In this document: positions 1-64,000 of the stretch, in pieces
Numbering within the stretch: position 1 is the stretch's first letter
How the letters are laid out: every line of letters starts with the position of its first letter
Source: Octopus vulgaris
Taxonomy: Eukaryota
NCBI GenBank assembly: GCA_951406725.2
Contig: OX597817.1
Span: forward strand, 128,464,001 to 128,528,000
Direction: 5' to 3'
DNA: 64,000 nucleotides
Notes under the pieces: generated by a model
What the model was told of the DNA's origin: nothing
Database searches by the model: none
What the model saw: the letters and a program-made list of their open reading frames with translations, nothing else
Translations under genes and position numbers: made by a program

Positions 1-141
1 ATAAAAGTATATATACTTATATATATATACACACATATATATGTGTCTATATCTATGTATATATATATGAATATATGCATGTATATATGTATATGTATAT
101 GTATATATGTATATATATATATACATATATTTGTATATATA

Positions 142-378
142 TGGCTTAGTGGTTATGGTGCTGCACTCACTGCCGCAAAGATCGTGAGCTCATTTCCTAG
201 ACCAGATGTTGCGTTGTGTTCTTGAGCAAAACAATTCAGCGTGCATCTGCTCAGGTAACGACGATCTGATGGAGAAATTGAGGTAATGTACCGGACATAT
301 ATTTGATTACTATAAACAAATCACTTGTGCAGGTCTTTCGGCAAAAGACACACATAAATCGTCCTCAATGAGAGAGTC
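142..378 (+). mobile_element. decayed tRNA-derived SINE (family C)
   Basis: A-box-like TGGCTTAGTGGTTA, then GTGTTCTTGAGCAAAACA shared with the copy at 31253-31590. Confidence 0.6.
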
Positions 379-379
379 C

Positions 380-425
<46 letters not shown>

Positions 426-426
426 G

Positions 427-458
<32 letters not shown>

Positions 459-462
459 TATG

Positions 463-502
<40 letters not shown>

Positions 503-659
503 TGATATATATATATATATATAATGTTGTCTTAACATTATAAGCCTCTAATAAAGCAACGCACTGGAACCCCACCATACACAACTGCAATATATAAAGT
601 CTAGTTTTCAACCTCTAGACACGTGCGTCCCACAGGCATCTGCTCAGTATTTCCATACC

Positions 660-890
660 TATTTCTTTACTACCCACAAGGGGCTAAACACAGAGGGGAC
701 AAACAAGGACAGACAAACGGATTAAGTCGATTACATCGACCCCAGTGCGTAACTGGTACTTAATTTATCGACCCCGAAAGGATGAAAGGAAAAGTCGACC
801 TCGGCGGGATTTGAACTCACAACGTAACGGCAGCCGAAATGCCGCAAAGCATTTCGCCCGACGTGCTAACGATTCTGCCAGCTCGCCGCC
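660..890 (-). mobile_element. tRNA-derived SINE family A, full length
   Basis: Reverse complement of GGCGGCGAGCTGGCAGAATCGTTAGCAC...GTTCAAAT...CCTTTCATCCTTTCGGGGTCGATAAATTAAGTACCAG...GTAGTAAAGAAAT; very similar to 39466, 45239, 47935 and 56396. Confidence 0.9.
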
Positions 891-1295
891 TTAAGTTGAT
901 AATGCTAGACTGTACAACCTCACCCTACTCTACATGTTAATAACTATATATCTGTACATGCACGTCACTGACCGTGTGCACCGAATGGCACTGTCCTTCC
1001 CCTATTCAATTGTGCGTCCTCTGATTTACAGTGATATACTTATTTCGAAGTGCTTACCCAGAATATTTTGAAGCACACTAGGCACCAAACTCAGGCGACG
1101 GGCCTGTATCTGTATGTATATTTTACCTAATGTCTTAATATCACCTCGAATTCATTATGTCATTATTGTAAGCAGTAGATTACTAAACCGGTGATCGATC
1201 ATCCTTTGCTCAATTGCATGGTAGATAAGGACCTATGTGACCGACTTCATTATAGTTTCTACAGCAAACGATCCATGAGCCTCTAACTTAATATA

Positions 1296-1446
1296 GTCTG
1301 GATAAACTTCAGAGGGATCAAGATGAGGGCCAAAATCTACTCATTTGATAGAGGTACTCTTCTGAATAGAGTCTAGGTTAGATTCAGAGGAACCAAGCTA
1401 GGACCAAAACAGCCCTCATTTTAAAGAGGTACTCATTCTTTGAATG
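1296..1446. repeat. two diverged ~75-bp tandem copies
   Basis: AGTCT..TTCAGAGG..CAAG..G.CCAAAA..CTCATTT..AGAGGTACTC..TGAAT occurs twice. Confidence 0.65.
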
Positions 1447-1737
1447 ATTTTCTTGGATATTTAGCTATGAAATATTTATTTAGATATCGTTCCACTTTAA
1501 AAAAATTTTGTTTTTGCTAATGACTTGGGTTGCTGTTCCAAACAATGAGGTCATCCATGCTAAAACCGAGGGGCGTTAGTGAGGGAATGTGATTTCAAAT
1601 AACTTCAAATGAAATCGTGTTCAATTGATCCGTCAAGACAAATTGAATTATTGCGGTGTTTAGTTACATCCATTCAGGTTCGCTAGTTTAAACTTGCCGA
1701 CATTAACATTGCTTCTTTTCATTCTTTGGTTATCTGC

Positions 1738-1759
1738 GATATACATATATAAATATATG

Positions 1760-1813
<54 letters not shown>

Positions 1814-1814
1814 T

Positions 1815-1845
<31 letters not shown>

Positions 1846-1985
1846 CATGTATATATATGTATTTATGTATGTATGCATGCCTGTATAAATGTACGTGTAT
1901 ATATATATATATACATATATAATTATTATTTGAGGGAATAAAATCCAAACTTAATGTAATTTTGGTACGTATATCTGTATGTATA

Positions 1986-2045
<60 letters not shown>

Positions 2046-2120
2046 TATAAATAAATAAATAAATATATATATATATATGCACAAATATACATGTGTGTCT
2101 ATATTTATATGTATATATGC

Positions 2121-2161
<41 letters not shown>

Positions 2162-2184
2162 TATAGAAAGAGAGAGAGAGTGAG

Positions 2185-2256
<72 letters not shown>
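1738..2256. repeat. compound microsatellite (TA)n/(TG)n/(AGAT)n
   Basis: Seen directly; one of dozens of such tracts in the window. Confidence 0.95.
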
Positions 2257-2539
2257 TTGAAAGGCTTCGAGGGTTACTTAATACAGTTTTTGAAGTGTAA
2301 AGGTGATTTTTAAAATAAAGTTACTTTTTAAAAAGTGTTATGAAATCCTTTATGAGGACGTCACTAACCTTTTTGGGTAAGACGTTTTTTTTTAATAGTG
2401 CGTGGGCATCTTCCTTGAACCTTTTCAATATACAGAGTGCAGTGAATCTACATTATGTCTAAATCATGCAAAAATAACACTGACACCTCATTTTAGCAGA
2501 TATACGTACCAAAATTACATTAAAATATCTTGAAATGCT

Positions 2540-3222
2540 AACGAGTAAATTTATTCAATAAAATCGCCATTGGCTTCAGCCACAGCATCTAGACGACTTC
2601 AGAATCTCCTGCAAGTATTCTGGACGCGCTCCTTCAAGTTGGTAAATGCTGCCATAATCCTTGCCTTCAGTTCATCTTTGATGCTACAATGAGTTTTGCT
2701 GGTCACTTTTTTAACTGCGCCCCACACATAATAATCAAAGGGTTGCAGTCTGGGGAGTTAAGTGGCCAGATGTTAGCAGTGATGTGGTCTCAGAAATTGT
2801 CTGACAACCATGAGTGGGTTCTGTTACTTGTGTGACATGGTGCAGAGTCCTGTCGCCAAACATATGGTATTCCAGCAGCCACCCCCTTGACCCAGGGAAG
2901 CACTACTTCCTCCAGGCACTTGATGTAGGCCGCTGTGTTGAATCTGAGACCGTGTGGGAAGATGAATGGAGGCATAACATCGCCATCACTAGTGATGACT
3001 TCAAACACACTGAAATGCTCGTAATGGAGGTTCCGGCGCGAATACCAAACACTACAGCATGTCGTTTCCAAATATTTGGCAGAGTGAATTGCCTCATAGT
3101 GCTGTTTTTCTCGCAGACGGTCCCCATCTGACCCTACTATACTGTGTAGTTTACAAAATGAAAAATAATGCGCAATCACGAAATAAAAAATAAAAAATGT
3201 CCACAATTTATCCATCGCACCG
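2540..3222 (-). mobile_element. Tc1/mariner (DD37D/maT-like) transposon, internally deleted
   Basis: Translation ITSDGDVMPPFIFPHGLR...PYVWRQDSAPCHTS..., then in another frame WPLNSPDCNPLIIMCGRS-like decayed SPDxNP motif; end abuts (TA)n at ~3223. Confidence 0.85.
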
Positions 3223-3253
3223 TATATATATATATATATGTGTGTTTGTGTGT

Positions 3254-3299
<46 letters not shown>

Positions 3300-3729
3300 G
3301 AAAATGCTTCTGAGTTTCAAAAGCTTGTAATTGTTTTTAAATAAATTTATTGACATAAATACTAAACTAGTTTCAAAATGTTTATCAATGGTATAAACGA
3401 TTGAGATTTTAAAAATTGAAGATTGCAAAATAGAAAACATGTTTAAATGATTAAATGTTCACAAAATTCAATAAAATTCAAAAATGAACCGCAGAGAATA
3501 TAGAGAATGTGGGTTAACATGTTTAAATCGGCGAAGAATCACCGACCATTTTATGATGTTATTGAAGGATCGGTCTAACACGTAGAAGTTTCCTCCTCTG
3601 CTCGTGGGAGTATTCTTGTTTGTTTTGGTGCTTTTGGTACAATCTGTTTTGTTGTTTCTGTAGGGTAGGGCAAAAAAAAAGTATATGTTTTGTTAAAATT
3701 GCTTTTCATGATAAAATAATCAACATATA

Positions 3730-3870
3730 GGCGCAGGCGTGTTCAACTTATAGGTTCCAAGTTCAGTCCCACTGTCTGGCACCTCGGGCAAGTGTCTTCA
3801 ACTATAGCCTCAGGCCGACCAAAGCTTTGTGCGTGGATTTGATAGAAGGAAACTGAAAAAAGCCCGTCGT
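3730..3870 (+). mobile_element. SINE family B, 5' part
   Basis: GGCGCAGG...GTTCAGTCCCACTG...GGGCAAGTGTCTTC...AAGCCCGTCG then (TA)n. Confidence 0.8.
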
Positions 3871-5090
3871 ATATATATATATATATGTGTGTGTGTTTCT
3901 ATGTGCCCAATTTCACTCACAAAGTATAGCTCGACCACAAGTTAGAAGAAATTACATTTATTCGGAAAGCCACGCAGTGCAATTGAACCCGGCATGTCGT
4001 AGTTGCGAAGCGAACTTCTGAACCATTCATCCATACTGCAACTAAACAATACTGCCCGCGGCTTTAATAAATAAATAAGTTATTAGAAAATTGTCATTAC
4101 CATTTTCAAACGTGATGTTACTTTTGTAGGGAGTGTGGAAATTAATCAAATATTCCCTACGAGTTCGAGGTATGATGAATCACTGATATAGAAAAGTTCT
4201 CCGGGTCTTGGTAGTGCTGTTGGCTTTGCTTTTGATGTTTTTGCTAAACCTAGGCCCGTCTAATTCTAGCTTGTCGTTTCACTTTTTTTTTATAGTTATG
4301 CATTTAAGTCAATATTATCCAATATCCCTTTATGGCAGTAAATAAACTTTGATAGATATTCGACTCCTAATTCTAACGCGGTTAGAAGCCCCTTGGTCGA
4401 CTCACATTCGAAGTCTTTGATAGTAGTTTTGCGGTTTGGCCTCAGATCAATGCTGATCAATGACATTCCAGCTGTAACCCTACAGTTATTTTAAAGGACA
4501 TCTACTAGTACATTACCTAATACTAATGTCCTTTTGCTTTTCGAGGATAAGTTGCAATATAAGGGACATTTGGTTGCTATTTTTAGCAATTTAGGCGACT
4601 GCATACAAGCTCCATCATTGATAATGTTGGTTATGTTGGTTATTGTTAAAATTACTATCATTGTCGTTGGTACTGTTTGTTGCAGTTAATTGCTAAGGCG
4701 ATGTTGATTCACTTATTGGTACAGCTATTGTTGTGGCTCTTGTTAAAAATACTGTCTTTAATGCTGATATTACTGTTGGCAGTGGTTGTTGTTGGTGTTG
4801 TTCTTGCTGCTGCTGCTGCTGTTGATGATGATGTCGTCGTCGTTGTTGTTGTTGTCACACCTGCTATCAGTTTTTGGATGTTTTAACGAAAAGTAAATCC
4901 ATCACTTATTCTCTTCTCTCTTTATATAACCTGTTTGCAATATACATTTCCGAACTCAGTACAACGGAAATGTATTTATCTATTTATCCCTTTATTTATC
5001 TATTTATTTATTTGTTTATTTACGTATCTTGTCGAGTAACATATTCTTTTGGACTAACTGACCTATTAGCAACCAATTGATATTACTTAC

Positions 5091-5141
5091 CTTTGAGGAG
5101 ATTTCGAAATAGATACCTCAACTGTTAAAGCCGATGCATTA
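5091..5141 (-). CDS. candidate 51-nt internal exon (NASALTVEVSISKSPQ), host gene unknown
   Basis: Long polypyrimidine tract then GTGTAG acceptor, 51-nt open frame-preserving segment, strong donor AAG|GTAAGT; non-repetitive context. Confidence 0.4.
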
Positions 5142-7960
5142 CTACACGATTGATGAAAGGGGCAGATAGCGGGAATGAGAAAAATAGGGAGAGGGGGAAG
5201 AGAGAGAGAAAAAAGAGAGTGGAATGGATAGTTATGGCCAACAACTGACAGAAGTGTGCCGATGTTTTACTCCACCCAGTGCGCCACGCTTTGTGTACTC
5301 GTAGCAAGACACATAATTCTCAAATGTACAAGTCAACCTAGGGTGTAAATAAATGTTTTCCATCAGGTTAGTGTATTATATAAAGCAGTAACTATAAGCA
5401 TCTTTCTTGAATGTTTTTCTTATTGTTTTTATCGTGTGGCAGGTTGATTAAATTCTTAAAACCAACCATGGTTTTAACTTACCGTAGGCTAACTTAAACC
5501 TAACGATACACTCCGTTCTCCTTCATATACATATATAAGTTCCCTCTGTAAAAACGATTGCCCTTTGAAAATCTGTTTTTCTTTTCTCTGGCTGTCTAGT
5601 AGTTTATGTTCCTAGTCTTTGCTCCAACCTAAGTTTAAAACTATTGATGTAATACAATCATGCTTTAAACATTTATTCGTTTCATGGCCTCATTCGATAC
5701 AGACCTTACAACTTTCTACCAGTATTATTTATTATATATAGATCCCGGAGCATTTGAACTCTAGAGACTATTTATATGATAGAAGTGCGCATGTCACTAT
5801 GTGACGTGTGTTTAAAGTTCTCCACTAATCGGGGCGTTTATTGAGAGATCCTTTGCCATCCAAAGCTAAAATGTTTATCATCTACTCGTGGAACATAATT
5901 AACTCTCATCAGATATCAAACCTGACATTTTATTGTTTATTTTGCTAGCGATATGTACCTTGTGAAAGGGGCCCATACCAAGTACTCTTAGCTGGAACTA
6001 GATGAACCAGGGATTCGTGTCACACAGGTGCACCATGCCCTACATTAATGATTAATGTCACTAAACAATGCTTTCTTTTATCTCAAATTCTGGGTTTGGT
6101 CGGGTAATGTACTAGATTTTGGCAAGCAAAATGTTTACAATAGTACATACAATAATGCCAATAATGCAAGAATTGAAAAATAATTTATACAGAGAATGAG
6201 TAGAAAAGTCTAACGTTTTGGCCGACGTCTTTTTCAGAAAATGGCGAAATGATCATATTATTAGAATATGAAACTGAGACTAATCTACTTATAATGTTTA
6301 CTCATGCCAGCTTACAACTCAACATGTATTCTTTTCTATTCTTAATAGCTGCTGCAGCTGTAGTCACAGAAGAGGAAGAGACATGATCGAATATATCAAC
6401 GATATGTTGGTAAGTGGGTACTTGTTCGAGCGATTAAGTATAACCTCTCGCTTTAGATATAAGGCTTCCACCTAGGTGAAGACCACATATGCACTCCACA
6501 AGTGTGTCATTTTATCGTATTGCATATGGTTGTGTACTCCGTTGCGCTGGTTCTATCGTTCTATTCTACAGGAGAAAACCACAGTTGTGTAGAGCAAGAT
6601 AGCGTCAATTGATGAGTCTTAGCTGCTATTCTCACCGCTCTTAATTTTGCCCAATAGGTAACATCCCAGCACAAGGTTTGGAAGGAAATTTTTCGCTGCT
6701 TTCGCGGATTCCCATGACTCTTTGATGTCATCCGATTCCTTTATCACGAATTTGAATTAGAAGCTTGAGTCATAGTGAATCTTTCATTAGCTGATTACAC
6801 AAACGTGGATGTCACCCCTATATATAGCACTTGAGATTCCTGACCGTTGATCTAGGATTCCTCCGCCCAGCATCAATTTAAGAAGCACCGTGCCCCAGTT
6901 GAGCTCTTCCGCTACCTCTTCACAATCCGCCATGTTGCAGTCCCATGACATTGCTGTACCCCTGGCATGGTGGCTGAACGTGTCCTATGTCTTGTCAAAA
7001 GGCGGCCCGTAACTATGCAGGGCACAGCCGTCACTCCTTAAATTATTTTCAAAATACCCGCATAACCAAATTAATAACGCTACTGCTATATTTGTGTGTA
7101 TGTGCTGTATTTTTGTTTGGTTTAAATGAAACCGACAGAGTGATTTTAGCGTAGTCTTCGAGTCGTTGTGGTATTTTAAATGAGCAGAGAGGTTTGAGAG
7201 TGATTTTAAATGTATTGCTAAAGCCGTGAGAGGCTGGAGTTCGATATGAAAACGAAAATTTACAACTTGCATATTATGATCATATTTGTTCTGCTCCACC
7301 ATAAAAAAATTGATTAAGGGTTATTTGCTCCTACACCAGTCACACACACTCCCTCTCTATCTCCCCTTCTCGCTCTCTTTATCTCTCCCTCTCTCTCTGT
7401 CTACATTTAGCTTAAAGTCAGAGATAGTACGAATCGATGAATGAATGAAACAAAGAGGGAAAGGCAGAAGAAAAGAAAAGAAAATCAAAACAATTGGACG
7501 GGACAGATTAATTGAAGCACGAACCATCTTTAGTTTGGGGTTTGTCGGGGATCTAAATCTAAAACTTATGCCAGCCATCCTTGATAAACATACAAACTAA
7601 GATCTCCCCCTGTACAAATTTGCTGAAGTCTCTCAAGTGTGACTGAAATTCTATGCAGCAAAAATAAACAAATAAATAAATAAAATAACCAATTAGACTT
7701 CAAGGTAAACAGCCACACAGATGTGTAATTGATCGGAATCAAAGCAGACGGCTAGATTAGCGATTCTTCAAAGAGAAATTGTAGCCAGGAATTGATGGGT
7801 CGAGGTTAAGGTAACAAACTATAATAATAACAATATGAAAAAAAGAAGTAAAGATGAAAACAAGAGGAAAATACACGATTTCATTTCGTTGTGTATTTAT
7901 CGGTACTTATTACGTAGACACGCAGATACATGCGTGCAAAATACGTTTATATACTTGTTT

Positions 7961-8220
<260 letters not shown>

Positions 8221-8849
8221 TCAAATACAACCACAAGGATACATAGTTTGTGGAGTGATCATAGTTGAAAGAATTGACTTCCGGTAATTCAATAATCCCT
8301 TATGATTTAAGCACAAAGCTAGCAATTTTGAGGGTAGAGCGTTTGTCGATACCATCTATCTCGGTATTTCTCTTCTATTTTACTTAATCCACTCCGAAAG
8401 CATGAAAAGCAACGTTTACCTTGGCGTAATTTAAAATAAGAAGTTAAAGAGACGGCGCTTTAATCTATCTAATCGCCATATTCAATAAAGAATGAAGTAT
8501 TCCTTGTAGTTTTTGTATCTAAAACAAGGAGTGACGAAAATTTAACTCGACACATAGTAAAACCTTATATTTCGATGGAAGAGGTATAGACGATGAGATT
8601 AAGTTCTAATACATGACTGGCTCTTTACCAAAAGGGATGAATGGCAAAATTTAAGCTGATGTGGCTTGAATTCAGAATGCAGAGCGAAGAAACTATATAT
8701 AAATTTCAGGATCGATACGTGTTTCCTATTTTCTTTTTGCATGTTGTTTCACATCCAGGTCTTCTTTGAGGTTTGTATGTACGTACGTATGTATGCATGT
8801 ATGTATGTATGTATGCATGTCTCTCCTCTCTTTTGATTATTATAAATCT

Positions 8850-9745
8850 CCCACTGAGGAGGGAGCCGGTTTCCAACAAAGATATAAGGCTCTATCTTTG
8901 GGATGTTGTTAACGCTGACAAATTCACATTAGGAACTTGCGAAAAGTCTTGTATATTTTTGCTGTTCCACTGACAGATTACTCTTGTAATGTACGAATTA
9001 GCCGGTCAATTTCTCTTTTCTGAAAATCCCAGTTTATCCAGATTCTCCTTGAAGCATTTACCAACAAAACTTAATGCTCCAGTTATCATTGCTATGTATA
9101 TATTAAGGCAGTGAGCTGGCAGAATCGTTAGCACGCCGGACGAAATGCTTAGTGACATTTCATCTGTCTATACGTTCTGAGTTCAAATTCCAGCGAGGTC
9201 AACTTTGCCTTTCATCCTTTCGGGGTCGATAAAATAAGTACCAGTGAAATACATGAGCGGGTGGGGGATCGATGTAATCGACTAGTTCCCTCCCCGTAAA
9301 TTTCAGGTCTTGTGCCTTCAGTAGAAAGGATTATTGGTATGAATATGAATTCATAGTCTGGATATAGAACCTGGAGGTTTCGAAGCAGTTGTTCATCGAT
9401 ATCCTCTTTTTCTTTGATTTTCAATGAGATATTTATATCTACAGGACAGTTGACCTCTATGATGGTACATACCTTTGCCCCTCTGTCCCAAACAACAATA
9501 TTCGGCCTGTTATGTTTACATTTGACAGAAGTTTTGATGGAAATATTCTTCCAGTATTCCTTGAATTGGTGTTTATGAATGTATTCCATAACAGAGGAAT
9601 TTTCTAAATTTATTTCAGGACCGTCCTTTTTGCTGATGGCATTGTGAATAATTTTTTCGACAACATCGTACTCCATATGGAGGTAGTACCATGACGACAT
9701 TTTAGGACAGCTGCTAATCACATGCGTGATGTCTTCCACAGAAGC
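8850..9745 (-). mobile_element. R4/Dong-like non-LTR retrotransposon 3' fragment (restriction-like endonuclease), interrupted by a SINE
   Basis: EDITHVISSCP (zinc-knuckle end), KHNRPNIVVWD..IIEVNCPVD (PD-(D/E)xK region); continues after the SINE as IAMITGAL. Confidence 0.8.
9107..9335 (+). mobile_element. SINE family A
   Basis: GGCAGTGAGCTGGCAGAATCGTTAGCAC...GCCTTTCATCCTTTCGGGGTCGATAAAATAAGTACCAG. Confidence 0.85.
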
Positions 9746-10500
9746 CTACACTTACTATATATAGCATTTAACTTCTTAAACTCACTATTGCTCTGTATGC
9801 TTCCTTCAACGGAAATATGATAACCTAAGTTGTATAAGCTCATAATAACCTTGAAGACGTCCTACCGCATATAGTTAGAATATGGCACCTTTCTTCGCAT
9901 TTAACCAAATGCTTAGAATTTCCGATCAGCTAGGGAATAGTACTGAAACATGTATTTAGGATATTTTATTCTTTTTTCGAGCTTTACAACTTGTAATCAA
10001 TTTATTTGTAGTTATGGTTTTTTAAAAGAAATTTTCAACGTTTTATAACATACAAATAAATTATTCACACATCCATTTTTTCTCCAGTTTCTTTCCTATA
10101 ATGATTGAAGAAGTGCGGGACTGTGTCCAGTTTATTTATTCTTTTTTCACACGTTATTAAAAAAACGCTATATTACTTTGAAGAAATTATAAATGAATAT
10201 TAAAACTATTTTCAAATATAAAGTTTATTTGTATATTAAACATAAATTATAATGCTTAATATTACAAGATTCGCTTCTGTTTTAAATGTCAACTTCCGTT
10301 TGAATTCCATATGTAAACAAATAGTTTTTCTTCGCGTTCGTAAAAATGTAATAAAGCGAAAACAAATCAGTAAATTATTTTTAAAAGTATTACTTAGTGC
10401 CAAAACAATAACCCCTATCTAATACAATTAAATTCTCAAATCGTGTAAGACTGCGGTCATGCTTGCGTACCACCTTGAAATAATTTAGTCAATTATACCA

Positions 10501-10566
10501 TTCGCACATGGTCAGATGTATGTTGCGTCATCAAGAGCGTCAAGAAAAGAAAATATAAAAATATTA
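10501..10566 (+). mobile_element. Helitron/Pif1-type helicase motif VI remnant
   Basis: Translates FAHGQMYVASSRASRKENIKIL, matching the FxHGQLYVAxSR motif. Confidence 0.6.
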
Positions 10567-11811
10567 ACCAAGATAAATAAAAGAGTCTATTTGCTGAGAG
10601 TTGTGTCAGCAAAAAATTCCACAGTGATGTGAAATATTCATTACTCTCGCTTAATAGAAATGTATTTAAGTTTCTTTTTAATTGCTAGGAAAGGGACACT
10701 AGAAACACTTTAGACGTCTATAAGTGAATTTAATGAAACAACAACACAGCAAAACTCAACTCAATTCATTAATGCCCACCAGAGCATCTATTTTCAAATT
10801 CACTCGAGTGAAGGCTCATAAACATTTTCCCTTGACAGTCTCAACACATTTCCAATTTTCATTATCGTCTTTTTTAAATGTATCATGGATTATTTTACTG
10901 ATTACAGAATAAACTACAACAGAGTCTTTGATCAACTCATGAGTATTTGTCAATTCACTCAATAATTTATGTATCATATCTATATATATGTATAATATCA
11001 ATATGCGCAACACGGTTTTTCTGCTAGTATATATGATTACAATAATCCCTATCAAAGCGCAGTAACTTTCGCATTATATGACAGAGATTAACCAATGGAA
11101 TATCTTGGAGTATATAATCTCTAATGTGGATATGACTTCCTCGAATTGAATATATATATGTGTGTGTGTGTATGTGTAGCAAGCCGTAAAAGGCAGTAAT
11201 ATGACGTAATGATCATGTTGTCTGAACAAGTATAATTGTTAGTTTCCCATTGGTTAAAATTACTGCCCATATTTGAATTCTAAACTTTCGTCAAAGAGAA
11301 ATCTTTCACGAAATATGGTTCTTAGAAATCAGGTATAAGCAATTATAAAATCCCTGATTTTGGAGAAATTAATCAGTGATCGTTGATTGTCAATAGACTC
11401 CACGCCACTCACCCCTAGTGATTCACGACACTCATACTGATGTTTGTTGGCTGTCACTCATTTCCACGACACTCACTCCTTTGAGATATTGGCTATTTTA
11501 TGCCATGTCTATTACTTAAATTCAACAAGACTTATTTGAATTATGTAAATTCTCGTAGTTTAGTATGAAAGAATTAGCTTGTATAAATTTTATGTCTTAA
11601 CTCTCTACGACAAATTTCTTTAACTTCTAAATGTATTGTAAATATTAAATGTACGTAAATAAACTAATGTAGTAAATACTTTCTCTTTCTTCATTTTGTT
11701 CAACCTGTTAATGACATTTATTTCTGCAACTATGAAACCACTTTTATAACGGTGATTGTGTACCACTTTTGTAATGTGGTACCCAATCATATGACCGCCT
11801 TTTACGCCTTG

Positions 11812-11858
<47 letters not shown>

Positions 11859-11861
<3 letters not shown>

Positions 11862-11970
11862 TGGTGGGCACATCTAACCAAAAAATTAGCTTCACAAACG
11901 CTAAACCGCTAAACAGGTAAAAAAACAATTAGCGGAAGCTAACGCTAACTGATTACCGCTAATTTTTATC
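11859..11970 (+). mobile_element. DNA transposon (hAT-like) end fragment
   Basis: Starts CAGTGGTGGGCA right after (TA)n, with repeated CGCTAA subterminal motifs; no partner TIR found. Confidence 0.4.
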
Positions 11971-12301
11971 ATATAGATTTAGCTTATGAATATTTCATAT
12001 GAATTTAATTTGTTTTTGGGCTCTAAAATCCTTAAAAGCAGACTTAGAGAGCTGAAATTAGCTTAGACATAGAGCTTGCCAAAGAGATATCGCATGCCAA
12101 GATCATACGATGATCAAGGTGTACGCAAATACTTAAATGAATAAATGCAATTAGAAATTAGTTTTTTAGTCAACATACACTTTATTTACTGTATAAAAAG
12201 TATTCTTGACCAGTTCGATAAAAACGAAAGCTTTAATAAAGAATTATCCTAAATTTTGACTGCCTTCTTTTTCTCACTGTGTGTGTGGGTGGTGGTGTAT
12301 G

Positions 12302-12401
<100 letters not shown>

Positions 12402-12995
12402 GCACACAAACACATATGATGAACTGCTTTCAGTTTCTCTTTATCAAACCCACTAAGAGGGCAGTGGTTGGGTTGGAGCTATATAAAACAGACTCTTGCC
12501 CAAGGTACTGCGATGAGGGACTGAACCTCAGTCTATATGGTAGCGAAGCAGTCTTTGATATACCTACGTATGTATGCATGTGTTTATATGTGTATGTGTT
12601 TGTGTGTGTATACATATACATACATGCATGCATACATACATACATACATACATACATACATACATACATACATACATACATGCATGCATACAAATATATA
12701 TATATATATTGGTGGGAATATGTCTATAAGAATGAACAGGTTCATGGGTATATATTTGTGAACTGACAGAGAAAGAGATAAGATACGAAGAACGAACTCT
12801 GCACCTTTGTTAGTACGCGTGGCTATTTCTATGCTTAGTGTGCTAACAAATATATGTGTATGTATGCGTGTATTCTTTAATTCGTATACATAAACAGAGG
12901 TTGAATGGGAATGGAATAAGGAGTGTGTAGGCTATCAAGTGCTTCAGAAAGTCGCAAGAGTTGCATTTTTCTCTAAAATTGTAAGCGTGCGCACG

Positions 12996-13029
<34 letters not shown>

Positions 13030-13252
13030 AGTATATTGATACACACCCACACATACACATAGGTATTAGTATATCTTCAGAAGATCGTTACAATACAATA
13101 CAACAATGGCGTTGTGAATGTAACAATATTGGCCACCTCTCACCGGTGCAAATACTAAATAACCGGCATAAATCAAGGGCAAAACGACACAAGATCACAC
13201 ACTACAATTCACAAAAATACACACATATTACACACATTACACATAGAAACGT

Positions 13253-13292
<40 letters not shown>

Positions 13293-13479
13293 GTATATTG
13301 CTGTGTATTGTCGTTACTGTTGTAATCCGTATTGTTATTGCCGCTTTCCTTTCCCTTTCATTCATCTCTCTCCATTTTCACCATATTTCTATTAATTCTA
13401 GCGGAACTTACGTGAAATCAACGATAATTTCTGAAAATACATTATTGATGGAAATTTCTGGAAAACCATTATTCTATCG

Positions 13480-13567
<88 letters not shown>

Positions 13568-13579
13568 ATATATAATATA

Positions 13580-13634
<55 letters not shown>

Positions 13635-13763
13635 TAAGTATTGCTGTCTGTGAGATATCTTATGGTAGTAGAATAGTATTTTAACTGCTATTTTTAAATT
13701 TCGGTATGTGGTGAAGCCATAATTCTGCTGAACCCTAATTATAATTATGCTCATAATTATAGA

Positions 13764-13799
<36 letters not shown>

Positions 13800-13924
13800 A
13801 AGATATTTAAACAAATGACACCAATAAAAAGAAAGTCCCTAATCCTTATATACACACGCACATACACTCACATATAAGTATAAACCTATCTATGTATATA
13901 TTAATAGACGTGCGTATTTTCCCT

Positions 13925-14935
13925 TGTTAAAAATTAATACGGAAAAAATAGATAAATAGTTACCAGGGTAGCAAAAAATCACACGAGTAAAAAGTGTATG
14001 ACTCCTTGTTTTTAAAGGTAGAAGCTCCGAGTTTATGTGAAATAATTTGTATAATATATATAAATATATAAATGGAGTTAAACGCAGGTGTTATTCAAAT
14101 TCTTTTACTTCCGACACATGTTTTGAAGATATCACTGGTATTATTCCAAAGGAATAAAATGGTGTAAAACATTATAATCTTCTCTTCAGGGAAATGAAGA
14201 AATGAAACTCGTCAATAAGACATTTTAACAGAATATGATGGATATGTATAGTGATTAACTGAACGCTATTAAGTTTGTTATAAAAAACGTTAGAGAATAA
14301 AACGTCAAAGCTAGCCTATAGAATGAGGAGGGTTAAAGGAAAGAATACACCAAATAAATGAGAAGTATATAACGATATGTAAACTAAATAAAACCCAAAA
14401 GTCTTGGAAAAATATATATCTAGTGAATGTGCAATGTAAGAAGAAAACTGATGTTTAAATTATACATAATGATAGATATCGCTTATATGAACTAAAGGTG
14501 TATTTCTGCCAATGTTTGCATCGGTGTGCTAGCTCTATAACCGTGTTTACAGGGGGATTTTTAGAAAAAAGAATAAAAAATAGTTCAGAATTACAGAGAA
14601 GACAGAATTCCATGCCTTTATCAAAAGGGATCGAAATTGAGAATATCGACCAATCTAAATTAAATTGTCTATAGTGGTATTTTAGTTACCAAATTAATTT
14701 ACTAAGCCCTGTAGTGTTTCGTTTATTCCTATCCCTAAATGCAGAGTAATTATTAGAAATTCTTTTAGATAACTGAAAAGATGAACTGCCTATATAACAA
14801 AATACTTCATTACCAGAAGTAATTTTACACTGGTATATATAGTTTTAATTTTAGAGTTACTTGACATAAACTTGATTCTGTTGTAATTGACTTCATATAA
14901 AACAACCTTGTTATCAATATTTCTAAACACAATAA
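13925..14935 (-). mobile_element. decayed Penelope-like element (Naiad-type): GIY-YIG endonuclease plus 3' region with HHR
   Basis: 14838->~14480 translates [27 protein letters not shown]...TTGLSKLIW*LK...LDWSI...FCLLCNSE...(frameshift)RCKHWQKY; HHR motif downstream. Confidence 0.8.
14109..14193 (-). ncRNA. type I hammerhead ribozyme, one core mutation
   Basis: TTCC-CTGAAGA-GAAGAT...ATCTTC-AAAA(for GAAA)-CATGTG-TC-GGAA; stems I and II pair. Confidence 0.7.
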
Positions 14936-14945
14936 TATGTGTGTA

Positions 14946-15003
<58 letters not shown>

Positions 15004-15078
15004 TATAAATATATATTTATGTGTGTCTGTATGCATATATGTATGTATGTATATATATATATACATTCCCCACGGAAT

Positions 15079-15153
<75 letters not shown>

Positions 15154-15597
15154 TGTATTTCGTTTTTGTATGTGGTTTTCGAGATTCTTTATGTGAAATC
15201 GTGTGTTGAAGCATATTTTATTGCCTGGGTAAAGTCATTCTCTTTTAGTGCCTTTTTACTTTAACATACGCACCGGACCGATTTCCATCCATTTACTTAT
15301 TTTTTACTAAAATTTTCGTTGCGACTTGCAAAAAGATCTTTACAATACAATACAACAACCTATGTGTGTTACAATACAATATAATAATGTATGTGTTTAT
15401 TCTTTAATGTGTATAAATATACTGAGGTCGAGCGGAAAAGGCTGTCGAGTGTTACATAACGGGCAGAATCAACGACTATTGAAAAGGTTGCAAGTCGCAG
15501 CGAAACATTTTGTAAAAAATAAGTGAATGAGTGGATATAAGACTGGCACTAAAAGAGAATGACTCTCTAGATACAATAATGTATGTGTGTGTGTGTT

Positions 15598-15735
<138 letters not shown>

Positions 15736-17240
15736 GTTGTATGAGTATGTGCGTGTGTGAGTATGTATATACATGGTGGATATGTATATAATATGAGAGA
15801 AAGAAAAGGAAATTCACGAAACTCTTTCTCTTTATTCACTACGATCTTTTCGACCAATCAAACACCGATGCCTTGCTGGTGAGATGTTGTATAAACAGTC
15901 GCAGTGCATTGTAGGTCCCCTCAGGTGACTTTTCAAACGTTTCAATGGTGCCTCGTTTTGTTTTTATTCGCAATTCACTTATTTCTATAGCAATGCATTT
16001 TGGTAATTGTAGTCTCCATAAGGAACTAAGATATGATGAAGAATTATTCACATATATGAAATTAAATAACCTATTAACGGAGTCAAAATTTAAAATAAAA
16101 TGAATGAATCACACTTGATAAAATACTGTCAAATATAATCATAATATATACACGCGATCAAAATAGAAGAAAAAGCAATCGGACATTGAAATCAACCATT
16201 ACATTTCATCAAAACAAATAATCTAGCATGTATATAGATTCATACGTACACACACAACAACACACATCCATACACATATCTACAGACACTCCTATAGACA
16301 TTTTCGGTGCTACTTTGGCGTGTGACCTACAACTTCAAGGGCGATTACTTTAGGTTAGTTTTTAGTTTCATTATGTGGCAAACTCGCAGCTGTCAAACGT
16401 GTTTCATCCACACGCTTATTTTAATTATTAAATTGTTTATTCTTGGTTCCTTATTATTATTCGCTAAGACATAAGTGAATCGTAATTTCAATATTATTAA
16501 TAGAATAGTAAGTATTTTGAAAAAATACATTTACAATGCTAAGTATGTACAAAAGAACTTAGCCAAAATGTTAAGGGTTTTTAGCAATTGAAAAGTAAAC
16601 TAAAAAGGAACCTAAAGTAATCGTCTTTTAGGTTGTGGATCACACGCCAAAGTTGACCCCCATTTGATTTGATCCGTGTCTTCTCATTTTAAGCTTCACA
16701 AGCAGTGTTGGTTTGTTTACATCTCTTTTCGGCAATAGATACTTATTGAATAAGTATTAGACTTTAAAAAGATAAGTACTGGTGTTGATTTATAACTAAA
16801 AGCTATCCAAGCCAGTCTCCCTGTATGCCAGCAGTCCGATAGCTGAAGCGAGTAAAAGGTAAAAGATAAGTTTACGCTAAATTTTAACCATATTCCTCTT
16901 ACCAACTTGTCCTCGTAAAACCTGCAGAGGTCCTGCCTACTGTCCTTTCTCCAAACTAACCAGGAGAACGCGTGCGTGCACACACACACATGCACACACA
17001 CACATGCACACACAAATATGCGTTCAGATAAAAATTACAAACCTCATTGAGCGATAGCAAAATCATATCAAATTACTGATTAGATACCAAAAATAAGAAT
17101 GTTGAATATTATAGTTAATAATCAACTGCAAGGTAACTATATAAACCGTGGTTTCTACATATTTAGTTATTATTATAAAATAAGAAAATATAGAGATAAT
17201 TAATAAATTATTATTTATTAATTAAAAAATTGACAAACAT

Positions 17241-17276
17241 CCCTTACAGCTGTTTCAGTTCAAGATCTTCAGAAAA
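17241..17276 (-). ncRNA. decayed HHR-like motif
   Basis: CTGAAGA-tcttgaact-GAAACAGCTGTA-aggg; same GAAACAGCTGTA as 59787-59835, but stems I and II are weak. Confidence 0.4.
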
Positions 17277-17496
17277 TTATTTGAGATATACAAAGTAGGT
17301 GTTCTATTCCTGCATGTTGAGTAAACGTCTGCAAACCGTTATCTGATAAAATTTATACATAAAGGCCATAGTATGAAACATGGTATAGAACTTTGTATGG
17401 GGAAGAAGGTTGTGTATATTGGAGTTGTAAAGTAAGAATAGATCAATAAATTTATCTAGAGTATCTATCTATCTATATTATATATATATACATACA

Positions 17497-18028
<532 letters not shown>

Positions 18029-18159
18029 TATATATATATATATATAAGCTGATATCTTGTATTAACCATTCAACAATGTGAAAGTGACAGTCATTGTACG
18101 AGTAAATTTGTTTTAAGGCATGTTAGACCGTTTATAACGTAGACGTATTGCTGCCAAAA

Positions 18160-19300
18160 CCTATTTCCTGGTAAGGGTGGTACACTGGTAGAAACTTAAG
18201 ACTTGTGGTATTTGTTCCGCATCTTTTCGTTCTCAATTCAAATCCCACTGAAGTTAACTTTCCCTTTCATACTGCCGGGGTTTATAAAATAAAGCGACAG
18301 CAAAATGCTCTGTGAACATAATCGACAGTTCCCTTTATCCAAATAGGGGTTACTGTACCCTTTTAAGATATTAATATATATTACCCAGTAAAAACGATGG
18401 CTCAGCAAAATCGGTAGAGCGTGTGTGATTAGCACTTGCAGAATTTAATTGCTTTTCATCATTACGGGATCGATAATATGAAGTAGCAATCAAGTTCTGA
18501 GGACGATTTAATCGACTAATCTCTCCTCCAACAGGTGTGGCTTTGTGAAAATGCTAAAAAAAATCAATATATATTAACCAGTCAGTGCAAATAAGGGAGC
18601 CATAACGCTTAGATTAATTTCGAACAAAATAATGTATATAAATATAAACTAGCGAAAACACCTCATTCTGGGTGCTTTTCTGCTAGTCATTATTCTGAGG
18701 ATACGCAGGGTGGCGAGCTGGTAGGATTGTTAGCACGTCGGAAAAGATACTTAGTGACATTTCTCCCGTCATTACGTTGAGTTCAAATTCCACCAAGGAA
18801 TTTCATCGACCCCGTTCGGAGTCGATAACATAAATATGTATTGAGCCCCGAAGTCAATGTAAATGACTTGCCCCCTCCCCCGAACTTGCTAGCTTTGTGC
18901 CAAAATTTCAAACCATCTTGTCAGGATATGAAAGAAATGTAAGTTAGCGGCATTGTTAACACCCTGAACAAAATGCTTAGCGACATTTCGTCCGTCTTTA
19001 CGATCTGATTTCAAATTCTTTGATTTTCTTTCTTTCTGAGCCGATGAAGTAAGTACCAGTCAAACACAAACGTCAATCTAACTGACCAGCTCGCTCCTAG
19101 TAAATTTCAGGTCTGTGCCTATAGTAAAAAGGATTATTATAAGGATATGCAAAATAGCGGGATGACAGAACCATTAAAGTGCTTTCCTGCACACTTTATG
19201 TATTTCCTGCACTACTTTGTGGTATTTCTTCTGGGTCTTTACGGTCAACCATGCATTTCATCTCTCCGGATCGAGAAAGTGAGATACCAGTCTAATATTG
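18160..19300 (+). mobile_element. cluster of about 5 decayed co-oriented SINE family A copies
   Basis: Repeated GTTAGCAC/TTCAAAT/TTTCATC/GTCGAT blocks at ~18170, 18390, 18708, 18945 and 19155. Confidence 0.7.
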
Positions 19301-19321
19301 TGAGGTACCCGTCTAATAAAA

Positions 19322-19574
19322 GGTAAAGTTTCCTTCTGGAGTTGTACCGACTCATAAGGGCCAGTTTCTCAGTTTCATGAGGTATATATTCCCCACCTGG
19401 ATGGGACGCCTGTCCGTCGCAGGATTACTCACTTTTACCAGTTGAGTCGACTGGAACGATACGAATTGAAGTATTTTGCTCGAAAACGCCAACGCGTCGC
19501 CCGGCACAAGAATCGAAACCACACTCTTACGATCATGAGTCTAACACCCTAACCACTAAGCAGTGCGCCTCCAC
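19322..19574 (-). mobile_element. tRNA-derived SINE family C
   Basis: Minus strand GTGGAGGCGCACTGCTTAGTGGTTAGGGTG...GGTTTCGATTC. Confidence 0.8.
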
Positions 19575-20153
19575 GTCTAATCCTGGGGTCGATGGTATCA
19601 ACTAACGGCTTCTACTGTTTAGCATTATGCCTATTTTAAAATCACTTATCATTGGAAGATACGTTATACTTGTGCATAGACACTCATACACAGATACACC
19701 CACTCAAATCTACACACGCTTCGCGTGTACGCACGCACGCACACACGTACACACACACATTACACATCACACACATATAAGCATCAACATTTCCTTTTGA
19801 CATAACGTTACTAATAGCAAGGTAGAACACAATATACATATACTTCAGAATAAAGTGTTAGGTCAATACAGAGCATAATGATATAAACAAGGTAATACGA
19901 ATTACGAAATCAACTTCATTAGCTAACAGTTATTTCTGCTATAACTCGCAGTGCACTCAGAGGTGAGTGCTAGTGCACTACCTTTATAATTTCCTCAGAG
20001 CATCTGAAATGAAGTGCAAGTATATTTGGGAAAGCATTTACTTACATTGAAAAGATCATCGTAAGAAATGGAATATAAAGATTGAAAGATAGAAGCCACT
20101 CCCAGAAAATTTGATAATTCAATAAATATATATATATATAAATGTGTGTGTAT

Positions 20154-20199
<46 letters not shown>

Positions 20200-20565
20200 C
20201 ACGGTTGAATCACGAAATCCTCTATAAATAAATTATTCAATCGCATAGACGAAAAAGAAAAAAAATAGGCAGAATACGTATGTATATTAATACACATTTA
20301 AACATCGTACGTATGTCTGACAATAACCACCCTGACAAAAAAATAAAACAATGGAGACGGACAGAAAATGATAGAAGCCAAAATTTAAAGAGAAAGAGAG
20401 AGAGAGAATAACCCCCAGAGAGGAACACACGCATTCACACACATGAACATATAAACATACATATATATGCGTATATACTTAAATGCATACACATATACAT
20501 ACATGAGTGTGTATGTGTGTGTATATATATATATACACACACACAAACACACATATATGTGTGTG

Positions 20566-20613
<48 letters not shown>

Positions 20614-21045
20614 TACATACACACACATGCATACACATATATACACGTATAAACAGAGACACACATACACATACACGCACACTTTCACACACGCATGCAC
20701 GCACGTTCCCTTCTACCCTCTCTCCCACTCTCTCTCTCTCTCTCACCTGACATATATAGAAATACACTCACTCTTACAGACACTGACGTACAGAAATATA
20801 TATAAAGGAATCTCTCGAAAGATATATACATATATCTATCTGTACGATCAGTGCCTACATATGCTTGTAGTAATAAAGAGACACACATGAAAGTTGCCTG
20901 CACAGTGTTATAATCCCAACTATACATATATAGATACAGGATTGATTTCATACAGATATTAAAAACAAATGTACATGACAGGGGAAAATAAACATGGAGG
21001 TATGTGCCAAGAAAGGCGGACATGCATTTGTAGATACAGTTACAG

Positions 21046-21121
<76 letters not shown>

Positions 21122-21265
21122 TATACATATTTTATTTATATTATTATATGATTGAACGACATGTATCCATTTCCAAGTAAGTTTATATATATATATATAT
21201 ATTTATATATATGCATATATGTACATATATATATATATATATCTAAACATATATATGGGTAAATG

Positions 21266-21597
21266 TAAAGACCTCCTTCGGTCATGAGTGACCATGGGAT
21301 TGCACCAAGAAAGTTCCCCTCCGATGTATAAGTCCAGGCAAATTTGCTTATGGAAACCAGCGTCGCACATGCATACCGGCCTCCCCTCCCACGTCACTGA
21401 TGTTATCCAAGGGAAAGGCAAAAACCGATGCAGCTTGGCACCAGCAACGTCGCAACTCATTTCTACAGATGAGTGAACTGGAGAAATGTGAAATAAAGTG
21501 TATTGCTCAAAAGCGCATTACACAGCCCGGTATGGAAATCGAACACACTACCTTGTGATTGTATGGTCGACGCTCCAACCTCTGAACCATACGCCTA
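21266..21597 (-). mobile_element. tRNA-derived SINE family C
   Basis: Reverse-complement match to 31253-31590 over head, body and tail. Confidence 0.85.
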
Positions 21598-21599
21598 TA

Positions 21600-22250
21600 T
21601 AGTATACTGTTCCTTGATCAACAAAATGGTACACCATCTTATGAGATATATATAGTGTTCAATAAAAAGGTATATATTTTTCTGAACTACTAATAGTTTC
21701 ATGCGATGAAAACGACTCAGCGTTTTATAATACGTCTGGTGCTTCATGCTATTTTAGGCTCTGCCCACATGGCACATACAAGCTAAAAGAGAATAAAAGA
21801 AAATATAAGAAAAGGAGAGAAGAAATTAGATGTAAAAGCTGGAAAGATGAAGAACCGGAAAACGAAAGGAAAAAAAGAAAAAAGGAGGAGAATTAGAGTT
21901 ATGTTTCCTTTGGCCATAAACCCCTAATAATGGTGAATGGACAGGGACCTAGAGTCTACGGTACAGCTGCTCAATCTTGAGAAGGTTTTATGTTTCATTT
22001 TGCCAACAGGAATTCATCCATATATTTACATCCACTGAAAATTTCAGTTCTAAAATTCAGCAGTTCAGTGGCGTTCTTAGATCTGGAAAGGGTCTGTTGT
22101 CTTGCATAGCTTGCATAGCTTGCATAGCTTGCATTTCTTTGTATCCGCTGAGATATGGTGTGGACTTTTTAACAATTTTCCATTTGATTTTATATGGTGT
22201 AATGTTAGACTTCAAACCCCATTTTGTCCAAAAAGGATCATGTCCAAGTA
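21600..22250 (-). mobile_element. decayed Penelope-like (Naiad-type) 3' fragment
   Basis: LKSNITPYKIKWKIVKKSTPY..(CKLC region amplified as TGCAAGCTA x3)..LNFRTEIFSGCKYMDEFLL; T-rich UTR; decayed HHR at 21684-21761. Confidence 0.7.
21684..21761 (-). ncRNA. decayed type I hammerhead ribozyme
   Basis: GAGC-ctaaaa(decayed core)-tagcATGAA...TTCATcgcat-GAAAC-tatta-GTA-GTTC. Confidence 0.45.
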
Positions 22251-22271
22251 TATGTGTATATATATATGTGT

Positions 22272-22309
<38 letters not shown>

Positions 22310-22329
22310 GTGTGTGTGTGTACTTTTTC

Positions 22330-23680
22330 TTTATCACATGTTTTGTTGGAACTCTTGGAGCCTACCTCTAGCATACGGTACCATGCTATTCGTACTTTTC
22401 AGCTATCTAATACTCTCCTGGTTATTCTGGCTGTGCCAAGGAGGTAAAGTTTTTGTTACAGTTCTACTAGGCACTCTATTCCAATTTACCTTATATTTCC
22501 CTTGATGCCAATGACCCACCAATAATTGGTACTATCTTCACCTTCTTCATTTTCCATAACCGGGCTATTTTGTACATAAGAGGGTTGTATTTATCTATCT
22601 TTTTGCCTTCTTTCTTGATTATTCGGGGGTCAAAGGGACATGCAACATCAACTACATAGTCCGGTCTGTCATGCTCTAACACCTGATCAGTTTGGATTGG
22701 GAAATCCCAGAAGATTTTGCTAGTCTCCGACTTCACCACTCTCTGCAGTGTGCTCTTACCACGTCTTGCCTCTCTCTAGCCCCCACTTTTCGCACAGCTT
22801 CCAATGTAGCACTTTCGCTACTTGGTCGTATCGTCACAACTTGTAATTGTTTTGGGCAAGTCTAGGGCATTCGCTCCTGACATGGGCAAAGGTTTCATCC
22901 ACTCAATTGCAGATGCAGCACAACGGAGACACTTGCTCATTCCTCATGTTGACCCTTCAATTTGTGTCCAGAGCTTGGCCCTGCACTGCCAGTCTAGTGC
23001 TCTCGGTTTATTTTTTCAGTATTCCTTTCATCAGCCAATCTCACCTATTTTTTCCAGCAACTTCTGTTGTGGTTACATGGAATTGATTGCGTAGTCTCTT
23101 CTTACGTAGTTCTTCTTCATGTCCTTTTTGTACTTCTTCCTTTGTTTTCCCCTTTTTTCTCTGCTCTCATTACTCTCTTGTTCCTAACTGTCACTAGCAA
23201 GGTTTCTTTACTTTGGGCTTGGTATCTCATTAAGCTCTCGAGTTCGATACGCACGCAGTCTTCCTCACTTATCAGTCTCCTTCCTCCATTTGCTCTCCTC
23301 ATGTATAAGCGAGCAGTATCTGCACGTAGATGAGGAGCTCCATGCATTTTTAGGAGCTTTCTTGACTTCCTTTTCATCTCCATTAACTCCTTCTCTGTCC
23401 ACTTCAGGATTTCAGGATCATACCGCACAACTGTGACTGCGAAAGAGTTTATTGCCGAAATGATGTTTCTAGCATTCAGCTCTGAAGCCAATATCTCTCT
23501 CACGCGCCGCAGGTATTCTCTTTTTTGCTTTCCTTAATGTCGTGTTGTTTAATTCTATCTACTTCAAGTATTCCCAGGTATTTATAGCTCGATTGAGATT
23601 GAATTGCTTTTACCATTTCACCACTTGGCAACCATATGCCTTCTTTCCTGGCAAGCTTTCTCCGTCTCATTACCATCGTA
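22330..23680 (-). mobile_element. R4/Dong-like non-LTR retrotransposon fragment (RT C-terminus plus RLE)
   Basis: REILASELNARNIISAINSFAV..ADTARLYMRRANGGRRLIS and FWDFPIQTDQVLEHDRPD..DVACPFD; frameshifted. Confidence 0.85.
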
Positions 23681-23880
23681 GCACATATATATTTATATAT
23701 TTATATGTATGTATATGAATATGTATATACACACATATATTTATATGTATATATATACACACGCATATATATATGTATGTGTGTGTGTGTATGTATATAT
23801 ACACACACACATATATATGTATATGAATATTTATATATATATGTGTATATATATGTATATATATATATGTGTGTGTGTGG

Positions 23881-23933
<53 letters not shown>

Positions 23934-23957
23934 AATATATATGAATATATATATATA

Positions 23958-24434
23958 CCTACGCCACACCTAGAACCAACCACGAGTCCGATCTACGCTT
24001 TCAATTGGATTTGATATTTACATATCTATGGTATCCTACCATCATTTGATACCGTCATTGTTTTGTGTTGTTTGATCTCACTGTAAACCTTTTGTTATTG
24101 TACCAAACCGTTTCTGGTGTCCTATGTGTTGATGTACCTAGATTTATTGAATCTTATAACTATGTGTATGTACGTGTATATAAAGAGGATAACACGTTCA
24201 CCTTTTTTTAAATTTAGATTTTTATTTTTACTTTCTTCTTTTCCATTTTTTAACCTTCCGCGTTTTCTATATGCGGCCTTCTCAGTTTTGTCGCATTTCT
24301 TCTTTTATTCAATTTTTTTAGTTCGTTATATGTGATTTGTGCCTGATGAATATATGCCTGAGATTTTTTCTCAACATATGAAACTATTAATGGCGCTTAA
24401 AGACATGTGTTGTGTCCTTTAAATAAACAATTTA
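23958..24434 (+). mobile_element. Penelope-like 3' fragment with decayed HHR between (TA)n and (GT)n
   Basis: T-rich tract then GTGC-CTGATGA-at-ATATG..TGAGA/TCTCA..CATAT-GAAAC-tatta-atg-GCGC at 24339-24396; same loop III as 21684-21761. Confidence 0.55.
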
Positions 24435-24439
24435 TGTTT

Positions 24440-24482
<43 letters not shown>

Positions 24483-24797
24483 CATGTGTGTGAGCATGTG
24501 TGTGTGTGTGTGTGTGAGCATGTGTGTGAGCATGTGTGTGTGCACGTGCGCACCTTTTTCGTCAACACTTGCTGTGTTGCCACTTATGGTTGCATTGCAG
24601 AAATTACGATGCTTCTTGAAACACTCAAACCCTCCATAATCTTGCATTAGTGTCTTAGGTGGCACGTTCTTTCGGTATTTCAAACAAATTATTTGCTTGA
24701 CCTGTACATTTAAAAGACTACGTAACATTCGTTTACAACCTGGTCCTTCATCCATGTCGCTTAATTTTTTTCACTCCTTCGAGTACCACAATATATA

Positions 24798-25012
24798 TAA
24801 ACTTAGATAAACTTAGATATGTTTCGACCAAAGATTGGTCCAGGCCAAGTCTAACTTAATAGCACCACTTGATAGGATTATCTAAATCCTGTTTACGTCA
24901 AGTTTTGTTTACGGTCCATTCAAGTAGTGGGATTCTTTTCCTCTTTGATCTCTTTCGGGACATTGTTAAACAGGGCAGGGCCTGTTGAGGAAAAGAAATT
25001 ATGTTGTAGTGT
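24798..25012 (-). mobile_element. CR1/L2-group LINE 3' end
   Basis: HNFFSSTGPALFNNVPKEIK C-terminal motif, 3' hairpin GACCAA/TTGGTC, short tandem tail (TATCTAAGTT)x2. Confidence 0.6.
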
Positions 25013-25419
25013 ACCTATATGCTGTTTCTTTTTTATTTTTGATAATGATTATAGAGTTAGAGAGGAAAATACCTTTACTTATCAGTGCTTTGGTGCACGC
25101 TTTTAAAATTCAAAAGATCGTAGACTAAGGTAAATTGAAATCAGATGTAAGCACTGAAACAATCATTCATTCTTCTTAGCTAATGTATCATTTCTTTGTT
25201 TTCAAGTCGATTGTCATTCATTAAATATCAGCAATGAACTAACTTAGATTTTTATGCATGTTAGACATGTTAGGGATGTTTGAACCGCCTATGTCAGTTA
25301 ACATAAAAGTCGGCATAAATTACATTCACGTTTGAACGGCCGAGTAGCCGCTTCAGCATCCAGGCATAATGCAGTAGAATTTGTGAGACAGTTTGTTTTC
25401 GAGTGAAAGCTGTGATGAA

Positions 25420-25499
25420 TGCTTAACGTAGCATACTCTAGCGAAACATAAATTCTGAGTGGAGTTCTTTGGAGAACTCTCTTGGAACAACTGTTGTTA
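25420..25499 (+). repeat. dispersed repeat, reverse complement of 30481-30555
   Basis: GAGTGGAGTTCTTTGGAGAACTCTCTTGGAACAACTGTTGTTA is shared exactly. Confidence 0.8.
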
Positions 25500-25592
25500 C
25501 ATGTTCCTTTGACCCACGAATATTCAAGAAGGAAAGCGAAACCATAGATAAATACAACACTCTTATGTACAAAATAGCCCGGTTATGGAAAT
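25500..25592 (+). mobile_element. small R4/Dong RLE fragment
   Basis: CSFDPRIFKKESETIDKYNTLMYKIARLWK is nearly the same as the element at ~22550-22645. Confidence 0.75.
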
Positions 25593-25649
25593 ACTTCTAT
25601 ATTTATTGCTCATGTCGTATTTATTGTTTTCCTCGGAACAAATTAAGAC

Positions 25650-26320
25650 CTGCTGTTGATGTTATTGCTGTTAACGTCATCAACGTAATTTCAGTTGATG
25701 TCATCGACGTCGTTGTTTCTGTTGGTTTCGGTGTTGTTGTTGTTGTTGTCGTTGCTCATGATTGGTGCTGTTATTATCAAGGCGCCGTCGTTGTTATTGT
25801 TCTTATTGCTGTTTTATTGTTATTACCGTTGTTACTGTTGTTGGTGTCATTGCTCTTGTTGTTGGCCTCATTATTGCCATTACTGATAACGTTGATGTTT
25901 GTTGTCGCTGTCGCTGTTGCTGTTATTGGTGTTGGTGTCATCGTTGTTGCAGCGGTTATTGTTACTGTCAGTGGCGTCGTTGTTGTTGCTGACGGCGACT
26001 TTGTTGTTGTTGTTGTTATTGTTTTTGTTGTTGCTGCTGCTGTTGTTGTTTTCTGTCTCGTTCGTGATATGCACGACTTATTCACTAATCCTGATGAAGC
26101 TTTGATTCTTTTTCGTTTGAGTGAATATGAATTATTGCCTCTATGTTTTTTTCTTTCAACATAAAGCAAAACATACATGCACTTCTATACACACATACAC
26201 GACATATATATAAACACAGACAACACTATGACAGCAGCATCAGCCATCATAACCATCATCATCAGCAGCAGCAGAAACAACAACAACAACAACTACAACA
26301 ACAGCAACAGCAACATTGCC
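25650..26320. repeat. degenerate (GTT)n and (CAA/CAG)n low-complexity tract
   Basis: Seen directly. Confidence 0.85.
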
Positions 26321-26542
26321 ATGATCTTCTGAACAAAATTAAGGGAGCAGTCATTTCTGCAAATGAATGTCTATAAATGCCATATTTATGTCAGTCGCTA
26401 TATTATTATCAATTGTTTTTTCGCTTTCTGCTTCATAACAAGAATAGCTATGTATTTGTGTGTGTGTGTGTGTGTATGTGTGTGTATGTGCGTGTGGTGT
26501 ATATACATGAAATTAAAGATGCATGCTTATACCTGTATATAA

Positions 26543-26583
<41 letters not shown>

Positions 26584-26597
26584 CATATGCATGTATA

Positions 26598-26660
<63 letters not shown>

Positions 26661-26746
26661 TCATATATGCATGCACACTCATATACATTTGCAAAGCTAT
26701 GTATAGCAATATGATTTATATCCTAACACACACACAACACGACGCA

Positions 26747-26820
<74 letters not shown>

Positions 26821-27439
26821 CATACACACATATACATGTACTTGTGCACATACACGCTCGCACGCACACAAGCACATACAAACATACGCACAAATGTGTT
26901 TGCTTGTATGGATTTATGTGCGTATGTATGTATGTATGTATGTATGTATGTATGTATGTATGTATGTATGTATGCATGCATGAATGCATGTGTACGTGTG
27001 TACGTCTGACTGTGTGAATGTATATATGTATTTAACCCACCTATTGATTTATGTGAAATTCAGTTAAAGAGGCGCCATTTCCAAAGTAATATCATAAAGG
27101 CGATCAGCATTTTATTATTAACTCAGTGGGGCTCTATTTTACGTCAAATAATCGGTTGATCTGTCTTGCACCACTGCGTAATATGATTTGTGATGCTTAG
27201 CACGCACGTTAAACTTTAGCTGGATTCTTATGTTGCAACCTGTTTGATATTAAATACCTGCGGTGATATAAATACACAGAAGAAGTATGACTTCAAGTTT
27301 TACTTTCGTAATGTGGGTTTCATATCCTAGTTGAGTAGTTTGGTTTTGATTATTTTTCTCTCTTTTTGTTTATAGATTTTAGTTACTTTTTTTTTTTACA
27401 AAATTAAGTTAATTAGTCTTATGATTTGTTTTAGTACCT

Positions 27440-27960
27440 GTCTGGGTTAAGTGTATCCTGAAGCACTGTCTTCAGAGTTGGATGTTTTGTGTTACACATG
27501 CCATCTCTGTCGTATGTCCAGGCGTTCAAACGGTTTTTGTATGCCCTTTTAAATTTGGCATTTCCAACTGTTAAATCAATGAATTATTAGTTATGAATAG
27601 TTATAACCTTCAACAGATGGCTTGACATGGGATGTTAGAAAGAAATATAATTATGGACATTTAAATTCTAAATTGTGTCTATTCAGCTTTTTGGTACAAC
27701 ATTTTGAGAAAGGAACTATTGATATCTAACAGTATGGCTCATTCTTTGTTCCGTTCTTTCTTGTATGCCACAGTTTAGAGTAATACTTTCGAAAATCTCC
27801 CTTGCATAACACGTCGGCACATCGTTCCGAGTCGCGTTCCAGAATTATCAGAGGTAATGCACTTAGGCATTCCGAGGATATAGGCTCTCCGATTTTGTTT
27901 TGTGAATACTTTTGGCAACATCTTCAATTTATAGGTAAAGAATTAGCTCTCGAAGGTCGA
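27440..27960 (-). mobile_element. heavily decayed Ty3/Gypsy integrase remnant
   Basis: LGMPKCITSDNSGT (GxPxxIxSDNG motif) near 27830-27875; possible HV..QL.R remnant near 27470-27500. Confidence 0.4.
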
Positions 27961-28997
27961 ATCTGTAGGAAGTAACCCAAGAAACTTCAAGAGTGTTAAC
28001 ATCCCAGTTGGATTTCTCGTTACAAGCAGCTCTTTGGGAGGAATGAGAGGCTGGGTTGTTGGAGAGAATGTAAATAGTAAAATCTTTAGTAGGACAAAAC
28101 GAAACGTTGGTAGCCCAGAGTTTAATGGCTACAAATACTGTTATTATGTCACTGACATCGTACTTATCCTTAAGAATCACAGATATCATCGACAGAAGGA
28201 AAATTTAAAAAAATGTAGACATTGAAACACATCTCCAACTTCATATAGGTTTGTTATCTCGAATTTCGAATTCAAATCGGTTTTAGACTTTTGAAAGGGA
28301 AGCGATTTTTGCGAAACAAAACTCAAACTGTAGGGTACATCAGAATTGATAAAGCAACGGTTTATGAGAGCTCCATTAGTACTCGTCGCAATTGTCCGAT
28401 ACTAAAGTGTGAGAGAAGAATGGAACCTAAAGCGCCAAACCAATGTCGAATGCTTTTGATTCTCTATAATACCACCTGGCTCGAATGCTTTTGTTGATGT
28501 CAAGTACAGTAACATTCTCCTTATCAAATGTATACCGGAGCCTCAAAGGTGTTTCTGCAGCTTGTTTGCAGTTCAATGACATATACTAGTGAGAAAAAAA
28601 AAACAATAAGAATATTTATATTACGTAGCAAAACAATTTATTTTTCTAGATACTATCTATAAAATACGAATACAATACAAATTTCATAATTTCATAAATA
28701 CTAATATTTTCTCTTAATTCTTTAAATTTTGGGCAAATCATGTCTTATCGAACAGGTATGCAGCAAATGCTGGATGACACAAACCTTAAAATAAATGCTT
28801 AGCGGAGGTAATATAGGACAGGGAAGCAGGAAGGATCCGAATGCACTCAACATGACATGTGTCAGTGTGTCGTATGTCACATGCTTCCGTCTATGCATTG
28901 GTTGAAGTATTTGTTATGCACGCGCAGAATGTTGCCTATTGTAAAGGAGTAAATTCGGATTTTCTTTTCATAGACACTTGCACGCGCACACACACAC

Positions 28998-29033
<36 letters not shown>

Positions 29034-29384
29034 TAATCAGTTCATTGAAAAGCAATTGATAATTTCAATGAATTGGCCTTCTGCTTCTATGAACGCGACA
29101 TATTGGTCAGTTAAGCAGCAAAAGTACTTTTTTGTATAATATGTGATATGAATTATACTTTATACTTCCTGTACATTTCCTAACACATTTCTCGTATTTA
29201 TCCAACCATTATCATTATTTTTTTTTATATGATATTTTATACTACCCTTAACAAATAAAACAATATTATTTCTGACCCAATGAAACTCGCTCTATGTTGT
29301 CACTTGTTCTGCTAAAAATAGCAGGCAAATTTCCACAAATTTTACGAAAGAAGGGATACATGACTGATGAAGTTCTTGATATTC

Positions 29385-29787
29385 TCTCTTTCTCTTTTCT
29401 CTTTTACTTGTTTCAGTCATTTGACTGCGGCCACGCTGGAGCACCGCCTTTAGTCGAGCAAATCGACCCCAGGACTTATTCTTTGTAAGCCTAGTACTTA
29501 TTCTATCGGTCTCTTTTGTCGAACCGCTAAGTGACGGGGACGTAGACACACTACCATTGGTTGTCAAGCGATGTTGGGGTGACAAACACAGACACAAAAA
29601 CACACACACACATATATATATACACGACAGGCTTCTTTCAGTTTCTGTCTACCAAATCCACTCACACGACTTTGGTCAGCCCAAGGCTTTAATAGAAGAC
29701 ACTTGCCCAAAGTGCCACGCAGTGGGAAAGAATCCGGAACCATATGGTTGGTAAGCAAGCTACTTACCACACAGCCACTCCTGCGCC
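29385..29787 (-). mobile_element. SINE family B, full length
   Basis: Reverse complement of the 17577-18028 type. Confidence 0.9.
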
Positions 29788-31252
29788 TATGTGAAAGACT
29801 AAGTGATAATAACTGAAATTCCTCTGTTTATACTAGCAGTCTTCGATTATTGATTTGTACCTATGTACTCTAGGTGAGAAGAAGAGTAGAGTGAAATTAC
29901 CACGAAGAATCGAGCATACAGTGATTCAGGCACAATCCTTGAGATTAAAGATGATAGGACAGAATTATGAAGGGGCCATTTCCGTTACCCATTTATGAGT
30001 GTGCAGCTTCTTCGCACACTCAGGAAAACGAAAATAAGAACGATTCATATTCAATCACGGAACCATATCACGGACAGGTTTAAATAAACGTTTTTTTCTT
30101 TCTACACCTTACTTCTTCTTATTTTGGTAATCCCTTACTTATTCTTCAGTTTACTTCTCACTTCAGTTTTTATCTCCACTTCACCCAATTCTCTTCCTCT
30201 TTTCATTTCCCTCACTCAGATTCTTTTTCCTATTATTTATTGTCTACGCATAGAAGCTCACGTTGTCTTGCGCTCATCATCAGTTGCAGCCAATCTCTCA
30301 AACATACTGTCTTCTATTTATTTACCAATTTTCGTCTTCATCCTGAAGATGGGCAGAGAGTTTTGAAATTGTCTAGCATTAACTCGCATGTTGTTTTCTT
30401 CATTCCACTCGTAGACTGCTGTAGGTTTACGATAATTCCTTGTGATACTTTTATATTATCATGATAAGAGTGGCCGCTTCTAACAACAGTTGTTCCAAGA
30501 GAGTTCTCCAAAGAACTCCACTCGGAATTTGTGCTTCGCTAGCGTATGCAACGTTGGCTGCAACTGTCTGAGATTTAATTCATAAAATCTCTTGTAATCA
30601 ACTTCTTAATTTCCAAAGCATGCCAATATAACACAGTTTGTAATATGTCATTTTGTGATCGAGTTTATGAAAGATCTTCTGATAATTCTTTACGTGACCT
30701 AGCTGATAAGTGACATCAGAAAGATAGACGTGTAATGTTTTGTCCTCTGTTCTGCTTCTTCCATTCTGAATGGGGCATATTATGCCTTCTTTCAACTTTT
30801 GTTAAAAACACCTTCTAACTAGCAGGTTGTGAAAAATAATCTGGAATACTATGTTACTTTTTTCTCAGAAAATTCCTGGAAACCATTGGGGCTATGACGA
30901 TAAACGATAAATAACCTTCCATTTTTACGTCAATGTAATCGACGATTGTCGCTTCCTAATGTGGAGCGGTGATGTTAAAGAACTTACCTAACTCAATCAT
31001 TTGCTTGTTTCACAAAAAAGAGGTAGGAACACACTTTCAAATTACACATTCAGTATTTCACATACCCATCCTTCTGTTAGTGAGCTGTCTCCTAGGAACA
31101 GTGGTCCGAATTTTTAATGTCTTGTGGCTAATTCTAAATAACCTCAAGATTCATTTTTATATTCTCTACAACAATGGATTCACTTCCTGATCTCTTCTTT
31201 TCATGGGTGTGTTTGATTTTGTTTTCTATTTGTAGGAGTGTATTCAAGATGA

Positions 31253-31590
31253 GTGAAGGCGCATGGCTCAGTGGTTAGGGTGTCAAGCTTACGATCGTGA
31301 GGTTGTGAGTTCGAATCCCGGATCGGGCTGCGTGTTATGTTCTTGAGCAAGACACTTTATTTCACGTTGCTCCAGTTCACTCAACTGTAGAAATGAATTG
31401 CGACGTCACAGGTGCCAAGCTGTATCGACCTTTGCCTTTCCCTTGGATAACATCGGTAGCGTGGAGAGGGGAGGCTAGGATGCATGGGCGACTGATGGTC
31501 TTTCATAAACAACCTTACCCGGACTTGTGCCTCGGAGGGTAACTTTCTAGGTGCAATCCCACGGCCATTCGTGACCGAAGGGGGTTTCAA
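31253..31590 (+). mobile_element. tRNA-derived SINE family C, full length
   Basis: A box TGGCTCAGTGG, B box GTTCGAATCC, then GTTCTTGAGCAAGACACTT core. Confidence 0.9.
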
Positions 31591-31944
31591 TATTCAAGGT
31601 GGGGGGCTGTCTTTCAGTTGTACATTTAATCGATTCCTTTTCGAAGTATCATATACACACATTAGCTGGCTATTTTTATTTGGTACAAATTTAATGCATA
31701 TCCGCTTGCAATGATTGTATAATTTTTATGCCATTATCTTCCTTAGAGAGAGACGTTCTGTTCATTTCTGCTTCTTTTTTTTTCTGCTTAAGACTTGTTA
31801 AAGGCAGTAGATATGACTGCAAACTCTAGCAGGTCAAGTGATCAAGTAGAGGCTTCCACAATGGCTCAATCGAGATAAGGTAGTATGTGTACGTTTTTGT
31901 GTAAATGAGAAAAGGAGGTGAGAAGGAGTGAATGGGAGAGAGGT

Positions 31945-31983
<39 letters not shown>

Positions 31984-32094
31984 AAGAGAGAGAGAGAGGG
32001 AGAAAGAAAGAGACGCTGTTGGTGGAAAACATACATGCGAGGTGCGAATTTTATATATATATACAATCTTTTATTCTTTTATTCTTTTACTTTA

Positions 32095-32398
32095 TCTATA
32101 TATATAAAACTGAAGTTGTATGGTGTCTGTCTCCTACGATTTAGATTCCCAACTACTCCCACATTTTGCGGTGCAGTTTAACCAAAAGCGGGTATCTTAT
32201 AGTCGTGATTCATATCGAGCCCTTCTGGGTACTTAGCGCGCGTCTACGATGAGTCTACGATTTAAAAAAAAAATTACCATCATTTTTTTCCATTTTTAAT
32301 GCATTATTTTTGCTATTATATAAGGGAAGTAACTCTCTAAAAATGCTTATATAGTTATTTCCCTTACAAACCCGAGCAACGCCGGGCGATACTGCTAG
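32095..32398 (+). mobile_element. non-autonomous Helitron (304 bp)
   Basis: A|TC 5' end (TCTATATATATAAAA), 3' hairpin CCCGAGCAACGCCGGG, terminal CTAG|T. Confidence 0.85.
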
Positions 32399-32514
32399 TA
32401 TGTATATATATATAGTATTATATTCTTTTATTCTTTTACTTTATATATATATATATATAGTATTATATTCTTTTATTCTTTTACTTTATATATATATATA
32501 TAGTATCATATTCT

Positions 32515-32765
32515 TTTATTCTTTACTTGTTTCAGTCATCTGACTGCGGCCATGCTAGTGCACTGGATCTAGACGAACAAATCGTCCCCAGGATTTATTC
32601 TTCGTTAGTCTAGTACTTATTCTATCGGAATCTTTTTGCTGAATTGCAAATTGACGGGGACGTAAAGAAACTAACATCGGTTGTCAAGTGATGGTGGGGA
32701 ACAAAAAAACAGACACAAATAGCAAATACACACACGCACACGCACACACACATACACACACATAT
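32515..32765 (-). mobile_element. SINE family B 3' half
   Basis: TTACTTGTTTCAGTCAT..GACTGCGGCCATGC; its tail is duplicated in tandem at 32413-32520. Confidence 0.8.
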
Positions 32766-32880
32766 ACAAATTATATTCAAATATGAGAGGAAAGCTACTG
32801 ACTGTTTTTTTTTACGCATACTGGCCACTGGTATAAATTGTTATTTTTTGATAATAATTTTTACTCTCAATACTTATATA

Positions 32881-33287
32881 GGCGCATGAGTGGCTGTGTG
32901 TTAAGTAGCTTGCTTACCAAGCATATGGTTCAGGTTCCGGGTTCCGGGTTCAGTCCCACTGCGTGGCACATTGGGCAAGTGTCTTCTACTATAACATCGG
33001 GCTAACCAAAAACTTGTGAGTGGATTTGGTAGACGGAAACTGAAAGAAGCCCGTCGTATATATTATATATATGCATGTTTGTGTGTATCTGTTTATCCCC
33101 CTCCCAATATCGTTTGTCAACCGATTTCGGTGTGTTTACGTCCCCGTAACTTAACGGTTCGGTAAAAGATACCGATAGAATAAGTACTGGGTTTACAAAG
33201 AATAAGTCCTGGGGTCGATTTGCTCGGCTAAAAGCAGTGCTCCAGCATAGGTCGCTGTCAAATGACTAAAACAAGTAAAAGAGTAAA
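32881..33287 (+). mobile_element. SINE family B
   Basis: Full-length match to the family. Confidence 0.9.
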
Positions 33288-33299
33288 ACAATATATATA

Positions 33300-33573
33300 T
33301 GCAGGGTGAGAGAGTTGGTATGTGAAAGCACGTGGTTGGATGTATAAAAGAAAAAATAGAGTGAAAAATCTACAGAAGACTTGTGTTATATGGTTAAAGA
33401 ATATATTTATATCGTCATGTTAGAAAAATGTTATAAAATTTTGTGTAATGACATTAAAAACAATGTCACTACACAAAATTTTATAACGTTTTTCTAACAT
33501 GACGATTTAAATATATTCTTTAACCATATAACAGAAGTCTTTTTTAGTTTCTTCACTCTATTTTTTCTTTTAT
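33300..33573. repeat. (TA)n-flanked insert with an imperfect ~230-bp palindrome (33343-33573)
   Basis: Arms TATAAAAGAAAAAATAGAGTGAA...GTAATGACATT / AATGTCACTAC...TTCACTCTATTTTTTCTTTTATA. Confidence 0.85.
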
Positions 33574-33588
33574 ATATATATATATATA

Positions 33589-33837
33589 CAGTAATCCCTC
33601 GACTATCGTGGGCGTTAGATTCCAAAACCCCACACGATAGGTGAAAATCCGGGAAGTAGAAACAGTATTGTACTGTATTTTTATTTACTAATCTATTGAT
33701 TTTTAACCGGGAAAATGCTTATTTTATCACACAAGTAATCAAAGTCTTAAAAAGTATATATACCTATCAGCCACAGAAACCCGCGATAAACTGAGGAGTC
33801 CGCGATAGGTGAACCGCAATATGGCGAGTGATTTCTG
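33589..33837. mobile_element. pogo/Tigger-like MITE
   Basis: TA|CAGTAATCCCTCG ... CGAGTGATTTCTG|TA imperfect TIRs with TA target. Confidence 0.75.
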
Positions 33838-33876
33838 TACAAGTATGCATGTATGTATGTATATGTGTGTGTATGT

Positions 33877-33933
<57 letters not shown>

Positions 33934-34129
33934 TGTGTGTGTGTGTGTGTCTGTGTGTGTGTGTGTGTATGTATGTACCTATGTATACATGTATATATAA
34001 ATATAAATATGTGTGTGTGTGTGTGTGTGTGTGTGTATTTGGTGACATTTAGGAGGAGATTCACAGACAGTGAAAACAAATAATACATAGAATCTATGTT
34101 GCTTACATTGCAACGACACCGATAACGAC

Positions 34130-34662
34130 GTCGACGAAAAGAAAGAAGAATAACGTTATCTAACAACAACAACAACAACAGCAACAACAACAACAACAAC
34201 AACAACAATAGCAGCAGTAGCAGTAACCATAGCGCGTATAGCAATCAACTTTTCTCCTTCTTCTTCTTTCTGAAAATGAAGACAGACAAAAAAAGAAAGA
34301 ATGAACGAAAAAGAACGAAAGAGAGAAGAAAAAGAAAAGAAGAAAGAACATTAAAGAAATAAAAGAAAGAGTGACTTTCTTCTGTAACTATAACAACAGC
34401 AGTAGCAGCAGCAGCAGCAGCAGCAGCAACCATAACGCCTACAGCTATCAACTGTTGTTATAGTTACAGAAGAAAGTAATTTTTTTCTTTTATTTTTTTT
34501 CATTTTTCTTTCTTCTTTTCTTTTTCTTCTTTCTTTAGTTCTTTTCTCCTTCATTCTTTCTTCTCTCTCTGTCTTCGTTCTCAGAAAGAAGAAGAAGAAA
34601 AATGAACCCGCAAGAAAGAAAAAATAATTTTCTCTTCCCCGCTGCTGCCCACGAAGTGAGAG

Positions 34663-34717
<55 letters not shown>

Positions 34718-35330
34718 AATGATAGAGAGAAAGAAACGCTGCAGTGAGGTGTTAACAAGTTTATTTGCGACTAATACGTGAATATTCCTCTGAGTTCCTT
34801 TGTTGAGCAACTTTTCGTTTTTCAAAGAGCTTCATCGTAAAATAACAGAATATTCTGTTATTTTGTTCCGATTTATTTCAATAAGAACCATTTACATTGG
34901 AGGAGAAGAATAGGAAGGAAAGAGGAGGGAGAAGAAAAAGACGATGAAGAAGAATAAGGATAAGAGAGAAAGAAAGAATGAAACAAGAGTAGTAGAGAAA
35001 TGAAGAAAAATTTAGAAAAGAGAAGTGGAAATACGATGAAGGAAAGAAAAAGAGACAAAGAAACAGAAGACAAGAATAATGTGAAGAAAGATAGAAAAGG
35101 TAAGAAGGAAAGACTTAAAGATAGAAATGAAAAAGAAAAGAAACAAAGGAAAACTATGTGAGAAAAGAAAGAAAGAAAGTAAGAAAGACAGAAAAAAAGA
35201 AAGAAAGAAAGAAAGAAAGGGAGAATAAATAAAAGAAAGAAGTAGATGAAGAAAAAGCAACAAGGAAAGAAGGTTTGGATGAGAAGAGGAAGAGAAGGAA
35301 AACAAAGCAGAGGATGAAGAATTCGAAGTA
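34130..35330. repeat. (CAA)n, (CAG)n, (GAAA)n and purine-rich low-complexity region
   Basis: Seen directly. Confidence 0.85.
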
Positions 35331-35376
35331 AAATGTCATACGCCTTTCCAAGTGACTAACTCAAGAGAACTCTTCT

Positions 35377-36372
35377 AGGTACTTCTTGGTTATCTCACCC
35401 CCATTAAAATTGCAATTAAAATATTGAATTATCTCCCTTCTAAAAAATTGAATTTATATGGTGACAAGAGATTGGATTAAAAGAGTTATATCCTTTTCAT
35501 TCAATACATCAACATGTTGATGTTTGTCCTCTTCAATACATATGGTATGGTTTGTTATAAAAATGTTATCAGATTCAATAGGATGAGTAGTGGAAATATA
35601 TATTCAATATCAGGTGTTGATGTGGCTGCGTGTATATTATTACAAGTGTTCGTATAGAGATAAAGAATAAATTCAAGAACTATATATTTACTGTATAAAA
35701 ATATACTTTTACTAGTTGATGACGATACATAATCAAAATGTAGAATCTAGTTGAATGAAGTAATCTATGCAAGAAAGTTCAGAGATAGGAAATATAGAAT
35801 TAACAGCTAAGTAGTGGCTTTCAGTCATGTGGCATAGAGAAATAGACGGACATAGGAATGACGTGAATGGCTCTAAGTCTAATCAACTAAGAAGCAAAGA
35901 GCAGGGTTAGCAAGCTGTTTTTATTAATGGAACGCTAGACATTCTAGAAACTCCCAAGAGTAACGCTAAGCTTGAATAATTAAGAATCACGTCTCATGAC
36001 ACAGATGCTTCGAGAAACTTAGAAAGGGAGGTTATTCTATAATCTTTCTTGCAAGGGAGATCATTCAACTATCTAGCTACCGCTACAGATATTTAATCTT
36101 TTTCAGCTTTCATGTTTATTAATTTTTTCAGTTTTCATGTTTATTTATTTTTTCAGTTTGTATGATTTGTTATAAAAATATTATGAGATTCAGTACGATG
36201 TTTCATCTTTTCCCTTTTCATGTATACTAATTTTTTTAATATTTTTTCTTTTATTGAGTGTTAAACAATTTTTTTAGTTGAGGGGGATAACCAAAAAGTA
36301 CCGATATTTCTCATAAAATGTGAGAGAGATAACCCAACTTTTTAACGGGAGTGAGATAACCAAAATGTAACT
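35377..36372. mobile_element. non-autonomous DNA transposon (~1 kb) with ~33-bp TIRs
   Basis: AGGTACTTCTTGGTTATCTCACCCCCATTAAAA ... TTTTAACGGGAGTGAGATAACCAAAATGTAACT; extra GATAACC subterminal copies. Confidence 0.65.
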
Positions 36373-36457
36373 TCTTCCAAGCTCCTTTGTCAAGCCCATG
36401 AATTTTCAGATGTGTTCCTTTGTTAAAATCAATGGTACTCACCCGAGTTCTTTTGTT

Positions 36458-36676
36458 ACTCTTTTTACTAGTTTCAGTCATTTGACAGCGGCCCTTGCTG
36501 GAGCACCGCCTTTAGTCGAACAAATCGCCCCCTGGACTTATTGTTTCTAAGCCTATTACTTATTCTATCGGTCATTTTTGCCGAAACGCTAATTTACGAG
36601 GGCATAAACACACCAACATCGGTTGTCAAGCGATGGGGGTGGGGACAAACACAGGCACACAAACATACACACATAC

Positions 36677-36739
<63 letters not shown>

Positions 36740-36908
36740 CATATATACGACAAGCTTCTTTCAGGTTCCGTCTATCAAATCCACTCACAAGGCTTTGGTC
36801 AGCCCGAGGCTATAGAAGATACTTGCCCAAGGTGTCACGCAGTGGGACTGAACCCGAACCCGTGTGGTTGGGAAGGAAGCTTCTTACCACACAGCCACTC
36901 TTGCGCCT
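36458..36908 (-). mobile_element. SINE family B
   Basis: Full-length reverse match. Confidence 0.9.
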
Positions 36909-37668
36909 GTGTTAGTTCATTTTAAAATTTCTTCCTAGTTCATTTTTAAAATTCCCCTAAGTTCCTTCATACTCTCCCAAGTTCCTTTTTTAAATACACC
37001 AGTAAACTTTAAATTCTTTTTCTAAACTCACAAATACTCTTTCTCGTTCCTTTGCTAAAAATTCAAGAAAAGTACCTTTGTTCCATAGATAAACGCGCTG
37101 TATGAGGACTGGCATGTCAAATAATAAACCTAATGTTTCCTTTGCGACTAAAAGGGGTCAAAGTAGGATTGACACTCTGATCTCGTAAAACCCTCATCAG
37201 CAACGATAACCCAAAACAGACCCAAGGGTTGGAAGGTTATCGCCTGAGTGGTGCAAAGGTGTCACACGCCAAGTGTACAAAAACACCAACAAATGTTGTA
37301 CACACTGTTACAACGCATGCCCTTATACTCCTCCTCCTACTGCTGCTGCTGCTACTACTACTACTACTACTACTACTACAACATAGATAAATACATGAAA
37401 GCTGCGTTTTCTCTGTTTCTTTGCTAAGTACAATATATCTGTGTTTCCTTATGAAATACACAAGTACACATCTGAGATTTTGTGAAGCACGCAATGCTCC
37501 TTTCGTTTCTTTTATTTTTCATTTTATTTTTCTTGACCTCAAGACCTCAGGGTGCATAAGTGATCGAGTTCACTACATTCCCTTCAATAGGACGCTGATG
37601 CCTTGCAGCATTCAAGACCAGCAATTTCGAGGAGAAGGTCAGTTACCTCATCCCTTGTACTTAACTGA

Positions 37669-37815
37669 AGGTGGCGAGCTGGCAGAATTGTTAACACAAC
37701 GAATAAACTGCTTACCAGCATTCCTTCGAGCACTTTTCGTTCTGAGATCAAATCTTGCCGAGGTCAATTTTGCCTTTCATACCTTCGGGGTCGATAAAAT
37801 AAAGCACCAGCCAAA
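37669..37815 (+). mobile_element. SINE family A, partial
   Basis: GGTGGCGAGCTGGCAGAATTGTTAAC...GGGGTCGATAAAAT. Confidence 0.8.
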
Positions 37816-37846
37816 TACTACCCTTGAACTCTGCAAGGGTACAACG

Positions 37847-38240
37847 TCTTCTTCTTCTTCCAGTCTTGTAACAGCATTCCTCCTGTAGTGGGGGAGGGGT
37901 TAAGCCGGCTCCTATTGAGTTCGCCGCGTTTCGTCATGACTTCATATGAGTCTCAAGGGATGATCTGAGTCCGCGAAAACAGTTCCCGTCTGTATCGGTA
38001 AGCCAGTGGCCGGTCGCCTTCCCCGATTAAACCCCCTCGCTGCAGGATGTCCGGAGACGTGATCTAGCGCCACTAGGAAGCCACCGGATTCCGGAACAGA
38101 TGCCACCTGCAATTCACCTCCATGCACCACCTGGAATGCCCTCCAGTTAGCCTTAGGCGGCAAGACCAGGGACTCGAATTACCCAACGGCATAGCTCTGA
38201 CACTCGTTTAACCTTCCCACAACAATGATGTCAAGGGTTG
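37847..38240. mobile_element. GC-richer LINE-derived (possibly RTE-like) fragment
   Basis: Abrupt GC rise; (GAA)n tail on the minus strand at 37847-37860; family uncertain. Confidence 0.3.
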
Positions 38241-38427
38241 TACTTTGAGGAAGGTGCATGTAATAATCTCTGTCACCTATACCTCATGCCTCCCTGGTAG
38301 GTGACCTTAAGAGACCAAGAAAGCTAAAATTATAACTATATGCAGATGCGCTCCTATGTCTTACTTAAACAGACGAGAGCTCATCTAATACCTTTATTTG
38401 TTCTGAATATTTTAGTTTTCTTTTATA

Positions 38428-38880
38428 GGCGGTGAGTTGGCAGAATCGTTAGCACAGCGGACAAAACGCTTAGCGGCATTTCGTTCGTCTCTACGTTCTG
38501 AGTTCAAATTCCACCGGCGTCGACTTTGCCTTTCGTCATTCCGGGGTCGATAAAATTTGTACCAGTTGAGTCCTGGGTCAGATGTTATCGACTTACCCCT
38601 AGCCGCTATTTTGCTGGCATTGTGCCAAGATTTGAAATAAATATTTTCGTTTCCTTTACAGATTACACATTAAATCATCATTAAGAGTGCCAACCATTTA
38701 CGAACTAAATGTTTAGCGGTGTTTCTTCCGGCTTTACTCTCTGAGTTCAAATTTCACCAAGGTCTGCTTTTGACTTTCATCCTTTCGAAATCAATAAATT
38801 AAGTAACAGTGGTGCACTGGGGTCGATGTAATTGACCAATGGCCTCCCACCAAAGTTCACGTTTTGTGGCTAAGTGGAAA
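38428..38880 (+). mobile_element. two tandem SINE family A copies
   Basis: Family motifs at 38428-38645 and ~38690-38880. Confidence 0.8.
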
Positions 38881-39465
38881 GAAAGAAAAAATATCTACCA
38901 CATATATTTTACACCTCTTCTATTTTACTTTTTCAGTTTTTCCTTCCCGCTCTTTTCTGGTATTTTTTTCCTATGTACATTTTTGTTACTATGAAAAGCA
39001 TCTATTATTCTTCATTTCATTCAATTTTTGAAAAATCTTTTTCTTTTTCCTTCTCCATTTTTAGATTTACTTTCTTTTTTCCTGCTTTTTTCACTGTTTT
39101 TTCTTTCATAGTTTCTTTTTCTTCTCTTCTTTCCTTTTTTCTCTTTATTTTTCCTTTCTCTGTCTCTGTCCTTTTCTTGACTTTCTTTTCCCTTTCTTTC
39201 TTCTTTTCCTTTCTCTATTTCCATTCCTTTATCTCTATTTCTATCTTTGTTTGTTTGTTTGCTTCTTTCTTTCTGTCTTGTTTACTTTGTTTCTTTGTGT
39301 TTATTTTTTACTTTACGCTCTTTCTCACTTTATTTCCTTTTTCTTTCTTTCTTTTTTCTTCCTTCCTTTTCACATTCTTTCTTTCGTTCTTTCTTTCTTT
39401 CTGTTATTTTCAGTCGCCTTTTTTCTCACGACTTTCATTCATACTTCAATACTTTCTTTAAGCAA

Positions 39466-39893
39466 GGCGGCGAGCTGGCAGGTACGTTAGCACGCTGGGC
39501 GAAATGCATAGCCGTATTTCGTCTGCCGCTACGTACTGAGTTCAAATTCCACCGAGGTCGACTTTGCCTTTCATCCTTTCGGGGTCGATAAATTAAGTAC
39601 CAGTTACACACTGGGGTCGATGTAATCGACTTAATACATTTGTCTGTCCTTGTTTGTCCCCTCTGTGTTTAGCCCCTTGTGGGTAGTAAAAAAAATAGGT
39701 ATTTCGTCTGCCACTACGTTCTGAGTTCAAATTCTGCCGAGGTCGACTTTGTCTTTCATCCTTTCGGGGTCGATTAAATAAGTACCAGTTACGCACTGTG
39801 GTCGATATAATCGACTTAATCCGTTTGTCTGTCCTTGTTTGTCCCCTCTGTGTTTAGCCCCTTGTGAGTAGTAAAGAAATAGGTATTTCGTTT
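39466..39893 (+). mobile_element. SINE family A with a 184-bp internal tandem duplication
   Basis: Body restarts at GTATTTCGT at ~39699 and again at ~39883. Confidence 0.9.
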
Positions 39894-40199
39894 GTGTGAG
39901 TTTGGATTTATTGGTGATTATTATTGGAGTGCGTCTGTATAGTAACTGCAGTTTCTATTGACTGTTTTTGTGTTATTTTCGACAGATTTATAAAAATAAT
40001 TTTTTGTAACTAAACACTTTCAAACTTCGTATACTGGTAGAATGTATCACATAAAACGTCTTTTTCTCTTGGGATTGTTGAGAAAATTCTGTATTTTGGA
40101 AGTTATTTTTTGTTAAAGTTGTATTTCAATTTCAACCAATCAATGACGTGTATTCAGTAGAATAAAATTACTACCGTTGTTTGTCAACAACAACTATCG

Positions 40200-41200
40200 G
40201 CTTTATTGGACCGGTCAAACGGTTCACCTCCTAATACAAGCAGAACAGCCAATTTTAGAACAGTTACCGAAGAAAATAGAAATTGGGGAGGAATTCCTTA
40301 ACGTAGTCGTCGAGGGGCGCAAGCCCCAATGTTTCCAGTGTGACCAGCTGGGCCATATGAAAAAAGCACTGTAGAGCCGGCGAGGAAGAATCCGATGTTG
40401 AGGAGGAGGAAAGAGAGAAACAGAAGAAAAGAAAGCAACTAACAACAAGAGAAAAAGGGAAAGCTCAAATCAACAAAAACAGGTCGAACTAAGACCAAGA
40501 AAAAAAAAGCTGCGAAAAGAGACAAACCAAAAAGGAAGCAAAAGACAGAGGGATTTAATGAGAGAAATAAAAGCGAAAAAATCAGCCGCTAGGATTGCAG
40601 AAGTTTCTGATAAATATAAGAACTACGAGTTCTACGAAATGGATAAAAAGACTCATAATGTATTACTTAACACGTATAGAAAGTCGGTGTCGATGATGAG
40701 ATTGGATTTTAATCAATCCATTTTTCAAGACTTGCCGCCTCTGACCCTATGTCAAGAAAAGGTGGAGAGTCCCTCTCCACAGGACACCCCGGATTAAATA
40801 TGTAAGTAGTGTCTATACATACTGGTTGATTACCTGTAAGCTGACAGTATCTAAGTTACATAGACAGGGATCTGGCTACTGGAAACTCAATACGTCTCTT
40901 TTGGCGATTGAGGAGTACAGAAAGCAGATCAAGAAGTTAATTGAGAGGGCATTGACAGGTACCATCATTAATAATAAATGGCAGTATATCCTAAAAAGAG
41001 CCATAAAATATGAGTCTATTAGTTTTACCATAAGTTTAGCTAAGAAGGGACGTAGAATAAGAGATGGTCTAGTTATGGAACTAGAAAAAGCCTGGAAGAC
41101 TGCCAATGTGGACCAAGTGTAGGTGAAGAGACTGGAGTTGAACTAGCATCTTGAAGCCCAACACATGGAAAGTGTTTCCAGAGCTAAGTTATGTGCATCT
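40200..41200 (+). mobile_element. L1/Tx1-type LINE fragments (ORF1 zinc knuckle and post-endonuclease ORF2)
   Basis: LNVVVEGRKPQCFQCDQLGHMKK and QGSGYWKLNTSLL; large internal deletion. Confidence 0.75.
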
Positions 41201-41339
41201 CTGGATTCTCCTGGATGGTGAACTGGGGTGGATCTAATCGACTGAACCCCTCCCCAAAAATTTCGGGCGTTGTGCCTAGAGTAGATAAGAATATGTTTCT
41301 CATTCCTATTTTAGGGCGGCGAGCTGGCAAAAACGTACA

Positions 41340-42425
41340 TCATATCAGATAGGGACTGTTGGAAAATAAAACTCTTGACCTATAAAGCGCTTTTGGCCTG
41401 GTTCGATCTCTTGAAATGGCTGCAAAGCAATCCCTTACTTACACAGCCTATACTCCCTGTGGTAGTATCTCTTTGACCAAGAATATTGAATCTGAAGTTA
41501 CGTCATCTACAACAGCAGCAGTGAACACCTCAAAATGTTTCTTTTGTGGTTACTTTCGCCATCCTAGTTCAAAATGTCCTGCACAGAATGCCATCTGCAA
41601 AAGAAGTGCTAAAAAGGGTCATTTCCTAAAGGTTTGCCAATCTAAGCCTAATTCTATGCAGTCTGAATTTGTATCTGCTATGGATCTTCAATTGAATACA
41701 GCTATTATTGCAGTTGCACCTACTAGCCTGTCTAAAGCTATCATCAATATTTCCGTCAATGACGCCTCTATCAAAGCTCTTGTTGACACTGGAAGTTTTG
41801 AGAGCTACATCTGCTCTGATCTTGCCAAATCCCTGGAACTAAACACTTATCCCTCGGAGAAAAAGATTTCCATGGCCTCCACGAAACTTTCAAATGTAAC
41901 AAAAGAACATTGTTTTGTGAAACTCTTCTACCAAAAATCAAGTGCATGATAATGTAAAACTTTCCTTGTTACCCGGACTGTGTTCAGCTGTTATACTGGA
42001 ACATGATTTCTTGAACCAGGAGGAAGGACTTCAGATTTCTTTCAAAGGAGAAAAGCTTACTTGTCTGTGTGTGGAATAGCAGCAGCAAAAGTTGAAGCAC
42101 CATCCTTATTTCGCAACCTGTCCCCGGATTACAAACCAATTGCAACAAAGTCTCGCCGTTTTTCAAAGCCTGATGAACACTTTATTTTATTTCGAAATGC
42201 AAAAACTGTTATGTGATGACATCATTTACCATTCAAACTCACCCTGGAGAGCTCAGCTTTTGGTAACAACAAATGAAAAAAACTAGAAAAGATTCGTGGT
42301 TGATTACAGTCAGACCATTAACCGCTTCATTCAGCGAGAATCGATGAGATGGTTGAGAGCATATCAAGGAATGAAATGTACAGTACATTAGACCTCCGCA
42401 GCACCTATCATCAGATACCAATTAC
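41340..42425 (+). mobile_element. Ty3/Gypsy gag-protease-RT fragment
   Basis: CFFCGYFRHPSSKC knuckle, ALVDTGS aspartic protease, SNSPWRAQ and STLDLRSTYHQIPI RT motifs; stops and frameshifts. Confidence 0.85.
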
Positions 42426-42503
42426 TCAGCATTACCTGACACCTTTGGGTCTTACTGACGCCATTACAACTCATAACCTCTATACACACACACACACACA
42501 CGC

Positions 42504-42538
<35 letters not shown>

Positions 42539-42559
42539 TACACACACACATATATGCCT

Positions 42560-42890
42560 TTCGGTTTTATGTATCTCAGTCATTGGACTGTGACTATGTT
42601 GGGGCACCGCTTTGAATGTTTTAGTCGAATTGATAGACCTTAGTATTTTTTGTCTTTGTACTTATATCGGCCTCTTGTCCGAATCCTTAAGTTACGGGGA
42701 TATAAACAAACCAAAATACACACACACGATGGTCTGCTGCACAGTTTCCGTTTGCCAGATTCACTTACAAGACATTGGTCGAGCTGGGGCCATAGGTAAA
42801 GTACTTGTACAGGTGGCATGCAGTGAGACTGAACTTGAAACCACGTGCACGTGCTCGCAAGGCGAGCTTCTTAACCGCACATCCATATGT
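42560..42890 (-). mobile_element. decayed SINE family B
   Basis: CAGTCATTGGACTGTGAC..GGGGCACCGC..CAGTTTCCGT..GCTTCTTAACC. Confidence 0.7.
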
Positions 42891-43802
42891 ATGCATTAAT
42901 TATCTATACAATTATGCTCATGTCCCTGTTTTGTCTTATCCATGCCCTAATCTTTTGTTTTTACACGTACTTTTTTTTATTCTTTCCATTGTATCGTTAG
43001 GTAGATTTTTCATTAACATGGTCTTTTTCGTTTTGTTAGCTGCGACCGTTAAGCCATTTTCATCATCTTCATCCACTCTTTTCTTTTTCCACTTTCTCTC
43101 CCTCGATTCTTGCTCTCCTTTTCCTTCTGACGCTCTCTCTATTGCCTCCTCTCACTCTACACGTTCTCCACTTTTCTCTTCCCTTTCTCTGCCTGACATT
43201 TCTTGTCTCCCCTGATGCCTTGCTCTTTCCCCTGTAATCCCTCTTCCCCTTGTACTCTGTCTCCTCACAATTCCATCCTCACTTGTAATGCTATATTGCA
43301 GTTTTATAAATTACTATATCTTATAAATAAATCGGCTTAATATTTATCTAACAAGACGGTTGTATTACATTACATTCCAGTTACTTGTAACTTTAGAGTA
43401 GTAATTTGTTTCAGCAGGTGATTTTTCAAATCAGGTGATTTTTTTATTCGTAATACTTGGATGATAATGGTGTTGTACAACATTATTTAAAGATGACTTC
43501 GAGAGATGATGAATGGCGATATACTTGCTTGGCAATGTCAAGGGAAAATGGTTTAAAGATTGAAATGAATTAATTTAAGATATCTACTCACTCATATACA
43601 TGCATTGGCATACACACATTATATGCACAGATATTCACAGAATATACATACAAATCCACATGCGCGAACACGCACACATGCATACATGTATGTGTGCATG
43701 TATGTATATATGTATGTATGCATGTATGTATATATACATACATTTGTATACAAAAATACATAAATACATATATATATATAAATACATGCAAATATATATA
43801 TG

Positions 43803-43851
<49 letters not shown>

Positions 43852-43854
<3 letters not shown>

Positions 43855-44043
43855 TCAAAATAAGCAACAAGAATGACTCCGGTAATTTGGTACGATCGTT
43901 TCGTACCAAATTACCGGAGTCATTCTTGTTGCTTATTTTGATTATAATCAGCCCCACGGATTTTTATGGATAACACCATACAAAATTCTGGTGCATCTAA
44001 ATTAAGTACCATATTCATTTGAATCTAAATTTTTGCTGAACTT
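43852..44043. repeat. (TA)n-flanked insert with a ~90-bp palindrome (43855-43941)
   Basis: CAAAATAAGCAACAAGAATGACTCCGGTAATTTGGTACGA / TCGTACCAAATTACCGGAGTCATTCTTGTTGCTTATTTTG. Confidence 0.9.
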
Positions 44044-45154
44044 ATATATATATATATCTCCATCCATCCATCCATACGCCACACACACACACACACTCAC
44101 ACACACACACATACACACAGACACACACATAATAGCACGTTCGATTACACTCAGACGTGGGAAGACCTTTTGCTGCGACAGTTGTCTCAGAAGAAAAATT
44201 CTCCTCCTAGACGACATGATGCAGTTAAATACATTAGATTGAGCATGACATTATTGAATCGTAGGACGCATGTGTTTCTGCGTTGCTATGCGTCATTAGC
44301 TACGAATACCAAATCTGCCTTTCACAACTCGCGGCTTTATCTGTCTTCATTTTATTGATTTTAGACTGACCAAGCTTTACGCACATCAGTAAATGTAATG
44401 CTTGCTGTTCAAATATAAGAACGAATCATTTCTTTTTCTTTTTTGCTCGGGAATTAGGTGAAATGTAGATTCAGCACTCTTGTCTGATGATACGTAACAA
44501 CACGGAAACATACGCGTCATACAATCCGGTGACGTCATTCTCATCCATACGTGTTTTCATATACGCCATCTAGAAAGAGAATTTTTCCTCAGACTATTTC
44601 CGCAGCGATAGGTCCGAGTATATTCGAACGTGTTAAATACGACTTCTCACGATATACAACAAAGCAGACAGTTGAAAACAAATCTCGTTTTAAAAATAAA
44701 GAAATGCAAGAGAAAAATCCATTCTTTATTACATGGTTTTTTTTCTTTTTTTTTTTTTGTTGCGAAGGTATATTATGGACTAAAAATTATAGACGCTTTG
44801 GATGTTGCCTCAATGCATTAATCACTTTTTGAAAAAGTTCATGTGAATTTACTAAGCATTTTTGAATAAGTTCATGTTTATTCTTCATAGTTCTGATTAC
44901 GATGAAAATAGTAATTAGTATACAATGACGATGCTGTGGCAAAAATTTCTATATATGAAATCACAGTAGCGAAGGACTAAATTACTACCATTTCTAGTGT
45001 ATGATAGAGAGTATGGGGAACTGATTACGTTCGTCATCAAAACGTATGTATGTATGTATGTATGTATGTATGTATGTATGTATGTATGTATGTATGCATG
45101 TATGTATCTAACTATCTATTTACCTATCTGTCTGTCTATTTATCTGTCTGTCGG

Positions 45155-45238
<84 letters not shown>

Positions 45239-45241
<3 letters not shown>

Positions 45242-45458
45242 GGCAGAAACGTTAGCACGCCGGGCGAAATGCGTAGCCGTATTTCGTCTGCCCTTACGTT
45301 CTGGGTTCAAATTCCGCCGAGGTCGACTTTGCCTTTCATCCTTTCGGGGTCGATAAATTAAGTACCAGTTACGCACTGGGGTCGATGTAATCGACTTAAT
45401 CCGTTTGTCTGTCCTTGTTTGTCTCCTCTGTGTTTAGCCCCTTGTGGGTAGTAAAGAA

Positions 45459-45460
<2 letters not shown>
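45239..45460 (+). mobile_element. SINE family A inside (ATCT)n
   Basis: Near-consensus copy flanked by (TATC)n on both sides. Confidence 0.9.
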
Positions 45461-45528
<68 letters not shown>

Positions 45529-45994
45529 TTAACTATCTATCTATCTAGCTAGCTAGCTAGCTATACAATATATAAACCTACCAATCAATCTATATCGATA
45601 GACTATTATCTTATGCACTTCATTAGCTTATAGATGTTTCTGCTATTGGATGTAGCGGACACAGAGTTGGTAAGTGAGTAACAACTTATAGCTTTTCATC
45701 GGAGCTTCAAACACGGAGAGCTGTAAGTTGATAGAGTTTATAAGATAACTGTTTATTTCTCTGTCATCTCATTTTCTTATGACTGCTCAATATACGACTA
45801 ACGCTTCGTTCTGAAGTAGGGTATATTGAGTTCTACTCCAGGTTATTAGTATCGCAAAGCCTAAGATAAATATTAAAACGCAAATATGTACATATATATG
45901 TGTGTGTGTGTGTGTGTTTGTGTGTGTGCGTGCGTGCGTGTGTGTGTGCACGTGTATACATATATATGTGTGTGTGTATATATTTATATATACA

Positions 45995-47816
45995 CTAGCA
46001 GTATCGCCCGGCGTTGCTCGGGTTTTTTTCAACCCGCTGGAATTGTAATTTTGAAAAGTAAAAATTTTGTGAACATTTTTCTGGTCGAAATACACCGAAA
46101 AGTGGCGACACAGCAGTGAAAAAATCGTAAAAAATAGGGATTTTCATAGAAAAAAGCATCTTTTTGATGTAAATAATTTTTGGTGTTAACATGGTCCGAT
46201 TTGAATTTTATGTTCTACGGAAGGAAGAGCAACCCTTCTACCATACTCTCAATTTTGGTCAACTTGCGCCGCAGGGTCTCGGAGGAGATAGTGTTAGTTG
46301 AAGGTTACCATTCTAGGTGCCTGAGTAACAACCTCGCGGATTTACAGATAAATGAATTAATTACTATTTTACAGAATAAAATTAAATAATTCTTGAAAAT
46401 TAATTAATATTAATATTTTTTGAACAAAGTAAATAATTTTTAAAACTTAAATAATAATTTTTTTTACACAAACGCGAACGGGGAAAACGGGGTGGCGAAT
46501 TCGATTTACATACCTAAATTTTTTCTTTTTCATGACATTGTAGCAAAATAGTAGTGAATTATATAAATACCAGCAGTACATTTTTTTTTCTGGGGTATTT
46601 TTTTTCAACCTCGTCACATATTTGCCCCTTTCAATTTAAACAAAGTCTTAATTAAACAATTACGGCAGCTTAGCAATGGTTTCAATACAGGCGTGACATC
46701 TGTATCTCAATTGTTCAAAACCCTTCGAATTTTTTCGCACGTGATGATATCATAGTGAAAACTTTCAATTACGCGCGCTTAGAAGTACGCTCGCAAATTA
46801 ATACTACCAAAATTTAGAAGTTCGCGCTCCGCTTGTGTGTGTGTGTGTGCGTGCTTTAGGTGTACGTAGGTATGTGTTTTTGTGTGTGTGTGTCACTGAA
46901 GCCATACATACATATATACATACATAACCTCTCTCTCTCTTTTCTCTCTCAGTCACTCACTACAAAAAGTGAATAAAAAAAGTTCAGTTATTTCTGTCTT
47001 TCACTCTGTCTGTCTCTTTACACACACTAACAAAAGCACTTCACTTACACACCACACTTTCTGTGTTGCACAACCCATCAAACACACACACACACACACA
47101 CTCACGCACGCACACATGTACATCAATGCTTTCGGAGTGAAATGTTAAAATATTGAGTTTTCTCGAATTTTGTCTTAATTGGGGGTGAAATTGAAAGAAA
47201 TATATTATGGCATGACCGAATGGAGTACTTTGAAAAATCTTAGGTAAACTCTAATTGAAGAAATTGTGTGAGGAGTAAATCGTTATGTATTTATTTGTTT
47301 CTGTTTGCTGTGTTTTTTTATTTTTTGAGTAGTGGTTTAAATACTTTCAGTTTAGTCTTCCTCAAATCACTCTGTCGCTATTTACTCTCTTCCAAGAACA
47401 TTTTCACTCACTCTTATCTCTTAGCTTGCCATACATACATTTTACTCATGTATCTATCAGCGTGATAGACAGAAACAAATATTACATTCGCCATCGCCAT
47501 CGCCATTGCATTCTATTGTCTACCTGTCAACACACACACAGTGAATTAGTTTCATTTTATTCGTTGCACACTGTGTGTGTGCGTGTGCGTGTGGTGTAAA
47601 CCACATTAAGAAAAGCATTTGACATACACACCAGAATGTGAGTTTTCTGTAAATTTTGCTTAATTGGAGTTTAAATTTTAAAAACTGGACCTGGCATGAC
47701 CCGATGCATTCTACTCTTAAAAATGCTAGGTAAATTGTAATTGAAGAAATCCTATATTGTAGATTTCTATAACTGACAAAGGGAGGCAGATAAAATCTGC
47801 CTTTTATAATAATATA
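45995..47816 (-). mobile_element. non-autonomous Helitron (~1.8 kb)
   Basis: 3' end CCCGAGCAACGCCGGGCGATACTGCTAG|T identical to the end of 32095-32398; 5' end TATTATTATAAAAGGCAG; internal diverged ~110-bp direct repeat at 47155-47265 and 47640-47750. Confidence 0.75.
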
Positions 47817-47868
47817 TATATATTTACATACACACACACACACACACGCACACACATACACACACACA

Positions 47869-47933
<65 letters not shown>

Positions 47934-47934
47934 A

Positions 47935-48135
47935 GGCGGTGAGCTAGCAGAAACGTTAGCACGCCAGGCGAAATGCATAGCCGTATTTCGTCTGCCGTTA
48001 CGTTCTGGGTTCAAATTCCGCCGAGGTCGACTTTGCCTTTCATCCTGTCGGGGTCGATAAATTAAGTACCAGTTACGCACTGGGGTCGATATAATCGACT
48101 TAATCCGTTTGTCTGTCCTTGTTTGTCCCCTCTGT
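47935..48135 (+). mobile_element. SINE family A
   Basis: Near-consensus, 3' truncated. Confidence 0.9.
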
Positions 48136-48214
48136 TATATATATATATATATATATATGCGCTCCACCTCTCCCCACTAGCAACCTTTCTTTAAAAAATA
48201 TTTTGTCCTTATAT

Positions 48215-49310
48215 AGAAACACACACACACACACACACATACTCACGTATCCACGAACACACCTACTTCCAACACACCACACACATACAACCTACATGCA
48301 CTTGTAAGCACACATGCTTCCACACCTATACACACACCCACACACCCATACACCCCAACGCGCACACACACATGCCCGTGCACACACACCAACAAACAAT
48401 ACTCATACAGATACGCATACTCTTATAAACACCTAGCAGAGACACACACACACATACACGCACGTAAGCGCACACACGCACACAAGCACGCGCATGTACA
48501 TTACGCCCACACAACTCCAGAAACCCCCCCACACACACACGCATACATTCACACACACACACATACATACATACATACATACATAAACACACACACATAC
48601 ACACAGATACACACAATATATACCTACACGCTCACGCACACATACACATACGTACACACATATAAGCACAGACACACACACACACATACGCACACATACG
48701 CACGCACACACGCACAAACCCAAAAGTCACAACCCCACGGATACACGCATATACATCCATATACGCTTACACACATACACATACAAACGCACACATACAC
48801 GCACACACAACAACACGCACATACATACAAACACACACACACAAATGAACCCACACATACATCCCATACACACGGCACACAATTATACATACATATATAT
48901 ACACACACACGCACGTACAAGCACACACGCACACATACACTAAGTTAAGTACAGTTACTCGCCACACACCCAAACTCTACGCATACACACACGAACACAC
49001 ATATACACACACACACACTACAAACAAAACACACACGATACATATACATACACGCACACACATACCTCTTTGTTTTTGACCTGTGGCTGGACACAAAAAC
49101 ACCACTTCTTATTCTTACATACTGGCCAGCTACTAGCCAGTTGTTCGCCATACACACATACACACACACACGCACACACACTCACACACGTGTCATCATT
49201 GCACACATACACACACACGCACACACACTCACACACGTGTCATCATTGCACACATACACACACACTCGCACACGCAGACCTCCGCGCACGCACACATCCA
49301 CACACATTCC
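48215..49310. repeat. long degenerate (CA)-rich tract
   Basis: About 1.1 kb of imperfect CA/CATA/CACG. Confidence 0.9.
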
Positions 49311-49496
49311 CCCTCTCACTTCCTTGTCTTTACCATACTGTCTTTGAAAACTCTCCTGTCTTTAAAAAACATTATTCTTCCATTCTTCCATTATTCTTCC
49401 ATTTCTACTTCCTGTCTTTCAATATGTGACCTCGTGAGTACCGCAGGCGATTTTTTTCCCTCTGTCTTCCCTTCTCGGGATCTTTCCTTCTCCTAT

Positions 49497-49531
49497 GTTT
49501 CCGACGAAGAGCTTCGCTCGAAACGTTAAAC
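49497..49531 (+). ncRNA. minimal type I hammerhead ribozyme (CCGA variant) in a Penelope-like 3' end
   Basis: GTTT-CCGACGA-A-GAGC-ttc-GCTC-GAAACGTT-AAAC; no stem III, palindromic AACGTT. Confidence 0.7.
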
Positions 49532-49621
49532 CCCCCTTCTCTTCTTTCCTGAGCGTCGAATAATACTTTATTTGTTCCACGTCCTCACGTGTATATATAT
49601 GTATATATATATGTGTGTATA

Positions 49622-49680
49622 GGCGCAGTATTGGCCGTGTGGTAAGAAGCTTGCTTCTTAACTACATGGTTACATACGTC

Positions 49681-49726
<46 letters not shown>

Positions 49727-49968
49727 GTTTATATATAGGTGTGTCTGTTTATTATTTGTGTCTGTGTTTCCCCAACCAACACCATCGCTTGACAACTGAT
49801 GTTGGTGTGTTTACGTCCCCGTAAATTAGCAGTTCGTTCGGCAAAAGAAATAGGTAGAATAATTACTACGGTTGCAAAGAATAAGTCCTGGGGTCGATTA
49901 GTTCGACTAAAGGTGGTGCTCCAGCATGGCCGCAGTCAACGTACTGAAACAAGTAAAAGAATAAAAGA
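49622..49968 (+). mobile_element. SINE family B, internally deleted
   Basis: Head and tail match the family. Confidence 0.85.
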
Positions 49969-50205
49969 ATATATATATATATATTTATATTTGGTGAAAT
50001 AGAAAGATGAATAATCTTGTTGCAGATTAATCAAAAGTTTAACCGATACCTTGGTAGCAAAAATCACAGCAGAAAAAAGCACGGTTGGAGGTACAACCAT
50101 ATGGTGTTGCAACCGTGCGTTGGTGCGGATAATTGAATTTTAATATTATTATTGAATTGAAGAAATGGAGTTCAACGAAGATTGAACAGAAATCCTTTTA
50201 TTGCA

Positions 50206-50284
50206 TTCTACACGTGTTTCGAAAGCCACAATTTACCAAATTCCGATTGAATAAGGAGACCATATTGTGTCTTTCTTTCAGGAA
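50206..50284 (-). ncRNA. type I hammerhead ribozyme copy lacking G8
   Basis: Mirror of 50436-50515, but the core reads CTGAA-A. Confidence 0.6.
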
Positions 50285-50435
50285 GAAATAGGAATTCCGT
50301 TGGCAGAACAAAACAGAACAGAGCGCAGCAAAACAAATTGAACGAGGAGGCCATGGGCTCTTAGGAGCCTCCTCGTTCGATTTGTTTTGCTGCGCCTCTG
50401 TTCTGTTTTTGTTCTGCCAACGGAATTCCTATTTC

Positions 50436-50515
50436 TTCCTGAAGAGAAAGACACAATATGGTCTCCTTATTCAATCGGAATTTGGTAAATTGTGGCTTTC
50501 GAAACACGTGTAGAA
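50436..50515 (+). ncRNA. type I hammerhead ribozyme
   Basis: TTC-CTGAAGA-GAAAGaCACAAT...ATTGTGgCTTTC-GAAA-CACGTG-TA-GAA; predicted cleavage after 50512. Confidence 0.85.
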
Positions 50516-50572
50516 TGCAATAAAAGGATTTCTGTTCAATCTTCGTTCAACTCCATTTCTTCAATTCAATAA

Positions 50573-50627
<55 letters not shown>

Positions 50628-51057
50628 AGCATACACTTACATATGCTCAGAGGTACGCACACACTTACACACACCACTAGTACACACACACACACACACG
50701 CGTACGTACGTATATATGTATGTATGTACGTATGTATGCATGTATGTATATTTACATGTATGTATGTATGTAAACGTACGTACATACATGTCTGCAGAGA
50801 TACACTCACCTAATGTTTATATTATTTCATTATTCTATTGAAAGTTAGTTGGAATAGTTTGCAGATGTTTTAAAAATATTGTATAATCACAGTCGATGTG
50901 TTTTTGTGGTCGTTTCTCATGCCATGAAAAGGTGAGGTGTCATAAGAAAACTCCAACTTTGCTGTTACGTTTGACATTTTTATTTTTGAGACATAAAATC
51001 CATAGACGAACATAACAATACAAAAACAACAACAACAACAATACTACTACATCACAA

Positions 51058-51077
51058 ATAATAATAATAATAATAAC

Positions 51078-51166
<89 letters not shown>

Positions 51167-51205
51167 TAATAATGATAATAATAATGATAATAATAATAAT
51201 AATAA
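51058..51205. repeat. (AAT)n microsatellite
   Basis: Seen directly. Confidence 0.95.
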
Positions 51206-51312
51206 CGTCAGTTAAAAAGTGATAAAATACAATAAAACAATAATAATAGAGATGGAATCTATGTCTATATATATATATATACATATACCTATGTTTAGAA
51301 GTATATACAGAA

Positions 51313-51350
<38 letters not shown>

Positions 51351-51369
51351 ATATATATATATGCATGTA

Positions 51370-51436
<67 letters not shown>

Positions 51437-51461
51437 ATCTATCTGTCTGTCTATCTAACTA

Positions 51462-51547
<86 letters not shown>

Positions 51548-51556
51548 CATACATGC

Positions 51557-51603
<47 letters not shown>

Positions 51604-51662
51604 CATACATCTGTATATATATATATGTATATATTCATATATATATATACATACATGCATAC

Positions 51663-51706
<44 letters not shown>

Positions 51707-51990
51707 TGCATATATATATGCACACACATACATTTAAACAAACTCACTCACACAAACATATACACATACACTTGCACACACGCATAATTTAATACATGCT
51801 AATGTATGTGTATTTTTATGTGTGGGTATGCTTGCGATTGAGTTGTTTGTTTTGTTTTTGTTGTGCTTTATGTTGACTTGCTCAATTGTTCCTGCAAATA
51901 CGTAGTCTTTAATATCTCAACTGAATTATTCTATTGACATGTGAAACGAGGATGCATTGTCGTTAAGTAACTTAACATAGTCGAATGCAG

Positions 51991-52032
<42 letters not shown>

Positions 52033-52294
52033 GTAGGGAGAGAAAGAAAGGGCGATACATATGTAGACAGATAGCTAGGTATATCCATAAATATGTGTGT
52101 ATGCGTATACATATGTATATATAAATAATGTTAGTTTATATAATGCATGTGTATTTTATTTGAACAAAGCAAAACAAAACAAACAATTTTAGAAAATTCA
52201 CAGGAATCTCTTCACACCTCAGCATTGAATTCCCTGAATAATAATTTGCACTAGATCTATTAATATTTCCTAATAAACCTGTCAAAGTTTAACA

Positions 52295-52369
<75 letters not shown>

Positions 52370-52509
52370 TATATACATATATTAGAGAAGGCATAAATAA
52401 TAGATATTACATATTTTCTTTTATTGTAATAAATTTGACTTTAGAGAACATAACGTTTGACCATTATTTATTTCTTGTCTTGTACATCATTCTGTGTAAA
52501 AAACCATGG

Positions 52510-52568
52510 ATTTACAATACAGATTAGTGATGAACCATAACATAGGACCTTGCCTCACTAATTACACT

Positions 52569-52619
<51 letters not shown>

Positions 52620-52777
52620 CAGAGTAATTTGTGAGGGATTATCAATCCGGGTAAAATATTTTATGAGCACTCTGTTAGTACACCTGCCTAACATTATTGT
52701 TTAGATTAGTAAAGAATTCCGTTCATCGTTGAGGCAAGGTCTTATGTTATGGTTCATCACCAATCTGTATTGTAAAT
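52510..52777. repeat. 48-bp inverted repeat (52510-52557 / 52730-52777) among (TA)n tracts
   Basis: ATTTACAATACAGATTAGTGATGAACCATAACATAGGACCTTGCCTCA versus its reverse complement, 2 mismatches. Confidence 0.85.
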
Positions 52778-52785
52778 ATATATAT

Positions 52786-53525
52786 ATCAATAATGTATTC
52801 ACCCTTGTTGTTTACAACTTCTTCCCAACGTTCAACAAGATTTTCAATACATCGTTGGTAGAAATCACCCGATTTGAAAGAGATCGAAAGAGGTGGAAAT
52901 CCGTTGATACCAAATCAGGAGAGTACAGCAGGTGTGGCAGCATTTCCCAGCCATGCGTTTGAATGGCTTCCTTGGTCATATTGGCGATATGAGGGCGGGC
53001 CTTGTCGTGCAGCAGAAGAACTCCATGCTAACGATTAGGTCTTTCTTCTTGAATAGCCGTATTGAGTCGTTCCAGAGTTCCGCGTTGACCGTTTGGTTCC
53101 ATTCAAGCAATTCGTAATGGATAATCCCTTCCCAGTTCCACCATACGCACGACATCGTTTTACGCGAATGAAGATCTTGTTTCACACACAGTGTCGCTTG
53201 TTTACCGGGACTAAGCCATTCCTTACGCTGCTTCATATTGATGTACAGGAACCAGTTTTCGTCGCCAGTAACGATTCGGTAAAGAAATCTTTGCTTGTGT
53301 CCATAAGTTGAGAGGTGACGAGGAAGCAAACCAGTGGAGATTGTGATTCGTTGATTTTTGTTGCTGTCACTTTAAGCATGCGGAACCCATGCTCCATACT
53401 TCTGAACATTTTTCCCATCGAGTGAAGATGCTTCTCTATAACAGTGTGGGAGCACCCATTTTCTCTGCCAGTTCCCTTGTGTCGTTTGACGAGAATTTAC
53501 TCGAATTTGGCCGGTGTCAAAAACT
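52786..53525 (-). mobile_element. mariner (DD34D) transposase pseudogene fragment
   Basis: FLYRIVTGDENW...KTMSCVWWNWEGIIHYELL and YSPDLVSTDFHLFRSL. Confidence 0.9.
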
Positions 53526-53549
53526 CTGATCGACTTTCTGATTCTGCTG

Positions 53550-53826
53550 TTAAAGTAGCCAAGCGCTGAAAAAATTCAAAAACCGTTTCAGAGTCGCTGG
53601 AGGAGGCCGTAAAACAAAAGCACCAGGCTTTTTTACTATTAGAAGCTGAGAAATTTTATGAGGAGTGGATTTGCAAATACCCAGACATGCCAACTGAAGA
53701 AAAGCTTTGTTTTTCAAAAAGCTGGGTGAAAGGTTGGTAAAAAGTGTATGGAGTATCACTGAAAATTCCAAACAAATGCATTTCAATCTCCAAAGAGCAA
53801 TGTGTTGAGCGCATTCAAGATTATTT
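53550..53826 (+). mobile_element. pogo/CENP-B-like transposase fragment
   Basis: RFRVAGGGRKTKAP and FSKSWVKGW*KVYGVSLKIPNK resemble the CENP-B HTH region. Confidence 0.5.
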
Positions 53827-53929
53827 GGCTGTGTGGTAAGTAGCTTGCTAACCAACCACATGGTTCCGGGTTCAGTCCTACTGCGTGGCATCTTGGGCAA
53901 GTGTCTTCTGCTATAACCCCGGGCCGACC
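53827..53929 (+). mobile_element. SINE family B 5' fragment
   Basis: GGCTGTGTGGTAAGTAGCTTG...GGGCCGACC. Confidence 0.85.
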
Positions 53930-54055
53930 ATCGACAATTTGATTGTAGACACCGGCCTGGAATATATCCAGAACCTTGAGGTAGCGATGATGGACCGAGA
54001 AGCATGGTGGGTAGACTTTGTTGCTGCGGCCCGGGTATATAGTAATAAGTTAGTG
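53930..54055 (+). mobile_element. RTE/RTE-X LINE 3' end
   Basis: IDNLIVDTGLEYIQNLEVAMMDREAW matches an RTE C-terminal motif (AMxDRxxW). Confidence 0.6.
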
Positions 54056-54949
54056 ACAAAAAGAGAAAAAAAACACAAAACAAAACAAACAGATAACATG
54101 ATAGGTCTTTCCATAGAAAAGATCATTTTAAGTCGGATTGAACAAAGGGCAGCAAAGGGTAAAAACAAATTAATAGGAAAATATATATATACACAACTTT
54201 ACGATTTAATGATAAATGTAAATTTGTAAAAATTTAAAACGAAAGGAAACGAACAAATGGTCTTCCGTTTTAGACGATGAATAATAGGACGGTAATGATT
54301 TCCAGTTGGCAACTAGACCAGACTTATGTACGTCCATTTTTGATGTCTTTTCCTTTCTGTGAACGTCTTTGTTATCCGTCAGCACCATTTTTCAATATTA
54401 TTTGTAACCTAAACAATAGTTATGCTGCTCACAGCTTCATATTTTCTAACCTGCGATGACGAATATTTTTCTGCCTTTATCTATCCATCTACCTTCCTTT
54501 ATCTGCCAATCTGTCAATATCTCTTTACTGTTTGACATCCTGCCGCAATATCACTTTTCCTTCCCTCTCTACTTTATAATATTATCTGAGTACCGGTTTC
54601 GTCCTGTTCCTGAATTTCCTTCTTTACACAGCCTTACTCCTATTTCATATCCTCTATCTTTCTCGCAGTGCTTGTCACCACTCTTACTTATCTCCCTTGC
54701 CTGAATATACCATCTCTTTTCTCCTCCTACTTGTTTTTCTGATAGCACTAGACACATTTTATGTCTTATACTTTACTACATTATTTCAGTTACTATACAA
54801 TTATATAGTTTGGTTAAATATTAATATAACTATCTATATTGGATATATTGCCGTGAAGGGACTTATCACTTATTACAAAATGGTGGCAGATTTTCGTCGT
54901 GTTTGATGGGAAACAACAAATGGGAGACAAACTGAATGATCGATCGCAA

Positions 54950-55468
54950 GTTGATTTGTTCAAATAAATGTTGTTATATTATGGTGCAAAGTTCATTGCG
55001 ATGAATATTCGCAACTCTCTCACGGGTTATGTTGATAATATTGGCTATTTGATTTATTGTCTCTGGCCTGTTATCCAACACATGTAGTGAACACGATCAA
55101 TATTTTTCTTGGCGGGGGAAGTTTCAGGACCTTTTGTCATCTTTAAGACTCTCTCTGTTCCTCCTAAATTCAGCTGCTCACTTTTGCACAGATGATGAAG
55201 CTGGGACGTTTTCCCCTAGTGTAACAACCATGTCAGTATGAATGACATTGGCAGCTAAATCCTTTTTTCTGCTGGTAGTTCATAACATCACGATGCCAAA
55301 TTTCGTCCATTTTCAAGAGAAGTCCTTGAGCACTCAGATTTCAGTTTACTGGAAATAAACAATGCAGTTATCAATAGGAAAATTTGGAATTAATGCATGC
55401 ACGATTTGTTAGCACTAGCATCAATCCTTCATATTCAGCCGATGAATTTTTCAGCTCACTTTCGTATA
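54950..55468 (-). mobile_element. mariner 5' fragment (end plus N-terminal HTH)
   Basis: MDEIWHRDVM..IHTDMVVTLGENVPASSSVQK*AAEFRRNRESLKDDKRS; end TACGAAAGTGAGCTGAAAA. Confidence 0.7.
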
Positions 55469-55529
55469 TGTTTATGTGCGTGTGCTCGCACACACTTGTG
55501 TGTGTGCGCGTGTGTGTGTGTGTGTGCGC

Positions 55530-55605
<76 letters not shown>

Positions 55606-55744
55606 GCGTAGGTGTGAAACCACATGCGGGGCAACTTTGGGCATGGGTTTTCTACCTTAGCCCTGAGACAAGAAAAACTTTGTGAGTGGATTTAGTAGCT
55701 GGAAACGGAAAGAATGCCGTCATAGAAAAAATTATAATTCATAT

Positions 55745-56130
55745 TCTTTTATTTTTTACATGTTTCAATCATTTGGCAACGGCCATACTGGAGCACCGCC
55801 TTACAGGGTTTTAGTCGAACAAATCGCCCCAGGGACATATTCTTTGTAAGCCTTGTACTTATTCTATCGGCACTTTTGCTACTAAGTTATGCGGACATAA
55901 ACACACCAACACCGTTTGTCAAGCAATGGGGGAGGGGTGAATAAATACAGGTACAAACACACATTCACACACATACACATATATATGACGGGCTTCTTTC
56001 AGTTTCCATCTGCCAAATCCACTCACAAGGCTTTGGTCGGCCTGAGTTTGTAGTAAAGTCTTACCCAAGGTGACACGCAGTGAGACTGAACCCGGAACCA
56101 TGTAGTTGGGAAGCAAGCTTCTTACCACAC
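55745..56130 (-). mobile_element. SINE family B
   Basis: Reverse match to the family. Confidence 0.85.
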
Positions 56131-56367
56131 GATCATCTATGTGTTTGTCTTTGTGTTGCATTTGTTCGTCTACCGCTTGACAACCAGTAGTGGTTTTATA
56201 TTTTTACACCTCCGTAACTTAACAGTAAGGCAAAGTCTATAGCTACCTACCTACCTACCTACCTACCTACCTACCTACCTACCTACCAACCTACCTACCT
56301 ACCTACCTACCTACCCACCTACCTACCTACACATATACACACACACATACATACATACAAACATACA

Positions 56368-56395
<28 letters not shown>

Positions 56396-56398
<3 letters not shown>

Positions 56399-56626
56399 TT
56401 CTTTACTACCCACAAGGGGCTAAACACGGAGGGGACAAACAAGAACAGACGAACGGATTAAGTCGATTACATCGACCCCAGTGCGTAACTGGTACTTATT
56501 TAATCGACCCCGAAAGGATGAAAGGCAAAGTCGACCTCGGCGGAATTTGAACTCTGAACGTAGCGACAGACGAAATACGGCTACGCATTTCGCCCGGAGT
56601 GCTAACGTTTCTGCCAGCTCGCAGCC
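56396..56626 (-). mobile_element. SINE family A inside (CATA)n
   Basis: Near-consensus reverse copy. Confidence 0.9.
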
Positions 56627-56683
56627 GTACGTACATACATACATACATACATACATACATACATACATACATACATACATACA

Positions 56684-56723
<40 letters not shown>

Positions 56724-56839
56724 CATATAAACAACAATTTCCCTTATCTTTCTAAGCATTGGTTAATATGAGATCATTATAAATGATACATGAACATGGT
56801 GTCATTCAGTGGGATTAAACCTAGGAATACGTATTTACG

Positions 56840-57248
56840 GGATATGGGAAGCACTCCGTCGGTTACGACGACTTCAGGAAAATTTCTTTTCTTCCTGTTT
56901 GAATGATTCTATATTGTCAATAAATTAACGTGTATCAGTGCGGCTGAGCACTGGCACGGACACGTGTACCGCCGGGCGAACGTAGTTCTCGGGGATATTT
57001 CAGTCTGACACAGAGAGTGACAAGGCCAGCCCTTTGAAATACTGGTACAACAGAAACAGGAAGTAAGAGTGAGAGAAAGTTGTGGTGAAAGAGTACAGCA
57101 GGGATCACCACATTCCCCTGCCGGAGCCTCGTGGAGCTTTTAGGTGTTTTCGCTCAATAAACACTCACAACGCCCGGTCTGGGTATCGAAAATGCGATCC
57201 TACGACCGCGAGTCCGCTGCCCTAACCACTGGGCCATTGCGCCTCCAC
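56840..57248 (-). mobile_element. tRNA-derived SINE (family C head) with a 12-bp target-site duplication
   Basis: Head GTGGAGGCGCAATGGCCCAGTGGTTAGGG; TACGTATTTACG at 56828-56839 and 57249-57260. Confidence 0.85.
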
Positions 57249-57351
57249 TACGTATTTACGACAAGCACCGTGACTAAAGGCGTCCCACACTTCAGGAAAA
57301 TTTCTTTGCTTCCTGTTTGAACGACTCTATATTGTCAATAATTTCATTATC

Positions 57352-57799
57352 AGGGCGGCGAGCTGGCAGAAACGTTAGCACGCCGGGCGAAATGCTTAGC
57401 GGTGTTTCGTGTCTCTACGTTCTCAGTTCAAATTTCGCAGAGATCGACTTTGCCTTTCATCCTTTCGGGGTCGATAAATTAAGTACTAGTTACGTACTGG
57501 GGTCGATCTAATTGACCGACTCCCTCCTCAAAAATTTGGGGTCCTGTGCCAAGAGTTAGAAAATAATATTTTCATTATCAAGGCGCCAAGCAGTCAGAAA
57601 CGTTAGCACGCCGGGCGAAATTGCTATCGGTGTTTCATCTATCTTTGCGCTCAGAGTTCAAATTCCACTGAGGTCAACTTTACCTTTCATCCTTTCGGAG
57701 TCGATGAATTAAGTATCAGTTGCGTTCCTGGGTCGATCTAATCGACTGGCCCCTCCCCCAAAATTTCGGACCTTGTGCATAGAGTAGAAAAGAATATTT
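57352..57799 (+). mobile_element. two tandem SINE family A copies
   Basis: 57352-57571 and 57581-57799. Confidence 0.85.
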
Positions 57800-57934
57800 T
57801 CTTTATCTTTTAACTCATTTGTATGTGATCTGAGAAAGACATAATTTCTTTTTATAGCAAGTCGAATGACTGCATAGATACACAATCGTTGTTTCATATA
57901 CACACGTGTCTTAAGAGTATGTGCATAATATTGC

Positions 57935-57973
<39 letters not shown>

Positions 57974-58096
57974 TTCACAATCAAGGAACGGCCATAATAG
58001 GCCATTCACCCACTAGAAATAACAGCCAAAGCTTTAACCGCAAAATAACATTAATTCCGTAAACCAGGAGAAAATTAAAAAACATTTACCCTGTAA

Positions 58097-58201
58097 TTTC
58101 TTATACGATGCACCGTTTCATCTACAGTTTAATGGTAAACTAACCTGATTAAATTAAATCAAGCCAATCTTCCATAGGCCCTTAGATTCCTCAGTAAGAA
58201 A
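58097..58201 (-). ncRNA. type I hammerhead ribozyme
   Basis: Reverse complement of 58911-59015. Confidence 0.9.
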
Positions 58202-58585
58202 TAGCCAGAACGGAACAGATATTTTCACGAGGCATTTCCGTCCCTGCCTCGGCAATATCTGACCTAAAATTTTCAAATCATCGCACTCGCGCCAAATTTA
58301 TCGGCAGCAAATAAATATAAGCCGCCGATTCCATTACGGAATCAACCAGAAAATTCATAATTAATCAATATAGGGTGGCAAAAAAAATTTTGTAGAATTT
58401 TTTGCCACCAGCGGCCTAGTGGGAAAAAATTAAATAGTCATAGACCATTTATAAGTTCAACTTCACAATCAAGGAACGGCCATAATAGGCCATTCACCCA
58501 CTAGAAATAACAGCCAAAGCTTTAACCGCAAAATAACATTAATTCCGTAAACCAGGAGAAAATTAAAAAAACATTTACCCTGTAA

Positions 58586-58690
58586 TTTCTTATACGATGC
58601 ACCGTTTCATCTACAGTTTAATGGTAAACTAACCTGATTAAATTAAATCAAGCCAATCTTCCATAGGCCCTTAGATTCCTCAGTAAGAAA
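58586..58690 (-). ncRNA. type I hammerhead ribozyme
   Basis: Reverse complement of 58911-59015. Confidence 0.9.
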
Positions 58691-58910
58691 TAGCCAGAAC
58701 GGAACAGATATTTTCACGAGGCATTTTTGTTTGCCACCCTATATTGATTAATTATGAATTTTCTGGTTGATTCCGTAATGGAATCGGCGGCTTATATTTA
58801 TTTGCTGCCGATAAATTTGGCGCGAGTGCGATGATTTGAAAATTTTAGGTCAGATATTGCCGAGGCAGGGACGGAAATGCCTCGTGAAAATATCTGTTCC
58901 GTTCTGGCTA

Positions 58911-59015
58911 TTTCTTACTGAGGAATCTAAGGGCCTATGGAAGATTGGCTTGATTTAATTTAATCAGGTTAGTTTACCATTAAACTGTAGATGAAACGGT
59001 GCATCGTATAAGAAA
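58911..59015 (+). ncRNA. type I hammerhead ribozyme
   Basis: TTTCTTA-CTGAGGA-ATCTA..long hairpin..TAGAT-GAAA-CGGT-gc-ATCG-TA-TAAGAAA; 7-bp stem I; predicted cleavage after GUA at 59008. Confidence 0.9.
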
Positions 59016-59238
59016 TTACAGGGTAAATGTTTTTTTAATTTTCTCCTGGTTTACGGAATTAATGTTATTTTGCGGTTAAAGCTTTGGCTGTTATTTCTAG
59101 TGGGTGAATGGCCTATTATGGCCGTTCCTTGATTGTGAAGTTGAACTTATAAATGGTCTATGACTATTTAATTTTTTCCCACTAGGCCGCTGGTGGCAAA
59201 AAAATTCTACAAAATTTTTTTTGCCACCCTATATTGAT

Positions 59239-59300
<62 letters not shown>

Positions 59301-59479
59301 CAAATATGCCTGTAAATATCTGCCTAAATATTTCATTCACTCAGCTTTACGTGTCACAATACTTACCACCGAGCCATGTAATATAATGACTTACAATTGA
59401 CTAATTGATTTAAACGACATGTGATTCTATTAGTCAATAGTCCTGAACTAACAATAAAGCATGTTTTTTATCTTGTGTT

Positions 59480-60080
59480 GTTATCTTTTACTTGTTTCAG
59501 TCATTTGACAGCAGCCATGCTGGGGCACCGCCTTGGATGTATTTTTATCAAACAAATCAACCCTAGGAGTTATTTTCTTTTTAAACCTGGTACCTACTCT
59601 ATCAGTCGCTTATTGCTGAACCGCTAAGTTATGGAGACGCAAATACACTAATACCAGCTGTCAAGCCGTGATGGGGGACAAACACAAACATAAAGGCACA
59701 CACACAGGTATATATAAAAGAATTTTTTGCGTAATAAGATAAAAAACCAAGGCTCTATAGATATTAGAGCATTTATAGATAGAAGGTCTTACAGCTGTTT
59801 CTAGGATATTAATTAATAAATCCCTTCATCGGAGATGGTGTGAGAAGAAAGGTCTGTCTATAACAGTTATTCAGCATTACCTGACACCTTTGGGTTTCAA
59901 TGACACTATTATCTCTTATATATATATATATATATATATATACGACAAGCTTCTTTCAATTTCCTTCTACCGAATCCGCTCACAAGACTTTGGTCGGCCC
60001 GAAGCTACAGTAAAAGACAGCTGAACTCTGAACTATGTGGTTGAGAAGCAAGCTTCTTACCATACGTTCACGCCTGCGCC
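59480..60080 (-). mobile_element. SINE family B interrupted at its internal microsatellite by an HHR-bearing insert (~59710-59920)
   Basis: 3' half at 59480-59705, 5' half at 59940-60080. Confidence 0.8.
59787..59835 (-). ncRNA. type I hammerhead ribozyme (CCGA variant)
   Basis: TCT-CCGATGA-aGGGAT..ATCCTa-GAAA-CAGCTG-TA-AGA; mismatch at the base of stem II. Confidence 0.65.
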
Positions 60081-60659
60081 CATGTTACCTTTAGTACTAA
60101 TGTGATCTAATTTTAGATTGATTTACTGATAAGCTGAAATGAATCCTGATGCTATTGTTTGACTAACAACAAAATGTCACATTGGCAGTTTTGAAAGCGT
60201 ATGACAAGATGTTATGCGGTATTTGTTCTGACGTTTCCCTTATTTGGTATAAACTTCGTAAAAGCCAACTTTATCCGTCATCCTTTCAAGGTCGATAAAA
60301 TAAAGTACCAGTCTAGTTCAGTCCAATCCGGAGAACTGGTGGATTCATTAGAGCAATATCTTTGCTGGCCCCTTGAGTTTTGAGGTTGTAGACTTAATTT
60401 GAACCTCCCACTTTTAACTCTATCATCTCGGCTTTGAGTGCTCTAAGTGGAGGTTAATCTGTTGCAAACATTCGGAAAATCTCTGGTTTGACAGTAATCT
60501 CCTTCTTTTCTCTGAATGTATAGTAAAAATAGAACGTGGTGTAGAGAATGGAATGGGAATGTCTATGAAAGAAGCGATCTCAATAATTTAAATTCTCAAA
60601 CAGCTTAAACCAGGATATAATGCAATAGATACACCCATGATTTTAACAATTCTTATACC

Positions 60660-60971
60660 CATGATCATCATCGATATTCCTCCTCCTCCGCCATCATCAT
60701 CATCGTCGTCGTCCTCCTCCTCCTCCTCCCCTCCACCACCACCACCACCACCACCCCACGCTCCTCCTCCTCATCATCATCATCATCGTCATCATCATTG
60801 TCAACAACAGAGGCAACAATCGTAGCACAGCAGCAGAGATCGTTATCAAAATCACCACCACCGCCACCATCACCTCCTCCACTTCCACTGCCACCAATAC
60901 CGCCACCACTATCGCCGTCATCACACCACCACCACTACCATCACTACCATCAGTACCACCATCACCACCAC

Positions 60972-61007
<36 letters not shown>

Positions 61008-61185
61008 GACCGCTGTCGTCGTCGTCGTTGTTGTCGCTTTGATGATAATGACGAGACTACCATTACCATCGTCGTCGTCGTCGTCGTCGTCTTCTACGTC
61101 GTTGTGGTCATCGTCATCATATTTGTGGCTGCTGTGGACGCCGAGGTGTTAGTCGCCGTCGTTATCATCATCGTTATCGTCATGG
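60660..61185. repeat. (CCT)n/(CCA)n/(CAT)n/(CGT)n low-complexity tract
   Basis: Seen directly. Confidence 0.9.
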
Positions 61186-61612
61186 AAAAGTCAAAGTACG
61201 GCAGGTAAATACACTAAGATAAGGCGTGTCTGCACGAACGAACCCAATGCCCTCTTCATGCTTGGTGTTCTCTGAGACATGTTCAACGAGGCATGTACTA
61301 GATGCTTTGTATTGCTGCATGATGCCAGCCAGCTCCTACTTTCAGCGATCTATACTCATGTCTGTGTCTGTGTGCAATTATTTCTGTTATGTAAGTGTAT
61401 GTATTGTATTGTATGTATGTATGTATGTATGTATGTATGTATGTATGTATGTATGTACGTATGTATGTATGTACGTATGCATGTATGTGTGTATGTACTG
61501 TATTGTATAGATATATGTATGTTTGCATGTACTGTATTGCATATATATGAGTGTGTGCGTGTATATATATGTATATAGATGTATATATGTATATATATAT
61601 ATATATATATAT

Positions 61613-61666
61613 AAGTTCAGCAAAAATTTAGATTCGAATGAGTCATTCTTGTTGCTTATTTTGATT
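61613..61666 (-). repeat. internally deleted copy of the 43852-44043 element in (TA)n
   Basis: AAGTTCAGCAAAAATTTAGATTCGAATGA joined to GTCATTCTTGTTGCTTATTTTGA, the two termini of that element. Confidence 0.85.
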
Positions 61667-62289
61667 ATATATATATATATATATAGATATATATATATAT
61701 ACGTATATATACATGCATACATACACATATGTGAGCATACATGTATTTATATACATAATTATGCATGTATGTAGTATCAGTATATTTCTTCCTGTTTTTA
61801 CCTTTTCCTTGTCAGACAGTGTACGCCTAGCTTTTATGTCAGGCGGTGCCTCGGGCAACCTGATATCAATGTGCAATACACGCACACACACGCACATACA
61901 CACACACACACTCACACACACATTCACATTCCCATATATATACATTGATACATATATGTGTAACATGTTTGTATGTATGTATGCATATATATGTATATGT
62001 ACAAATGCATGTGCGCTTTTATCTATGCATGTATGCATACATACATGCTTCTATGCTTGCATGTATATGCAGCCATGCATGTATGTATGCATGCATGCAT
62101 AGGAAGTGATAAGGCTTTCTATTTCGAATCTAGCTGTTACTTGAAACTTTTGAAAATGTCAGTTCGGGCAAGTCCTATAATAGCGTTTCATTCATAAGTG
62201 TCCCGTCTTTTCTAAAAGTATCCATAACTTTGTTATCAATAACTATATTATCTTTAACTACATCACTTATAACTACATTAATCTGACGA

Positions 62290-62465
62290 GGTGACACGCT
62301 CTGCAAAATGCTTTGTCTCTCTTTATGCTTTGAGTTCAAATTCCTCCAATGTCGACTTTGCCTTTCGGGGTCGACAAAATAAGTACCAGTTGCATACTGG
62401 GGTCGATGTAATCCACTAGCTCCCCCAACCCCACCAAAAAGTTTAGGCCTTAGCAGAAAGTATTA
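62290..62465 (+). mobile_element. decayed SINE family A
   Basis: GAGTTCAAATTCC..GTCGACTTTGCCTTTCGGGGTCGAC..AAGTACCAG. Confidence 0.75.
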
Positions 62466-62776
62466 TTTATGACTACATTATGCGGTGCATCCTTTCTTTT
62501 TAAAATGCTAAGATATGATTCAAGGAATATTTGGGTGCAATTTCATTGCAATTTACCATAAAGTCATCGGGTTATTGCAGTTTTGTGTTGTGGTAAATTA
62601 TAAGGCATAGCTTCAAATTGCTACCATATGTTTTCCTACTTCTAGTAAATTTTTTTGTTTGTGTTGTACAGCCATATTCTGTTTCATATATTTCAGTATT
62701 CGAATATTAATTGCTCGATTTGTAATTTCCGTATAATATCCCATTGTGTTATAGGTTAAATTGCTTAATTTATTAA

Positions 62777-62962
62777 GGCGGCGAGTTGGTAGCTTCGTTA
62801 GCCTCTCAGACAAAATGCTTGGCGGCATTTCTCCCGGTTCTTTATGTTCTGAGGTCAAATTTGCCTTTCATCCTTTCGAGGCGGTGAAAAAAATTGTACC
62901 TGCCTGGGGTCAATGTCATAAACAAACTTTTGTTTATGTGTCTATAGTAGAAAGGATTATTA
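62777..62962 (+). mobile_element. decayed SINE family A
   Basis: GGCGGCGAGTTGG..TTTGCCTTTCATCCTTTCG. Confidence 0.75.
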
Positions 62963-63334
62963 GTTTTATTGGATTTTATTCCTTTAGTCGAGTATCCTCT
63001 TTTCGTTGTGTATCCTAGTTCGAACATAAGTTTGTTTGACTGTTTGACTATTTAAATGGGAGAAGATATAGACCTACGACTAACAAACCTTGATGAAAAC
63101 TCCGCTGTATTTAGAGCTTCAGATGTTTCATTCCTCTGTCTAGCTAAGGGATACAATCCGATTTACAGCAATTGTGTCTATTGTTGGAAATAGTATTTAA
63201 ATCGGCTCTGATCTACTATATCTCTGCTCAAAGTTGTTCTAGCTGTGATCATCGATTCTTTTGTTTCTAGATACAGTGTAAACGAAGACTACATTTTCAG
63301 ATATATAACAGATATTACATGGTGAACACTCTGT

Positions 63335-63365
<31 letters not shown>

Positions 63366-64000
63366 ATCGATTTGGTATGATTGGCTACGACTGTTGTGCC
63401 TCGATGTATGTGCCTCAATGTGCCTTGATGTATGAGGTGATCGTACCTATACTGGTAAAAAAAACTATATTACTATTTTGAGTCGTAAAATAAAGTATCC
63501 TTCTCATGTCGAGAAAGTTTTCATTATTATTTTTTTTTTATTTTGAGGTGTTTGTTTCATAATGAATGCAATACATGTGTGGGAATGATATGCAACCTGT
63601 GATGGTAAAAGTTTGTTATTCTATGAGTGTTATTTTTATGTTCTTTGTAATTCATGAACTTTTGCATAAAAATTCGAAACCCAGCTATGTTTCGTATCTT
63701 CTATAATGAATCTAATGTATTCTCTGAAAACAAATGTTTTTTTCCTGTTATCCAAAATGTGAGCTAAATATAGTTACGGGCTGTTGCTCCCATTTCTGCT
63801 GCAAATTTTATAGATATACTTTATGAAATTTCCAGTTTTTTGTGTGTTTGTGTCAGTGGTTGTCGTGCAATGGGCTGCAAGAGGTTCTTAGGTGCGCTGT
63901 GGATTTTTCTTCGAAAATATAAAGGTTTTTTAAAAATATATTAAATCTTCATTGTCTTGAAAACGCGTGGTTATTCATAATTCTGCTATACACTAGAGGG

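Follow-up and report, generated by a model that had tools for sequence, protein, structure and literature searches.

A head-to-head insertion of a predicted non-LTR retrozyme in the Octopus vulgaris genome and the paired 3' ends of its family

The window analysed here, a stretch of 64,000 nucleotides of the Octopus vulgaris genome, contains a short repeat in two opposed orientations, one copy of which begins and ends with the same sequence. The question that this locus raises is how such a block was made, and in particular whether its cDNAs were copied across the cleavage site of a self-cutting RNA from a circular or multimeric template, as a first-pass annotation had proposed. We propose that one insertion event gave rise to the whole block: a 490-nt non-LTR retrozyme with arms started at two different sites, A and B, likely by a borrowed Penelope-like reverse transcriptase (RT)/endonuclease acting on read-through RNA. 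We regard this reading as very likely.

The insertion and its ribozyme unit

The insertion is a head-to-head pair within a (TA)n repeat, made up of a minus-strand array of 1.54 units (57972/57973-58726) and a plus-strand copy of 1.04 turns (58730-59241), that is, one 490-nt turn plus 22 nt. The outer ends of both arms adjoin TA runs found with TRF, at 57939-57972 on the left (17 copies) and 59242-59296 on the right (27.5 copies). The array is 99.7% identical to the unit, with two homopolymer indels as the sole differences, and both arms share a haplotype. The identical 20-mers noticed earlier in the plus copy (58731-58750 and 59221-59240) are indeed present, and the repeat is exact over 22 nt (58730-58751 and 59220-59241), one 490-nt unit apart, which is not chance. 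A terminal overlap of this kind arises automatically in any tandem copy longer than one unit; the 20 bases probably mark just where copying stopped, and the 22-nt overlap is equivalent to the pseudo-LTR of Penelope, a by-product of an internal start and of copying beyond one unit. It is ordinary for the non-LTR retrozyme/Penelope-like class.

The unit has a GC content of 36.5% and contains neither an ATG open reading frame (ORF) of at least 40 aa nor the RT plus GIY-YIG ORF that is the mark of an autonomous Penelope-like element. What it does contain is the layout of a type I hammerhead, which on the plus strand of the right copy (58910-59016) runs through stem I (58910-58917/59009-59016), CUGAGGA (58918-58924), a long stem II, GAAA (58993-58996), a short stem III and GUA, with a predicted cut between 59008 and 59009. 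Two further complete copies lie on the minus strand of the left arm, at 58096-58202 (predicted cut between 58104 and 58103) and 58585-58691 (between 58593 and 58592), and, by the predicted cut positions, they flank a 489-nt monomer (58104-58592, minus strand) whose excision and circularisation would be possible. The assignment is based on an invariant core, compensatory pairs and fold energy. Across 619 unit pieces 11 positions of the core vary in only 0-0.3% of cases, in contrast to 60% at N7 and 15% at H17, which are free to change. Pairing in stems I, II and III stands at 98.5-99.6%, and compensatory double changes are seen in stem I (AT 312, GC 29) and stem II (AT 284, GC 46). The hammerhead fold (-28.0 kcal/mol) lies 1.4 kcal/mol above the minimum (-29.4 kcal/mol), and the unit as a whole folds much more strongly than its shuffles (z -6.0). 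A search of the window with Rfam at the gathering threshold gave no matches, probably owing to the long insert in stem II. Among the features by which non-LTR retrozymes are recognized, a hammerhead in each unit, tandem copies, a short, low-GC, non-coding unit and a dispersed family are found here, with tandem repetition evident both in the two hammerheads of the left arm and in arrays of up to 14 units at other loci. Judged from its sequence, the unit is a non-LTR retrozyme with a predicted self-cutting type I hammerhead.

With phases numbered from the predicted cut, the left array has its 3' end at phase about 133 and its 5' end at phase 357, and none of the four arm ends in the window falls at a predicted cut site, the latter as the first-pass annotation had stated. 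The left arm crosses the cut site twice and the right arm once. Where the two cDNA 5' ends meet head to head (58723-58730), the junction can be read in two ways. In one the left arm ends at 58726 and the right arm starts at 58730, with three extra bases; in the other the right arm extends from 58723 and a 4-nt A+T3 overlap, with one mismatch, is shared, so that the proposed junction in a shared T-run stands as one reading with a 3-nt insert as its alternative. Tandem copies of a different dispersed repeat of 185-230 nt, SINE-like by appearance, lie nearby at 57337-57807 and also at 56455-56626 (minus strand) and 39514-39891; ARAGORN found no tRNA between 56000 and 60500 of the window.

Two fixed 3' ends and the Penelope-like machinery

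A similarity search of the same genome with a query that required the whole unit gave 1394 candidates (about 1,400 candidate places), of which 40 were scored and all 40 retrieved. Exact junction counts across the genome were 808 for B and 275, in the forward direction, for A. A junction set free of this length bias (the C1 set) was drawn from 40 stretches around A junctions (39 on C1 and 1 on C2) and from 40 B junctions on C1, out of 41 there that were absent from the earlier set, and further stretches comprised 18 with long arrays and 7 with chosen variants.

The RNA-sense 3' end abuts a TA run in 206 of 227 segments, 67/76 in the similarity set and 139/151 in the C1 set, the latter having been selected for such an end. 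All 67 of these ends in the similarity set fall at one of two sites, A (31) or B (36), as do 137 of the 139 in the C1 set, where one end per locus was selected for. Site A is at phase about 130 and site B at about 237 after the predicted cut, about 105 nt apart. Head-to-head pairs consist of one A and one B end in 30/31 cases in the similarity set, 59/65 in the C1 set and 15/18 in a third count, a total of 104/114, and not one of the 114 clusters pairs A with A or B with B. The remaining 10 have one end elsewhere, or one that is unreadable or in a gap, and single arms also occur in the similarity and C1 sets, with 20 B ends and 7 A ends; these odd pairs and the A-only arms count against the proposed reading. 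The window insertion is an ordinary A+B pair, its minus arm ending at A and its plus arm at B (phase about 233-237). The B arm reads through the position of site A (59138-59141), which has a conserved hairpin just upstream (59108-59125, 99.8% of cells paired), and a strong hairpin lies between the two sites (59192-59228, outer six pairs 98.6% paired). The scattered phases that the first-pass annotation had predicted are hence not seen, the 3' ends being confined to A and B. Fixed, shared ends, of which there are two at the 3' side, are literally what it had named as evidence against its reading, but by our analysis they are explained by internal priming as in Penelope-like elements.

The comparison with Penelope-like elements extends to the whole insertion, which has an inverted 5'-truncated copy, partial tandems, 3' ends differing by a tail and a (TA)n target. 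Machinery of this kind is encoded in the same genome. An ORF beside one of the loci examined (L123) is the end of a Penelope-like protein, and the family to which it belongs has open frames of 1312 aa, although Pfam assigned the fragment to no family. The 1312-aa protein carries what we take to be YVDD, CxxxxCxxC and GIY-YIG-like end motifs, the naming also following Craig et al. This autonomous family is very young (L229-L246, e.g., G000:C5:115838500-115848000, with about 10,700 candidate matches). Its insertions sit in (TA)n and stop at either of two ends, one short and one long, separated by about 56 nt. All 11 of the inverted pairs examined, which were selected by ORF position, combine a short with a long end, one of the long ends being 12 nt shorter. 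An intact Penelope-like element in the Octopus genome obeys the same unlike-end rule as the A+B pairs of the retrozyme. The family proves that such machinery is active in this genome, but not that it is the driver of the retrozyme, and in the one autonomous family examined nothing resembles the unit in sequence (best E 2.0), a point against the proposed reading. By eye, the retrozyme (window 59108-59141) and the end region of one member of the family (L229) look alike in having, about 10 nt ahead of the short end, UUCC preceded by a small hairpin.

Could the unit then be a mere truncated end, a pseudo-LTR stub, of an autonomous Penelope-like element, with no self-propagating family of its own? 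Its architecture matches Penelope-like insertions as described by Craig et al. (2021; PMC8557442), but the stub leaves unaccounted for a full 490-nt unit that is repeated head-to-tail up to 14 times with no ORF. Among 13 loci with unusual flanks that were checked for ORFs, none runs from the unit into a coding region in the sense direction, and only one (L042) joins the unit directly to Penelope-like sequence. We consider this origin very improbable. The one exception (L042:1060-5908) is a chimera of an autonomous-element arm, an inverted piece of 3' UTR and a retrozyme arm of 6.95 units with no TA run between them, and the direct join may have come about by template switching or through a deletion that accompanied a later insertion.

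A second alternative dispenses with reverse transcription across the cut altogether and derives the block from one inserted monomer by local DNA duplication and fold-back. The 5' ends of the two arms do lie within 25 nt of the same phase in 28 of 84 pairs where 8.7 are expected, as a fold-back might give, and DNA-level change is visible in long arrays. Such a process nevertheless leaves unexplained the two different fixed outer ends of 104/114 pairs, the TA runs on both sides, arms that are unequal in either direction and the same rule in the autonomous element, and it seems to us highly improbable. Internal priming at A and B by a Penelope-like enzyme remains our preferred reading, and the templates can be considered on that basis.

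Templates and the ends of copying

Arm lengths and 5' ends were analysed for 136 of the 151 C1-set segments, excluding those with no TA-abutting A or B end or touching the edge of a stretch. The cut is crossed by 75 of the 136 arms. Of 272 crossings examined, 271 are free of indels over the nearest 4 nt. Since these cDNAs cross the cut, their templates were multimeric or circular, as the first-pass annotation had concluded, and it is certain that some were read-through. Template jumping at the cut was considered and is unsupported, given an indel nearby in 1 of 272 crossings and no junction scars. Of the pattern expected from a circular template, one part is present, in that 39 of 136 arms are longer than one unit, and the other is not, in that the phases are fixed at A and B.

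Where copying stopped carries further information. At phases 1-30 there are 34/136 5'-end stops where exposure predicts 9.7 (p 8e-11). Immediately past the cut the count is not raised (10 versus 8.5 expected), and other, equally AT-rich zones likewise show no excess. The stop rate in this zone is 29/104 on first passage and 5/47 on later passages (p 0.02). With 5' ends accumulating immediately inside the predicted cut, many of the copied templates would have been cut, linear RNA, and the stop pattern fits what a mixed population of cut linear and read-through RNAs would give. A U-run overlaps phases 1-30, with 17 of the 34 stops at 22-29, so part of the excess may represent pausing at the U-run or alignment to a homopolymer, which weakens this element of the proposed reading. 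Stalling near one full turn was examined as a signature of circles. Stops in the B zone number 9/37 among B arms and 6/47 among A arms (p 0.25), arms of 1.00-1.10 units number 4/136, and an apparent excess among the first 40 loci came partly from the use of a whole-unit query. As the one-turn stop is not significant, the overlap in the window is not in itself evidence for a circle.

We suggest that a borrowed Penelope-like RT/endonuclease would nick both strands of the TA repeat and prime two cDNAs inside the read-through RNA, which was multimeric and sometimes probably circular. One nick would prime at B and the other at A, as the genomic pairs suggest, perhaps with each half of an enzyme dimer serving one of them. 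Both cDNAs would run toward the 5' side of the RNA until they fell off or reached a ribozyme-cut end, and the two cDNA ends would be joined through short overlaps or inserts; 84 head-to-head junctions comprise 46 overlaps, 7 blunt joins and 31 inserts. In the window the B cDNA would have run 1.04 turns and the A cDNA 1.54 turns.

Whether the multi-unit templates were closed circles or linear multimers is a narrower question. The stronger form of the earlier proposal, which is a sub-case of our own, is that for the window insertion and most multi-unit insertions the reverse transcriptase started at A and B and ran in rolling-circle fashion around a covalently closed circle, a monomer or sometimes a dimer; we place it slightly below an even chance. 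It draws on a haplotype analysis of 54 multi-copy loci, from which four loci with two insertions or broken alignments were left out along with homopolymer and end positions. Divergence is 0.5% within insertions, including between arms, compared with 3.5% between loci; 33 distinct haplotypes are fixed across all units, and 38 of the 54 loci have only single-copy differences. The window variant 468T is present in all three covering copies, on both arms, and matches at two other loci only, one of them of a different haplotype, and two variants occur in all six copies at L048 in a pattern found nowhere else. At L170 (4592-7041) two unit types follow one another in alternation through the inversion, which is what a dimer circle would give, and the marker of one type, which breaks stem III, is absent elsewhere in the assembly. 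Circles of such elements have been reported from coral, mussel and axolotl (main text of PMC7229834).

Several observations oppose circles, namely that full-turn stops show no excess, that the minor allele is present in at least two copies at 16/54 loci (11/20 of those with six or more copies), and that the long arrays L181-L183 are mosaics that resemble satellites under unequal exchange, typical of DNA-level exchange and an alternative route by which a monomer could be multiplied. A monomer circle in particular is incompatible with the arms of L048 and L051, which share unit-specific variants in register, and is opposed by two linked variants that distinguish the arms of L194. A source array with such a variant in one unit, sought for daughter-fixed variants among the 155G and 131A loci, was not found, which also counts against circles; 155G turned out to be a small sub-lineage plus one recurrent change, and the 131A loci proved to be short insertions. 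Variants recur with period 3 or period 5, or form mosaics, in arrays of 7-14 units at L127, L181, L182, L183 and L197, that of L182 being 10.00 units between two TA runs.

The competing account has no circle, only partly uncut multimeric transcripts of existing arrays, with growth by DNA-level duplication, and we weigh it equally, at just under an even chance. It must contend with the fact that ordered sets of minor variants are never common to two loci, barring a recurrent pair at 179-180, and that private variants fixed over 3-6 copies would need multi-unit sources that have vanished. Some templates were clearly mixed multimers, and the chance that circles were among the templates is about even; they are favoured by the homogeneity within insertions, the private fixed variants and the one array with a dimer period. 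A fuller scheme, which we hold tentatively as possible but less than probable, is that an asymmetric Penelope-like dimer uses both strands of the TA repeat to start cDNA on a ribozyme-made circle, monomeric or dimeric, each strand at its own fixed site, and that both arms then roll around the circle until hammerhead re-cleavage ends synthesis. If it were true, more than a thousand places in the genome would record such a reaction, and in one array a ribozyme-damaging mutation would have set the dimer period.

Relation to known systems

Non-LTR retrozymes were defined by Cervera and de la Pena (2020; PMC7229834), who proposed circle-templated insertion by Penelope-like elements, and were linked to pseudo-LTRs by Li et al. 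(2026; 10.64898/2026.07.22.740005), who favoured local amplification by unequal crossover. As described in the main texts of both, metazoan non-LTR retrozymes share with the Octopus family a low-GC, non-coding tandem structure with one type I hammerhead per unit in dimers to multimers, and, as proposed in the former, mobilisation by Penelope-like elements via circles. The Octopus unit differs in its length (490 nt versus the 150-450 reported) and in being known here from DNA alone. Inverted arms, tails, and fixed paired ends do not appear in these two main texts.

Craig et al. (2021; PMC8557442) described for Penelope-like elements an inverted copy, a tail confined to one end and a bias toward (TA)n. 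The Octopus insertions resemble those of the endonuclease-bearing elements in that account in their partial tandems, head-to-head inverted copy, one-end extension and microsatellite target, and are unlike them in having no ORF and a tail of about 105 nt rather than 30-40. For the Poseidon element of the green anole, studied in vitro by Frangieh et al. (2024; PMC11167929), reverse transcription is reported to begin at two internal sites that lie downstream of the hammerhead, and nicking of an AT-rich target on both strands, a predicted dimer and the use of uncut RNA are reported as well. Two internal starts downstream of the hammerhead, an AT-rich target and the copying of uncut RNA are common to both systems. 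The strict one-of-each pairs of Octopus, however, contrast with the lack of any start-site difference between strands in vitro, the latter being a point against our reading, and 5' ends pile up at the cut in Octopus, a position at which that study saw no RNA ends.

In LINE-1 twin priming both target strands prime cDNA and an inverted 5' part is joined by microhomology. The Octopus insertions are similar in that both strands would prime and part of the copy is inverted, and different in that the second start is a fixed site and both arms often copy the same stretch, with B arms stopping within 25 nt of site A in only 10 of 84 pairs.

Within the literature searched by title and the start of the abstract, no paired fixed ends were reported for retrozymes, although supplements may show them, and neither strict unlike-end pairing nor the pile-up of 5' ends at the cut was found in the main texts of the literature searched. 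The value of the Octopus family rests on its family-wide pairing rule and its testability rather than on the 22-nt overlap, and it bears both on how Penelope-like elements build inverted-plus-tail insertions and on whether animal retrozymes move via circles. It offers a short, defined RNA of 490 nt, mapped start sites and an A+B rule common to an intact, young Penelope-like element, together with evidence from the genome that template ends are set by the hammerhead cut, and both questions could be tested with purified enzyme and linear versus circular RNA. The 1312-aa Penelope-like family (L229-L246) is a candidate for such in vitro work.

Older relatives of the unit, at 71-77% identity and ending close to the same two sites, A and B, are present at L160:2388-2542, L167:3038-3495 and L179:6334-6703. 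A second hammerhead-like motif (CUGAAGA ... GAAA ... GUC) occurs at L123:5010-5120, in an unrelated AT-rich repeat that ends at a TA run.
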